DNA from: Paramoeba atlantica
Lineage: Eukaryota; Protista; Discosea
Direction: 5' to 3'
Assembly (NCBI GenBank): GCA_977017575.1
Contig: CDRNVI010000046.1
Span: 1-64,000 of the forward strand
Length of the DNA: 64,000 nucleotides
Both the position numbers and the translations under genes were made by a program. This document shows, piece after piece, positions 1 to 64,000 of the stretch (the stretch's first letter is position 1; every line of letters starts with the position of its first letter). The notes below the pieces were generated by a model. The model saw only the letters and a program-made list of their open reading frames with translations, did not search any database and had not been told where the DNA came from.

Positions 1-65
1 GTCCAGGGGGGGGGGTCCAGGGGGGTCCAGGGGGGGGTCCAGGGGGGGGGTCCAGGGGGGGGGTC
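1..65 (+). repeat. G-rich tandem repeat (TCCA-G6-10)x5
   Basis: Five units of TCCA followed by 10, 6, 8, 9 and 9 G. A shorter version occurs at about 34115-34145 inside the dispersed repeat family. Confidence 0.9.
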
Positions 66-509
66 ATACGTCGCGAATTTCTTTTTTCGAATTTTTTGCT
101 TTTCAAAATCGAGCGCAGGGAAGTGGTAGAGTAGGGAGCGGTGATAATTTTCCACCCCCCCACCCCTGGTACGCGCAGGAGGTGTCCGACAAGGTCAAAA
201 TTTACGAAATTTTTGGGGTGACCAAAGAAAAAGAATTTTTTGACCCAAAAAAAAGTAAATATACGTAAATATGTATTGTTTTTCCAAAGTCGACTCCTAA
301 ATCGTATTTGGAGAGTTTTGGACCTCAGCTACCATTCCACGACGTTTTTTTCGACAGATTCGACTCATGCCCCTACTGGTAAGGCATCCAAAACGACCCA
401 AATTGGGGCTGAAATTTCGCAATTTTTGTCGAAAAATCCAGCTTTTCCACCGAAAAAAATAGATTATTCATCTAATCCCCATCTTTCTTTTGCCGATTTT
501 TCTTTTTTA

Positions 510-604
510 GGCTCTTCGTTAAACGCGGTGGTAGTTTTCAACGTGAAGCGCGCAGCATGAGTGACTTCTAAGTTAAAAACAACCACCGCGTTTAACGAAG
601 AGCC
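510..604. repeat. ~95-bp imperfect palindrome (hairpin core of dispersed family), copy 1
   Basis: GGCTCTTCGTTAAACGCGGTGGT...ACCACCGCGTTTAACGAAGAGCC, ~33-bp arms around a ~29-nt asymmetric loop. Other copies at 1077-1171, 5749-5843, 10048-10142 and 34709-34803. Confidence 0.95.
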
Positions 605-678
605 TAAAAAAGAAAATTAAAGTTTCCTTGATTAAAGTTTTCTTATTTTTAATTTACCTTAATTTCCGTTTCTACGGT

Positions 679-761
679 ATGCGGTGCGGGCGTAGGTGCG
701 GTGCGGGCATAGTTGGTGTGCGGTGCGGGCGTAGTTGGTGTGCGGTGCGGGCGTAGTTGGT
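679..761 (+). repeat. 22-bp tandem repeat (GTGCGGTGCGGGCGTAGTTGGT) x~4
   Basis: Directly visible; the last unit runs into the tRNA-like head at 753. Confidence 0.9.
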
Positions 762-1049
762 AGACGGTGGGCCTTACAACCTGCAGGTTGTTGGTTCGAT
801 TCCCGCTATCGACAAAACTCGCAACCTGGCGGCCTCACTACAAGGGGAAAGCGATCAGGAGTGCCTTCAAGTCCCACACCCAACCCCGCTCCCCTGGAGG
901 ACCGACCCGGAACCGCCGAGCTGAACCAGGCTCCAGCGCAGACGCCAAATTGCGAGCCGCTTACGCAAAGGAGGCTTGAGATACAGCCTACACGATGCAA
1001 CGGGGTGGACGCCCGTCCTGGTAGCTACGGTTGGGTAGCCGTGCTCGGG
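753..1049 (+). mobile_element. tRNA-headed SINE-like / structured RNA element, 3'-truncated copy
   Basis: A-box-like GTAGTTGGTAGA and B-box GGTTCGATTCCC (793-804). The body closely matches 36824-37121. The copy is cut at 1049 by the palindrome family. Confidence 0.7.
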
Positions 1050-1076
1050 GTTTTCCAGGTTAAATTTTCTTTTTTA

Positions 1077-1171
1077 GTCTCTTCGTTAAACGCGGTGGTT
1101 GTTTTCAACTTAGAAGTCACTCATGCTGCGCTCTTCGCGTTGAAAACTACCACCGCGTTTAACGAAGAGCC
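1077..1171. repeat. Palindromic hairpin core, copy 2
   Basis: Same arms as copy 1; loop reads TTAGAAGTCACTCATGCTGCG. Confidence 0.95.
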
Positions 1172-1429
1172 TAAAAAAGAAAATTTGGTCTAGAAAGCTG
1201 AAGAAAACGGAAACATTATACAGTGGTTTCAGTTGATCTTGCCCCCCCCCTCGGAATTTTGATTTTTTTTATCCATTTTTGCTCATCTTTGCAGCATTGG
1301 AGAGATGTCGTTCCCCTAGCGAAGAGCTTTGCCGCCTTTTTTTCATAGAGACCTGCTGGTGCCCCCTGGGTCCGAAAAACACTGGTTTTTTTTGAAAAAA
1401 TCAAAATTCCGAGGGGGGGGGGGGCAAGA

Positions 1430-2160
1430 TCAACTGAAACCACTGGAGCTAAAAATAGCCGATTTTTGGGTAAAAATGGGGCGATTTTTGGGTATATTTG
1501 CTCTCAGAGCGCTAAATCCGACTTTTGCGTGCGGGAAATCACTCGTAGGCAGGAATGAAAGCCTACCAAACGTATTGGGTGGAGGATGCGACTCCAACCA
1601 CACCATTCTTTCGACACAAAAATGCCCCTTGGGGTCCGAAAAATATTTTCCACCTTTTTTAGTCAAAAATGGGCCATTTTCGCGGGCATACCACGGCTCG
1701 AAGAAAAGATAGCTTGCGAAAACAACTGCGGAGAAAGCTAATATAGGTCCCAAACTATCAAAATACAATAGGGGAAACGATTTTGGAAAATATTTTTTTT
1801 GCCATTTTTTTCGCCAAGTTGAATTTTTTTCGAAAAAATCCGGACTTGGCGGACCCGTCCTGCGGATACGAGGCGGGGTCACCCCCGGGTAGGGGGGTGG
1901 AAAATGCGCGCCAAGACCCCGGCTACCCCTTCTGCGGGTTTGTTTCGAAAAAAAAAATTTCAAAAAAATTTCGTGCGGTATGCTCCCCCCCTAGACCCCC
2001 CATTTTTTTCAATTATTTCAATTTTGGACCACCGGAGCCCCCTTTTATAATTTTTTCTTCTATTATATTACTGTGTTCCTCTTTATATTTTCACTGTTTT
2101 TGTTCACTTTTTTTCATTAATCGAGGGTAGAGCGGTAGTTTTACAACCACCGTAATTATA
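1430..2160 (+). repeat. Dispersed composite repeat family (non-coding)
   Basis: Blocks such as GGGAAATCACTCGTAGG...GCGACTCCAACCACACCATTCTTTCGACACAAAA and CTTGGCGGACCCGTCCTGCGGATACG recur at ~5900-6190, ~9710-10040(rc), ~33820-34700(rc), ~34850-35150, ~35490-35810 and ~37730-37945. Confidence 0.9.
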
Positions 2161-2811
2161 CCTCCTAGGTATAATAACCTGGACGGTGGTTTATACTGAA
2201 AGTTCTTAACCAATATTGAATATTGGCTAAATAAATAATGAGAATATTATTCTCATTTTATTCCTTTGCCCACTAAATGCATTTTACTTATCTTAAGAAC
2301 CCAATTACAGTGTTATATTTAATTACGGTATTATTTAATTACGCTTTTAAGGTTATTTTTGGCTAAAATTAATCATAATTAAATTAACCGTAATATAAGC
2401 CACTCGGAAATTAATAATTTTTGAACACACTTTTTGAGTAACTTTTAAGCACCCAAGCCATTGGATTCGTCTGTGATCATTTTATAAAGGTTTTCGTATG
2501 AAAGTGAGGCCGATGGTGATAGACATGAAAGAAAAGTATTTTTTTTCGGGGCTAAAAATAATCTTAATTAAAAATAACCGTAATTAAAAATAGCCGTAAT
2601 ATAATCCACTCGTATTTGAATACTTCACTGTAACGTGAAGACTTACTTTCTATATGGACTAACATTTCATTTTGGACTGATGAATGGGAGTTGTCCGCGT
2701 CCTCCCGATCGCCAGTTCCCTATCGCCAAGTTTGATAGACATTGCGACTCAATAGGTCTGCTAAGTTTTCTTTTGCGCTTCGCGTTCCGGTATCACGTGT
2801 ATATTGTAATA

Positions 2812-3800
2812 AAGGGGGGGTTCGTCTATTATTAACAAACTTTTTTGTTAATAATAGACGGTTTGTTAATAATACACTGCCGACTAATATTATTGAGTTT
2901 TTAATTATTGGCGAAGCTCTGCAACTTTTATTTAAAAAATCATTAATTTTTGTGCCAGTAATTTTCGTAGAAATTTGTACTTATCGACAAACAATAGAAG
3001 TTGTTAGTAGAGGGGCGGAAAACCCCAAAATTAGGTCAAAAGGGTTTTTTTCTCCCAAAAAGATTCAAGAATTTTTACGGGGAAGAAAGTTGCTTTTTAC
3101 CAAAAAATTACTATCCTTAGGAAGTACAATAGGTGTCCCTAGGTATAGCCCGGACGGTGGTTTGCATCTCTCTAATCTTGTCAAATGCGTTGCGAAGGGA
3201 AGGTTATTAAGAGGTCATTAAGTCGGAGGGGGATGCGGGTGTGATCTCGCATGATCTCACGACCGGGTGCTGACATAAAGCCAATCTCGCTCCTCCTGCG
3301 TCAAATCCTCTCATAAAATTTGAATTTTTGTGTAACATCTATGGCACTCTTCTCTAATATCTTGGTTGCCAAGATCAGACCTCATGAGAAATTCAAAAAT
3401 TGACCAAAAAGATAAAAAAAATGTTTCTCGCCAAAAATTGACAACTTTTAATTAAAAAAACAATAATTTTTGTGCCATGAATTTTAGCGATAATAATTTT
3501 GGGCTTGGGTGTAGATGAAATAATACCCCCTTTTTCAATAATAGATGAACTTTTCATCTATTATTAACAATCGACCTTTTCGGCTTATTTTCGGCTTGTT
3601 TCCTACCCTTGCCCCCAAGAATAACCCCACTTTTACGAAAAAAAGCTCCATGAAAGTTAGGTTTAGCGGATTTTCCTTTAGGGAAGCTGAGAAAAATGAA
3701 GAAAATTAATTCTTGTTAATAATAGATGAATGTTAATAATAGATGAAATAATACCATTTTTAATAATAGATGGCTGTTAATAATAGACGAACCCCCCCTT
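2812..3800. mobile_element. Nested MITE-like element, 26-bp perfect TIRs with subterminal repeats
   Basis: AAGGGGGGGTTCGTCTATTATTAACA (2812-2837) and its reverse complement (3775-3800), TA on both sides; many GTTAATAATAGAYG subterminal copies. Confidence 0.85.
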
Positions 3801-3811
3801 TAGGCAAAATC

Positions 3812-4024
3812 GTTTAATATTCTTGCAAGCACTTCGGATATATGCGCTGATTCAGACCACTGTTTTCTAATCGCGTATTCGACGCTGGTATTATCTATCA
3901 TAAGTCGGATGATGCTTCATGTTCGCCAAAAGGTTGAAAAGGATGAAATCGCGCGTTCCACCTCCAGGGTCTCCGCTTTGTTAATCTCGATCTCTGTCTC
4001 CCACTGGGCTCCGGTAGCGTAAAC
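3812..4024 (-). pseudogene. RNase H fragment of a YR (VIPER/TATE/DIRS-like) retroelement
   Basis: My translation: VYATGAQWETEIEINKAETLEVERAISSFSTFWRT*SIIRLMIDNTSVEYAIRKQWSESAHISEVLARILN. It aligns by eye with the RNase H at 47451-47900 (ITGEAW...EVNRAEAAAV...VFVDNTS...ELREVL). Confidence 0.65.
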
Positions 4025-4585
4025 CTACCGCGCGTTCGAATCATCCGCAAAAGAAGCGATTAAAAGACACAGGAGAGGAAAATACCAAAGTGTCAACAGG
4101 CGAAGAACTCAAGGAAAGCCGTCAGAAGACTGCGATAACCAACAAGACAACAAAGGTATTGTTAAGTTCACGACCAAATAAGGGCAATAAGAAAGTAAAC
4201 GTAACAAAAACATGAAACGTGACCTCTTTCATGTGATAACGTGATTTACATAGGGGGTGCAGTTTAGTTCCAATATTTTCTTTGTATCGTTGCAAGATTC
4301 AGAATCAAGATGTGAATTAATCCGTTTGCTGTCGTGCTCACATCGGTAAATGCTAATTTGAGTATTATAGTGTTAAACCCTGTTCCGGGTTAATGTGCCT
4401 ATAGCTACTTATTGTGCCGGGGTGGACACAATAACCCGGAACACGGTTTAATTTGAATAATGTAGCTCCGTGGGTAGCGAAAAATGTGGTTCCGGTGGAT
4501 GATAACGCAAAAGTTTGTCTAAAATCCGGTCCTCCATGGCAAGAATTGGCGATTTGAATATTAAACCACCGTCCGGGTTATTATA

Positions 4586-5160
4586 CAGGGGGGATCAGCT
4601 AAATCTGGGGGGGGTCTTAAATTTGTAAAAGCTGGCCAATTTTGGAAAGTAATACTGCATTCGATAACTCTCGAATAGCCCTCTTGGGGAACCTATGACG
4701 TTTCCCGTGCTTTTACGCACATCACTTTTAGATAAAAATTAAGTTTCTTCGGGGTGCAAAATTTGTATTTTTTCACATTTTTTTACTTTTTTGCCTGTTT
4801 TTTCCCATTTTTGGAGCATTCATACCACAAAGACTGGTGCACTCACATTCTTCTCGAAGGAAATTCTCGGAGAGCCGTTTCTTACCCTCAGATAAAACAA
4901 AACTAACGCATATAATGTTGTTCGTTCAAGATTTGTCATTTCACCTTTTTGCAATTTTCTAGAAAAAAATGCAATTGACTTTTTTGAACCACCTGTCATT
5001 TTACAAAAATGTTATCTATGCGGGAAACGACATAGATTCCACAAGACTTGTAGATTCCACAAGAGGGCTATTCGAGAGCTCTCGAATGCGCTATTATTTT
5101 CCAAAATTGACCACTTTTTACAAATTTTAGACCCCCCCCAGATTTAGCTGATCCCCCCTG
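4586..5160. mobile_element. Tc1/mariner-type MITE, ~100-bp TIRs, TA target duplication
   Basis: TA|CAGGGGGGGATCAGCTAAATCTGGGG... and ...CCCCAGATTTAGCTGATCCCCCCTG|TA; arms 4586-4686 and 5060-5160. A diverged solo right end lies at ~5615-5701. Confidence 0.9.
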
Positions 5161-5748
5161 TACATTGGAAGGCGTGCGCGAGCGGAGGGGACTTCGTTTT
5201 CTGGGGCTTCAGGGGTAAAAGAATATGAAATGCCACAAATATTAAAAGTTTCGTGGTTATCATACCCTAACTGATCAAATCTCTTGACTATGTCAACCTG
5301 ATTTCCTGGTGAGTTTCCCTCATCCAATGGAACATTGAAAATTACGCGCGGTGAGGGGAAAAGATTGCGTTGCTTCGTAATCGGCAATAAAAAGCATGCG
5401 CCAGATTACGTTTACGTGTCCAGGCGAACAATATGCTCTTTCAGAGTGTTTATCGGGCGATCGTCCTCGATCCCGTTTTGTGGCACAAATCAGGGGAGAA
5501 ATCAGAAAAACTGTGAAAACTGCAAAGTTTTTTCTATCAAAAAACAAAGTTTTTGATGTGCTTTCAAAAAGCCAATTAACGCGGATTCCATGAATGCACG
5601 TTCATGAGCCTGTCCGAGAGCTCTCGAATGCGCTATAACTTTCCAATTTTAGACCGGTTTTACAAATTTTAGACCCCCGCACATCCAAATTTACACCCCT
5701 GTAAGTTCTGCACCTGTCTCTGATGCAGTAGGGGGGGGCACAATTTTA

Positions 5749-5843
5749 GGCTCTTCGTTATACACGGTGGTTGTTTTCAACTTAGAAGTCACTCATGCTG
5801 CGCTCTTCGCGTTGAAAACTACCACCGCGTATACCGAAGAGCC
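5749..5843. repeat. Palindromic hairpin core, copy 3
   Basis: Same arms and loop as copy 2. Confidence 0.9.
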
Positions 5844-6276
5844 TAAAAAAGAAAAATTGACCTGGAAAGCTGAAGAAAACGGAAAGATTATAGACAAGAA
5901 TATAGCTAAAAAAATAGCCTATTTTCGGGTAAAAATGGGGTGATTTGTGCGTATTGAAATGGGGTCAATTTTGGGTATTTTTGCTCTCGGGGCACTAAAT
6001 CCGACATTTGCGCGTGGGAAATCACTCGTAGGCATGAATGAAGGCTTTCGGAACGTAATGGGTAGAGAATACGACTCCAACCACACCATTCTTTCGACAC
6101 AAAAAGGCCCCTTGGGGTCCGAAAAATACCTTTTCACCTTTTTTGGCCAAAAACGGGTCATTTTGGGAGGCATTGCACGGCCTTTCTAAGCCAAAAAAGG
6201 GGCGTAATAACCGATCATCCCATATTCGCCAGGGGGGCTCAACCTGTACAAACGTCCTAACACAGACCTGCTCTGT

Positions 6277-6330
6277 TCGGCGTAACTTTGTGCTGTTCGC
6301 GGCCAGTCGTGTCAAGGCACGATGAAACAT
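6277..6330 (-). pseudogene. Truncated KAP-like gene copy (first 18 codons)
   Basis: MFHRALTRLAANSTKLRR, then unrelated sequence; the upstream flank duplicates that of the 6881-7381 copy. Confidence 0.8.
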
Positions 6331-6880
6331 TTGTTATAGAGATAAGAAACAGGTTAGATAAATTATTTTGAAGCGAGATATGAAATTTCAGAGAAATAGT
6401 ACGACAGCATTGTACACCACATTGTTGCATTCTTTGAGTTTCAAATCAAGTTTGACTTGCTTAGCGTAAAAGTAACAAATAAAATTCAACTCTACCAAAC
6501 GCAATGATGAAAAAAGTAATAACTATATAAAGCAATGAAGATAAAGAAATTAGTCTAAGCGTTGGGCCTCTTTCTGTATGGTAGTGTACGAATACCAGAA
6601 CTATTATCACTAAAAAGTAGACATTGTTGCTCGAACATGTGAGACTGGACAATTCTTAGAGTCTTTGTTTGAGTACAGTATAAGTATCTTTTGCTTTGAG
6701 TGAACATAAAACGAATCTATGTGGTGTTACATACGATTTCATTAAGTGCATTGTATTTTCCTGTGATTAATTCATGACAAACATTTCAATCATCCATGTA
6801 CATCTAAAAGGTTGCTGCTGTACGTTTCTCTGTAAACAAGATAAAATTTTATTTTACGATAAAGATTATTACTTGGAAAT

Positions 6881-7381
6881 CTACTTTTGCTTACGTACTA
6901 ACTTTTCAATGAACGCTTTGCCTTGTTTGCGACGCTTCGCTGCTTCCAACTCTAAAGACTTTTTGGCGCTTGATGACAGGTTCTTATATTTTGCAGAAAC
7001 CTGCTTTGATACTGCACGAAATAGCTTCTTTCGATTCTTGAAATTTGGGCGTTCTGCTGCGTAAATAACTCCCATATGCTTCTTCACAAACAAACCGTAG
7101 GATGTGGTGCGTGCATTTTTCACCTTCAATTTCAAAGACTTCTTCTCTTTTGCATTCTTGGCAGCAATCTTTCCGAATGATTTTACCTGAGCCCGACTTA
7201 ACTTCTTGAACGCAGCATGCGCAGCCTTCAGCTTAGTTCCCTTCTTTCCTTTAAGGAACTTCGACATAAAGACACTCCTGGGAGTAGCAGGCAAGGAGCG
7301 TGTACCCCATGGTTTCTTGACGAGTTTTCGGCGTAACTTTGCGCTGTTCGCGGCCAATCGTGTCAAAGCACGGTGAAACAT
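6881..7381 (-). CDS. Kinetoplast-associated protein-like (KAP3/KAP4-type) basic two-HMG-box protein, copy 1
   Basis: 166 aa, Lys-rich, N-terminal MFHRALTRL resembling a mitochondrial presequence. Two HMG-like modules: PRSVFMSKF..AFKKLS and TSYGLFVKKHM..KYKNLS. Confidence 0.7.
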   Translation of the reverse strand: MFHRALTRLAANSAKLRRKLVKKPWGTRSLPATPRSVFMSKFLKGKKGTKLKAAHAAFKKLSRAQVKSFGKIAAKNAKEKKSLKLKVKNARTTSYGLFVKKHMGVIYAAERPNFKNRKKLFRAVSKQVSAKYKNLSSSAKKSLELEAAKRRKQGKAFIEKLVRKQK

Positions 7382-8281
7382 TTGTTATAGAGATAAGAAA
7401 CAGGTTAGATAAATTATTTTGAAGTGAGATATGAAATTTCAGAGAAATATCATATCACATCGTACTTGCTTAGCGTAAAAGTAACAAAAAAAATTCAACT
7501 CTACCAAACGCAGTGATGAGAAAAGTGATAACTATGTAAAGCAATGAGGATAGAGAAATTAGTCTAAGCGTTGGGCCTCTTTCTGTATGGCAGCGTACTA
7601 ATACCAGAACTATTATCACTAAAAAGTAGACAATGTTGCTCGAACATGTGAGACTGGACAATTCTTAGAGTCTTTGTTTGAGTATAGTATAAGTATAAAA
7701 CAGTTCGGTGAAAGGGGACTTTTTTCCCCCGAAAAAAACTTGAAATTTTTTCATTGTGGTTTCTCAAACAAAATTTCAGTATTATCCAAGTGAGTGATTA
7801 AGCATCATATTTTTTGCTACTTACACGACTCCGCTCTATCTTTTTTCTTTGCACAGGCTGTAAAATGTATGACAGTATCATTTTTTGTAGTTGGGAACCT
7901 TGGATGACGTGATGACAGAAGCCTGTACCGTACGATGTGAGTTGAGGAGTTCTTGTAATCCGCTGTTTAAGGAATTTGAAATTATTGTCCAGGCTCAGAA
8001 CCAGAACCAAGATAGAGCTCATAAGTTTTCTTGTTTGGTGTATTTTATTAAGGGAAGTACATGTACGAAGTTAAAAGAGTTTTTTTTGGGGGAAAAAAGT
8101 CCCTTTTGACCAACAATTCTATATGATGTTGCATACAATTTCATTAAGTGCATTGTATTTTCCTTTGACGAATTCATGACAAACATTTCAATCATCTAGG
8201 CACATCTAAAAGGTTGCTGCTGTATTTTTGCATGTAAAAAAAGTTAACGTTCATGTAATAAAAAATTGGTCATTCAGAAGT

Positions 8282-8785
8282 CTACTTTTTTTTACGCATT
8301 AACTGTTCAATGAACGCTTTGCCTTGTTTGCGACGCTTCGCTGCTTCCAACTCTAAAGACTTTTTGGCTCTTGATGACAGGTTCTTATATTTTCTCAAAA
8401 CCTGTTTTAATACTGCACGAAATAGCTTCTTTCGACTCTTGAAGTTTGGGCGTTCTGCTGCGTAAATAACTCCCATATGCTTCTTCACAAACAAACCGTA
8501 GGATGTGGTGCGTGCATTTTTCACCTTCAATTTCAAAGACTTCTTCTCTTTTGCATTCTTGGCAGCAATCTTTCCGAATGATTTTACCCGAGCCGGGCTC
8601 ATGTTTTCAAATGCAGAATGCGCAGCCTTCAGCTTAGGAGTTCTCTTCTTTCCTTTAAGGAACTTCGACATAAAGACACTCCTGGGAGTAGCAGGCAAGG
8701 TGCGTGTACCCCATGGTTTCTTGACGAGTTTTCTGCGTAACTTTGCGCTGTTCGCGGCCGGTCGCGTCAAAGCACGGTGAAACAT
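8282..8785 (-). CDS. KAP-like basic two-HMG-box protein, copy 2
   Basis: 167-aa paralogue of 6881-7381 with scattered substitutions; downstream flank also duplicated. Confidence 0.7.
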   Translation of the reverse strand: MFHRALTRPAANSAKLRRKLVKKPWGTRTLPATPRSVFMSKFLKGKKRTPKLKAAHSAFENMSPARVKSFGKIAAKNAKEKKSLKLKVKNARTTSYGLFVKKHMGVIYAAERPNFKSRKKLFRAVLKQVLRKYKNLSSRAKKSLELEAAKRRKQGKAFIEQLMRKKK

Positions 8786-9382
8786 GTTTGTTTTAGTAAA
8801 AGAAGAAAGTGGAAACAGCTTACAGAAGGTGGATTAGATACACTATTTGAAAAAAATCGTGCAACTATAGAGAGGGGTGAAACCTGCAGAAACGTGAGTT
8901 GGGCAGGAAAAAATACTTACAAGTAGTCAAATTTGAGATTTAGGTTAAAAGGACCCAGACGTGCGCATTTTTCACATTTTTTTAAACTTCACCATTTTAT
9001 AAAACATTTCACTCTAAGCTAACTTGTACACGTCTACAGTACATTTGCACGTCCAGCAAGAGTCTACGTAGAGGATATAAACGCCTGGCCAAAATAAGGC
9101 ACCCCCCTCCAAAGTTTCAATACTTCGCTTGTTTGAGCTAATTTTTGTAGCATTTTATAGATCTCAATACAAAGATTTTGCGCGTTAAGAAACGGAACAA
9201 AAAATCCAAAGTGCATACATTTGAAAGTCTGATTACGACATTTTCACCCTGTTAAAATTTTCAAAAAAAATTACTCCTTTTTAACGAAAAAGTCTTCCCC
9301 CCTCTGAGAAATTCAACTTTTTTCATGTTTTTTTGCTCATTTTTGTTGCAAACGAGAGATCTCGTTTGCCTCACGAAGATGA

Positions 9383-9694
9383 TTGCTGCCCTTTTTTCAC
9401 GAGCGCAGACTAGACAATCCGGATAGCTACTACATCGCATTCGAAATTGGAGCACGAGGACTCCCTAACAGCTCCTGTCGCTACCTCGACGCGATATTCC
9501 AAGGGGATCGAAAACGAGCAAAATCATGCAGGGAAAGCATGAGTTTGATGGCCGGTCGGGCCAGCTATATTATCTGGTCTCGAAGGAATGAGATCGAGTG
9601 GACTGATGAAAACCGCTCTGCTTGCTAAAACAAAAGGTTGCTCGTTGTATGCGGGTCATACACCTTTATATCTCTACATTATGTATGAAAAAAA
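9383..9694 (+). mobile_element. 5'-truncated non-LTR retrotransposon (RLE C-terminus, 3'UTR, A-tail), third subfamily
   Basis: IAFEIGARG...SCRESMSLMAGRASYIIWSRRNE matches the C-termini of the two long elements (EVGARG...RGSF.IFQ.R); ends ATCTCTACATTATGTATG-A7. Confidence 0.85.
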
Positions 9695-10047
9695 CAAACT
9701 TCGCAAGATATCCCTTCTTGGAGCCGTGGTGCGACCCTCAAAATGACCCATTTTTGACTAAAAAAGGTGAAAAAGTACAGTATGATGTGAAAAAGTACTG
9801 TATTTTTCAGATCCCTATGGGCCTTTTTATGTCGAAAGAATGGTGTGGTTGGAGTCGCATTCTATACCCATTACGTTCAGTAGGCTTTACTTCACGCGTA
9901 CTAGTGATTTCCCACACGCAAATATCGGATTTAGTGCTCTGAGAGCAAAAATACGCAAAAATGATCCCATTTTTACACGAAATTCGGCTATTTTTGGCTA
10001 TAGTCTTTCCGTTTTCTTCAGCTTTCCAAGCCAAATTTTCTTTTTTG

Positions 10048-10142
10048 GGCTCTTCGCTGAACGCGGTGGTTGTTTTCAACGCGAAGCACGCAGCATGAGT
10101 GACTTCTAAGTTGAAAACAAACACCGCGTTTAACGAAGAGCC
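10048..10142. repeat. Palindromic hairpin core, copy 4
   Basis: Same arms; loop reads GCGAAGCACGCAGCATGAGTGACTTCTAA. Confidence 0.9.
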
Positions 10143-10415
10143 TAAAAAAGAATTATTGTTAACATTGAGGGAGATACGGAGTATCTAACTCGCTTACTAA
10201 GGTTAATTCCAAAAACTGAAAAAGATCGCCAAAAAAACATAAGATCGAGGTTTTTCAAAATTCCAAAACGTAGCAGTAGGTCATTAGATGAACTCTTAAA
10301 TACTCTAAAAAACATCTAAAACAACCTTATTTCCCAAATTTTAGAACATTTTTCGTAAAAAAAAGTGCGTGTGCAAAGGTCTGCGATACGACAAACTGGT
10401 TGACTAAGGAGCGTC

Positions 10416-10493
10416 CTTTGAGTAGTCCAGTTGGTAAAGGGGTTCCATTTTGACGCTGGACGTCCGCGGTTCGATTCCCGACATCGACATTTT
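10416..10493 (+). pseudogene. tRNA-like sequence with A/B boxes and TTTT
   Basis: TAGTCCAGTTGGTAAAG...GGTTCGATTCCCGACATCGACATTTT. Acceptor and T stems do not pair fully; the 3' end resembles the SINE-like head (ATCGACA). Confidence 0.6.
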
Positions 10494-10700
10494 ACTAAAA
10501 CAATCAAAAAAAAATTATTTGCTCAAAATCGCAAAAAAAAAACAAATTGGGAACAATTTTTTTTTCAGATTTTTTTTCTCGAAAACGTGGCCAGTTGGCC
10601 ACCAAAAGCACGGTTTGCATTTTGTATATGTATAGAGAGAAAAATAATGAGCAGGTCCGAGTGGTAGTGTGCAGCTACAGTGCCCGTGAGAGAGTAAGTG

Positions 10701-10735
10701 AAGATAAATAAAGATACAGTTTCTGTACCTTGTTG
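10701..10735 (+). other. Spliced-leader exon copy (35 nt) forming the 5' end of retrotransposon 1
   Basis: AAGATAAATAAAGATACAGTTTCTGTACCTTGTTG. It contains GATACAGTTTCTGTAC, the conserved kinetoplastid SL core as recalled for T. cruzi, ends in TTG like SL exons, and is not followed by the GTA of the SL intron. Confidence 0.8.
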
Positions 10736-10764
10736 TACTAACTGTTATCCTCCCCTACTGGGGC

Positions 10765-13700
10765 ATGGCACTTCCCCCCTCCACCTCTGCCCCCCAAGCG
10801 CAAGGCGACCTCCCTCGAGGATCTGCTGGCGCAAAATCATCGCGTAAGCACAGCTTCCACTTCACTCAGCAGCGCGCAATACCGATTAAAATCAGACACT
10901 CTACTTCCTCGCTTTGGATATACTTCTCCGATATTCACGCGGCGGCCTCCTTCCTTACTGAAAAGAAACACTTTAATACAGAAATCACAGCGGAGCTTTC
11001 CTTGGCACGCACTTTGGATACTGGAGCGAAGAGAACCGATGGTATTCTAATCGAGAAATGCACCTTACAAGAAGTGATGGACGAAGAAGCTTGTGAACAC
11101 TTTGTGTTCAAAGAAACTGCGCCGCCCCACCGCATTTTTCGACACGCCAGCTGGACCGCGGCGCACGCAGACGAAGTCCTGAATCTCAGCCAACAATACT
11201 CTTGCCCTGGCACACTCGGTAGGGCGATTAAGAAGAAACTGGCTGGTCACGATATCCCAGGATTGGCATCCTTCGACATAACCCACGTATCGCAGAGGGA
11301 ACAGACGTCCGACGAAATCCCTTGGGAAAATCCCAAGATCTCGTATGATGAGCCATTCGCAATTCGCGCGCCGAGGCAACCGAATGATTCTCGAGGAACA
11401 CGGTCGTTACGTACGCAGCCGTGCGCGCACCGATGCCTAAACAAACTAACATGTCTCCATCCATGCTGTAAAGTGGGCATTGAATCCGAACCTATTCCCG
11501 ACCCTGCCTCCGATCCGAACGCGCGCCAGCTCGGTGAAGCAGGTTCCATGGTTGACGCTTCGCCACATTCAACAGCGTCCAGACGACCTGAGTCCACGCG
11601 TTCGCAGCCGTGCGCACACCGATGCCTAAGCAAACGAACATGTCTACATCCGTGCTGTAAAGTGGGCATTGAATCCGAGCCTATTACCGACCCTGCCTCC
11701 GATCTGAATGCTCGTCAGCTCGTTGAAGCGGCTCCTACTGCTCTAGTAGCAGTGCAGCAAACAGCCTCCAGACCTGGGTATACGCTTTCACAGCCCTGCG
11801 CGTATCGATGTCTAAACAAACTAAAATGCCTTCACCCATGTTGCAAAATAGGCGGTGAATGTGATCCGGCCTCTCAAGCAGGCACGCACCGACCCACGGA
11901 AACGATTCAGAGTCCCCACACCGACTCGACACAACTACGAGATGAGCCACACCAGACTATGTACAGCACAACAAGGCGGCCATGCAAGCATGTCTGTCGG
12001 GACAAACAGAATTGCAAACATGGATGTTGCAAAGTTGGCGTGCTGGTCGATAGTTCTACACCCACCGACCCCAGTAGACCTGGAATTCCACATAATGAAA
12101 CCTATGTTGCCTCCACTCGTGATCTGCACGCGCAGCACATACAGCCAACATCTGCAAGGAAAATTTCTGACACATCTACGGTACCGGAGGGGGAAGAATC
12201 CTCGCACAGACCCTGCAAACACCTGTGCCACAACAAGGAAGAATGTAAGCACAAGTGTTGTAAGGAAGGTGTCCAAAGCCCAGTTAAAGATACCCGATCG
12301 GGCTCGAGTCGCTGGAGCCTGCGCAATCTTCTTTCATGGGGCTTCACCACAGGGAGCACGCGTACCAACGAAAACACAGCCCCTGCACGCACAAGGGATG
12401 GCCATACAACCGGATCCGCAGCGCAACGTTACCCCGAGACGCACAGGAACATGCCACAGGACCAACAGCAAGCCGAAACGACCTCACATCACACACAGGC
12501 CCGAATAGATGTGATTGAAGAAACTGAGACACAGGTGCAGGCTACAACACAGCAGGATTTACCACATCATGACACGCAACCAAATAGTATACCGAATGTA
12601 CGCACGATTCTGCAATCACAACGGATGAGAACGCGCAACGATCGTTCAGGAAGCCCAGAAACTGCGGAAGACTTGCTGAGTACCTTGCGTACGATTGAAG
12701 GAGGGCGAGTAATGGCTAGTCTTTCTCATGAGCAATGGCAACGCGCAATCAAGAAGTCGTTCGAACGATGTGAGAAATACCTTAAACCAGCTGCAACCCC
12801 AACTGAAGCACTGCGACATGCCGATTTGTTAACTGCCTGCATAGCAGTCTCGGCTTATGAAATCGCGCGGGAGGCTGACCCAACGAAAGGATTCAAGCTA
12901 CGTTCGACGACTGGCCACACCAAACGTGCTTCACGACCTCTCAGCTACGATCGCTCAGCAAAGGAACTTTCTGGACATATCCGCCAATTAAAACGTACCC
13001 TCTCTTACACACACGGCCGCTCGGAAAGAGATCGCCTGATACGCAACATAAAAGAAGCCACGAAAGCCCGCAACCTCTACACAGAAGAAGCAAATCTCCT
13101 GCGACGTGAAAGGGAGAAAAGATGGGTGACGGACAGATTTCAACGGAACCCCTGGACGGCAGGAGGGGAATGCCTCGACAATAACGAGAAGATGCGAAAA
13201 CAGCCAACGATTTTCCCGAATTGTCCACAGGCAGATATTGAAGCGTTCTTCAAGGACACACTAAGCATTGGCAACGAAACCCACACTCTACCCCCCACTG
13301 ATCTTCTTGGCGCTGGAAACGAAAGCGAAATGAAGTGGGAAGATATTGACGTGCAAACCATAGCCGCGGCTATCTCCTCCAAGCGACCGTCCGCTGCACC
13401 AGGTCCTGACACCATAAGTAACGCCTTCCTCCGACGCTGCACTGAGCTGTACCCCTTCATCGCCCAAGTATTCAACGACCTACTCAAACACTCCGTAGGT
13501 CCAACCCACTGGAAACAAGCGGTGACTCGACTCATCCACAAAGGGGGAGCTACGGATAAACTGTCGAACTGGCGCCCTATCAGCCTGACCAGCTGTCTGG
13601 GGAAGCTACTCCACTCAATCATAGGACACAAACTTCTGAGTCACGCTGTCAGCACAGGGATCATCGACACGACCATACAAAAAGGCTTTCTCCCCAATGT

Positions 13701-15606
13701 CAATGGAACCATCGAACACACGCAAGCGCTTTGTGAACTGCTGGATTTTCAGAGGCAGCACAAACGGCAATACTGCTTGGGTCAATTCGACCTGAAAAAC
13801 GCCTTTGGTTCTCTTCCACACTCGATCCTCTTCCAAGTATTACAATGGGCAAAGGTGTCGCCGATTATCATCGAATATGTTCACTCCCTCTATACCAGTG
13901 CTTCTCTCCGAGTCAAGTGTGCTGAGGGGTTGACTAACCACATTCCCGTTGAACGAGGCGTTCTTCAAGGCGACACCCTATCTCCTGTGCTATTCAACCT
14001 TGCGATGGAGGTAGTTTTAAGGTACCTTCGATCCAGCTTTCCAGGATATGGCATCACATGGGGCGGGCAAGAATCATTCCTTAAGGCGTTTGCGGACGAC
14101 CTTGCCGTCATTACCAAATCACCCGAAGAAATGCAGCATGTTACTAACGCCCTGGTAAAGGTGCTCGCCAGATTAGGCATGCGGCTAAATGTACAGAAAT
14201 GTCGGCTTCAGTATATGGCTGTAGCGGATGGAGGATACAAAACCCACAGACCGCGCATCCGTGCCGGCGGCGAAAGCATACCCCACGTTTGCGACAAAGG
14301 CAGTCAGTTTCTGGGCATGACGCTAGCGCCTGGAGCCCAACAAGGGAAAGTGTTGTTCAAGAGTCTCCGTACACAACTACGCCACTGGCTTACCAACGTA
14401 TCTGAAAGTGCCATGGATACGCCCGCCCGCCTCTGGGTCTACAATAACGTCATTATTTCCCGTCTACGCTACGTTCTGACGGTAAATCCGGGAATCACAC
14501 TGAATTTCATCCTGCGGCTGCAAAAGCTTGCGACTACACACATTCGGAAATGGGTGAATATAGCCAAAACTGCAACCAGCGAACTTCTCTATTCTGAGCG
14601 GGGGTGGGCCTTAACTAGTTTCTCAAAGCTGTGGATACTCTGCACGAGTACACTGGTCGAGCAAATGCAGAAATCACGTGACCCGGCTGTGCAACAGGCT
14701 TTAAGACACCGCATCCGCAGGGAACTGCACAAGCGCTCAACGGGACACGTCCAACCAGTAGTTGAACTGTACGACCGACGAGAAGACCGTGTGGCGACAC
14801 GGCGGTTCATTGAGAGTGAATACGAGCGACACCTTTCCGAATCCGTGCAACGACGGGCTCCCATAGCGGCACAGTGGTTCCGTATGGCCACTGAGGACGA
14901 ACTTGCGAAAGACTTTGCTGCTGCGGTATGTAACATCAACAGTGAGGCACTCTCCCGGTTTACTGCATCTGTGTTGACCCAAACACCACTACCTACTCGT
15001 TCAGCACTGCGTCGTTGGGGTCTAAGTACGCACACGGACACAAAGTGTCCCATTTGCAATGAGGAGGTGCAGACAGTTCGACATGTCCTCACAGGGTGCA
15101 AGGTGGCCCTTGAACAGGGCCGCTACACGTTCCGCCATGATCTTATACTCCACGCTATCGCAGATGCCGTAAGAGCATCCCCAGAAACAGCGCAGTACCA
15201 CTTTGATCTTTCTCTTTACCGAAACCCCCCAACATGGCTAAGTCAACAGGACACGGCCCTTAGACCTGATGGGTGGATCAAGCTACATAATGGTACTGAG
15301 TTCATACTTGAGCTCACTTCTCCGTGGGAGGAAAACTTTTTATCCTCACATGAGCGGAAAGTGCGGAAGTACGGGAATCTGTTTCTCGAAAGGAAAATGA
15401 CTAACCCGGCAACCTTTCTTCTTGTCATCGAAGTGGGGGCCAGAGGGAAGCTCAACTCCTCTACGCGAGCGCTCAACTCACTTTTCGGAGGTAACAAGGC
15501 CACCGCCTCGCAATGTCGACAGAAGCTTGTCAAAAGAGCAATACGAGGAAGTTTCGCGATTTTTCAAAACCGCGATAACCCGAGCTGGACGGAAGCCAGC
15601 ATATAG
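10765..15606 (+). CDS. Non-LTR retrotransposon polyprotein: 5x C/H zinc motif, RT, CCHC knuckle, restriction-like endonuclease
   Basis: RT motifs WRPISLTSCLGK, QKGF, DLKNAFGS, GVLQGDTLSP, FADD; knuckle CPICNEEVQTVRHVLTGC; endonuclease RH...LRPDG...ELTSPWEEN...K..KY. Confidence 0.95.
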   Translation: MALPPSTSAPQAQGDLPRGSAGAKSSRKHSFHFTQQRAIPIKIRHSTSSLWIYFSDIHAAASFLTEKKHFNTEITAELSLARTLDTGAKRTDGILIEKCTLQEVMDEEACEHFVFKETAPPHRIFRHASWTAAHADEVLNLSQQYSCPGTLGRAIKKKLAGHDIPGLASFDITHVSQREQTSDEIPWENPKISYDEPFAIRAPRQPNDSRGTRSLRTQPCAHRCLNKLTCLHPCCKVGIESEPIPDPASDPNARQLGEAGSMVDASPHSTASRRPESTRSQPCAHRCLSKRTCLHPCCKVGIESEPITDPASDLNARQLVEAAPTALVAVQQTASRPGYTLSQPCAYRCLNKLKCLHPCCKIGGECDPASQAGTHRPTETIQSPHTDSTQLRDEPHQTMYSTTRRPCKHVCRDKQNCKHGCCKVGVLVDSSTPTDPSRPGIPHNETYVASTRDLHAQHIQPTSARKISDTSTVPEGEESSHRPCKHLCHNKEECKHKCCKEGVQSPVKDTRSGSSRWSLRNLLSWGFTTGSTRTNENTAPARTRDGHTTGSAAQRYPETHRNMPQDQQQAETTSHHTQARIDVIEETETQVQATTQQDLPHHDTQPNSIPNVRTILQSQRMRTRNDRSGSPETAEDLLSTLRTIEGGRVMASLSHEQWQRAIKKSFERCEKYLKPAATPTEALRHADLLTACIAVSAYEIAREADPTKGFKLRSTTGHTKRASRPLSYDRSAKELSGHIRQLKRTLSYTHGRSERDRLIRNIKEATKARNLYTEEANLLRREREKRWVTDRFQRNPWTAGGECLDNNEKMRKQPTIFPNCPQADIEAFFKDTLSIGNETHTLPPTDLLGAGNESEMKWEDIDVQTIAAAISSKRPSAAPGPDTISNAFLRRCTELYPFIAQVFNDLLKHSVGPTHWKQAVTRLIHKGGATDKLSNWRPISLTSCLGKLLHSIIGHKLLSHAVSTGIIDTTIQKGFLPNVNGTIEHTQALCELLDFQRQHKRQYCLGQFDLKNAFGSLPHSILFQVLQWAKVSPIIIEYVHSLYTSASLRVKCAEGLTNHIPVERGVLQGDTLSPVLFNLAMEVVLRYLRSSFPGYGITWGGQESFLKAFADDLAVITKSPEEMQHVTNALVKVLARLGMRLNVQKCRLQYMAVADGGYKTHRPRIRAGGESIPHVCDKGSQFLGMTLAPGAQQGKVLFKSLRTQLRHWLTNVSESAMDTPARLWVYNNVIISRLRYVLTVNPGITLNFILRLQKLATTHIRKWVNIAKTATSELLYSERGWALTSFSKLWILCTSTLVEQMQKSRDPAVQQALRHRIRRELHKRSTGHVQPVVELYDRREDRVATRRFIESEYERHLSESVQRRAPIAAQWFRMATEDELAKDFAAAVCNINSEALSRFTASVLTQTPLPTRSALRRWGLSTHTDTKCPICNEEVQTVRHVLTGCKVALEQGRYTFRHDLILHAIADAVRASPETAQYHFDLSLYRNPPTWLSQQDTALRPDGWIKLHNGTEFILELTSPWEENFLSSHERKVRKYGNLFLERKMTNPATFLLVIEVGARGKLNSSTRALNSLFGGNKATASQCRQKLVKRAIRGSFAIFQNRDNPSWTEASI

Positions 15607-15723
15607 CGATGATGAAAAGCTTAAGGGAAACCCGTTTTGTGCGGGGTTTATACATGATCTGCGTGTATTTTTCTTAGGTGACAATCTCTGCAGTCATACT
15701 GCATGATAAAAAAAAAAAAAAAA

Positions 15724-16150
15724 TACTGCCACGTGAGGCAGTGGTTGCACAGTGATGCAGTGCAAGTACAGTGGAACGTGCGAGAGTAAGTGCACTGCCA
15801 CTGTAAGTACAGTGGTACGTGAAAGAGTAAGTGCCACGTGCCGAGGCGACACCCCGTCTGTGGGGTTTATACCTGTAACATCATCATCAAGTGCCACGTG
15901 CATACGTGTACACGTGGCACTTACTCTTTCGTGGCAGTGGTGTACTGCCACGTGGGGCAGTGACTGCAGTGATGCAGTGCAGCTGCATCACGTACGTGAA
16001 AGAGTAAGTCTACTGCCACGTGAGGCAGTGAACGCAGTGTAGATGCAGTGGCGCGTGAGAGAGTCAGTGACTGCAGTGTAGCTGCAGTGGCACGTGAGAG
16101 AGTAAGTGTACTGCCACGTGAGGCAGTGACTGTATTGATGCAGTGTGTAG
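15724..16150. repeat. Degenerate CACGTG/palindrome-rich satellite; target of element 1
   Basis: Recurrent ACTGCCACGTGAGGCAGT, GTGARAGAGTAAGT and TGCAGTG units; a matching piece lies upstream of element 1 at 10661-10700. Confidence 0.85.
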
Positions 16151-16260
16151 CTAGAGTGGAGCGCGGGTGCAGGTGGACTGCACATGAAACACCCACATGA
16201 GAGACCGTGCGCCACCAGTGGCTGCACTGGTGTTCCTTTTGGAGAGTGTTGTTACAGATC

Positions 16261-16352
16261 GCCATGTTGTGGAAGGGTGGTCAGCTGGCCATCTCGTGGA
16301 AGAGTGGCCGACTGGCCATGTTGTGGAAGGGTGGCCAGCTGGCCATGTTGTG
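16261..16352 (+). repeat. 27-bp tandem repeat (GCCATGTTGTGGAAGGGTGGYCAGCTG) x~3.4
   Basis: Directly visible, middle unit diverged. Confidence 0.85.
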
Positions 16353-16396
16353 AAGAAACCAACCGGGTCTGCACCGCCTCGAAGGGCCCGCCGTAT

Positions 16397-16602
16397 AACC
16401 CAGATTGAAAGGGGCGATGGAGATACGAAGCAACAGTCGTGGCAGATTCCCACTGAAAAAAAATGGTATCTCCCCGCACGAGAAACGCCTTAGCGCTTGC
16501 TGGCTCGGAGACAAACTTGGTGCGGGGAGATACCATTTCTTTTCAGTGGGAATCTGCCACGCCTGTTGCTTCGTATCTCCCTCGCCCTTTTCAATCTGGG
16601 TT
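16397..16602. mobile_element. Short fold-back MITE (CCCAG...GGAGATAC family)
   Basis: ~80-bp inverted arms AACCCAGATTGAAAGGGGCG...GGTATCTCCCCGCAC around a ~40-bp loop. Confidence 0.8.
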
Positions 16603-16802
16603 CGATTATTGTTAGCAAAAAATGGAAATTAATGAAGGGGGGAGTATAATTTAAATGCATATTAAGAAAAAATAGTCTCCCGATGTGCTGTAAATAGGGG
16701 GAACGTGAAGATCTCAAAATTTTGAACTTTAAAGCGGCGACGGTAAGGCTAAGAGTAACGCACGAATTCTTTTCCTCAATCCATAGGCACCAACCATCTT
16801 TC

Positions 16803-18617
16803 TCATTCCATATCTGCAAACAAATCGTACATCTCACTCTGGTACACACCCGGAGAAAAGTCACCCCCTATACCGAACGACCCGCCGCATGATCCCCCCA
16901 CAAACTGACAATAAATTTGCAGTAACGAATCCAGCACCTTGGATCGTATCTGGTCCCGTGCCTCACGGTACCGCTGCAGGTGATCCTCCGGACTTTCCAT
17001 CGGCTGTCGTTTCAACAACTCCGGGATACCCCCATACACCTCCCGCATCACTCTCTTCGCGGAGGTCTCCGTACCCCTTCCAGTGCCAACATTAAATACC
17101 GCAAACGCCTCGTTCTGTTCCTGACGAAGCGTTAAATCCTCCACCTCGGAAGCTACCAGGGGGGAGAACACGGCAGGCGGGGTCGCGAGCACCGAAGGGG
17201 GACTCCAGACTTTACCCCTCCCCCCCCCTCCTTCTCTCTCCCCTACACTCCGTGGGGTCGTACTCGACCCGGAGTGCAGCACGTCACGTATCCCGTGGGC
17301 GGGGCCGGGGCGGGCGGCCAGGGTTGCGTGGGTCCGGGACCCCGGAGTCAACCCACTGGCAGGTTGACGTGTTTTACTACGTTTGTTACGTACCGCTGAG
17401 TTGTAGAAGTTGTTGTTGGAGTTGTAGGCTCCGGTGTCACTGGAGGTTTCCGTAACCGTGTGACCCCGGGGGAGGGGGAGCTCATCGTTTTCCGATGACT
17501 GTGGGGAGACACTGGGGTAGGGTACACCCCAGGGAGAGCTGTAGCACGGGTCACTACGGGTTCTCCAGAACGTGCTCTGGGTGTTCACCGTGAGTCCGGT
17601 ACGGGTGCGGTTGAGATACTCAAAGTGTTTCAAGGCACCGTTCTGGCCGTAGCAGTGTAGTGGACGCCAGGGGAGAAAATTCTTCACGCTGGCATAGGAC
17701 AGCCACATGGGTTCCCCGTTGTAGTCGTCCTGGAAGGTACGTCGGTTCAGTGCCTCCGGGAGCTTGAGTTTTTCTTTGACTTGTTTGCGCACCAGTCGTG
17801 GGGTAACGGGGAGGGTGCGCTCGCGGTAGCTTCGGTGGCGGGCCGGGATGTGCGCCCAGGCGGCACAATAGTAGAGCTTCGGAGTGGGCATAGCCCAGTG
17901 TGCGGCAAGAGACCTTGACAACCAGTCCGCGTCCGATGCAAGGGAGGTGTAATCTAGCGACGAAGGTGATGACAGGGGAGGGTGATAAAGGGCTGGAGTT
18001 TTTTCGATGCTGGAGATGTCGCGTGGGGAGGATGGAAGGAACGCGGATAGGGGTGTTTCAGAGAGAGGTGAGCAAGCCAACATTTTAGAGGTACACGCAG
18101 GACTGTCTGTACGTACGCTCTTTAAAGTTAAAGAGTTGTTGTGGAACGAAAATATTTTCCGTGGTGCGCGGAGCATTTCAACTTTTTGTGCGAAACTTTC
18201 GCTATTCGAACAATCAGTAGAGTAAGGCGCCGATTCAGAAATATTTTCAGAGGAGTATTCTTCAAAGCTGATAACGTAGTCAAAACGCTGACCGTTTTGA
18301 AAGAGGGTGCGGTTACTCTTGCTCATAAGAGAGGAATGTATGCCAACCTCTTCTAAGACAGTACGGGTGTTTGACTGCGGCCCGATTGTGTGGTGAATTC
18401 CGGCACTTGCAACCCAAAGTGGGGAGCTCGCTAGCAGTTTCTTGTCGATCTGATTGGAAACGTACGCTTCTTTCTGTAGAAGAAGACTGTCTGCATTGTG
18501 ATCCACGTTTTTTGCAAAGGATGGATCTGAGAATCTTTCCCAATAGTGACGAATAAATGCCTCCGTAATTAGTGTTCTGGCCGTGTTTGTTCGACCCAGT
18601 ACTGCGACAGCTATCAT
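16803..18617 (-). CDS. LMW-PTP/ArsC-fold-like protein with large insertion, probably catalytically dead
   Basis: N-terminal AVLGRTNTARTLITEAF, SAG..., VLEEVGI, FDYVI; C-terminal helix YREARDQIRSKVL; ~380 aa of Ser/Pro-rich sequence in between. Confidence 0.6.
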   Translation of the reverse strand: MIAVAVLGRTNTARTLITEAFIRHYWERFSDPSFAKNVDHNADSLLLQKEAYVSNQIDKKLLASSPLWVASAGIHHTIGPQSNTRTVLEEVGIHSSLMSKSNRTLFQNGQRFDYVISFEEYSSENISESAPYSTDCSNSESFAQKVEMLRAPRKIFSFHNNSLTLKSVRTDSPACTSKMLACSPLSETPLSAFLPSSPRDISSIEKTPALYHPPLSSPSSLDYTSLASDADWLSRSLAAHWAMPTPKLYYCAAWAHIPARHRSYRERTLPVTPRLVRKQVKEKLKLPEALNRRTFQDDYNGEPMWLSYASVKNFLPWRPLHCYGQNGALKHFEYLNRTRTGLTVNTQSTFWRTRSDPCYSSPWGVPYPSVSPQSSENDELPLPRGHTVTETSSDTGAYNSNNNFYNSAVRNKRSKTRQPASGLTPGSRTHATLAARPGPAHGIRDVLHSGSSTTPRSVGEREGGGGRGKVWSPPSVLATPPAVFSPLVASEVEDLTLRQEQNEAFAVFNVGTGRGTETSAKRVMREVYGGIPELLKRQPMESPEDHLQRYREARDQIRSKVLDSLLQIYCQFVGGSCGGSFGIGGDFSPGVYQSEMYDLFADME

Positions 18618-19064
18618 CAATCTACAAAATTAAGAACAGAAATATAAGCCCGACGTTACTTGTTAATGTAGCAGCGGGGATATCATAGCGCATGTATCCA
18701 AATTTACTTTCTTGGGTTATAAATTACGAGTTGTAATTTAATAATTAAGTACTTTATGTTACAATTAAGTACTTTATGTACTTTAATAATTTACAAGTAC
18801 TCTCTAAATTCGTGTATACGTGGAACATTGTAGCATAGCTACAATAAAAGTACATTCCGTTGCATTACATTTGTTTAACGATAATGTAATCGTGTTGATA
18901 AATAAACATCAGTCTATGAATATACTATTAGAACTATACATTATGCTTTTATATTAAAACTTCTGAACACCACTGAGATTTTTCGTACCTTATTATTACG
19001 TAAAGCGTTTTTTTGCGGTGAAACTCCATGTTCAAATCTTCTTGCCCAGGATACGGTGGTTGTT

Positions 19065-22000
19065 TTAATAAACTAGAGTTTCTTGTTCCTCGGGAAAGCT
19101 ATTAATCTTTAGCGAAGTAAGTTTAGCCCGTAGCATAACGAACCCATCAATCAGACTAAATAGCTTGGTATTCTCATGCAATGAAGAATGTTCCGTCGCA
19201 TCAAAATGCTCTAGAAACGGCCATTCCTCTACTTGAGATTGACTGTTAGTAAGAATTTCAGGGTAGTCAAACACCAGAACTTTCCCCAGTGTACTTATCA
19301 CATAAACGAATAGTGAATTCAGAGTATCGAATTCATCTATTGGAATCGTACGAATCAGGTTAACTAGCTGTAGACATTGTTCAAGACGCGCCTTAGGAAT
19401 GTGATTTTCATATTCCTCTTCGGCGGCATACATTTGTCTTAAAATGGAACACCATCGATCGATTGGGAGAAGCAGGTGATACATCTCACCAAAATCTGAG
19501 CTACTCAAAATAGAAAATCGAGAATTGGACAGTTCATTGACTTCTGCACCAGTCATGGTTGAAAACTCTTCGAAAGAACCGTCCCCGAAAGGCTCTGAAA
19601 TAGTTTGTTTTGTGAGTTCATGAAGAGGCAATGTATGATGCTCCTTCAAAAGGAATTCTACCTTTGATTCGGTAGTTTCCACCGTGAAGTCTAGATCTCC
19701 AACAAGCTTCAATAAAAATTCAGTTGCTTCGTCTCGATCAATGTTGTTTTCCGTGTATTCAGAAGTGATGTTGTTGTGTAAAATATCATTCTCATTCAAG
19801 CATTGTACCGCTGAGGATTCGCTGTATATGCCGCTATCCTTCGTCGCCCCACCCAAAAATTGGGCGAATCGCTCAAGTGCAAATTGCGCAAGGCGAAGCC
19901 ATAATAATACGGGCAACAGGAAGAGTAGCCTTCCAATTCTTTCATCTTTGGGATTGTTGAAAGGTGTTTTCGTCAACTCATCCAAGCTCACTACTTGTGG
20001 CAATTGCCTCAACACGGACTCGACGTGACACACTAAAAATTCCTTTAGATTATCAAGAACGACTTGTGGAGGAGAAGCCACCGCTGATGTAGAAAATTCT
20101 TCAATACTGCCGATACGGGTGAACGAAAGACCGTCATCTCCACTTTCTGTCGTCAGTTCAGGAATAGGTGAGTGTATCTCGTTATTGAAATCTGTGCCAA
20201 CCATCGATCGATCATCTACCAAGTTCTCTGTGCGCTCAGTACCTACAGGATCCGTGTCGTCTTCACTGTCAGAAAGCTCTAGCGAGAGTGCGGAACACAT
20301 TGTCTGTGCCAAGGGATCAAAATCTTCATTTCTGAATTTATGAGTTAAGTTCGTCGATCTTTCGTGGTTCGAATTCGCTTGATTTTTGTAGCAATGAAAC
20401 CACTCATGAAGAGGACGAATCAGAGAAAGCAGCTCTGGATCAAGCGGATTATCAGTACTTTGGTTTCCTAAAGTACTTTTACTTATATTCGTGTTCGTAT
20501 ATGCAGAGGTTAAAGTCTCAAAGCATTGTATGTTGAATGTAGAAGTTTTGTCCTTCTTACTTTCTTCGAAATGGTTGTCGCCCCACTGAGTCCCAACCGT
20601 AATTGCGGCTTTAGGTAATTGTTCTACATTTTGATTTCGGTCATATATAGTCAACAAATCTTCCTTTGTGTCTGTCTGAATTGAAACATCTTGACTATTG
20701 GTACACACCTGAAGTTGCATAGATGAGGTCTCAAAGCTCTTTTTGCAAAATGATGCCTTTACCAGTTCGTATAACGTTTGAGCTGTTAGCGCTGCTTCGG
20801 AAGTTGAAAAAGAATCTGGTGGTAACGGGAGACACTGAAAGTTATCATGGTCACAATGATTATCTTCGACAAAATTTTGAATTTCACTTTGTTTAGATCT
20901 GGAGTCAAGAAGGTCTCGCAATATTTGACTGTATTCATGAAGAATCAGCATATCCAGGAGAGCAACTTTATCCGTCGTCGAATTAGTGTTCTGTAGGAGT
21001 GTACTGTCTTTGTGCTTGGTAATAAGTTCTGTATTTGAAGACGATTGCCTTGACATTGGAATAATTTTGGCTGTAGAATGTGTGCTGAGAAACAAATCTA
21101 GCTTGTCCTCGATCCGACTAAGGCACTCAACACAACCATCTTGCATGAGCGATATATCGCTAACTGGTTTCACAGTGGATAAAGCTCCTTCATGATTCAC
21201 AGATGCTGTGAAAGATTCATCAACGTCTATTACGCTCCTAGATACCGAAGTTTCATCACAAGACCTTGTTTCAACTGTAGTCGATTCTATTTTAACAGGT
21301 GAATGACTTTTATCTTCAGTTTCCTTCGCACTATTTAGATCCAATTTGTGCATCAAAAGAAACGTCTGAACGTTTTCACCATGTAAAAACGAATCAGTTA
21401 CCTCGGAATTAGTCGTGCTATTCATCTCAACGATTTCATTCTCGCTTGCAAACAAAAGTTTAGAAAATTTAGAAGAATTTTGAGCTTCAATAACGGACGA
21501 ATCAGGAAGAGGAATGAGTTGGATTGATTCAAAACTTGGTGGAGGAGGAATCAAGGCTCGAAGTGAAGATGACGCACTATGCCTTTGTTCAGCAACCTTT
21601 AAAGATGGTTGCACTACGCAAGCAAATGTCGTAGAATCTTGTTTTACTGAAGCGTGTGATGACATACTATCAAGACCTGACAATGCCGTGGCTTCCTTGG
21701 AATGCTTTTCATTGACCGGTGCTGGATTAGGAGAATGGTCGGTAGAGTTGGTAGTTTTAGAGTCTTCATGTTCTTTCAAGGACGATGCACACTGCTCTTG
21801 CTGTGGTTTTTCGTGGTAAGTATGATCTTTCAGAAAACTATGGCTGTCTACAGCTTCACCCGGAAGCGACATGATTTGAAAACGTGTCAAGTGCGTCGAT
21901 GCTTGGCTTAGTCCAACGAGATGTAATGCGCAGTCCCCCACGGAGAGAACATCACGATATGGCTTCACAGTGGCAACTACTGTAGCATCAAATATTTCAG

Positions 22001-23153
22001 GACTATTCGTTACAAAAATAACGCATGAACCATTTGGGCACATCTGTCCGCTAGATAGTATTGAACGTTCCTTTGATCTTGATGTAATCGAAGGCGACAG
22101 TATAAGAAAAACACCTTGAGAATTCCCGCATATTTTTTCTGATCCGTACCCCGGCCAACGATCAAGTAGCTCACCATGAGTGGCGTCCCAACAATAGGTT
22201 GTTTCCTGAGTGCTACTCCAAAACCGTCGAGTTTTTGCCTCGAAATACATAGCCACAGTACGAGGAGCATATCCAGGGGCGGAAATCACGCGACACAATT
22301 GTCCTTCGGCACCCCAGGCCATCAGACTTCCATCATGTCCTGCTGACCAGACTTGTTGTTCGGTAGAAACGTAATGCAGAAGTTCCGGTTCAAATCGAGT
22401 CTCAATTTTACGAAAGCATTTGCGAAATTTCGTATCCCAGAGACGAAGTGTGCGATCCCTTCCTCCAGTCCAAACGTGCAACGATCTCCCCTTTACATGC
22501 CCTTGACCACGAAAAGAATAATTAGCAGAGGTAATGGCTGAGACTGCAAAGCGATGAGCGTTGCACGACTCGATAAGTGCACAATTTTGTGCCCCCCAAA
22601 CAGTAACGGACCCACTGCGCATTCCGCACCATATTTCAGATGAACGCTCTTTTCCCGTGTCTTCTGTGTATAGAGAAGTTCCCGTTGCATGTTCTTTGTA
22701 GCATACAATGCAAGCAACCAGAACGACATCCTTCAGACGAGGAAGAGCATTGTGATCAACCTTTGGTGCTGCGTGGTGTGGTAATTTCATAATTTCTTCT
22801 GTTTGATTTACGGAAAAGCATTGCAACTTACCATTCCGACCGGTTGCCCAGAAACAATTAAGGGAACTACAGAGGAGAGTAGTGACGTCTGACCCAGCGG
22901 GAATAGGACAAGAACAGATCTCGGAGACAGGAGTCACTGGTTCTTCTGTTGCACCTATACTACGCAAAACTCTTTTATCCCCATGTTTCAGTTGTGCGTT
23001 GTCATTCAAGCCAACAAAAGTTTTTTTTGAGTGGGGTATGCCGTCAGTGAAAGAATTTTCGTCCTTAACTGTTGATTCATTCATCACACTATTAGGACCG
23101 AGTCCCCACCCACCACCAGTACATACACCATCAAGAGGAAGTGAAGGAATCAT
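19065..23153 (-). CDS. Large protein with N-terminal WD40-like repeats and acidic/Ser-rich C-terminal part
   Basis: 1377-codon open frame (track start is GTG at 23198; first ATG at 23153). WD-like motifs IWCGMRSGSVTVW, VWTGGRDRTLRLWD, VWSAGHDGSLMAW. Confidence 0.8.
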   Translation of the reverse strand: MIPSLPLDGVCTGGGWGLGPNSVMNESTVKDENSFTDGIPHSKKTFVGLNDNAQLKHGDKRVLRSIGATEEPVTPVSEICSCPIPAGSDVTTLLCSSLNCFWATGRNGKLQCFSVNQTEEIMKLPHHAAPKVDHNALPRLKDVVLVACIVCYKEHATGTSLYTEDTGKERSSEIWCGMRSGSVTVWGAQNCALIESCNAHRFAVSAITSANYSFRGQGHVKGRSLHVWTGGRDRTLRLWDTKFRKCFRKIETRFEPELLHYVSTEQQVWSAGHDGSLMAWGAEGQLCRVISAPGYAPRTVAMYFEAKTRRFWSSTQETTYCWDATHGELLDRWPGYGSEKICGNSQGVFLILSPSITSRSKERSILSSGQMCPNGSCVIFVTNSPEIFDATVVATVKPYRDVLSVGDCALHLVGLSQASTHLTRFQIMSLPGEAVDSHSFLKDHTYHEKPQQEQCASSLKEHEDSKTTNSTDHSPNPAPVNEKHSKEATALSGLDSMSSHASVKQDSTTFACVVQPSLKVAEQRHSASSSLRALIPPPPSFESIQLIPLPDSSVIEAQNSSKFSKLLFASENEIVEMNSTTNSEVTDSFLHGENVQTFLLMHKLDLNSAKETEDKSHSPVKIESTTVETRSCDETSVSRSVIDVDESFTASVNHEGALSTVKPVSDISLMQDGCVECLSRIEDKLDLFLSTHSTAKIIPMSRQSSSNTELITKHKDSTLLQNTNSTTDKVALLDMLILHEYSQILRDLLDSRSKQSEIQNFVEDNHCDHDNFQCLPLPPDSFSTSEAALTAQTLYELVKASFCKKSFETSSMQLQVCTNSQDVSIQTDTKEDLLTIYDRNQNVEQLPKAAITVGTQWGDNHFEESKKDKTSTFNIQCFETLTSAYTNTNISKSTLGNQSTDNPLDPELLSLIRPLHEWFHCYKNQANSNHERSTNLTHKFRNEDFDPLAQTMCSALSLELSDSEDDTDPVGTERTENLVDDRSMVGTDFNNEIHSPIPELTTESGDDGLSFTRIGSIEEFSTSAVASPPQVVLDNLKEFLVCHVESVLRQLPQVVSLDELTKTPFNNPKDERIGRLLFLLPVLLWLRLAQFALERFAQFLGGATKDSGIYSESSAVQCLNENDILHNNITSEYTENNIDRDEATEFLLKLVGDLDFTVETTESKVEFLLKEHHTLPLHELTKQTISEPFGDGSFEEFSTMTGAEVNELSNSRFSILSSSDFGEMYHLLLPIDRWCSILRQMYAAEEEYENHIPKARLEQCLQLVNLIRTIPIDEFDTLNSLFVYVISTLGKVLVFDYPEILTNSQSQVEEWPFLEHFDATEHSSLHENTKLFSLIDGFVMLRAKLTSLKINSFPEEQETLVY

Positions 23154-23691
23154 CGATGCAAGGCTTCGACGTGGTTCACAAGGAATAGAGAATTTCACGC
23201 AGACTCAAAAAGAGGTATTTCCGTCCGTTTATTGACATAAAACGTAGTTCCAAAATAATAAAGATTTATTTTCTGAGTTAAAAAATGATACTTACAAGAA
23301 TACAATTAGCACCAATAAGGAACAGAAGCTTTACAAAACATAAAGTGTATTTGACTGCCGAAGACGATATCTTGACATTCTTTCGTAGTATGTATAAAAA
23401 AGTGATTCTATAAATCAGTAGAGCACAAATTTATCAGCCGAAGGTGTGCTCTGATGATTTCCTTAAAATCCTTCTTCAGTGCATCATAAGCTTCACATTA
23501 CTACTCCCTTTCATGTCGCCATGGTAGCTGCTTCGTCAAAAAGAGGTGGCTGTTGGTAAACTGGGCTTCGTAAATTTCTTCCCACTAACGACGTCGCGTA
23601 TGGCTCAGGCCCGCTCACGCGGACCCTCGCCATACCACCACCTCCGGCTTTGCATATTGCTTCCCACTAAGGACGCCTTTTATGCAAAATT

Positions 23692-23767
23692 ACGGGCAGC
23701 GGGTTCGAACCAGCGACCAACGCAAGTACTAATGTGTGGTATGTTCCACTAGACCAATCCGTCCAGA
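23692..23767 (-). other. Degenerate tRNA-like A/B-box unit
   Basis: Minus strand TGGTCTAGTGG...GGTTCGAACCC; stems imperfect. Confidence 0.5.
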
Positions 23768-23823
23768 TATCGTGGAGCCATGCTTCTCGGCTCCTTCCTA
23801 TGCAGCCATACGAAATTTTTTTT

Positions 23824-23888
23824 AGTGGGAATCGAACCCAACCACTTTAGATAGAGTCACTGGGCCTAACGACTAGGCTAATCACACC
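23824..23888 (-). other. Degenerate tRNA-like A/B-box unit with intact D-arm
   Basis: Minus strand TAGCCTAGTCGTTAGGC (GCCT/AGGC stem) and TGGGTTCGATTCCCA; no acceptor pairing. Confidence 0.5.
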
Positions 23889-24522
23889 CCATGGCCAAAA
23901 TGAAGGATTCCTAGCATGCCCTTTATCGACCATACCCCCTTTTTTTAAGAATTTCTCACCTGCCTCACCTCACCCTGCACACAATAAAAAAGAAAGAGGC
24001 AGAGTAAACTTTAGCCTCCCATTTAAGAAGCCACCTCGTTTTCCGTGAAAAGTGCGCTTAAATGGAGGGGCTTAAATATTCAAAAGAAAGGGCGACCTCT
24101 ATTTTTTTGTTGAAGAAACGTAAGAACTACCGAAAAAGAGTTTTTTTTTGGTGCACATGAACCTTTGTAAATTCATAAAAACGAGAAAATTTCTCGCCGC
24201 CCGAACTTATAAAAAGTTATGAAAGTGGGAGTACTTCTAATTGCGGTGGTCGTATGTCTACAGCTCTACCCTCGATTACTGGAAAAAAGTGTAGTAAGCT
24301 GATTGCTATTCCGCAATACAATGGGAGTCTGAACTTCCAACCTTAATTTCGGTATCAAACCAATTAATGCACACCAATTAATGCACACTTTTTGAAAAAA
24401 AAACAAGACCAAGAGGAATGTACATGTAATTACTCGGCGATATTCCCAAAGAGGCATTACCAAGTAATTGATTCTATGACCATGAAGAAAGCAATTCTTG
24501 AAACACAAATAAGATATATTTC

Positions 24523-25059
24523 TCATACTTCGATATTTGTTTTCTTTCCGGGAGTGATACGCATCTTTAATGCAGGCTTTTTCTTTACCACGTCAGTCAC
24601 TGCGGCGCGAATTGTCTCTTCTGCTAGCATGGAGCAGTGCAATTTCACGGGAGGCAGAGACAACTCAGCGGCAATCTCCCTGTTCGTGATTGACAGGGCA
24701 TCCTCAATTTTCATTCCAATAATTTTTTCTGTAGCCAGCGAGCTTGAGGCCATGGCGGAACCGCACCCAAATGTTTTAAATGTAGCATTAGTAATGGTCC
24801 CATCGTCATCTACCTTGACTTGCATTTGCATCAAATCCCCACATTCGGGGGCTCCGCATAGACCTGTGCCCACGTCCGGTGAAGATTTGTCCATGTTGCC
24901 AACGTTGCGCGGGTGAGCATAGTGATCTATAACCTTTTCACTGTACTTCGTTCGTGTGGGGGTAATATACAGTCGACGATGTATGGCAGCGGACGCGGAA
25001 ACAGAAAACCGAAACGAGCGCCTAGCGGCGAGAGAGAACTGCCCTACGCAACGTCTCAT
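24523..25059 (-). CDS. ISU1: Mitochondrial Fe-S cluster scaffold IscU/Isu1
   Basis: YSEKVIDHY..PRNVG, GAPECGDLM, FKTFGCGSA, LSLPPVKLHCSMLAE; Arg-rich presequence. Confidence 0.97.
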   Translation of the reverse strand: MRRCVGQFSLAARRSFRFSVSASAAIHRRLYITPTRTKYSEKVIDHYAHPRNVGNMDKSSPDVGTGLCGAPECGDLMQMQVKVDDDGTITNATFKTFGCGSAMASSSLATEKIIGMKIEDALSITNREIAAELSLPPVKLHCSMLAEETIRAAVTDVVKKKPALKMRITPGKKTNIEV

Positions 25060-25253
25060 AAAAACTTAAATAAGCAAATGATCTACGTGTATTATGGTTC
25101 AATAGAAAACGCTGTATTTACGACCTGTATATCCAGTACGTAATAACCAAAGAATTTCCAGATTCCAAATGAGATACTCGTTCTCGACACAGTCAACGCC
25201 TCAAGCAGGAGCCGAAAACTATACAATAACACAACACACGCAAGAAAGAACTA

Positions 25254-26306
25254 CTAAAACGGGCGGTGAAAACTATACATCATACCCTGGCCCGTAAGCC
25301 ACGTGTTTTTCATCCTTAAATCCTGGACGTGGGCGACGTAATCCCGGCTGTCGGCGTATCGTGGCATCAGTCCCTCTGTCACCCAATACCTCGGGGCCCT
25401 GTCAGAGGTGAGATCGGGTCGCTGACCGGAGCCCTGGCAGTCGATCGTGAGCCCTTCATCCAGCACCGACATCTCTGAGATAACCTCGTGGGTACGAAGG
25501 GCACGAAAAGAGTTGGGGGGAATTTGTGGCACCGCCACCCCGGCTGGGGGTGTGAGATTGTAAGGGGGAATAAAAGGCATCACCTTACCCGGAGGGGTAG
25601 GCGGCACGGCACGGGACACGGAGTCTGGGGCGCGAGAGGCGCTGTCTCGGTGTTCACGCCGGAGATTACGCATCGCACGCTCCACCTCACGACGGAACTC
25701 GTCCGCCTCGAATCCATAGACCCCGCGGGTGGGGGCACCGCGACGGAGCGCGGCGTGCATGTCCAGAATGACGTGGTGAGGTTCGCGACCCATAAACGCA
25801 CGACGGAAGATATCCGCTGAGCGGCGGGTAGAGACCCGCGAGGGGCGGGGGGAAGAGGGAGTCTCGGCGCCGAATGAGACTCCTGGGGAGGTCCCCGTGG
25901 GACTCTGCTTGCGATAGTATACGTGAAAGGCCTTGTATACGTTATATCGGTGCCAGATTGACTCCTCGCTGACGGTTGAGTCGTGTGACGGATCAGGTGT
26001 GGAGGCCGTAGTGGTCGGGGGAGGCGCGAAACGCTGTCGAGCCTTATTGTATCGCGACCTCTCCCGTGTATTTCGAAGACACTGATAGGCCTCTGTGACG
26101 GCACGAAAACAACGTTCCGAATCCTCTTTTTCTGATGGGGAGGCAAGGTCAGGGTGACTCTGAAGCGCAATGCGGCGGTAGGCCACTTTGATTTCCTCTC
26201 CAGTGGCCTCCGGTTTCACTCCAAGTCGGTCATAGTAGTCTGTCATGTTGTACAGAGCTAGATGCGAGGCGTCAGCCGTGCGAAGACCTCGGGAAGCAAA
26301 AAGCAT
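25254..26306 (-). CDS. J-domain (DnaJ) protein
   Basis: DYYDRLGV...IKVAYRRIALQSHPDL...FRAVTEAYQCL. Start could be ATG 26306 or 26246. Confidence 0.9.
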   Translation of the reverse strand: MLFASRGLRTADASHLALYNMTDYYDRLGVKPEATGEEIKVAYRRIALQSHPDLASPSEKEDSERCFRAVTEAYQCLRNTRERSRYNKARQRFAPPPTTTASTPDPSHDSTVSEESIWHRYNVYKAFHVYYRKQSPTGTSPGVSFGAETPSSPRPSRVSTRRSADIFRRAFMGREPHHVILDMHAALRRGAPTRGVYGFEADEFRREVERAMRNLRREHRDSASRAPDSVSRAVPPTPPGKVMPFIPPYNLTPPAGVAVPQIPPNSFRALRTHEVISEMSVLDEGLTIDCQGSGQRPDLTSDRAPRYWVTEGLMPRYADSRDYVAHVQDLRMKNTWLTGQGMMYSFHRPF

Positions 26307-26453
26307 ATAAAGGTAAGAAGAAGAATGAATCACCCTAAGCTCAGTTATTGTAATCTTCGCTCAAAAATTAACGAAGTAAAAATGAATAGAAATTTAACTA
26401 CTGCGATATCAAGTAGTGCAGTAATTAATTTTTAAATACTACCCGTGTTGTCT

Positions 26454-26726
26454 TTATAGACGAAAAAATATTTGGTACAAAGGATACAAAAGAAAGAATA
26501 CGAAGGCAACAAAGGAAAACGGCTCCGCGTCAAGAAGTACGTTGGACACCAAGATGCCAAGTTTGCCTTTTAGAGGGGTATATGAAGCTGAACACTCCTG
26601 TACAATGGCGTAAACTCCACTGTGAGAATCTCTTGAAGCCGTGGAAGCTCTAAGAAATGTCTTGTAAGCTTGTGTTGTCATTGAAAGTACCATAAAAATC
26701 GACGCCATCGAGAAAGTAACTCTCAT
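26454..26726 (-). CDS. Possible small membrane protein
   Basis: 90-aa ATG ORF on the coding strand with hydrophobic N- and C-termini; no recognised family. Confidence 0.3.
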   Translation of the reverse strand: MRVTFSMASIFMVLSMTTQAYKTFLRASTASRDSHSGVYAIVQECSASYTPLKGKLGILVSNVLLDAEPFSFVAFVFFLLYPLYQIFFRL

Positions 26727-26746
26727 TTACTCCCCAGTTGCCAAAT

Positions 26747-27505
26747 TTACATCATGCGGCCTCCAATACTCTTCCAATCTAATTCGAATGATGTCTTCTT
26801 TCCAAAAATCTTTTTGTACACCTTTCTTTTCGACACCCTCTTTTTTATTACTTTTTCAGTTGCACCTGCTCTTAAATCTGATTTTACCGACCTTAAGTTC
26901 CGACGAAATCTGGTGTTCTTTTTTCTCAGAAGAAACTTTTTTCTTGATTTTGAAACGATGTTAGGTATCTTGGAATTTTGGCATAATCGTATACATTTGG
27001 GCTTTCTCACTATTTTTCTTGGCCTTCCACTCTTTTTTGGTGATGTTGGAACGATGCTAGGTGTCTCGGAATTTCGACTTGGTTGTCCATATTTAAGCTC
27101 TTTAAATATTTTTCTTGGTCTTCCCCTCTTCGCCTTTGGAAGTTCTGTTACGTACTGCTTTTTGAAAGACATCGATTTGTTTTCTGACCCTATTCTTTCG
27201 TGCACTTTCTTTCCTTCCTTTTTTTGGCGATTTTGGCGATCACATTTCACCGTTTTTTTCCCTAGTGGGGGAGCGTTATTTTCAGTACGAGTGGCAGATC
27301 TCTTGATTTTTCTTTGAATTCTAAACCCGTTGAACAGATGCTGGATGGACATGTGAGCACGTAGTGCTAGTGAGGAGTCTGGGCCTTGTTCCGCTAGCTG
27401 TGAAATTTGTTGCAGCATAGATTTTCCATGTTCCTTTTGTTGAAATTCCGGATGGTAGGTACCTTTGGATACCAAGCGTAGTTGCATTACTGCTCGTCGT
27501 AACAT
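26747..27505 (-). CDS. Basic protein with two AT-hook motifs and a predicted mitochondrial presequence
   Basis: Starts MLRRAVMQLRL; KRGRPRK and KSGRPRK lie in an internal duplication; very Lys/Arg-rich. Confidence 0.7.
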   Translation of the reverse strand: MLRRAVMQLRLVSKGTYHPEFQQKEHGKSMLQQISQLAEQGPDSSLALRAHMSIQHLFNGFRIQRKIKRSATRTENNAPPLGKKTVKCDRQNRQKKEGKKVHERIGSENKSMSFKKQYVTELPKAKRGRPRKIFKELKYGQPSRNSETPSIVPTSPKKSGRPRKIVRKPKCIRLCQNSKIPNIVSKSRKKFLLRKKNTRFRRNLRSVKSDLRAGATEKVIKKRVSKRKVYKKIFGKKTSFELDWKSIGGRMM

Positions 27506-29253
27506 TAGCTTACAAGTACGCGTTCAAAAAAGAATCTTGTCAGCTAAACGTGTAGAACTACTATTTGGAAATATTTTTTGGAACAAGAGGTCACAAGAAG
27601 AACACCTAATTTAGAACAAGAGTCATATTTTGCTGTAAAGCAGTGACAGATAACTAGGGGGCGTGTCATAACCGATATGTAGGGGGTGTAACTACAGTAC
27701 AGGTGCGACATACAGTGGTCGTCACCAATCCGAGAGTCACGAAAATGAGAATGACCCTCAGAAAAATGACAAATTATCGTGTCAACGTTCAACTCAAAAA
27801 ACGCCTTGAAAATGAGAATGGATCAAAGTGATGTTGTGCTAATCCGGGCCTCTAAAAAGAGGCATCTGCACAAAAATTCAGCTACGGCAGTGGTGGGGGT
27901 GATGGCCTTGCCGGAGGGGAGACGTTCTTTTTTTGGGTTCTCTGGATCGAAATCTCAGCGTCTAGGCATTATGGTTTTTAAAAGAATTTGTTTTTAAAAG
28001 AATTTAGCATTTTTTTTGAGGCCATTGTCGACTACGACAGGGCCATAATAGGAAAAAGTAATCAAAAATGAAGAGTTCCTTCACACAAAAGAAAGATAAT
28101 AATGATCTTTCACCACAGTAATTTAATCACTGCAGTGACGTGAGGTTGGCGCAGAGATACATGTACATGATGTATTCTACTTGTACATGATGTATGTCTC
28201 TCGGTGTGACGGCCGATATCATCGGCGCATAACCCGCATATGACGGATATCACACGGAGAGTGGAGTGCGAGGTGAGACGAGTCGCCCATCGGTCATGCT
28301 ACATCACGTATAGCCATGGTTCATGTTGCAACACGGTAAAGCCGTGGATTCATGCCGTCAGATGGTCTATTGTGGGACATGATGCATCATGAGGAGGTCC
28401 GTTACTGCCGCACTCGCCACATCATGTAGGGAGATAGGGGTGCAAGTTCGCATCCCCTATACACGCATACAACGTGTCCTCCCGCTGTAGGGTGCCCAGT
28501 GGTCCTCAAGGGGGGGCACCATGGGGCACCCCATGGAGCTCCCGGGAGAAGAAAGCGCGAGAAGGAGAGAGCCTGGGAGGGGTGAAGAGTCCGAAGTGCG
28601 TTCTCTACTTTCACGACTAAGAGGGACAGAACAAGGATGAGACTGATTCGTTTTCTTGATGGAGATAAACGTTGCCTTCATGTTACATAAATGAAAATGG
28701 AATTCGCGTAAGATAGGGGAAAAAGAAAATTGAAAGTGGAACGCAAGTTTCAGGTAAGGGAAAGCTATCAGTAAAAACGCAAATTATGAAGCCTGTATAT
28801 GAAAATTTAAAGTAGAATTCGTAGCGAAATAGAATTCTTGGTTGCAAAAGATAACGTATTGACGTTGTTGGAGCTTTAAGGGAAGTTATGTCAACCAATA
28901 TACATTGTAATATAAAGGGAATATGTTCTTTAGAGGAATGTTCACAAATAAGTCAAGCAAAGTTTTGGTAGTGCTAGAAATGCATTGTGTAAGATAATTT
29001 TATTTCCATGTGTTGAGACCGTATGTTTTTCGGTATTGAGGATTGCAGCATGATGGTATCTATTGGCGTAGTAAACTTATAACAAATATGCGCGCATGGG
29101 TTAATCGAACTCGACTATGATAATTTTGCAGCGTATTCTTCGAAATTTCGTAATTCACTCATATGTGATAACCAACCCTTTCGGTGACAATCTATTGATT
29201 TGTACGATGTAAAAAAACTATCTGCTTCATTCTATTCCTTGTTTCCTCCTGGA

Positions 29254-29820
29254 TTAGTAACCACGTCCTCGTCCGCGACCGCCGCGACGCATGCCACGTC
29301 CCCCGCGCCCTCCTCGGCTTCCACGACTTCCGCTGCCCTCATATCCCGTCCACGGACCCTCTCGAGGAGGACCACGGGGTCGCGGGGGGCCAGAGGAACG
29401 GCGGGGGTCCTCCTCGTCCGGGACCACTAGCTCCGCAGGCAGAGGGGACTGATACCCCGGGTGGGTCTTCTTCAGCGGTTTCTTCGAGAGCTTGATGCTG
29501 ATCACGGAGCGCTTACGTTCACGTCCCTGGGTATTCGCCCCTTCCTCGTCCTCACTAGCAGCATCGTAGACGGTCTCGCTGGAGATGTCAGTAACTTGGT
29601 GGAGTCCCGCGACGCGACGCTTTACGATCTCGGAGACGTTGACAGCAATGTAGATGGCACGTCCCATGCCGCGGATGGTGACCTCATCGTAGACCGGGCC
29701 CTCCTCGCCGTCCACACCGGGGCCTCCTTCCAGCAGACGTCGGATGTATGTGATGTACGCCCGCAGGGGTCGGTGCACCGTCACGCGTACTTCATTCGGG
29801 GCAGAGTCGCGCTCAGACAT
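29254..29820 (-). CDS. ALBA: Alba-domain RNA-binding protein with RGG tail
   Basis: NEVRV...YI.Y...VTIRGMGRAI..AV.VSEIVKRRVAGLHQ; PGYQ.P motif; C-terminal RGG repeats. Confidence 0.93.
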   Translation of the reverse strand: MSERDSAPNEVRVTVHRPLRAYITYIRRLLEGGPGVDGEEGPVYDEVTIRGMGRAIYIAVNVSEIVKRRVAGLHQVTDISSETVYDAASEDEEGANTQGRERKRSVISIKLSKKPLKKTHPGYQSPLPAELVVPDEEDPRRSSGPPRPRGPPREGPWTGYEGSGSRGSRGGRGGRGMRRGGRGRGRGY

Positions 29821-30551
29821 AGTGAGATAGGAAGAGAGTAGTAATAGAAGAAGAGTGGAATAGGATGTTAGTTTTAAAATTAGGTGGCGAGCTCGTAGGT
29901 TACAGAAAAAAAGTAGAAAGCAAGAAAAAAGGTAGAAATTTGCAAGTTTTACAAAATCAATATCACATGCGGGAGTAATACTCTCGTTCGTATACTCAGT
30001 ATACGAATTACACGCAAGTGTCTAGTAAGTTAAGTTTCTTTTAGAGGTCAACGTTTAGAAAAAATTGAATACGAAGCAAGAATATAATAATTCTGAAGTA
30101 GCGTAGAATTATATTCTGCGAAAAGATATAAAAATAAAAATGAAAGCGGAGCAAGTCTGGTGGAAAGATAAAAGCGGGTATACATTACATTATTTTTAAA
30201 AATTACTACTACTTGCGTACTTACTGCTTGTATGGTTGTGAAAATTAGTTTCTAATTTTAGCAACAATAAAGGAATTTTAGCATAAATAATAGAACAGCA
30301 ATAAATTATATATATTTATAATTTATATCTAATATAGCTATTTTCATACATACATGTATGACATGCATAACAGCCAGGTTTACTACATTTGTATTTTAGT
30401 TCGGTTATGCAATAAGCCTTGGTTGTATGTGTTACATACAAAGAGTAGCATGTTCTTTAATAATACAACAAGTTGTGTGTACATACAACAAATTGAAGAG
30501 AAAAAAATAATCCAAAAATATCAAAACTTAAGAAGGTTTGTAGCAAGAAAA

Positions 30552-32849
30552 TCAAAAATCCATGAAAAAATCCAAATTTGATCCACTGTCAAGTCGCCGA
30601 GTTGCTTTTTTAAAATCTGGTGACGTTTTCCTCGAAGAGGCTTTAATCCGCCCGGGTGCGGGATGGCTTACTGACGTAGCGGTGATTTTGGAAGTGACTG
30701 ACGTGCTCAAGGGTTTATGGAGAATTTGCTTACTGACGTGATGAGTGGTTGCCGGCGTACGCACGGAAGCAACACGGTCTCTACGGTGTACGATAGGACA
30801 CAAGTTCGACGCTTCTTTCAGACTTTTTCCGGATGCAAAACCGTTGCCTATACTTTCTCGCCGCAAAGAATTAAGTCGCTTTTCTAAGTCGAGCTGCGTA
30901 ACAGGCGTTTCTCGCTTTTCGGGCATAACTTCGGCTTTTGATGGGATTTGAAAAGTGATATTTTTCGATGAGTTAGATGCCATACCGGGCGATGTCGTCT
31001 TTTCTTTACGAATCTCGCTGGGACTGCGGAAAAGAGAACGAGCCGTGCTTATGGCTTGTGCTCGAAATGCAGAAGGAGAAGCTGATGCCTTGTTCTCGCA
31101 AATTGAATTCTTCTCTGGCAAAGCAGATTGTAGCCCAGCACCGGCTTCAGGAGTCCGAGACAGGCTTGCAGCAGGGGGGGTCGGCGGTGGAATAGTAAAG
31201 TTGACTTTAGGGGCATCCTTCTTTAAATTGTACGGTGGAACCACGGGAGCACCTGGGCATTCGATACAATCACTTAAGTTTTGTTGCACGGATTCGAGCG
31301 ATGTAGCACACTTTGACTCTAGAAGTGCTGGGCTTCGGATTCGTTTCTTCGTATAGTCAGAGACTTTGATTGTGGGTACATGTTCTGTGAGTATTGACAT
31401 TGCATTCGACTTCCCCAAACGTTTTTGAAGAATTTCTAGACTTTTCTTAACCTCACAATTTGCTTCCAGTGCGCTACGCTGTATGTTAAAGTTGCCTTTA
31501 TAAAGGATAAGGCTTTCATGCTCCTCGTTTGAAATTTGAACACGTTCCTGAAACTCGCGTGAGAGCGTGAAGCTCACCTGGTTCATGTACTGCAGGGAAG
31601 ACTGTGCTATCCACTCACGACAGTGCTCCTCTTCGCATCTCAGCCCAAAAAGAATTCGCTGCATCTCTTTTTCCCTTCGCACTTCGCGCTTGCGTCTCAG
31701 CGCATCGCAATGTTTCTTGTGACAATTTAATTCAATTTTCTGCTGGGTACTATATTCTTCTTCCAATGACTTCAGTTTCGCACTGCAATTTATAACAGCG
31801 TCTTGTTTATTGAATACATATCGCACGATGTGCAATAACTTTTTAGCGTTTTCGAAAGAAGCCTCCTGAGCTGTGCGAGAACTGTTGCATAGACCTCCAA
31901 TTTGCTTTGACCATTTTTCTAGCACGCCTGACGTTAGCACTTTGTTAATCGTGTTCTCGAGAAAGATCATCTCCTCATGAAAACAGCTTTTCGTCGCCAT
32001 CAAACTTTTGCAATGCTCTTCTTCGTGCGCGAGAGCCGTCTGTAGACAAAGCTGTTCATCCCTTTTCCCTTTAAGAGAAATCTCGAGATCTGCAATGTCC
32101 TCCTTTTTCAAAGCTCGTCTCTCAGGAAAATTTGAAATAAATTTTTGAAGGGGAATAGACTCTCTCTGAATGAGGTTAATTTCAGCGTAAATTACATCAA
32201 ATGAAGAGAACTTATTTTGAGCTTTCACAGAGCCCCTCTCATTACCCTCGCGTAGGACCAATATAACTTTGTCAATTTTCCCCAATTCTTTTTCCAAACC
32301 GTCGTTTCGGACCTTTTGCCTGTGCAGAGCTTCTGTGACACGTTTCACGTCGTACGTAAGAATAAGCTGACTAAATTTCAACACCTGTAAATATTTAACA
32401 GCTTCAATAATACCTCTACGCTTTTCTTCCGCTCGGTGGTACTGCATTTTTTGATTTTGAATTTGAGACTCCAATTCCAAGGCAGAAAAAATCGTCATTA
32501 TGTGCTGTACACGAGCTTCAGCGCTAGCTCGTAAGCTTTCAATGGAAGAACATATATTATGTGCTGCCTCGTCTTGTTCCATATGTAAACTCAACTGCAG
32601 CTCCAACTTTGTAAGATTTTGCTGAGTCCGTTCACTGGAGAGATTATTGTAATATATCCCCTCTTTAAGCTCATTACCTTTGCAGCATAGCTCTTCATGT
32701 AGATCCTGTGCCTTAAACAGAGCCTCACGAAACAGACGGTTGAGGTTTCGAGACTTCAGTTCAATTTCTTCTTGAACCGCAGTTTGAGCAGCGTTTTGTT
32801 GCAGCAGACTGGTAGTACACTGTTCTAAAAACTGGAAACTGTTTAACAT
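30552..32849 (-). CDS. Hypothetical coiled-coil protein
   Basis: 765-aa ATG ORF on the coding strand; E/K/Q-rich N-terminal two thirds, S/P-rich tail. Confidence 0.8.
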   Translation of the reverse strand: MLNSFQFLEQCTTSLLQQNAAQTAVQEEIELKSRNLNRLFREALFKAQDLHEELCCKGNELKEGIYYNNLSSERTQQNLTKLELQLSLHMEQDEAAHNICSSIESLRASAEARVQHIMTIFSALELESQIQNQKMQYHRAEEKRRGIIEAVKYLQVLKFSQLILTYDVKRVTEALHRQKVRNDGLEKELGKIDKVILVLREGNERGSVKAQNKFSSFDVIYAEINLIQRESIPLQKFISNFPERRALKKEDIADLEISLKGKRDEQLCLQTALAHEEEHCKSLMATKSCFHEEMIFLENTINKVLTSGVLEKWSKQIGGLCNSSRTAQEASFENAKKLLHIVRYVFNKQDAVINCSAKLKSLEEEYSTQQKIELNCHKKHCDALRRKREVRREKEMQRILFGLRCEEEHCREWIAQSSLQYMNQVSFTLSREFQERVQISNEEHESLILYKGNFNIQRSALEANCEVKKSLEILQKRLGKSNAMSILTEHVPTIKVSDYTKKRIRSPALLESKCATSLESVQQNLSDCIECPGAPVVPPYNLKKDAPKVNFTIPPPTPPAASLSRTPEAGAGLQSALPEKNSICENKASASPSAFRAQAISTARSLFRSPSEIRKEKTTSPGMASNSSKNITFQIPSKAEVMPEKRETPVTQLDLEKRLNSLRRESIGNGFASGKSLKEASNLCPIVHRRDRVASVRTPATTHHVSKQILHKPLSTSVTSKITATSVSHPAPGRIKASSRKTSPDFKKATRRLDSGSNLDFFMDF

Positions 32850-32971
32850 AATACGGTGTATGTAATAAAAAAGAAAGTCAAGATACGATGAAATTCATTG
32901 AACCAATTATATCCATGATTCATTTAATTCACAATGATATTACACGTGAATAGCCAAAGTGCAACATTGTG

Positions 32972-33700
32972 CTACGTGCATGCGCGCATGTTTTCGACAT
33001 ACTCTTCGTATAGCTCTGAAAGAATTTTTCGTAGCAGGAAAGGGTTTAAACCCATGACCCCTTCTCTAGAGCCCTCAAGACGAACTACACACTTTTCCAA
33101 ATCTGCATCCTCAATTACAAACCCACCACTACATTGCATGGATACCCCTCTTGCCAATAGAGTTTGAATAGTAGCATTGGGAATATCTCCGAAATGAACG
33201 CGATTTATGTCTTGAATGTATCTTGCACTACGCTGTTCATCAGAAGACTTAAAATTGTGCATACCATTGAGATCAACTCTTTCGACACACATCCCACCAA
33301 TTGTTTCTAGAAAGCTATTTCGATAATCACTAAGAAATTCTTCGTTTTGATTGCGGTCCAAAGGTTTTTCACGAATCACGCCTTCAAAAACAGTAACTTG
33401 ATCCCCGGTTACAAGGAAAACGATGTTATCACCATGTAACTTTCTTTGACCACTTGACAATTCATTTCGCAATATCTCCTTTACGGCGCTCAATTTTGCA
33501 TAGCTAATCATTTTTACCAATTCCTCAGCACTATCACTACGAATAAGTTTCTCGTTTATATTGGGAGAAATGCATTCTATAGCGGGAATCTCTTCCAATG
33601 TAAAATGCTGACGAATAATTCCAAGACGAAAAGGTGAGCTAGACCCTAGAATTAGTTTTAACTTGTCGGGGACGTTTACTCCATGTGAAGATTCCGCCAT
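32972..33700 (-). CDS. maf: Maf-family nucleoside triphosphate pyrophosphatase
   Basis: LILGSSSPFRL, PNINEK.IR, GDQVTVFEG.IREKP, GGF..E..D, EG....VMGL. Confidence 0.9.
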   Translation of the reverse strand: MAESSHGVNVPDKLKLILGSSSPFRLGIIRQHFTLEEIPAIECISPNINEKLIRSDSAEELVKMISYAKLSAVKEILRNELSSGQRKLHGDNIVFLVTGDQVTVFEGVIREKPLDRNQNEEFLSDYRNSFLETIGGMCVERVDLNGMHNFKSSDEQRSARYIQDINRVHFGDIPNATIQTLLARGVSMQCSGGFVIEDADLEKCVVRLEGSREGVMGLNPFLLRKILSELYEEYVENMRACT

Positions 33701-34381
33701 GACACAATAAATTAATATCTGCTTCAAAAAATTATTTTAAGATTATTTTTTTGTACTACTCCCTAAACCCCCGCCCATATTTTAAGAATTTTTAGGTTCT
33801 TCGTTAAGCGCGGCGACGTAATGGGTAGAGAATACGTCTCCGACCACACCATTTATCCGACACAAAAAGACTCCTTTGGGTCCCAAAATTACTTTTTCAC
33901 CTTTTTCGGTCAAAAATGGGTCATTTTGGGAGGCGCCCCCGTAGCAGAAGTTAATTGCGGTGGTTGTAAAACTACCGCTCTACCCTCGATTATTGAAAAA
34001 AAAGTGAACAAAAACAGTGAAAATATAAAGAGGAACACAGTAATATAATAGAAGAAAAAAATATAAAAGGGGGCTCCGGTGGTCCAAAACTGAAAAAAAA
34101 ATTGAAAAAAATGTGGGGTCTAGGGGGGGGTCCAGGGGGGGGTCATGGTCGAGCAAATTTTTTCGAAAACCGCAGAAAGGGTAGCCGGGGTCTTGACGCG
34201 CATTTTCCACCCCCCTACCCGGGGGTGACCCCCCCGCGTATCCGCAGGACGGGTCCGCCAAGTTCGGATTTTTTCGGAAAAAAAAATTGAAAAAAAGTTC
34301 AACTTGGAGAAAAAAATGGCAAAAAAAATATTTTTCCAAAATCATTTCCCCTATTGTATTTTGATAGTTTGGGACCTACAC

Positions 34382-35411
34382 TAGCTTTCTCCGCAGCTGT
34401 TTTCGCAAGCTTCTTCGAACCGTGGTGGGCCCCTCAAAATGACCCATTTTTGACTAAAAAAGGTGAAAAAGTATTTTTCAGACCCAAAGGGGCATTTTTG
34501 TGTCGAAAGAATGGTATGGTTGGAGTCGCATTCTCTACGCAATACGTTCGGTAGGCTTCCATTCATGCCTACGAGTGATTTCCCACGCGCAAAGGTCGGA
34601 TTTAGTGCTCTGAGAGCAAAAATATGCGAAAATCACCCCATTTTTATCCGAAAATCGGCTATTTTCGGCTATAATCTTTCCGTTTTCCAGGCCAAATTTT
34701 CTTTTGTGGGCTCTTCGTTAAACGCGGTGGTTGTTTTCAACGCGAAGCGCGCAGCATGAGTGACTTCTAAGTTGAAAACAACCACCACGTTTAACGAAGA
34801 GCCCAAAAAAGAAAATTTGTCTTGGAAAGCTGAAGAAAACGGAAAGAATATAGCCAAAAACAGCCGAATTTCGTGTAAAAATGGGATCATTTTTGCGTAT
34901 TTTTGCTCTCAGAGCACTAAATCTGATATTTGCGCGTGGGAAATCACTAGTACGCGTGAAGTAAAGCCTACTGAACGTAATGGGTATAGAATGCGACTCC
35001 AACCACACCATTCTTTCGACACAGAAAGGCCTCTTGGGGTCCAAAAAATACTTTTTCGCATTTTTTAGTCAAATATGTGACGTTTTGGGAGGCCTACCAC
35101 GGCTCGAAGAAGGGATACATTGCGAAAACAACGGCGTAGAAAGCTAATACCCAGAGTAAAGTGGACGAGGGAGATACCAAGTGTAGGTGCGGAGGTTTCC
35201 ATAGGACAAATGGCATCTCTACCTTTATAGGCGCTTGCCTTCATGCCATAAGGGAGATACCGTTTTTCCTGTGGAAAACTCCGCACCTACACTTGGTATC
35301 TCCCTCGTCCACTTTACCCTGGGTATTAGCTTTCTACGCCGTTGTTTTCGCAAGGTATGCCTTCTTCGAGCCGTGGTAGGCCTCCCAAAATGTCACATAT
35401 TTGACTAAAAA
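34382..35411. repeat. Chained long imperfect palindromes (fold-back array)
   Basis: 34382-35148 is an inverted repeat centred on the hairpin core at 34709-34803. 35063-35411 is a second inverted repeat that reuses the outer part of the right arm. Confidence 0.85.
35150..35323. mobile_element. Fold-back MITE (CCCAG...GGAGATAC family), TA-flanked
   Basis: TA|CCCAGAGTAAAGTGGACGAGGGAGATACC...GGTATCTCCCTCGTCCACTTTACCCTGGG|TA. Confidence 0.8.
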
Positions 35412-36546
35412 ATGCCAAAAAGCCGACTTTTCGTTGAGTCCTCAACGAACTTCCGGATTTTCGTTGAGATCTCAACGAACGTACCCCCAACGCAATATTT
35501 TTTTTACCATTTTTTTCGCCAAGTTGAATTTTTGTTTTAAACATTTTTCCGAAAAAACCCGAACTTGGCGGACCCGTCCTGTGGATACGAGGGGGGGGTC
35601 ACCCCCGAGTAGGGGGGTGAAAAATGCGCGTCAAGACCCCGGCTACCCCTTCTGAGGTTTTTTTTCGAAATATATTTTTTTCAAGAAAATTTGCTCGACC
35701 ATGACCCGCCCCTAGATCCCCCATTTTTTTCAAATTTTTTTCCCCGTTTTTTTTGAATTTTTCAGTTTTGGACCACCGGAGCCCCGTTTTATATTTTTTT
35801 CTTCTATTACTGTGCCCCCCACCCCCACTTATAATGCCGCGGTTTTCGACCAAACGGCACTATAAGTGGGGGGGGGCAGTATATTTCAGGTCGATTCTAT
35901 TAAATTCGATTTATTTTTCACAGAGTGCATTTTTTTCAAAATTGGTACATTTGTTGGTGATTCGTGACGAAGAAGCACTGCCCCCTGTGCTTACCTTCCT
36001 CCCGCGCATGCCCCGAGACGCGCACGGCACTCGTGATCGATTAAGAGCGACTTAACTCCTATAAGACACTCGCAAAACTTCATAAACTTAACCCCAGGTC
36101 CATCATTGAAATTTTTCGCTTTTTTCCTGAAGATTAACCTTACCTTCCGGGACTATAGTAAGCGTTTACTTTTGGTCAAGGAGGCTAAAGGGCATATGAC
36201 TGAATACTACAGATTACTTTGCACTCCTTTTCCACGTTTTCTGATCTACTTTACTACTGTTCTTCATCCGAAACATTCGAAAAAATACACCCAAAAAAGT
36301 TGTAATTAGCTTTTTTGACCCCTACCTGGCTAGGGGGGGGTAGAGAGTCGCTCGAGTGAAAAGGACCTCGGATTCGGAACGATTGGGTCGAAAAACGGTG
36401 GTATACCAAATATTTCCAAAATCGGACAAAATACAAGACCTGTAGGGGGGGGGGTAAAAGCTTTCTACGCCGTTGTTTCCACAAGATACCCCTTCTTGAA
36501 GCCGTGACACGTCTCCCAAAATGACGCCCCCCAAAATAGGTGTCCT

Positions 36547-36606
36547 GGCAAAACCAGGCAAAACTTGGCAAAACCCGGCAAAACTTGGCAAAACCCGGCA
36601 AAACTT
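36547..36606 (+). repeat. 10-bp tandem repeat GGCAAAACYY x6
   Basis: Directly visible. Confidence 0.9.
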
Positions 36607-36823
36607 AACAAGTTTCAACCCTCTTACTCTACCTTTTTGGTCAAAAAAAATAGGTCAATTTTTCGGACATTTTTTTTTCCAAAACGGCACTATAAGTGGG
36701 GGGGCACAGTATGTTACTGTGTTCCTCCTTATATTTTCACCGTTTTTGTTCACTTTTTCAATATTCGAGGGTAGAGTGGTAGTTATACAACCACCGCAAT
36801 AAGGGATACTAATTAAGGAAAGT

Positions 36824-37234
36824 GTAGTTGGCAGACGGTGGGCCTTATAACCTGCAGGATGGGGGTTCGATTCCCGCTATCGACAAAACTCGCAACCTGG
36901 CGGCCTCACTACAAAGGGAAAGCGACCAGGAGTGCCTTCAAGGCCCACACCCAACCCCGCTCCCCTGGAGTAACGACCCGGAACCGCAGAGCTGAACCAG
37001 GCTCCAGCGCAGCCGCTAAATTGCGAGCTGCTTACGCAAAGGAGGCTTGAGACACAGCCTACACGATGCAACGGGGTTAGAAGCCCGTCCTGGTAGCTAC
37101 GGTTGGGTAGCCGTTCTCGGGCCGCAAGGCGTCGAGTGCGTCTGGGAAGGGGGTAGCAAGACGAGGAAGGTCGGTGACCTGAGACTCTACCCTAACGGTT
37201 GGCGCTGCATAGCCCTCCGTGTCTTTTTTTTTTT
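36824..37234 (+). ncRNA. tRNA-headed structured Pol III-type RNA / SINE, apparently complete copy
   Basis: A-box-like GTAGTTGGCAGA, B-box 36864-36875, ~340-nt GC-rich hairpin-rich body, T11 run at 37224-37234. Confidence 0.6.
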
Positions 37235-37269
37235 GAAAATCATTTTCCCTTAATCAGTGTAATTCTTAA

Positions 37270-37459
37270 CCCAGGCTAAAATGGAACGGGGAGATACTAA
37301 AGGCAGCTTTGGAAAACCACCACAAAACTGGAACGGTATCTCCCGTTAAATATTCTTTTGTTACATCAGAATGCTCTACAAACCGGGAGATACCGTTCCA
37401 GTTTTGTGGTGGTTTTCCAAAGGTGCCTTTAGTATCTCGCTCGTCCACTTTAGCCTGGG
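37270..37459. mobile_element. Fold-back MITE (CCCAG...GGAGATAC family)
   Basis: ~75-bp inverted arms CCCAGGCTAAAATGGAAC...GGTATCTCCCG / CGGGAGATACC...TTTAGCCTGGG. Confidence 0.8.
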
Positions 37460-37464
37460 TCTAA

Positions 37465-37725
37465 AAGTGCTTCTGTTGAAAAAGGGGCGGAGTCGGAGGA
37501 GGAGTATTTTTCTTGTGTTTTTCTTATGTTTTTCGGAGCACAAATGCCGTGATAGCCTTCTTGAATCTACTTCAATATCGCAAGCGCTGCAAAGTATGGC
37601 GCTTCCCTGTGTTTGAAAACTTTCATGGCCACTTTTAGCTAAAAGTGCTTCTGTTGAAGAAGAGGCGGGGTCGGAGGAAGTATTGCTTTTATGTTTTTCG
37701 GAACACAAATGCCGTGATAGCCTTA
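37465..37725 (-). pseudogene. Tandem C2H2-type zinc-finger fragment
   Basis: ILCSACDIEVDSRRLSRHLCSEKHKK plus a second partial LSRHLCSEKHKS, in a ~160-bp direct duplication. Confidence 0.5.
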
Positions 37726-38991
37726 TATACTAGGTCCCAAAATATAAAAATACAATAGGGCAGACGATTTTGGGAAAATATTTTTTTTGCCATTTTTTTC
37801 GCGAAATTGATATTTTTTTGAAAAAAAAATCTGAAAACCGAACTTGGCGGACCTGTCCTGCGGATACGCGGGGGGGTCACCCCCGGGCATGGGGGTGAAA
37901 AATACGCGCCAAGACTCCGGATACCCCTTCTGAGGGTTTGTTTCGAAAGGGAAGTGTTAGAGTGAAGTGTTAGAGTGAAAGGGAAGTGTTAGAGTGCGGC
38001 GATGATTTTTCACCCCTGATTGGTATTAAACCAGTTTCACCGGCATTTTTTTCTTCTATTATAATTTTTTTTTACAGTGTTCCTCTTTATACACTGTATT
38101 TTCACTGTTTTTGTTCACTTTTTTTTCAATAATCGAGGGTAGAGCGGTAGTTGTACAACCGCCGCAATACTGTCACCCCCCCCTTTATACTTCCGCCGGT
38201 TTCGGTACTTTTGGAAATATAAAGGGGGGGGTCTGACTTTCGGAAGTATAAAGGGGGGGGGGGTATGATTTTTTGAAAAATCCGCGGAACAAATCTTTTT
38301 GAAAAAGGATTTTTCAAAAAATCCTTCGCGGCGCTGGTTTCCTATTATTCTAGCTAAAAATCAATCACCTAATCTCTAAACACGCAGGGTATAATGTTTG
38401 CTTTCGTGTTCCTCTTGCACACAATCAACATACGCTGCATACTACGCTGTAATGAATACGTGTCGGTACGAGCTACCATTAGAAGCTTCATGGGACAGTC
38501 TTTTAAACGATGTACATTCGCCTTTGCTGCAGCAGGCGCATGTCCGCGCTGGCTGTCATCCCGCCCAGTTCGCCAAGGAGTAGTTCGTTAATTTTTTTGC
38601 ATCTCGACATGTTTGTCCTTGTGCAAACCCCATCGCGCTTGCGACCACGATAGATTTACTTTTTTCTGGAAAAATCCGACACCATTTTTCCGGATGGAGC
38701 GGATGGTTCGAGATCAGACGCCGTACTTCTCGTTGATTTGTTGAGCACTGTTACTCGAATGACATACTCGAATGTACATGCAACTTCTCCTATATTGTTG
38801 AGTTCTTTCCTCCCTGAGGTGAACCGGCGGACACTGGTAATGTCGCAGGCTCGCGCTTGAAACTATTATTTCGTTGGGAGGTCCAACGCGATGAAGAGGG
38901 GGATAATGCTTAACGCACTGTGAGTAATGGCATGGGAAAAAATACGGAAAATAATTTACATGTATATCTAGCAATATCTCTACACACATCT

Positions 38992-39489
38992 CTAACTTTT
39001 ACAAAAAAATTGTAGAATTTTGTTACAAAAAAAAAATTGCGTTTCATCCGTGAAAAGTACACGGCCCCAGTCGGCGTGCGTCCAATGCTCGTACTTTCTT
39101 GCAAAAGCAAGACGTAGAGCCTTGTGACGTTTCGTAAGGTAGGGCTTCTTGACCCTCTTCTTTCCCTTCATACCACGCTTACGAAGGGAAACCCGAATGG
39201 TTTCCGGGCAAACATCCGCAATACCTTCGTCTCTCAACCTTTTGCTGGCGGCAACTGCGTCTTTTGTGGCGCCGCTAGTGATGAGACGGCGGATGCGCCT
39301 AGGGCAAGTATCACTCAGCTTACGTGGGCGACCGGTTGGTCGTCTAGATAGCGATGGAAGATATTTATTTTTAATGCGGCTGACATTTCCTACGCTTAAG
39401 TTTAAATCGGCGGCCACTCTACGAAGTGAAGATCCGTTTTCAAGGTTTTCAATAGCAATCTTTCGTAAATAACTCGGTGTACTGTGCAT
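38992..39489 (-). mobile_element. Tc1 transposase, N-terminal half (HTH domains to first catalytic D)
   Basis: SLRRVAADLNLS...TGRPRKLS...TIRVSLRKRGM...KKPYLT...RLAFA...WGRVLFTDET, then breaks off. Confidence 0.93.
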
Positions 39490-39550
39490 AGTAGAACAAA
39501 GATCTACAATAGGAGAATAAAACCAAGTTGCTCTATTTACTACATTACTT

Positions 39551-39985
39551 ATGCACAGTACACCGAGTTATTTACGAAAGATTGCTATTGAAAAACTTGA
39601 GGAGTACGTTCAAATACTGCAACAAAATTTGCCCCCTTCCCTACAAAAGCTGAGTGTCACGAAGGATCGGATCGTCTTCCAACAGGATAACGATCCGAAG
39701 CACACGAGTAAGAAGACTCGCGATTTTTTAAATTCGCAGGAGCTGTGTGTGCTTGACTGGCCCCCTCAGTCTCCCGACTTAAACCCCATAGAAAACCTAT
39801 GGGTTGAACTGAAAAAGGCAACGGCAGATTACCCCGACCCACCCGCAGGAATGATCGAGTTATGGGAACGGCCCCAAAAAGCATGGGCGAAAGTTCCTCC
39901 AAGTGCATGCCTCCCTCTTGTCCAAAGCATGCCCCGTCGTTTGAGGGCAGTCATCAGGGCGAAGGGGGGACTTACTAAGTATTAA
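39551..39985 (+). mobile_element. Tc1 transposase, duplicated start fused to C-terminal half (DD34E)
   Basis: MHSTPSYLRKIAIE, then FQQDNDPKH...WPPQSPDLNPIENLW...VIRAKGGLTKY; 34 residues between D and E. A TIR-like end GAACACTTTTTTGAGTTACTG|TA lies at 40249-40271. Confidence 0.93.
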
Positions 39986-40758
39986 GTCTAAACCATTTTG
40001 GTCCATTAAGGGTGAAGCAATAGAACGTTTTCCTATAAAAAAACGTGTCCGAAAAAAAGTCAAAAAAGTGTTCATATGTTGGACTGACATTATATCTTTC
40101 ATAGTTTTTCGTAGTAAGATCGTTGATGAACTCAAAGTACGTGGGGATATAAGCACTACCCCAGCCTACACTACTACCATATACTACGGCATTATCCTCT
40201 GATTGTCTTTGGTAAAAAATAAAAACATTAAAAAATGTCGAAACATTCGAACACTTTTTTGAGTTACTGTATGTCCCGTATGTACCGCTCCTAAAAATAT
40301 TGAGGAGATATCTCGTGCATTTAAGGAAAAGCTGAGTGCCGTGGGTATCAATGTGGAAAGCGCACAACGGGTTTGCTGCACATACAGCAAATACCGGTTG
40401 TGCATGAAACAGCTGACTTCCAATGATGTCGCCCAAATTCTTTGGCAAGTAGCTACGTGGAAAAAAAATGGGGCCGCAAGATGCCTATACTCGTGCATCA
40501 CGTTTCCTCGCGCTTTATCATTTCAAGACAGCTCTTCATCCTGACGATGAGCGTCCCATGTCTCTCCTCATTAAGAACATGTGGCGAGCTCTGGATGAAC
40601 AAGGAAAGTCTGCCTTATCGGCCGAGCGTGCAGAATTTGCGAGGGTCCTCCGAGAGAAGGTTCATCAGATAGACAAAAAAGTAAAGATTAAGATTCCATG
40701 TCTCGGTCGCGTCAAAGGTTTGGATTTGGAAAGTATGTCTCCACAAGAGACCCTAGAC

Positions 40759-43700
40759 TGTTGTTTCTGTACCTTGTTGAATTATTTTTCAATTTTGTAC
40801 TAAACGTATCTTCCGGAGCATGGCCTCCAATGACCCCTTACCTGCTCCTGTCGCGCACGACGACCTCCCTCGAGGATCTGTCAGCGCGAGGCGACACAGT
40901 CAAGCGTTTCACTTTAGCAAAAGTCGCGCAGTATCTATGAAGCTGCGCTTATCAGAAAGCACACTCTGGTCTTACTTTCCTGACACACATGCAGCAGCTG
41001 TTTTCCTTACCGAAGAGTTTATTCTCGAGCGTACACACGGCTGAAGCTTCCTTCGGTAAGACCCTCCGAACAGGAGCCAAAAGAGATGATGGCTTAGTCA
41101 TCGAGAAATGCAACCTGCAAGAAGTTATCGATCATGAAGCATGTGACTACGTGGAGTACCCAGAAATACAGGACCCCCATCGAATCTTCCGGCACGCGAG
41201 CTGGGCCTCAGCGTACAGCGACGAACACTTGGATCTTTGTTCTCACTATGCCTCCGCTCAGACATTTGGAAAGGCAGTTCTGAAGAAACTAAATGGGTGC
41301 AACGTACCCGGTCTATCCCATCTTTCAGTACGACATATAGCCCCTGTTAACCAGACGGAGAACCAGTCTTGGAACCGATGTTCAATCACATTCGACGCCC
41401 CTTACAAAATCAGAGCCGGTGATCACTCCCTACCACTCCTCAACAAACCCGACAAAACTCCCATGCCCTGTGCCCATCGATGCCGCAATGAAGCAACATG
41501 CCTACATCCATGCTGCAAAATTATCGACACGACACCTGCCACCGCAGACCCAACCTTAACAGACGATGTACCTTTCACCCAACCAATGACGACAGTCAAC
41601 CCAAGCACTCCTGTCATGAATCCTGAAAGACGTCCCTGTCGGCACACATGTCGAGACAAACAGGCATGTGGACATATATGCTGCAAAGTGGGAGTACTCG
41701 TTGAACAGAGTACGTCTACGCATACACATCATGAGGCGCCATCCAGAGCGGGAGTTCCTCATAACCACTTCCTTCCTCCCTTAGTTAACACCCGTAACCA
41801 CCCCGCTACGCCGTCTGCAGGAATAGAGAGCCCGGGGTCCGGCGATTCTCGTGCACCCCCATCACCAATACCAACCAATCCTGAGCACGTGAACCTGCGC
41901 AACTCGACATCCAACATCCAGTACCGTCCGTGCCTGCACCAGTGTAGTGACAAAACGATGTGTAAACATCAATGTTGCAAAACTGGGGTTCGTGTCTCCC
42001 CAGAGGAGGCAACGAACGCGAGATGGTCACTAAGGGGTCTTCTTCCCTGGCCTAACCAAAGTTCCAGCGCCCCGATAACGACGAGGGCCTCGTCAACGGA
42101 GAGAAATATCACAGCTGAGACCCTTCGAGACGACGGAAATAGGCAAAGACAAATCCAGCAAATGGAACACCCAACAAGTAATACAGGACGCGAAACCGGG
42201 CTCCCAGAAAGCACACCTCAAAGTACCAGTAGCGGAGTACTGCAAGGAGAACGACGCCGTCCATGTGCGCATAAATGCAATGACAAGACACAATGCAAGC
42301 ACGATTGCTGTAAAAAGGGGGTGCTTCTTAAAGCTGGAGAGATGGTCTGCTCTGCGCTACTATGGACAGCGCGTGGACTCGCTGGTATCCCAGGCAACCC
42401 TCCGATAGCGCGCGATGCTCCCGTGACGCAGTCAACTGTTCGAACTGAATCAACAGAGTCCACGAGAAGGATAAATCACACTCGGGTGAATCCCGGTGAA
42501 TTCCCAGTGTATGTAATTCCTAAGTCTCCCGAACAGCAACAGGTGCAGGAAACCCCGGAAGTTCCCCTTCCATTACCTCTACCAGCCCCCGATACCTCCC
42601 TAGCAACACTGCTCCCAGAAACAGTCCTCCGAGCAACGGCTCCCGATACGACACCTGCGCCAGAATACCAAACAATACTTCAGAGAGTCGCACGAGCTCA
42701 TGAAGTTACCGAGAGTTCTACACCTACGCCCTCTGAGCTTGACATTCTGTTGCGGACATCACGCACTATTGCGGGGGGCCGCGCACTGGTGCGCTTCAAT
42801 GACCAGCAGTGGAGCCAGGTATTATCAAAGATTGAGATGCGCTGTAGGGAGTTCCTGCGACCTGCAACGAACGCGGACGATGCACTGCTTAAAGCGGATA
42901 TACTATCGGCCATACTGTCGGTGTCTGTCTTCGAAATCGCTCAAGAGATTGACCCTAGGCGAGGTTTCATGCTCCGTACAAACATGGGCCACGCAAAACG
43001 CGGATTGCGCCCACTGGCCATAGACAGAACACAAAAACAGCTTGTTGCACACATTCGCCAACTAAAACGTTCACTTGCCTTCATGCATGGCGCAGAGCGC
43101 AACAAGCAGAGAGGGATGATCAAGCAAGCAGAAAAGGCGCTGAAGTTCTACGAAGAAGCCACTCTTCAGAAACAAGAAATCGAACGCAGATGGGCCCTCA
43201 CCCGTTTCCAGCGAAATCCCTGGACAGCCGCTGGTATGTGTCTGGATAGCCATGAGGAAGAGGCGCGTGAACACGGTACAACCTTCCCAACAGCGTCCAT
43301 GAGTGAAATCGAAACCTTCTTTGCGGAGTCTATGTCTAAACCCGAGACCAACTATACCATTCCATCCGACGAGTTCCTTGGCCCACGCCCGCTAGAATCC
43401 ATGAATTGGACAGAAATTGATGCCGGTACTATTGCTGCTGCATTGGTCTCGAAACGGGCAGGCGCCGCTCCGGGATCAGACACCGTGACGAATGCACTTC
43501 TGAAACGTTGCTCAAGCATCTACACCTATATCGCACAAATTTTTAATGATGTCCTTCAATTCGGTATCTGCCCACTTACGTGGAAAACTGCTGTAACCCG
43601 ACTGATACATAAAGGTGGCGATCCTAAGCGCATCGAAAATTGGAGGCCAATTAGCCTCACCAGCTGCCTTGGAAAGCTCTTTCACTCCATTATTGGACAC

Positions 43701-45792
43701 CGAATCCTTCAACACGCCCTGGAGACGAATGCGATCGACACAACTATCCAGAAAGGCTTTCTGCCTGGTATGAATGGAACGGTAGAGCACACTCAAGCCC
43801 TATGTGAACTCATTGAGCACCAACGAAGCCATAAACGGCAATACTGTCTTTCCCAGTTCGACATTAAAAACGCATTCGGATCGATCCCTCATAATATTCT
43901 CTTCCAGTCTCTCCGTTGGGCCCGCGTCCCCTCACCCATCATCCAATACATTGAAAACCTTTACCATAAGGCCTCTCTCCAAATCAAATGCAGTGAAGGA
44001 CTCACCAAACCAATCGAAGTCGGACGGGGCGTACTACAAGGTGACACTCTCTCCCCAGTACTATTCAACCTCTCAATGGAGTTGGTGCTGCGTTTTGTCC
44101 GGTCTAGCTGTCCAAAATACGGTATTACATGGAACGACGACGAGGTGTTCCTCAAGGCTTTTGCCGACGATCTTACCATTCTCACGAACACTCCCAAAGA
44201 AATGCAAAACGCGACCCATGTTTTGGTGAAAGCTTTATCCCGTGTAGGAATGAGGCTCAATGTACAGAAATGCAGGATGCAACATATGGCAATGACTACA
44301 GACTCAGGTTACATGACTCGCCGCCCGCAGATATTGGTCGATGGCGCCCAAATCCCCCACATTTGCGACCAAGGCAGCACATTCTTAGGAATGACACTCG
44401 CCCCGGGAGCCCAACAAGGGAACATTCTCTTCCAAAAGTTGCAGGCCCGCATGCGCACGTGGTTACGAAATATATCTAACAGCGCCCACGAACTACCTGC
44501 CCGTTTATGGATCTACAACAATGGTATTATCTCCCGTCTTCGATACTGCTTTGTTGTGCACGCGTGTCTTAGTTTTAATCACGTCCTGCGCCTTCAAAGG
44601 TATGCAACGAATGCGATTCGGAAATGGCTAAATCTCGCAAAAACGGCTACCAGCGAGCTCTTATACTCCCAACACGGTTGGAACCTCACCAGCCTATCCA
44701 AACTTTGGCTCCTCTGTGCAGCAGAAACGGCGAAACAGATGGAAAAATCCCGCGACCCCGCGGTTCTGCATGCATTGCGCGTCAGGATACGGAGGGAAGA
44801 AAACAAACGGTCATCTGGACATGTACGCCCACCTTCCGAAATCTACAGCACAGATAGAAGTGAAGTACGAAGAATGATTGGCGAGGAATATGAGAGACAC
44901 CTCTCCCAAGCAGTACAGCGCCGTACCTCTGTTGCCGGTCAATGGTTCCGCATAGCAACCGAAGAAGACTTAGCTAAGGACTTTGCCGCAGCACTTTGTG
45001 ATTTGAAAAGCGAGAGCCTCTCACGTTTCACAGCCTCCGTCCTGACACAAGCTCCCTTGCCGACACGAGTAGCACTCCGCAAATGGGGAATGTCGAGCCA
45101 CGTAAACGACGAATGTCCCATATGTGAAACAGAGCAACAAAGCTCCCGGCACGTTCTCTCTGGCTGCGCGAAATCCTTAGAGCAAGGGAGATACACCCTG
45201 CGACACAATATGATCTTACTAGCCCTCGCAAACGCTGTAGCGACCTCTCCGTCGACGAATGCGTTCCATTTCGATCTTCCACAGTTTTCCACTGTCCCGA
45301 CTTGGCTCACGGAATTAGATACAGAGCTCAGACCGGACGGGTGGGTAAGGCTGCATAATGGTGAGGAATACATAATAGAGCTAACTTCTCCATGGGAGGA
45401 GAACTTTTCACACGCCCACGACCGCAAAGTTGCGAAATACTCCAGGTTGTATCATACAAGGAAATTGCAACACCCACGCACGTTTCTCTTGGTGTTCGAG
45501 GTGGGTGCCAGGGGGAAACTTGCTAGCTCCATTCGACCGCTCAACTCTCTTTTTATGGGAGAAAAATATATTGTTTCTGAGTGTCGAAAGGAAATGACGA
45601 GAAGTGCCCTGCGTGGCAGCTTCATCATATTCCAAAAACGCGACTCAAAGACCTGGAACAATGAAACACAGTTTGCTGAGGTCGCCTAAAGGTGAATGGA
45701 TACCACACGTTCTGTGCGTGTGTTCTGGACATTTTATTTTCCTGTATCCATTCATAACCAATCTCTGCACTATAAGTGTATGACAAATAAAC
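40759..45792 (+). mobile_element. RLE-type non-LTR retrotransposon, element 2 (one frameshift near the 5' end)
   Basis: Homologous to element 1 throughout. ATG at 40820, frameshift at ~41005-41025. SL-like sequence at 40759-40779; conserved 3' hairpin at 45761-45783. Confidence 0.92.
40820..45689 (+). pseudogene. Frameshifted non-LTR polyprotein: 4x C/H zinc motif, RT, CCHC, RLE
   Basis: 40820-41044 (MASNDP...YFPDTHAAAVFL) continues in the 40989-45689 frame: WRPISL, QGDTLSP, FADD, CPICETEQQSSRHVLSGC, LRPDG, ELTSPWEEN. Confidence 0.92.
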
Positions 45793-46177
45793 TCTTACAA
45801 AATGGTGCAGCTTTTATACCGGAATGTCATGTGATGAAGGTGAAACGAGGTAGGCTACCTCGTTCCGCTACCGTAGCGGATCCCAAGCAGAGGTTGAAGT
45901 TTTGGAAGTGGATGATATTCCTGAAGAACGTACAAGCAAGCATGCAAAGATTGTTGCTAATACCAAGGTACGTGGTACGCTAGAATTAAGCCTACGTAAG
46001 TAGGGTGGAGAATGCCAAGTGTAAGTAAGAAAGTAGGTAAGTACGTTCCTATTCTTGTAAGTGTGTAACATAAAAGATCTTTTGGGGGCGTAGATTTGGA
46101 GGCGTAGATAAACTCCGAATTAATATTTTAAATATTTTTGTCCAATATTTGCCATATTTCCTTTTTATAACTTTAAT

Positions 46178-46645
46178 TTGGTGCTTTACATGCCATCAAA
46201 GGAAAGCGAGCTCACAGACAACGGACTTACATTGGCCGTGTTCCAATATCTTCTTCACGAATATGGACTCGAGCGAGAGGTTATCGATGCAGCTTTTAGT
46301 TGGCTCTACAGTGGCGGACAATGGTCATTTGTGGCGAAATGCATGGACAAGAGAGGATGGAGTTTACGGTCATGTCAGGATAAGATTCCCGCTTTTTTTA
46401 AACAAATGTTTGATTCTCTTTCTTCGGAATGGCTAACCAATCCTCCGGAAGAAATGATAAATGACAATAACAATACTACACCTGGATTTTGGCCTAGCGA
46501 TGTTAAGATATGTATGGACACGGTACCTATTTCGGTTGATGCGCGCCCGCATTGCTACAATCCCAAATATGCTGAACACGTTATAAAGGCTATGGTGGGA
46601 TGCACCATGACAGGATACATATGTTTTTTGGGTAGGGAATTGTAT
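46178..46645 (+). mobile_element. Harbinger/ISL2EU-like (DDE_Tnp_4) transposase, N-terminal half
   Basis: ICMDTVPI...YNPKYAEHVIKAMVGCTMTGYICFLGRELY, interrupted at 46645. Confidence 0.7.
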
Positions 46646-47450
46646 GCAGAAATCCACGCCGAGGGGGCTCCATGAAACATATAGGTAACAAACAAATATA
46701 AGTAAATACCTATGACTAATATAATCACACTTCCAAATCGTCCCAAAATCCAAGAACACATAATACGATATATAGATAGAATTGACACGCACAAACATAG
46801 TTCAAAAGAAAGCCTGCATAAAACAAATATTCATGTGTCACGTTGTTAGCGGGATTCCCCCCCACCGAAACCCTCGGGCAACCTGCCCACACACACGTCA
46901 CACAATCAATATAATAAACAAAAGAAATGCCCAATCACATAGTAAAACAATGTTTGATATACTTTCCCAGAACTCACGAAAGGATAACGATAACAATAGA
47001 TGACCGGTCCACTGCCACGCCCTTTACAAGCTCACACGAGCTACGCAGGTTACGCTTTTAAACTCTGTCCTAGACCAACTTGTGTACCTAGAAGTGTGGA
47101 GCAACTAGGCGTGATGCGTAGGGCCGTGTCAACAGTGACGCAGCTAAAAAACATTAAGGCGCTAACCGTAGAGCAAAGGAAACCTTTACTCATCTTTACC
47201 TCACATTGGGGAACCTTGCTTCCGAAAAAACAAGGCGTGAGAATAAAGACCTGCTAACCGATTAACATCCATAACCTTCCAAAATTATAGGGACAACCTC
47301 CATACCCCAGGACTCCGTCCGCTCTTTTTTTTTGGTCTTTGTTTTTTTTCTTTTTTTCTTGTCTTTTTTTTGTGCATGTCAGTATAAGACTCTTTCTTTT
47401 TTTCTTGTTTTGCTTTTTTTATTTCTTTTTGTATTTGGTGATCCTGTCCC

Positions 47451-48494
47451 TTAGGGTTTTCTCTGAAAATGACTGTCTACCTTACTAATGTCTCTCTCGA
47501 TCTTACCTTTATATCTCTCAACCTTCTCCATCTCAATCTCCTTCCCGCGACTGACAGCATCCGCCGGGTTCTCAACCGTGGATATATACGCTGCCTTCAC
47601 ACAAATACCTTTCTCCTCTGTCAGTCGCAGGACTTCGCGCAATTCCATTGAAACCCCCTCTGACTTGGAGATCCTCCTGTTCAGTGCAGCCTGACAGGAG
47701 GTGTTATCAACAAAAACATCCAAGCAGGTTCCACGGGGGCAATGCGCGGAAAACTTGTCGAGGGCTAAGCGGACTGCTGCAGCTTCCGCACGATTCACCT
47801 CATACGAGGAGGACTCAGGCCACGCCTCTCCCGTAATCAAAACCTCTCCGCTGTCTAAATACATAATCGCTCCCCACCCTTTCACCGAGGCATCGGTGTA
47901 GAGACGATGCTTGTGTGGAACAACAACGGGATGGGGAGGTGGAGACCGTGGAACATTCTCCAGCAACTCGTTTCTCCACTCTGCTAGCATGGAGCGAGTG
48001 ACGACAGGGAGTGCGACCGGACGGTCACATAACTTCGGGCAACGTTTCAACAAGTTGATGCGCCGTTGCGCCACCTTTAAAGCGAAATAAAATCGCGGCA
48101 TATTGAGCCGGAGAACTGCGGAGCCGTAAATGAGACGCCCCACCACCGCCTCTAGGTCCACAAAGGAAATGTTGAAGAAAGAGTCAGCTCGCAGTTTCCT
48201 AATCACTCGCGGTCCCAGGCAGACCGTGTGCGCGTTATGGTCGAACGCCACCCCATTGAACACGTACTGTGCTACAGGGGGTTGACCCTGATCTTTAAAA
48301 AGACCGTTCGCCTTGTCGCAACGCTCGTCAATGAACTGAGCGTACGTGGTGGCCTCGGAGTGGGTTCCTGCAAACAGAACTCCGATACAACATAAACGTC
48401 GATAGCGCCTCGGTGAAACGAGTAGCGCTGAGAACAGACCGACGTCTCGCCAACAATCGCGGCGGTAACCGTGTGCATAACCTCCGGTGCACAC
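47451..48494 (-). CDS. RT C-terminus plus RNase H of the YR retroelement (frameshifted continuation)
   Basis: LYTDASVKGWG, EVNRAE, VFVDNTS, STVENPADAVSR. Confidence 0.88.
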   Translation of the reverse strand: MCTGGYAHGYRRDCWRDVGLFSALLVSPRRYRRLCCIGVLFAGTHSEATTYAQFIDERCDKANGLFKDQGQPPVAQYVFNGVAFDHNAHTVCLGPRVIRKLRADSFFNISFVDLEAVVGRLIYGSAVLRLNMPRFYFALKVAQRRINLLKRCPKLCDRPVALPVVTRSMLAEWRNELLENVPRSPPPHPVVVPHKHRLYTDASVKGWGAIMYLDSGEVLITGEAWPESSSYEVNRAEAAAVRLALDKFSAHCPRGTCLDVFVDNTSCQAALNRRISKSEGVSMELREVLRLTEEKGICVKAAYISTVENPADAVSRGKEIEMEKVERYKGKIERDISKVDSHFQRKP

Positions 48495-51265
48495 CTATGG
48501 CCCATCGGGAGGACGTTCATCTCATACACGTCTCCACTGTTCGTTCTAAGGCGGAATTTGGGCCGCGCCCTCTTCGGGATACCAATCTGGTAAAACCCGC
48601 ACGTGAAGTCCCGCTTCACAGCCATCGGCTCGTGCGCCTTATGAAGATACTTGGAGGGATGATATAATGGGACCTTTGGTTCATATGATTTTAATCTATC
48701 GTTATCGTCCCTTGTCCACGAAATAAATCTTCTGCGCTGATTGCCCTCATCATCGGTCTCCACAACCGTGAAGGGAATCATGAACTGCATCGATGGGCGC
48801 TTTCTCAACTCCTGCGCCGGGACCTTAGAGATTATGCCTGCGTCCTCCAACAATCGGACATCCGCCTCAGGCAACGAACCTTTCACACTAGGTTCGGGGT
48901 ACGGGGCTTTAGGTACCCATAATAATTCATCCACTACCTTGCGAAAACGAGTGGCAGCTGACAGACTCATCCACTCTTTAACCTGATCCACATGGATAAC
49001 AGGTATCGACTTCTTAACGTGCAAAGGTAGGTGAGCGTCGTGTGCCTTGGCTAGCCGTGAAGAGCGGCGTGCACAAACAACGGAGTGCCTGCGAAGGTAA
49101 GGCACTTCCTCGAAGCACTTTGCCACGTGCTCCGAGGTTACAGCACTGGGAGACGTGCTGAGACTCTCTGCGTCCCGAGAGCCCTTGCCGTTGTAATACT
49201 GCTTGCGTTGTAGCGCAACAGTGATTCGACGTTGAGGTGTTTCGTGAGGTTCTGGACGTCCTCCATCCTGAGATTCCCGAGGGAGATCTCGTGGAATAGG
49301 TAAGTAATTGCACCTCTTTTTATGGAATGTGTTCCATACCCCGGACCGAGAAGGTGATTCATCCTGTGGTCCATCTCCCGGACCGTCGTGTAACACAGGC
49401 GCTGGCCTGGTCTCAAACTTCCCACAAACTGAGCCAGTTCGGGTGTCCCCGGTCCAGTCACTATCGCGTAGAGGTACGGCCGGTAAGGATTCAGACGGGT
49501 TGTCTTGGTCCCCCTGCCCCAATAAATGATTACCTGGTGACTGGCCACACTCACGAACTGCTCCCGCCTCAGGTCGGCGGTCTCGGTCCATCTCGCAGCG
49601 GCTTTCCAACACAGGAGGCAACACATGCTCTCCTTTACGTCGAGGTGACGTCTCAGCTTCTTTAGAAGAAGTGGCGTGATTGGTAGCATCTGCCGCGTGG
49701 GTTCTAGCCCCCCCTGCGCCTGCAGGGCCTTTACGTAGAGACTCAATGGGGTACCTTCGATTCCCATGAGCTCGAACAGAGTCCTCAATGCCCCTGCGTA
49801 CCCCATGCGCGTCGAGGTAGCGAGAGGCAGAGTCTCCAGGAAGAGCACCGCGTTTGCAGGATTCGCGGTGATTCCCTTCGCCTGGCAATACTCGCGCAGG
49901 CGGAACCATAATCGCTCCCTTGTGGCCCACGTGGCCGTTGCCCACATGGGCTGGAGCGCCTCGCCCAACTGGGTGGCGCGAGGATCGTCGACGGGCATCC
50001 TCAGAATGGCCTCGAGCAGCTGCTTCCGGTGTTTTCCTGGCGGCTGTGCGGCGTCGGCGGGTACGACGGCGGCGGTTTTGGCGCTCATCCACAACGAGCT
50101 GACCGTAGCGGTCCTGAGGATCGTCGTCACGGTGCAACCGCTGTTGCACACGTTCGACAGCAACGCCCGCCGCAGCCCAATAATGGTTGCGAAGCTCTTC
50201 GATGATGAGAAGGGCTACGGCGAGGTTGTGCTTCTCTAGCCATCCCTCCGTATTGCAGGCAGCGTACACCCATTCAGTTAACATCTTGAACAGGCGCTCA
50301 CGCTGCGGCGGAGGGTTAAAGCGTACCCCAAGCTGCGGAGCTTCGCGCAGCTCACGGATGAGTTCACGTGGCTTGAACAAATCATCCGTGTCGATCCACG
50401 GTTGCCAAGTAACCGGATCGTAGGGGGAGAAGCCTTTCAGGTCCGTAATACGGACGCGTTCAAACGTGGGGATCAGATCCTCAACTGGTTTCCCACCTGG
50501 CATCTGCGCTCGGACATGGTCCAGTTCCAAAGAGTGGTAGTTGATCTCGGGATGGGGAAAACGGTAGGCAGTGTTCTTGTCCCCATCCCACTCGGCGAAC
50601 AACTCAGTTGAGTTAGGGTCCTTGGGATGCGTCATATGCACCAACCCTATAACCGTCTGCCGTAGGCCATCCCGGGGGAGAGACCATACAGCTTCAACGG
50701 TGACCTCGTAGTCTTTGCGCAGAAGCTCGATCACTTTCGTGATGAACTCTTCTTTGCTAGATTGTGTCATGATCCCACGCGCATCACAGCATGAACGCTG
50801 AGGCATCCCGACGTGGTTAAGGTCGAGGGCCTCGTAACGGCGCGGCGAGCGAGAAGCCTCAACCTGGTCAGGGTTGAGGGTTCCTCTACGTCGAATATGG
50901 GGCTCCGGAGCCTCCAGCGGAAATGGATACGGGCTAGGGAGGGAGCTCGCCGGCAAACTGGGGAGGTTGGAAGGGAGAGGGCTAGGCGGTTCGCGGGCGG
51001 GGCTGAGTGCTCTTCCTGAAGGGCGTACCTTGCGCCGCGCCGGTCCAGGGGTAGGGGGAACAGGAGGAGGCCGCGCGGATACCTGCGGAGCCGGCTGCGT
51101 GGGGAGAGGAGGGAGAGGGGGGCGCACGAGAGGACATGAAAGAGACTGGCGTTTGGAACGGGCAAAAGAGGAGGTTTCAACCGGTGTTGGCGCCCGGTCA
51201 CGCTTTGGAGAGCGATCACGGTCCTGGCTCGGCTCCTGAGGAGCCCGCAAACGTTGGGATCTCAT
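48272..51265 (-). CDS. gag-like plus RT N-terminal ORF of the YR retroelement
   Basis: 997 aa; C-terminal RT motifs RRRFISW, DFTCGFYQI, LPMGHRCAPEVM, DVYV; frameshift at the expected catalytic motif (~48390). Confidence 0.85.
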   Translation of the reverse strand: MRSQRLRAPQEPSQDRDRSPKRDRAPTPVETSSFARSKRQSLSCPLVRPPLPPLPTQPAPQVSARPPPVPPTPGPARRKVRPSGRALSPAREPPSPLPSNLPSLPASSLPSPYPFPLEAPEPHIRRRGTLNPDQVEASRSPRRYEALDLNHVGMPQRSCCDARGIMTQSSKEEFITKVIELLRKDYEVTVEAVWSLPRDGLRQTVIGLVHMTHPKDPNSTELFAEWDGDKNTAYRFPHPEINYHSLELDHVRAQMPGGKPVEDLIPTFERVRITDLKGFSPYDPVTWQPWIDTDDLFKPRELIRELREAPQLGVRFNPPPQRERLFKMLTEWVYAACNTEGWLEKHNLAVALLIIEELRNHYWAAAGVAVERVQQRLHRDDDPQDRYGQLVVDERQNRRRRTRRRRTAARKTPEAAARGHSEDARRRSSRHPVGRGAPAHVGNGHVGHKGAIMVPPARVLPGEGNHRESCKRGALPGDSASRYLDAHGVRRGIEDSVRAHGNRRYPIESLRKGPAGAGGARTHAADATNHATSSKEAETSPRRKGEHVLPPVLESRCEMDRDRRPEAGAVRECGQSPGNHLLGQGDQDNPSESLPAVPLRDSDWTGDTRTGSVCGKFETRPAPVLHDGPGDGPQDESPSRSGVWNTFHKKRCNYLPIPRDLPRESQDGGRPEPHETPQRRITVALQRKQYYNGKGSRDAESLSTSPSAVTSEHVAKCFEEVPYLRRHSVVCARRSSRLAKAHDAHLPLHVKKSIPVIHVDQVKEWMSLSAATRFRKVVDELLWVPKAPYPEPSVKGSLPEADVRLLEDAGIISKVPAQELRKRPSMQFMIPFTVVETDDEGNQRRRFISWTRDDNDRLKSYEPKVPLYHPSKYLHKAHEPMAVKRDFTCGFYQIGIPKRARPKFRLRTNSGDVYEMNVLPMGHRCAPEVMHTVTAAIVGETSVCSQRYSFHRGAIDVYVVSEFCLQEPTPRPPRTLSSLTSVATRRTVFLKIRVNPL
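49138..50163 (-). CDS. Tyrosine recombinase, nested in an alternative frame of the gag-RT ORF
   Basis: AARW.E (R), GTKT (K), THSIKRGA (H..R), KH...LLRY (H, Y). First ATG at 50088. Confidence 0.9.
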   Translation of the reverse strand: MLSNVCNSGCTVTTILRTATVSSLWMSAKTAAVVPADAAQPPGKHRKQLLEAILRMPVDDPRATQLGEALQPMWATATWATRERLWFRLREYCQAKGITANPANAVLFLETLPLATSTRMGYAGALRTLFELMGIEGTPLSLYVKALQAQGGLEPTRQMLPITPLLLKKLRRHLDVKESMCCLLCWKAAARWTETADLRREQFVSVASHQVIIYWGRGTKTTRLNPYRPYLYAIVTGPGTPELAQFVGSLRPGQRLCYTTVREMDHRMNHLLGPGYGTHSIKRGAITYLFHEISLGNLRMEDVQNLTKHLNVESLLRYNASSITTARALGTQRVSARLPVL

Positions 51266-51445
51266 TGGGACAAAAACTTAACGCGTAGTAAAATAACAAC
51301 TTAACAAGGATATATAAGATAATAGTAAATACCCAGCCCATGTAAAATTCGGAATACAAATCATAATTCGAAGAAACTATGTGCCCCGAAGGGCCAGCAG
51401 GCAAATACATAACAGCCCCTCGGCTAAATTTCAAAACGTGGACTA

Positions 51446-51870
51446 TTAGGAGCTTCTTCAGATTCAGTCATTCAATATTGTGGTATCTTGCACTTTCTAC
51501 AAAATTGGAACGTGCGTGCTCTAGCTGATGGTGGGTTTTACGAATGCAGAAGCGTGATAGTTCCGTACAGCAAACATGAAATATGGCCACGAGATCTGTC
51601 CGATCGTCCTTCCGAAATTGAATTAAAAAGAGCTAATGACAAACTTTCCTATAATCACTCGCTCATTTTAGGGCTAGAATTGAGCATGTGTTTAGTCGTT
51701 CGTGTATGGGAAGGTGGCTTGCTTTCAAAAATTGGACCAAGCTATCGAACTCTCTTCTGTACTATTCTTTTGCATGTTGTGCGATAGTTCATAACATGGA
51801 AATTATTTTTCATCACAGTTGGTCCGGAAAGTATGCCTCTATGTCAGAAGATAAAAAAGGAGGCCATTAA
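51446..51870 (+). mobile_element. Harbinger/ISL2EU-like transposase, C-terminal half (frameshifted)
   Basis: LGASSDSVIQYCGIL...ALADGGF...IVPY...N..LS; then after a shift at ~51665, RARIEHVFSR...CCAIVHN. Confidence 0.7.
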
Positions 51871-52118
51871 AAGAAAAATTGCTTTACATAAAGCCCAATC
51901 TTCAAGATATCCCAAACCTGGCTGTCGCGCATCCCAAAAGAGGGGACGTAATAGCACGCCAGAAAATAGACTTGTACAAACCCAGATTGAGGACTACATT
52001 GTCAATTTAGCCACGGATATCGATGAATGCTAAACCTTTTTCGTTTGATTGTTCACTTATACTTTTGACTATCTCAAAAAAGACCTACATCGGTCCCACT
52101 ATTTTCGACCGCCTGGCA

Positions 52119-52275
52119 CCAACCTCCAGGTTGGCCACCCCCGCCATTGCAGAGGGGGTGGCCGGGGGGGGGGGTCACCGCCAGTGACCTTGCAAAAGCC
52201 TTCTGTGGGTAACACTGGGTAGCACAGGTTGCACTGGGTAGCACAGCGTACACAAGATCACACTGGGTAACTGCA
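52119..52275. other. Cluster of three GC-rich hairpins plus CACTGGGTA repeats
   Basis: CCAACCT/AGGTTGG, GGCCACCCCC/GGGGGTGGCC, GGTCAC/GTGACC; CACTGGGTA x3. Confidence 0.6.
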
Positions 52276-52482
52276 GAATCTCCATTTACTAGATTAGAAA
52301 GATCGTCAAAAAACAGAGGAAAGGAATAAAAGCGATAAACTATCCACTTCCTCCGAAATTACATATTTTTTATATTTAGAGCCAAGTGAATTTTGATTAA
52401 GAAGTCTTTTTTGTTTGGTAGATGTAAATCTTAGCGATAATAGAAATCAAAAAACAAAGCTCAGCCTTTTTTCTAAGACCAT

Positions 52483-54534
52483 TTACTGGCGCAGCGGCTT
52501 AGCAACCTTTTCACGTTTTTTTCCAATATCAACGTGATACATACTTTCTTTCATACGATGACTAAACCTCTCATCAATCGAATCAATTTCTCGAGCTGCA
52601 CGGTTCATGTCGATGGAAGAAATAGGAGCATCTTCATTAAGCTTCCCATTAAGATTTGTGGCGCTACCGAGACAGGATATTTCAGGTTGAAACTGTAGGC
52701 CTTGACGAGCTAAACGACGGGCTTGTCGTTCGATTCTTTTTTCTCTTGCTTGCGCTTGTTTCTTTTGTTTGTGTAGCCTACGCTTGCGACTGCGTTTAGA
52801 AATACCATTTTCCGATCGTACGTCTTGCATCTGTTCATCTGAGTCAACTGTATTCTCCAGGTTATTTTTCTTAAAATCTCTATCTGGACTTTCCGCAGCA
52901 TCTAAGTTGCTATTTCGAATTATTGTTTTCAAATCCTCAGTGGAGCATGGCGTTTCTACTCTTGTTTCCGTTTCTTCAACATTTTCCGTCCGAGAACGCT
53001 GTTTTTGACGTTGTGCCTTTCGCTTAACATCTCGTCGTTCTCCAACTGTTTTTGCGTTTTGCAATGCAAGATGATACATTGATTCCTCGTGGATCTTTTC
53101 CACCACAGCATCGTCATGAGCGGTAAACTCCGTGTAAAAGTCACCATTGTTGGTGGAGTGATTAGGAAAATTGCTGACCTCACTCGATACGCTCTCTAAC
53201 TCATCAATGCAAGGCTCACTAGAAATCTTCGTTGAGGACCCGTCCTCTTGCAAATCCTTTTCATTATCGTGATCTTTATCTTCCGTTTGATAACCTTCTA
53301 GCAGGCATGCGTATTTTTCCTTTTGAGCGCTACAAGATCTTCCCATAGTAACTTGACTTTCTTCTTCGCTTTCAGATGCTACATAGGCATCCAAGTCACC
53401 CATTTGCATGTCTTTCATTGCAAATGCATTCTTGAGTGCAGCAGTACGCTTTAGGTCAGTCATGTCCCAAAGCAAGGAAGCCGCACTTGGAGTATTAGAC
53501 ATACCAGATGTTTCCCCTGTACTCGGTAAGATCCTTTCATGAGTTTGTAGTGCGGAGAGGGCAGGGGAGAGGATATATTCAAGAGGCAGAGTGTGACAAT
53601 GATCAGAGACATTTTCCTCGTCAAAGTTCATTTCTTGTGGAACGTATCTTAGAAACATTACAATTCCAGCGAATTCCACTTCTCTCTCATTACATTGCTC
53701 GTATAATTCGCTAGCTGTTGCTGGTGTGTCACATTCGATTATGGCATAGTAAAACTTTTTTCGCAGCTCACCGTATGCAATAATTTTTTCCGGATCCATA
53801 TCGTTGTTGATGTCCGCCGAAGTGTCCGCCGAATGAAATTCTTCTTCATTGGGAACTTCCGATTCTTTTTTGAGGCGTTTCATTTTCAAATGCGGCCTCT
53901 CGCTCTGGATTTTAGAATTTGACTGAACGCCCTTTTCTACACGCCAAACATTAGGAACCTGTTCCCCTTCTCGATGCTGAATCCCCACTTCACTGACATA
54001 AATTTTTACGTCTCGTACTGCTCCACCATGTGGGGCAAAAGAATGAAATAATGCAAAAAGATCAAGGGCCGTTACGTAATCCCACTCGAATTCAACTAAC
54101 GCAAGTCGTGAAGTAGCCTCTATAGTTGCATCCTCCGAGGGACACTCCGTCCCATGTTCAGTGCTTGAGACTTGAGGTACCATAGCGACTGAGTTATTAT
54201 CTGACTGATTCCCTGAAAATTCCCCGATAGAGTCATCATTTCCATCAGAACAGATTTCCATATGTTCCTTGTGCATAGTTAAATGATTCTTAAAGCGTAT
54301 GTCGGAAGCTGTGTCAAGCGAAGCGTCAGTAACATTTTTATTCACGAAATGTTTTTTCTTCGGCAATTTGCATACACGTTTTTTGCTTTCTCGGTCATTG
54401 TATTGCACTCGAGAGTTAGAATCACGATATAGCGTACGAAATCGGGGGTCGTGTAGCTCTCTAAAGCGATTGTCATTTGTACCACGAATTTTCCGACTGC
54501 GCTGAGCCGTCGCTTTTTGCGTAATTTCACACAT
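52483..54534 (-). CDS. ESF1: Pre-rRNA-processing protein ESF1 homologue
   Basis: TSRLALVEFEWDYVTALDLFALFHSF..G.V..VKIY.SE.G, YYAIIECD, YEQC..RE.E...LRYVP; D.RF near the C-terminus. Confidence 0.85.
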   Translation of the reverse strand: MCEITQKATAQRSRKIRGTNDNRFRELHDPRFRTLYRDSNSRVQYNDRESKKRVCKLPKKKHFVNKNVTDASLDTASDIRFKNHLTMHKEHMEICSDGNDDSIGEFSGNQSDNNSVAMVPQVSSTEHGTECPSEDATIEATSRLALVEFEWDYVTALDLFALFHSFAPHGGAVRDVKIYVSEVGIQHREGEQVPNVWRVEKGVQSNSKIQSERPHLKMKRLKKESEVPNEEEFHSADTSADINNDMDPEKIIAYGELRKKFYYAIIECDTPATASELYEQCNEREVEFAGIVMFLRYVPQEMNFDEENVSDHCHTLPLEYILSPALSALQTHERILPSTGETSGMSNTPSAASLLWDMTDLKRTAALKNAFAMKDMQMGDLDAYVASESEEESQVTMGRSCSAQKEKYACLLEGYQTEDKDHDNEKDLQEDGSSTKISSEPCIDELESVSSEVSNFPNHSTNNGDFYTEFTAHDDAVVEKIHEESMYHLALQNAKTVGERRDVKRKAQRQKQRSRTENVEETETRVETPCSTEDLKTIIRNSNLDAAESPDRDFKKNNLENTVDSDEQMQDVRSENGISKRSRKRRLHKQKKQAQAREKRIERQARRLARQGLQFQPEISCLGSATNLNGKLNEDAPISSIDMNRAAREIDSIDERFSHRMKESMYHVDIGKKREKVAKPLRQ

Positions 54535-54788
54535 GTTCACACAAATTGCATATCTCAGTTCTTGAAAAACAAAGTTCAATAAAGTTTTTTAAGTCACACG
54601 GAAATACTCTAAACTAACTTCAAGCAAAGCGCCCTTCGCTTGAAAAAATCATACGACTTTTGTTATGACGAAAAGAATACAAACCTATGGACATAAAAGA
54701 TACTTCTCGTTCGACTAAAATCTTTTACACGTAGGATCCTTAAGAAAAAGTCTTTTTACAGAAACAAATAACTCTCTTGAAAGACACC

Positions 54789-55373
54789 CTAGTGCGGATC
54801 CGGAGTGTACCCGTCCACGGCCATATTCCGTGTTGCGCTGGGTATCTCCACCACCGTCCCTTCCATATCCTTTGTGACTTTGACTTGGCACCCAAGCCGG
54901 GAAGTCGGACGCAAGTCAAACGCTAAATCCAGCAAATCCTCCTCCGCTTCACACGGCACGGGGGCCGTTGCGTAGGCCCGGGCGTCAAGGATACAGTGGC
55001 ACGTGCTGCACGCCAGACTGCCCTCACACGCGGCCTCCAGACCAATATCGTGCTCCCGCGAGACCTCCAGCAGGGTCTGGCCCTCACGTGCGGTCACTGT
55101 CTTGTGCCCATCCGGCAGCTTGTTCCCTTTCCAGGTAAACGTGACGGGATCCCCTCCGCAGGTACGCTGCGAATGAGAACGTACCGAGAAAACGTATGGA
55201 GGAACACGATGTTTTGCGGACCGCATGCCTTGTAAATAGGCATGCGCTGGGCGAGAGTGAATTCTGAATAAGGGATAGGTGCCATGGTGAGGTGCCACGG
55301 GGTGCGTTATTCCGTGCCATAAGGCTCTTTTCCAATGCGATATTGTATAACTCATCATTTTCATTCTGGACAT
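54789..55373 (-). CDS. FDX: Mitochondrial [2Fe-2S] ferredoxin (adrenodoxin type)
   Basis: EAACEGSLACSTCHCIL, EEDLLDLAF, SRLGCQ. Confidence 0.96.
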   Translation of the reverse strand: MSRMKMMSYTISHWKRALWHGITHPVAPHHGTYPLFRIHSRPAHAYLQGMRSAKHRVPPYVFSVRSHSQRTCGGDPVTFTWKGNKLPDGHKTVTAREGQTLLEVSREHDIGLEAACEGSLACSTCHCILDARAYATAPVPCEAEEDLLDLAFDLRPTSRLGCQVKVTKDMEGTVVEIPSATRNMAVDGYTPDPH

Positions 55374-55571
55374 ATTAGGTATCTTTCTACGGATACCACA
55401 GTTTTAAAGACCTCATAGATAAAAAGATTTTTTTCCGTTCGAAGTATGAATAAAAAAGTGATTAGTCAACTAAAATAATGAGCCTGCAAAGAAAAAACTG
55501 TCGACAACTTACAGTCAGGGGTGTATAAGTGAGTAGAAAAATAAAAAAATGGTATGAGGAATTTATGTAGA

Positions 55572-58500
55572 CTATGCCTTGGGACGTCTTTCCAACCCCC
55601 TTTTCAATACATTTGTAGTATGCGTGACCTGCACTTTCGATGGACTATCTGTATTGCCTGTTTGCCGGGAGAAATCAGCTACCTCGCCGTCGACTGCCTT
55701 GAAGCACGTATCGTCTTCTAGACTAATTTCAGAGTCTTTCAACTTTGCCCGATGAGGAAATTCATCCAGTTGACATAGTACACGTAAATATTCCACGATG
55801 CTTTTAATCCCGCGCTGCAACAAAGCCCTTAGTTGTGCGATAGGGATCGACATTGTATTAAATGGAGGCTGTTTGGTAAGTTCTTCGAGTGAATATCCAT
55901 GTAAGCCTACGCCCAATAATATAGCGGACACGGAGGGACTAAGTACAACTCCAGCTTCAATCCCCTTCTCTGGGTGGTGAAACAATTTTTTGGAAAAGTA
56001 CAGGCTGGCTAAGGTGGGAAGCAAGTCACGGATTATGGCAAGATCAACTCGAAGCTGCGTAAAAGAACTCATGCGAGCCATGTCAGTTGAGGACAGACGC
56101 TGTGATACTTCTGTCCGTGTTGCCTGCGGTACACCATCCACAGTGACCCTCGACGTCTCCTCATCATATTCCGTCAGGCGCTGCATTGCGCTTTCTAGAT
56201 GGGTGGGTGTATCCACTGCTAAAGCCAGAGAGACGTCCAGGGGTAGTCCCCGAAAAACGGAAGAGACGAGCGCAAGATAGCGCTGATGAAACTCCTGTCG
56301 AAGATCATTAAAAAGAATCCCCAGATTCCTGTTTCCCACTGTCTGGACGAGAGGCTGCATCATAAGCAGTGAGTGTTCCGCCGTCATCTCGTTGGTTTGC
56401 TGGCGCAAGTAGTAAGGGGCAAAGCCGCATTTTGTCCAGAACTCAAACAAGGGGGCTGTTACACCATACACTGTCCCTATGTATGCTTGACCGCTCATTT
56501 TATGACATTTTGAGTCAAGTTCAACAAAAAGTGCAGCGTTTGAGGCATCAGAAGTTTCAGTCACATCAGAACTGTCATGTGCATCCCCCAAGAAAGAAGT
56601 GGATGACTTTGAAAACTCGGAGCTGCTGCCACGTAAGTATTCAATCAATAGTGACATGGCTTTGGATCCATACCCGGAGCGTTGAAAGGCACTGTGTGTG
56701 GCAATACGTACCACTCGTAGGCCACGTAATGCGGCTAACTCTGGTTGAAGAAAATAACTTGCAAGTGTGTAGGGTATCATATCCCCACTAGGCTTAGTGG
56801 CCTCGTCGAGGTGGCGCTGGAGCTTGTCTTGCCCCACCCCGCCTTCCTCACACAGCTGAATGACGCAATAGATGTCGCAGTGCGTGGGTTCGCCATGCGG
56901 GACGGGACCCGTGAGTACGAGCAAGTGGTGGGCAGGGGCGTCGCAGAGCAGTTGTAAGTCGTTGGGCTGGTTTCGGTAGTGAGCGCCAACAAGCAGTGAC
57001 ATCACACGTTGGAGAAAAATTTCCGCTGTGGGCTCTGAAGAGAAGAGCACGTCCCGGTTTACGTAGTGCAGAGTGCACGAACGCGGATCCGGACTACTTT
57101 TCGGGGTGTACGTCTCCGTCGTGCACTCGAGGCAGAGTAAATTGTACAACCAACGTTCAATGGGATCGTTTAGTGCATATCGTATGGGCTCTTTGAGTTC
57201 TATTTCTTGTAGGGTCCTAGACCGATGGGCCCAGGGGTCTCCGATCGCCTCCTTCTTGCGTGGCTCCTGGGTGCTCGTCTGCTTCAACTCCTTTATGAGC
57301 TTTAGTGACAGGCTTCGCCCCGTTCCTTCGTATCCGCTAATAGTAGAGGACATCATAACAAGGTAGGGACCAAGTAGCTTCCTTACCATAGGCAAGGGAA
57401 TTGCCGCGGCTTCTTCGACTATCACAAGTTCAGCCTGTGATGTCAGAAGCGAGTCTTGGGGAAAAATGTATTGAAGCAGTTGACGGTGATGATTTTTCCC
57501 CCGACGCAACACAACGCGAACAATACAATGTGAAAGCTCAGGAGCCGAACAGTAAAATTTCTCATAGTCGGAATGCTCAACGTAGCCCAGAGCGGTGAGA
57601 CCTTTCAGCAAGAACTCGAAAAGGGTCGCAACGTTTTCTGGACTTGGAGAAGTGACAAGCATGTTTGAGTAGCCCAGATGGAAGGCACCGGCGACTGCCA
57701 TACCAAGCGCCGCAGACTTTCCGCGCCCTCGCCCCGCGGTCATGGAAAGCGTGACATCAAGTGACTTCTCGGAAAGTACCTTCACTAATGTAAGAAGCGC
57801 CTTGGCCTGGTCCAAAGTCACGGAAAGCTGTGCCAATGGACCGACAAGTGCTTGCGTCTTCAAGGCCTCTTTCATTTCACGAAGCGATTTCTCCGCCGGA
57901 GTGAGTAATCCTCCACCGACTCCTTCAACAGTGGCAACATATCTCATTGATGGATCCAACGATACTGCATCAGTAATTGGAAGAACCTCAAGTCGGTCGT
58001 TGACACAGATAAAATTCTTACAGTCCGCAAAACTGCGGACAAGTCTCCGGTTAAATCGTGGAATAACCACTGGATGAGACTCGGTGCGGTACTTTGAGTG
58101 TACTTCCATGACCAAGGTGTGGAGTTGGCGCAGTGAAGTCATCGTTCGTAGCATTAACAAAATAAGCCCTCCACCAGCCACGGTCTCGATGGTACGTGCA
58201 AGTACATTCGGGGTTAAGGCCTCAAAATCCTGCAAGACAAGCATGGGAAAGGTGCACCCTAATATTTTTTGGGACTCCTTGTAGTAACAGTACCGAATAG
58301 AAGTTTGCGCTAGAAACGTCTCAAACGATTCGTGAGTTTCTGTCGTTACCTTTCCCGACGAAATCTCACGCCGACTTTGAGTCAGACGCTTTTTCCGCGA
58401 CATTCCACCAAACGAGAGTTCGTTCTTCATACACCATAGTACAGAAGGATTAGTCTCATTACGAGCCTTGCTCAGCATGTAGTGAAAATTCATTACCTGA

Positions 58501-58673
58501 GTTTTCGACTCGTCTCCTACTAGTGCTACAAGGCAGCGATGCTTATTGTGTACCGCTCGCTCAAGAACGCCTGGGATACGGTCATCGACTTTTACTAATT
58601 TCTTTGTCGGCTCTGACAAAGTCTTTACATCTGTCTCGGTATCAGTCATCCTACGTTTCCCGCTCCAACGCAT
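55572..58673 (-). CDS. NAT10: RNA cytidine acetyltransferase NAT10/Kre33
   Basis: LGCTF.MLVLQDFEALTPNVLARTIETV.GGG, TAGRGRGKSAALG, STISGYEGTGRSLSLKL, HYRNQPNDLQLLCDAPAH, VRIATH...Q..GYGS. Confidence 0.96.
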   Translation of the reverse strand: MRWSGKRRMTDTETDVKTLSEPTKKLVKVDDRIPGVLERAVHNKHRCLVALVGDESKTQVMNFHYMLSKARNETNPSVLWCMKNELSFGGMSRKKRLTQSRREISSGKVTTETHESFETFLAQTSIRYCYYKESQKILGCTFPMLVLQDFEALTPNVLARTIETVAGGGLILLMLRTMTSLRQLHTLVMEVHSKYRTESHPVVIPRFNRRLVRSFADCKNFICVNDRLEVLPITDAVSLDPSMRYVATVEGVGGGLLTPAEKSLREMKEALKTQALVGPLAQLSVTLDQAKALLTLVKVLSEKSLDVTLSMTAGRGRGKSAALGMAVAGAFHLGYSNMLVTSPSPENVATLFEFLLKGLTALGYVEHSDYEKFYCSAPELSHCIVRVVLRRGKNHHRQLLQYIFPQDSLLTSQAELVIVEEAAAIPLPMVRKLLGPYLVMMSSTISGYEGTGRSLSLKLIKELKQTSTQEPRKKEAIGDPWAHRSRTLQEIELKEPIRYALNDPIERWLYNLLCLECTTETYTPKSSPDPRSCTLHYVNRDVLFSSEPTAEIFLQRVMSLLVGAHYRNQPNDLQLLCDAPAHHLLVLTGPVPHGEPTHCDIYCVIQLCEEGGVGQDKLQRHLDEATKPSGDMIPYTLASYFLQPELAALRGLRVVRIATHSAFQRSGYGSKAMSLLIEYLRGSSSEFSKSSTSFLGDAHDSSDVTETSDASNAALFVELDSKCHKMSGQAYIGTVYGVTAPLFEFWTKCGFAPYYLRQQTNEMTAEHSLLMMQPLVQTVGNRNLGILFNDLRQEFHQRYLALVSSVFRGLPLDVSLALAVDTPTHLESAMQRLTEYDEETSRVTVDGVPQATRTEVSQRLSSTDMARMSSFTQLRVDLAIIRDLLPTLASLYFSKKLFHHPEKGIEAGVVLSPSVSAILLGVGLHGYSLEELTKQPPFNTMSIPIAQLRALLQRGIKSIVEYLRVLCQLDEFPHRAKLKDSEISLEDDTCFKAVDGEVADFSRQTGNTDSPSKVQVTHTTNVLKRGLERRPKA

Positions 58674-59216
58674 TTTAGAGAGAAGAAAAAAAAAGAAAAA
58701 ATTCAATACGATCGCGTGCAAGTATATGATAGTTCAACTAAAACATAGTGCAAGTAAATGATACAAGCGCTAACGCATCCAAATGGGCTTCACATAACCA
58801 ACCGTATTCAAATGTATTAGACATTGTGTTAACATAATCATGCGTGTTAGATTATCGTTTTGTATTCATCTCATAAAAAAGAATACAAAGAGAAGCGAAT
58901 AAAGCATACGTCTGCTTCTGACAAGATCATTACCTAATTAGACGTGCAATCGATCGTGAACAATTTCTTTAATCAACTTTTTTTATGATCTTTTTTAAAG
59001 AACTTTTCATTCATCAATAGTCGCGTAACCCAATGAATAAACTCGCATTCTCCGAAATACACCACACCATTCTTACACTAAATTTTTATTCATCCAATCA
59101 AATAAACACACACATAAACTTCAATAAATAATAACCACACAACAAAATATTACAGAAACACATTTAGGAAAAATAAAGAAAACAAGCAATCCGTTGGAGC
59201 AGTCCTAACCCTTGAT

Positions 59217-61223
59217 TTAGTCTACCTCTTCAACCTTGGGTCCCGAGCTCGCCGGTGGGGCTGGGGCGGCTCCCCCGGCACCTGGGAATCCCTCCGGCAT
59301 TCCTCCAGGAAATCCCCCGGGCATCCCACCGGGAAACCCTCCCGGGGCTGCACCCTCCGCCCCTGGGGCGCCTCCACCCTGCTGGTACATCTTGGTCATG
59401 ATGGGTGTGCATTTCTGCTCCAGCTCCTTCTGCCGCCCTTCGTACTCCTCCTTGCTCGCCTCCTGACTGGACTCAAGCCACTTGATGGTTTCCTCCACGG
59501 CATCGAGAAGGGTCTGCTTGTCGCCCGCGTCCAGCTTTCCCCCCACATTGGGGTCATTCGCGGTGTTCTTCATGCTGTACGCGTAGTTCTCGAGTCCGTT
59601 CTTCGCCTCGATACGCTCACGTTGCTTCCGGTCCTCCTCCTCGAACTTTGCGGACTCGTTCACCATGCGCTCGATCTCCTCCTTGCTGAGACGCCCCTTG
59701 TCGTTGGTGATGGTGATCTGGTTCTTCTTCCCCGTGCCCTTCTCCTCGGCGCTGACGTTCAGGATACCATTGGCGTCGATGTCAAACGTGACTTCGATTT
59801 GTGGCACCCCGCGCGGCGCGGGTGGAATTCCCGAGAGATCGAATGTGCCGAGAAGGTGGCAGTCGCGTGTCATCGCGCGCTCACCCTCGAACACCTGGAT
59901 ATGCACCCCCGGTTGGTTGTCGCTGTACGTGGAGAAGGTCTGGCTCTTCTTGGTCGGGATCGTCGTGTTGCGCTTGATCAGGGACGTCATGACACCCCCG
60001 GCGGTTTCGATACCCAACGTCAGCGGGGCGACATCCAGGAGAAGAAGTCCCTCCGTCTGCTTACTCTTCCCGCCGGTGAGGATGTAGGCTTGCACCGCGG
60101 CACCGTACGCCACAGCCTCGTCCGGGTTAATACTCTTGTTGAGTTCCTTTCCGCCAAAGAAGTCGGAGACGAGCTGCTGCACTTTGGGAATACGAGTCGA
60201 ACCACCGACCAGAACCACGTCGTGCACCGTGCGCTTGTCAATCTTCGCATCCGTCAGGACTTGTTCCACCGGCTTGAGTGTTGAGCGGAAGAGGTCCGCG
60301 CAAAGCTCCTCGAATCGCGCACGGGTGATGCTCGTGTAGAAGTCAATCCCCTCAAAAAGAGAGTCAATCTCCACGGAACTCTGAGCCGCGGAAGACAGAG
60401 TACGCTTGGCTCGCTCGCACGCGGTGCGAAGACGGCGTAGTGCTCGCTGGTTCTGCGACAGATCCTTCTTGTGCTTTCGCTTAAATTCCTCGACAAAGTG
60501 GTTCACGAGACGGTTGTCAAAGTCCTCACCACCGAGATGGGTGTCTCCCGCCGTGGCCTTGACCTCGAAGATTCCACCATCGATGGTGAGCAGAGTGACG
60601 TCAAAGGTGCCGCCTCCGAGATCAAAGATGAGTACGTTCCGTTCTTGTTGGTCCGAGATCTTATCCAGGCCGTACGCAATCGCCGCCGCCGTGGGCTCGT
60701 TGATGATTCGAAGCACTTCCAGTCCGGCAATCGAGCCCGCGTCCTTCGTGGCCTGTCGTTGGGAGTCGTTGAAGTACGCCGGGACGGTGACCACCGCCTT
60801 CTTGACCTCCTTACCGAGATATGCCTCCGCAATCTCCTTCATCTTAATCAACACCATGGAGCTAATCTCCTCCGGCGTGAAGGTCTTTGCCTCGCCCTTG
60901 TACTGGACCTCCATCACGGGCTTCTCGTCCCCCTGGGAACGTACCTTAAAGGGCCAGTGCTTCATGTCGCTCTGAACAACGGAGTCGGAGATCTTACGCC
61001 CGATTAGTCGCTTCGCATCAAACACACTGTTGGTCGGATTCATCGCTACCTGGTTCTTCGCGGCATCCCCAATCAGACGTTCAGTGTCCGTGAAGGCCAC
61101 GTAGGACGGAGTCGTGTAGTTCCCCTGGTCATTCGCAATGATTACCACACGCTCGTTCTGCCACACCCCAACACAGGAGTAGGTGGTCCCGAGATCGATA
61201 CCAATAGCTCCTTCGTACGTCAT
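59217..61223 (-). CDS. HSP70: Cytosolic HSP70, tandem copy 1
   Basis: [23 protein letters not shown]-type repeats, C-terminal EEVD. Confidence 0.99.
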
Positions 61224-61582
61224 CAAGTTAATAATAAAATGGAGAGATATGCAAAAGCAATGAAGCTATAGAATTAAATACATTTGAATTCAAGTTCCAA
61301 CTAACAGACGTAATAATGCCGTGATATTGGGCGCGTAGTGGTCTTTTTTAAAGAACATATTGAAGCCAAAGCGGTAAAAAACACGACGCACTCATTTGCT
61401 CCAAAGTTGTTAGAACCAAAGTACGCTAAACAAGGTCAAACTAAATTATTTTACCCCAATTTTCCGAATTACGCACAAATAATTGCGTGGTTTACATTGT
61501 TAAATAATTTATCTATCAAATATGTGATCCGAAAAGAAAAAAGGAAAACAAGCAACCCGTTGGAGCAGTCCTAACCCTTGAT

Positions 61583-63589
61583 TTAGTCTACCTCTTCAAC
61601 CTTGGGTCCCGAGCTCGCCGGTGGGGCTGGGGCGGCTCCCCCGGCACCTGGGAATCCCTCCGGCATTCCTCCAGGAAATCCCCCGGGCATCCCACCGGGA
61701 AACCCTCCCGGGGCTGCACCCTCCGCCCCTGGGGCGCCTCCACCCTGCTGGTACATCTTGGTCATGATGGGTGTGCATTTCTGCTCCAGCTCCTTCTGCC
61801 GCCCTTCGTACTCCTCCTTGCTCGCCTCCTGACTGGACTCAAGCCACTTGATGGTTTCCTCCACGGCATCGAGAAGGGTCTGCTTGTCGCCCGCGTCCAG
61901 CTTTCCCCCCACATTGGGGTCATTCGCGGTGTTCTTCATGCTGTACGCGTAGTTCTCGAGTCCGTTCTTCGCCTCGATACGCTCACGTTGCTTCCGGTCC
62001 TCCTCCTCGAACTTTGCGGACTCGTTCACCATGCGCTCGATCTCCTCCTTGCTGAGACGCCCCTTGTCGTTGGTGATGGTGATCTGGTTCTTCTTCCCCG
62101 TGCCCTTCTCCTCGGCGCTGACGTTCAGGATACCATTGGCGTCGATGTCAAACGTGACTTCGATTTGTGGCACCCCGCGCGGCGCGGGTGGAATTCCCGA
62201 GAGATCGAATGTGCCGAGAAGGTGGCAGTCGCGTGTCATCGCGCGCTCACCCTCGAACACCTGGATATGCACCCCCGGTTGGTTGTCGCTGTACGTGGAG
62301 AAGGTCTGGCTCTTCTTGGTCGGGATCGTCGTGTTGCGCTTGATCAGGGACGTCATGACACCCCCGGCGGTTTCGATACCCAACGTCAGCGGGGCGACAT
62401 CCAGGAGAAGAAGTCCCTCCGTCTGCTTACTCTTCCCGCCGGTGAGGATGTAGGCTTGCACCGCGGCACCGTACGCCACAGCCTCGTCCGGGTTAATACT
62501 CTTGTTGAGTTCCTTTCCGCCAAAGAAGTCGGAGACGAGCTGCTGCACTTTGGGAATACGAGTCGAACCACCGACCAGAACCACGTCGTGCACCGTGCGC
62601 TTGTCAATCTTCGCATCCGTCAGGACTTGTTCCACCGGCTTGAGTGTTGAGCGGAAGAGGTCCGCGCAAAGCTCCTCGAATCGCGCACGGGTGATGCTCG
62701 TGTAGAAGTCAATCCCCTCAAAAAGAGAGTCAATCTCCACGGAACTCTGAGCCGCGGAAGACAGAGTACGCTTGGCTCGCTCGCACGCGGTGCGAAGACG
62801 GCGTAGTGCTCGCTGGTTCTGCGACAGATCCTTCTTGTGCTTTCGCTTAAATTCCTCGACAAAGTGGTTCACGAGACGGTTGTCAAAGTCCTCACCACCG
62901 AGATGGGTGTCTCCCGCCGTGGCCTTGACCTCGAAGATTCCACCATCGATGGTGAGCAGAGTGACGTCAAAGGTGCCGCCTCCGAGATCAAAGATGAGTA
63001 CGTTCCGTTCTTGTTGGTCCGAGATCTTATCCAGGCCGTACGCAATCGCCGCCGCCGTGGGCTCGTTGATGATTCGAAGCACTTCCAGTCCGGCAATCGA
63101 GCCCGCGTCCTTCGTGGCCTGTCGTTGGGAGTCGTTGAAGTACGCCGGGACGGTGACCACCGCCTTCTTGACCTCCTTACCGAGATATGCCTCCGCAATC
63201 TCCTTCATCTTAATCAACACCATGGAGCTAATCTCCTCCGGCGTGAAGGTCTTTGCCTCGCCCTTGTACTGGACCTCCATCACGGGCTTCTCGTCCCCCT
63301 GGGAACGTACCTTAAAGGGCCAGTGCTTCATGTCGCTCTGAACAACGGAGTCGGAGATCTTACGCCCGATTAATCGCTTCGCATCAAACACACTGTTGGT
63401 CGGATTCATCGCTACCTGGTTCTTCGCGGCATCCCCAATCAGACGTTCAGTGTCCGTGAAGGCCACGTAGGACGGAGTCGTGTAGTTCCCCTGGTCATTC
63501 GCAATGATTACCACACGCTCGTTCTGCCACACCCCAACACAGGAGTAGGTGGTCCCGAGATCGATACCAATAGCTCCTTCGTACGTCAT
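61583..63589 (-). CDS. HSP70: Cytosolic HSP70, tandem copy 2
   Basis: Same protein sequence; repeat unit of 2366 bp. Confidence 0.99.
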
Positions 63590-63948
63590 CAAGTTAATAA
63601 TAAAATGGAGAGATATGCAAAAGCAATGAAGCTATAGAATTAAATACATTTGAATTCAAGTTCCAACTAACAGACGTAATAATGCCGTGATATTGGGCGC
63701 GTAGTGGTCTTTTTTAAAGAACATATTGAAGCCAAAGCGGTAAAAAACACGACGCACTCATTTGCTCCAAAGTTGTTAGAACCAAAGTACGCTAAACAAG
63801 GTCAAACTAAATTATTTTACCCCAATTTTCCGAATTACGCACAAATAATTGCGTGGTTTACATTGTTAAATAATTTATCTATCAAATATGTGATCCGAAA
63901 AGAAAAAAGGAAAACAAGCAACCCGTTGGAGCAGTCCTAACCCTTGAT

Positions 63949-64000
63949 TTAGTCTACCTCTTCAACCTTGGGTCCCGAGCTCGCCGGTGGGGCTGGGGCG
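63949..64000 (-). CDS. HSP70: Cytosolic HSP70, tandem copy 3 (3' end only, runs off window)
   Basis: Encodes ...[10 protein letters not shown] at the 2366-bp period. Confidence 0.95.
   Translation of the reverse strand, partial: APAPPASSGPKVEEVD

What the first reader, a model, noticed from the sequence alone, without database searches (positions are those of the whole stretch)
10701..10764. Retrotransposon whose 5' end is a spliced leader lacking the four cap-4 nucleotides
Seen: element 1 starts, right after the split target repeat, with AAGATAAATAAAGATACAGTTTCTGTACCTTGTTG (35 nt). This is followed by a 29-nt leader and the ATG, with no GT-type SL intron. Established: kinetoplastid SL exons are 39 nt with the core ACAGTTTCTGTAC...TTG, and the first four nucleotides carry cap-4 methylations that impede reverse transcriptase. 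Inference: this is SL positions 5-39, copied when a trans-spliced element RNA was reverse-transcribed up to the cap. This differs from CRE/SLACS/CZAR and NeSL, which insert into SL genes. Here the element would use host trans-splicing as its 5' processing and carry the SL into new sites.
Basis: partly seen in the sequence, partly recalled or inferred. Interest (0 to 1): 0.92.

Follow-up and report, generated by a model that had tools for sequence, protein, structure and literature searches.

The report
Retrotransposon headed by 28-nt spliced-leader copy
A young jumping gene in a kinetoplastid-type protist carries a DNA copy of the last 28 letters of the cell's own spliced leader at its front. 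This shows it was copied from leader-bearing RNA, but the front end is not set by the cap-4 nucleotides as first proposed.

Summary
The sequence at 10701-10735 is real, but it is not "SL positions 5-39". I found about 35 true SL RNA genes in the genome. They lie in tandem arrays linked to 5S rRNA genes, each with a 38-nt exon followed by a GTATGAG intron. Only 10708-10735 (28 nt) matches the exon, at nt 11-38. The first 7 nt (AAGATAA) look like a short re-copy of SL nt 14-19 plus one A.

Element 1 (10701-15723) is an intact R2-like LINE with a restriction-like endonuclease. It ends in a 16-A tail and sits in a satellite repeat with no target duplication, not in an SL gene. Five near-identical copies lie elsewhere, so it was active recently.

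Head length depends on the family. This LINE family and its partner SINEs start at SL nt 11 (28 nt). Other retroelement families reach nt 3 (36 nt). None starts at nt 5. A few SINE copies with the same junction reach nt 3, so the template RNA probably carried a full SL.

Trans-splicing is the likeliest source of the head. In other families the SL junction falls exactly after an AG. For this LINE it is not shown: no donor copy was found and no RNA data exist. One LINE of another family is fused to a real SL gene, which keeps co-transcription open as a rival.

The 28-nt boundary is the same register as the CRE/SLACS/CZAR insertion site. The scan had already noted SL-headed elements elsewhere in this genome.

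The parts
10641..10700 (.). Upstream half of the split satellite unit (target DNA), ending in GAGAGTAAGTG
   Evidence: Joined to 15724 onward, it aligns colinearly with the intact unit at 16080-16128.
10701..10707 (+). 7 extra nt (AAGATAA) that belong to neither the target nor SL nt 4-10. Read as a 5' stutter: a re-copy of SL nt 14-19 plus one A.
   Evidence: Similar stutters occur in other copies: ATAA+ATAAAG in L064 and L092, and ATAAAGAT repeated three times in L069.
10708..10735 (+). Exact copy of host SL exon nt 11-38 (28 nt), with no intron
   Evidence: Identical to the exon of about 35 SL RNA genes. The same 28-nt head is found in 10 of 20 junctions of this LINE family.
10736..10764 (+). 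29-nt 5' UTR: TACTAAC motif plus a CCCC-TACT-GGGG hairpin directly before the ATG. It contains no AG.
   Evidence: The motif and hairpin are conserved across subfamilies, while the loop varies.
10765..15606 (+). Intact ORF of 1613 aa: five Cys-rich N-terminal repeats, reverse transcriptase, zf-RVT, then a C-terminal CCHC motif and a restriction-like endonuclease
   Evidence: RVT_1 E=1e-30 and zf-RVT. Best solved relatives are R2 proteins, aligned over residues 861-1578. Translation.
15607..15707 (+). 3' UTR ending in the family's terminal hairpin motif (CAATCTCTGCAG..CTGCATGAT)
   Evidence: The motif is shared with element 2 and with the partner SINEs.
15708..15723 (+). Poly(A) tail, 16 A
15724..16160 (.). 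Downstream half of the split unit and further satellite units (target)
40760..40763 (+). Element 2: GTTG, equal to the last 4 nt of an SL, directly before a second SL piece
   Evidence: The full form (SL end plus TTTCTGTACCTTGTTG) occurs 14 times exactly in the genome.
40764..40779 (+). Element 2: SL nt 23-38, starting right after the AG of ACAG
40780..45791 (+). Element 2, a related subfamily. It has the long 5' UTR form (AATTATTTTTCAATTTTG+TACTAAACG) and a homologous ATG at 40820. That ATG is out of frame with the long ORF 40989-45689, so a frameshift is likely. It has the same 3' terminal motif and only a short A-rich end.

Best explanation
Element 1 is a recently active, intact, single-ORF non-LTR retrotransposon of the R2-like group, which carries a restriction-like endonuclease. 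It inserted by target-primed reverse transcription into a satellite repeat.

Its 5' head is a DNA copy of the host spliced-leader exon. The head is present because the RNA lineage that was reverse-transcribed carried the SL at its 5' end. The most likely source is trans-splicing of an element-containing transcript at some point in the lineage. After that the relic was carried along in copies, because SL-headed copies have no AG at the junction.

In this LINE family and the SINEs it mobilises, the copied head usually ends at SL nt 11, giving 28 nt. A few re-copied or untemplated bases are often added there; in this copy they are the 7 nt AAGATAA. That boundary is a property of the family's copying or integration machinery, or of its template's 5' end. 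It is not a cap-4 effect.

Shown: the identity of the head with the host SL, its place inside the insert, the family-specific head length, and recent mobility. Inferred: trans-splicing as the source, and the cause of the nt-11 end.
For: SL gene and exon: about 35 tandem genes with a shared upstream sequence, a 38-nt exon, a GTATGAGAAGC intron and linkage to 5S rRNA genes.

The head is inside the insert: the empty site can be rebuilt from a neighbouring satellite unit.

Recent mobility: five other copies are 99-100% identical over 600 nt and have unrelated flanks.

The head tracks the host SL: it is 28/28 identical between subfamilies whose next 330 nt are only 73-80% identical. A 31%-identical LINE on a metagenome contig (L098) carries a different SL variant, ending CTTTATTG, in the same position.

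The template carried a longer SL: 5 of 70 SINE copies with the same TTG|GTAC junction extend into SL nt 6-10 (0.07 expected by chance), and two reach nt 3.

Trans-splicing signatures in this genome. (a) Two other element families carry a short 5' UTR segment twice, once before and once after the SL copy. L001 comes from a tyrosine-recombinase element according to an earlier scan note; L045 is an unclassified family. The upstream segment follows an AG, and the SL is joined at exactly that nucleotide. (b) Two SINE variants (L092, L088) have the SL joined 14-15 nt further in, exactly after a polypyrimidine tract plus AG. (c) The form "SL end plus relic restarting right after ACAG" occurs 14 times, and partly in element 2.

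Family-specific head lengths.
Against: No RNA data exist: only assembled contigs of runs of unknown type were available, and the one possible RNA run held nothing.

For this LINE family no unspliced donor was found. The only candidate, CTTTTTTTAG before the 5' UTR in L085, has a twin locus but no SL-headed product.

The three junction forms among near-identical copies (SL joined to AATTATTTCATCATTTG+TACTAAC, to ATTTG+TACTAAC, or directly to TACTAAC as here) do not follow AG. They look like slippage or deletions rather than alternative splice sites.

One LINE of another family is fused to a genuine SL gene promoter and exon at G000:C41:280821-280892. So co-transcription from an SL gene could supply the SL without splicing.

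No copy of this LINE family with a full-length SL head was found.

The 14 double relics may be one amplified subfamily. Their flanks could not be read.
Confidence: 0.55

Rival explanations
1. The 35 nt are SL nt 5-39 because reverse transcriptase stopped at the four hypermethylated cap-4 nucleotides of a trans-spliced element mRNA.
For: The 35-nt length equals 39 minus 4. The SL core and 3' end are present.
Against: The host exon is 38 nt, and nt 4-10 (TTTAACG) differ from 10701-10707 (AAGATAA). Family heads end at nt 11. Other families' heads reach nt 3. Only 1 of 76 relics examined starts at nt 4 and 1 at nt 5.
Confidence: 0.02
2. The SL head comes from co-transcription, not trans-splicing. 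Source copies sit directly behind the exon of an SL RNA gene, a CRE-type integration whose upstream junction lies at the exon end. They are transcribed from the SL promoter, so their RNA starts with a genuine SL. Dispersed copies such as element 1 are off-target insertions of that RNA.
For: One locus has the 19-nt SL-gene upstream sequence, the complete exon and then a LINE 5' UTR. The junction SL|AATTATTT is shared by 164 copies of several LINE families and needs no AG. The 28-nt head equals the stretch of exon that lies 3' of the CRE/SLACS/CZAR insertion point, between nt 11 and 12 of a 39-nt exon (PMC5814959). A CRE1-type second nick downstream of the first would make that stretch a target duplication abutting the element's 5' end (PMC3636483, figure 6 legend).
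Against: The fused locus belongs to another family, not element 1's. None of about 35 SL genes is interrupted within the exon. The genome has no poly(A)+SL 11-38+intron, no poly(A)+intron and no poly(A)+SL 11-38 arrangement. This model does not explain the AG-bounded junctions in the SINEs and the two UTR-duplicating families.
Confidence: 0.18
3. The 28-nt head is an inherited 5' module, like the Pr77 hallmark shared by trypanosomatid LINEs and SINEs. It was captured from the SL long ago. Transcription or processing starts at its first base, and it is kept identical to the SL by selection. There is no ongoing SL acquisition.
For: The 5' end at nt 11 is sharp and shared by the LINE and its SINEs. 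Extension into nt 10, 9 and 8 in the sampled loci is no more frequent than chance. SL-headed copies cannot be re-spliced at the same junction. L1Tc/ingi provide a precedent for an internal promoter (PMC1874656).
Against: 5 of 70 SINE heads extend into true SL nt 6-10 against 0.07 expected, and two reach nt 3. New SL junctions occur after AG in SINE variants. The metagenome relative carries its own host-type SL variant.
Confidence: 0.12
4. The head is added at the end of cDNA synthesis by a template jump of the reverse transcriptase. The jump goes from the variable 5' end of the element RNA to the 3' end of an SL-bearing molecule that ends at G38, for example the free SL exon made in the first step of trans-splicing.
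For: In the five junction variants within this LINE family the SL 3' end is complete and the element side varies, without an AG. Stutters and extra bases at the 5' ends are typical of template jumping.
Against: It does not explain why the standard junction SL|AATTA is the same in subfamilies 25-30% diverged. A free exon would give heads reaching nt 1-3 rather than nt 11. The free exon is a rare, spliceosome-bound intermediate (own knowledge).
Confidence: 0.08

Closest known systems
CRE clade LINEs (CRE1/2, SLACS, CZAR) of trypanosomatids
   Same: Kinetoplastid hosts, a single ORF with RT plus a C-terminal restriction-like endonuclease, a poly(A) tail, and an intimate link with the SL. The 28-nt head here equals the part of the exon that lies 3' of their insertion point, nt 11/12 of 39 (PMC5814959, PMC12278014).
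   Different: Those elements sit inside SL RNA genes. Element 1 and its relatives sit at unrelated sites (a satellite, (GT)n runs, genes) and carry the SL piece with them at their own 5' end. No SL gene here is interrupted. RT phylogeny against CRE references was not done.
SL relics on retrogenes of dinoflagellates
   Same: An SL exon written into DNA at the 5' end of retrocopied sequences. The relics are truncated and sometimes tandem, and are read as repeated cycles of trans-splicing and retroposition (PMC5585692, PMC12014239).
   Different: There the SL marks cellular retrogenes and has 22 nt. Here it heads autonomous LINEs, their SINEs and at least one other retroelement type, with a family-specific end point.
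Pr77 hallmark of L1Tc/ingi/NARTc/RIME/SIDER
   Same: A short 5' module shared by a kinetoplastid LINE and its non-autonomous partners (PMC1874656, PMC8190864).
   Different: Pr77 is an element-own internal promoter and ribozyme that gives unspliced transcripts. The module here is the host SL itself. Those elements carry an AP endonuclease, whereas this one has a restriction-like endonuclease. No ribozyme family matched in the window.
R2 elements
   Same: Best structural relatives by sequence. R2 RNA carries co-transcribed host sequence at its 5' end, and R2 RT is known for template jumps and extra bases at 5' junctions (own knowledge).
   Different: R2 is specific for 28S rDNA. The host sequence at its 5' end is target-derived rather than carried to new sites.
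NeSL-1 of nematodes
   Same: A LINE with a restriction-like endonuclease that is associated with spliced-leader genes.
   Different: It inserts into SL1 genes and encodes a protease. No protease domain was found here, and the element does not lie in an SL gene.

Membership tests
Non-LTR retrotransposon with restriction-like endonuclease (R2-like group) | Reverse transcriptase domain of LINE type | tested here: met
   PF00078 E=1e-30 at residues 925-1185.
Non-LTR retrotransposon with restriction-like endonuclease (R2-like group) | C-terminal CCHC motif plus a PD..(D/E)xK nuclease, and no AP endonuclease | tested here: met
   Alignment to R2 protein structures runs over residues 861-1578. A CPIC..H..C motif and RPDG..ELT..K can be read in the translation. 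No PF03372 hit. Catalytic activity was not tested.
Non-LTR retrotransposon with restriction-like endonuclease (R2-like group) | Poly(A) or A-rich 3' end, variable 5' ends, no LTRs | tested here: met
   16-A tail. 5'-truncated heads of 16-18 nt in sister copies.
CRE clade (CRE1/2, SLACS, CZAR) | Insertion into SL RNA genes between exon nt 11 and 12 | tested here: not met
   Element 1 splits a satellite unit. Sister copies have unrelated flanks. None of about 35 SL genes is interrupted. No poly(A)+SL 11-38+intron arrangement exists.
CRE clade (CRE1/2, SLACS, CZAR) | RT groups with CRE references in a phylogeny | not tested
   No CRE/SLACS reference protein was available from the tools. The named hits are uninformative.
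NeSL | Insertion in SL genes and a cysteine protease domain | tested here: not met
   No protease domain. The element is not in an SL gene.
Retrocopies that bear SL relics (dinoflagellate type) | SL exon sequence in DNA directly 5' of the copied RNA, without the intron | tested here: met
   10708-10735 equals exon nt 11-38 and is followed by the 5' UTR, not by GTATGAG.
Retrocopies that bear SL relics (dinoflagellate type) | The junction lies at a trans-splice acceptor (AG) of the parent transcript | tested here: inconclusive
   Met for two families with a duplicated 5' UTR segment and for two SINE variants. No parent copy was found for this LINE.
ingi/L1Tc-type LINEs with Pr77 | AP endonuclease and a Pr77 5' hallmark | tested here: not met
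   No AP endonuclease domain. The 5' end is SL-derived.

The most novel reading that the evidence does not exclude
The family's 5' end at SL nt 11 is the very phosphodiester at which CRE/SLACS/CZAR elements enter SL genes: 28 nt from the exon's 3' end in both cases. On this reading the LINE/SINE pair descends from an SL-gene-specific lineage. Its protein still recognises the SL sequence and now cuts, or stops on, its own SL-bearing cDNA or RNA at that site. The 28-nt head would then be a functional remnant of site-specific integration and would link the site-specific CRE elements to dispersed, SL-headed elements.
Probability: 0.15. Interest if true: 0.85.

Novelty: new variant of a known kind. 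Interest (0 to 1): 0.6.

Why it matters
SL relics in DNA are direct fossils of reverse-transcribed, SL-bearing RNA. In kinetoplastids the known link between LINEs and the SL is the reverse one: elements that insert into SL genes. I found no paper in the held library that describes kinetoplastid LINEs or SINEs carrying the SL at their own 5' end.

If these elements do ride on trans-spliced, cap-bearing mRNAs, they obtain a translatable 5' end without any promoter of their own. That would suit a genome transcribed polycistronically.

The family-specific head lengths (nt 3 versus nt 11) offer a natural read-out of how different reverse transcriptases finish on the same modified leader. The nt-11 coincidence offers a testable bridge to the CRE clade.

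Tried and rejected
RNA evidence. The one run search gave four runs of unknown type and one possible RNA run, all held as assembled contigs. The possible RNA run held nothing, so expression, 5' ends and SL junction reads could not be tested. One contig of run X2 joined 10735 to 14661, but only 25 nt lay on one side and the junction is absent from the assembly. I do not rely on it.

Rfam. Nothing matched in the window, so no HDV-like ribozyme or SL family. ARAGORN found no tRNA.

Donor copy. The only SL-less relative with a polypyrimidine tract plus AG (L085) has a twin with the same upstream sequence and no SL-headed product.

CRE-type arrangements. Poly(A)+SL 11-38+intron, poly(A)+intron and poly(A)+SL 11-38 all gave zero hits.

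SL variant with the ATAA duplication. There are only 3 occurrences and none is a gene.

Cross-species check. Four more metagenome contigs that encode relatives had no SL core. The closest proteins come from another assembly of the same species.

I did not try to read them by other means.

The classic SLACS paper is not held.

No structure prediction or complex prediction was run. Neither would bear on the question.

Full report
**The observation.** A 29-nt leader (10736-10764) follows, then an ATG at 10765. TACTAAC, not a GT intron, follows the final TTG. The conserved kinetoplastid core ACAGTTTCTGTAC occurs once in the window.

**Anatomy of element 1.**
- The ORF at 10765-15606 encodes 1613 aa with an RVT_1 domain (E=1e-30) and a zf-RVT domain.
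- Its best solved relatives are R2 retrotransposon proteins, aligned over residues 861-1578. That span includes the C-terminal CCHC and restriction-like nuclease region.
- A 101-nt 3' UTR and a 16-A tail end the element at 15723.
- The 30 nt upstream of 10701 plus the 30 nt downstream of 15723 align colinearly with an intact satellite unit at 16080-16128 (46 of 49 matches), with no duplication or loss.
- So the insert is exactly 10701-15723, and the SL-like head belongs to the insert, not to the target.

**The host spliced leader.**
- The 20-mer ACAGTTTCTGTACCTTGTTG occurs 968 times (up to 2 mismatches) in the 45.7-Mb genome.
- Among these are true SL RNA genes. About 35 loci share the same upstream sequence, a 38-nt exon and an intron that starts GTATGAGAAGC. 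They stand in tandem arrays of about 2.56 kb period and are linked to 5S rRNA genes.
- The exon start is placed by homology to the usual AAC start. It was not mapped on RNA.
- Against this exon only 10708-10735 match, at SL nt 11-38. The first seven letters AAGATAA differ from nt 4-10 (TTTAACG).

**The family.**
- The first 600 nt after the head find five more copies at 99-100% identity on other contigs. Two of them share flanks and may be one locus. Further subfamilies lie at about 75%, 70% and 67% identity; element 2 of this window belongs to another related one.
- All full-length 5' ends carry the SL piece, and their upstream flanks are unrelated.
- Among the near-identical copies the SL is joined at three different points: to AATTATTTCATCATTTG+TACTAAC (C45, C65/C7), to ATTTG+TACTAAC (C2, C52), and directly to TACTAAC (this window only).
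- The shorter forms do not follow an AG in the long form. The window's form can arise by slippage between two TTG triplets. I read them as deletions made during copying, not as alternative splice sites.
- The 5' UTR contains no AG at all. An SL-headed copy therefore cannot be re-spliced at or behind the old junction without losing the ATG.

**Head length is family-specific.** I examined 76 distinct relics in the fetched loci.

| Family | Junctions | Head lengths |
|---|---|---|
| This LINE family | 20 | 28 nt ×10, 29 ×2, 30 ×1, shorter ×7 |
| Partner SINE (same 3' terminal motif) | 20 | 28 nt ×8; the rest 23-31 |
| Other families | 34 | 36 nt ×16, 37-38 ×7; the rest shorter |

- The other families include further LINEs that start AATTATTTTCC, a gene-like family, a tyrosine-recombinase element and retro-copies of the SL RNA itself.
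- In the 36-nt class the head starts at C3 and is usually preceded by T or C instead of A2.
- Only one relic starts at nt 4 and one at nt 5. Reverse transcriptases in this cell therefore read through positions 3 and 4.
- The nt-11 end belongs to this LINE/SINE system.

**5' stutters.**
- The ends often show stutters. ATAAAGAT is copied three times with one extra base in L069. ATAA is doubled in L064 and in an unrelated SINE copy, L092.
- The window's AAGATAA fits this pattern as SL nt 14-19 plus one A.

**Was the template's SL full-length?**
- Genome-wide, 70 SINE copies have at least 28 nt of head in front of the same TTG|GTAC junction.
- Five of them continue into TAACG (SL nt 6-10), where 0.07 would be expected by chance. 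Two reach C3 with TT before it.
- So at least the SINE's RNA lineage carried a full SL, and nt 11 is a frequent end point rather than the start of the molecule.
- For the LINE itself no full-length head was found.
- The head is 28/28 identical between LINE subfamilies whose next 330 nt are 73-80% identical.
- A 31%-identical LINE on a metagenome contig carries a different SL variant in the same place, again about 28 nt long. The head therefore follows the host's SL.

**Source of the SL.** Three kinds of junction in this genome fall exactly after an AG, as trans-splicing predicts.
- Two other element families carry a short 5' UTR segment twice, once before and once after the SL copy. L001 comes from a tyrosine-recombinase element by an earlier scan note; L045 is unclassified. 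The upstream segment follows ..AG, and the SL is joined at that very nucleotide.
- Two SINE variants have lost GTAC...TAG, so the SL abuts the base after a polypyrimidine tract plus AG.
- The SL end is joined to a relic that restarts right after ACAG in 14 exact instances. Element 2 shows the same partly, as GTTG+TTTCTG.. at 40760-40779.

Limits on that inference:
- The most common double form, a TACCTTGTTG tandem in about half of the 84 double-SL matches, does not follow an AG and may be slippage or one amplified subfamily.
- Its flanks could not be read.
- One LINE of another family stands directly behind a genuine SL promoter and exon on contig 41. Co-transcription from an SL gene therefore remains a live rival.
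- No RNA data were available.

**The nt-11 boundary.**
- CZAR and SLACS insert between nt 11 and 12 of the 39-nt exon (PMC5814959), which leaves 28 nt of exon. The T. brucei SL string I used for the register is printed in PMC2926603 and PMC3795323.
- The head here is the homologous 28 nt, starting eight bases before the ACAG core.
- This may be chance, roughly 1 in 30. It may also mean that the family keeps a CRE-type recognition of the SL sequence.
- Against a simple CRE behaviour: no SL gene here is interrupted, no CRE-type junctions exist, and the downstream flanks of SINE and LINE insertions do not resemble the SL.
- I leave the cause of the boundary open.

**Comparison and verdict.**
- The element is a member of the LINEs with a restriction-like endonuclease. 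It fails the defining target test of the CRE clade and of NeSL. It works like the SL-relic retrocopies known from dinoflagellates, but as an autonomous LINE with partner SINEs.
- I found no paper in the held library that describes this in kinetoplastids.
- The scan had already noted SL-headed elements on other pieces of this genome and at element 2 of this window.
- New in this report: the SL gene definition, the two classes of head length, the long-headed SINE copies, the AG-bounded SINE variants, the SL-gene-fused LINE and the CRE-site coincidence.
Its cap-4 mechanism is refuted. Its broader idea, an SL carried to new sites by retrotransposition, stands, with trans-splicing as the likely but unproven source.

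Noticed in passing
window 40760-40819: Element 2 begins with GTTG followed by SL nt 23-38. That is the last 4 nt of one SL joined to a relic that restarts right after ACAG. Then comes the long 5' UTR form. Its homologous ATG (40820) is out of frame with the long ORF (40989-45689), so the copy seems to carry a frameshift.
   Followed up: partly
G000:C41:280821-280892 (not in the window): The only locus where the SL-gene upstream sequence and the complete exon are followed by a LINE 5' UTR (AATTATTTTCTTTAT) instead of the intron. It is a LINE fused to a real SL promoter. Its 3' side could not be read.
   Followed up: partly
G000:C21:271-11698 and C22:137440-155715: Head-to-tail tandem arrays, period about 2.28 kb, of units that each begin with SL|AATTATTTTCC.
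   Followed up: no
G000:C97:23409-25994 and C11:3791, 6684: SL RNA gene variants with single exon changes (A17G in two array members, A30C in two short duplicates).
   Followed up: no
L043 (G000:C6:27086) and G000:C83:133026: Retro-copies of the whole SL RNA, exon plus intron. They start at C3 after a foreign G, and L043 runs into an A-run after the intron. The SL RNA itself has been reverse-transcribed.
   Followed up: partly
window 10736-10767 and sister copies (L062-L089): A TACTAAC motif (identical to the yeast branch-point consensus) and a CCCC-N4-GGGG hairpin directly before the ATG are conserved across subfamilies. The loop varies.
   Followed up: no
window 11400-12300 (ORF residues about 215-520): Five repeats of a Cys-rich motif (PCxHxCxxKxxCxHxCCK) in the N-terminal part of the ORF. 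Two of them form a 189-nt direct DNA repeat (11410-11540 and 11599-11729). They may be a DNA-binding module.
   Followed up: no
L098 (ENA ERZ27265265 k141_1809568) 1-55: A metagenome LINE (31% identical RT, zf-CCCH domain) starts with an A-run. Next come 28 nt of a different SL type (ending ACTTTATTG), a 14-nt leader and the ATG.
   Followed up: partly
L096 2700-2960, L023, L051: A 43%-identical LINE subfamily and some SINE copies sit in long (GT)n microsatellites, with the head starting at SL nt 12-13.
   Followed up: no
window 10380-10490: A tRNA-like stretch with a GGTTCGATTCC T-arm motif just upstream of the satellite. ARAGORN calls no tRNA here.
   Followed up: no
window 59217-61226 and 61583-63592: Two tandem ORFs of 669 aa each on the minus strand, spaced 2366 nt apart. 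This is a recent tandem gene duplication.
   Followed up: no
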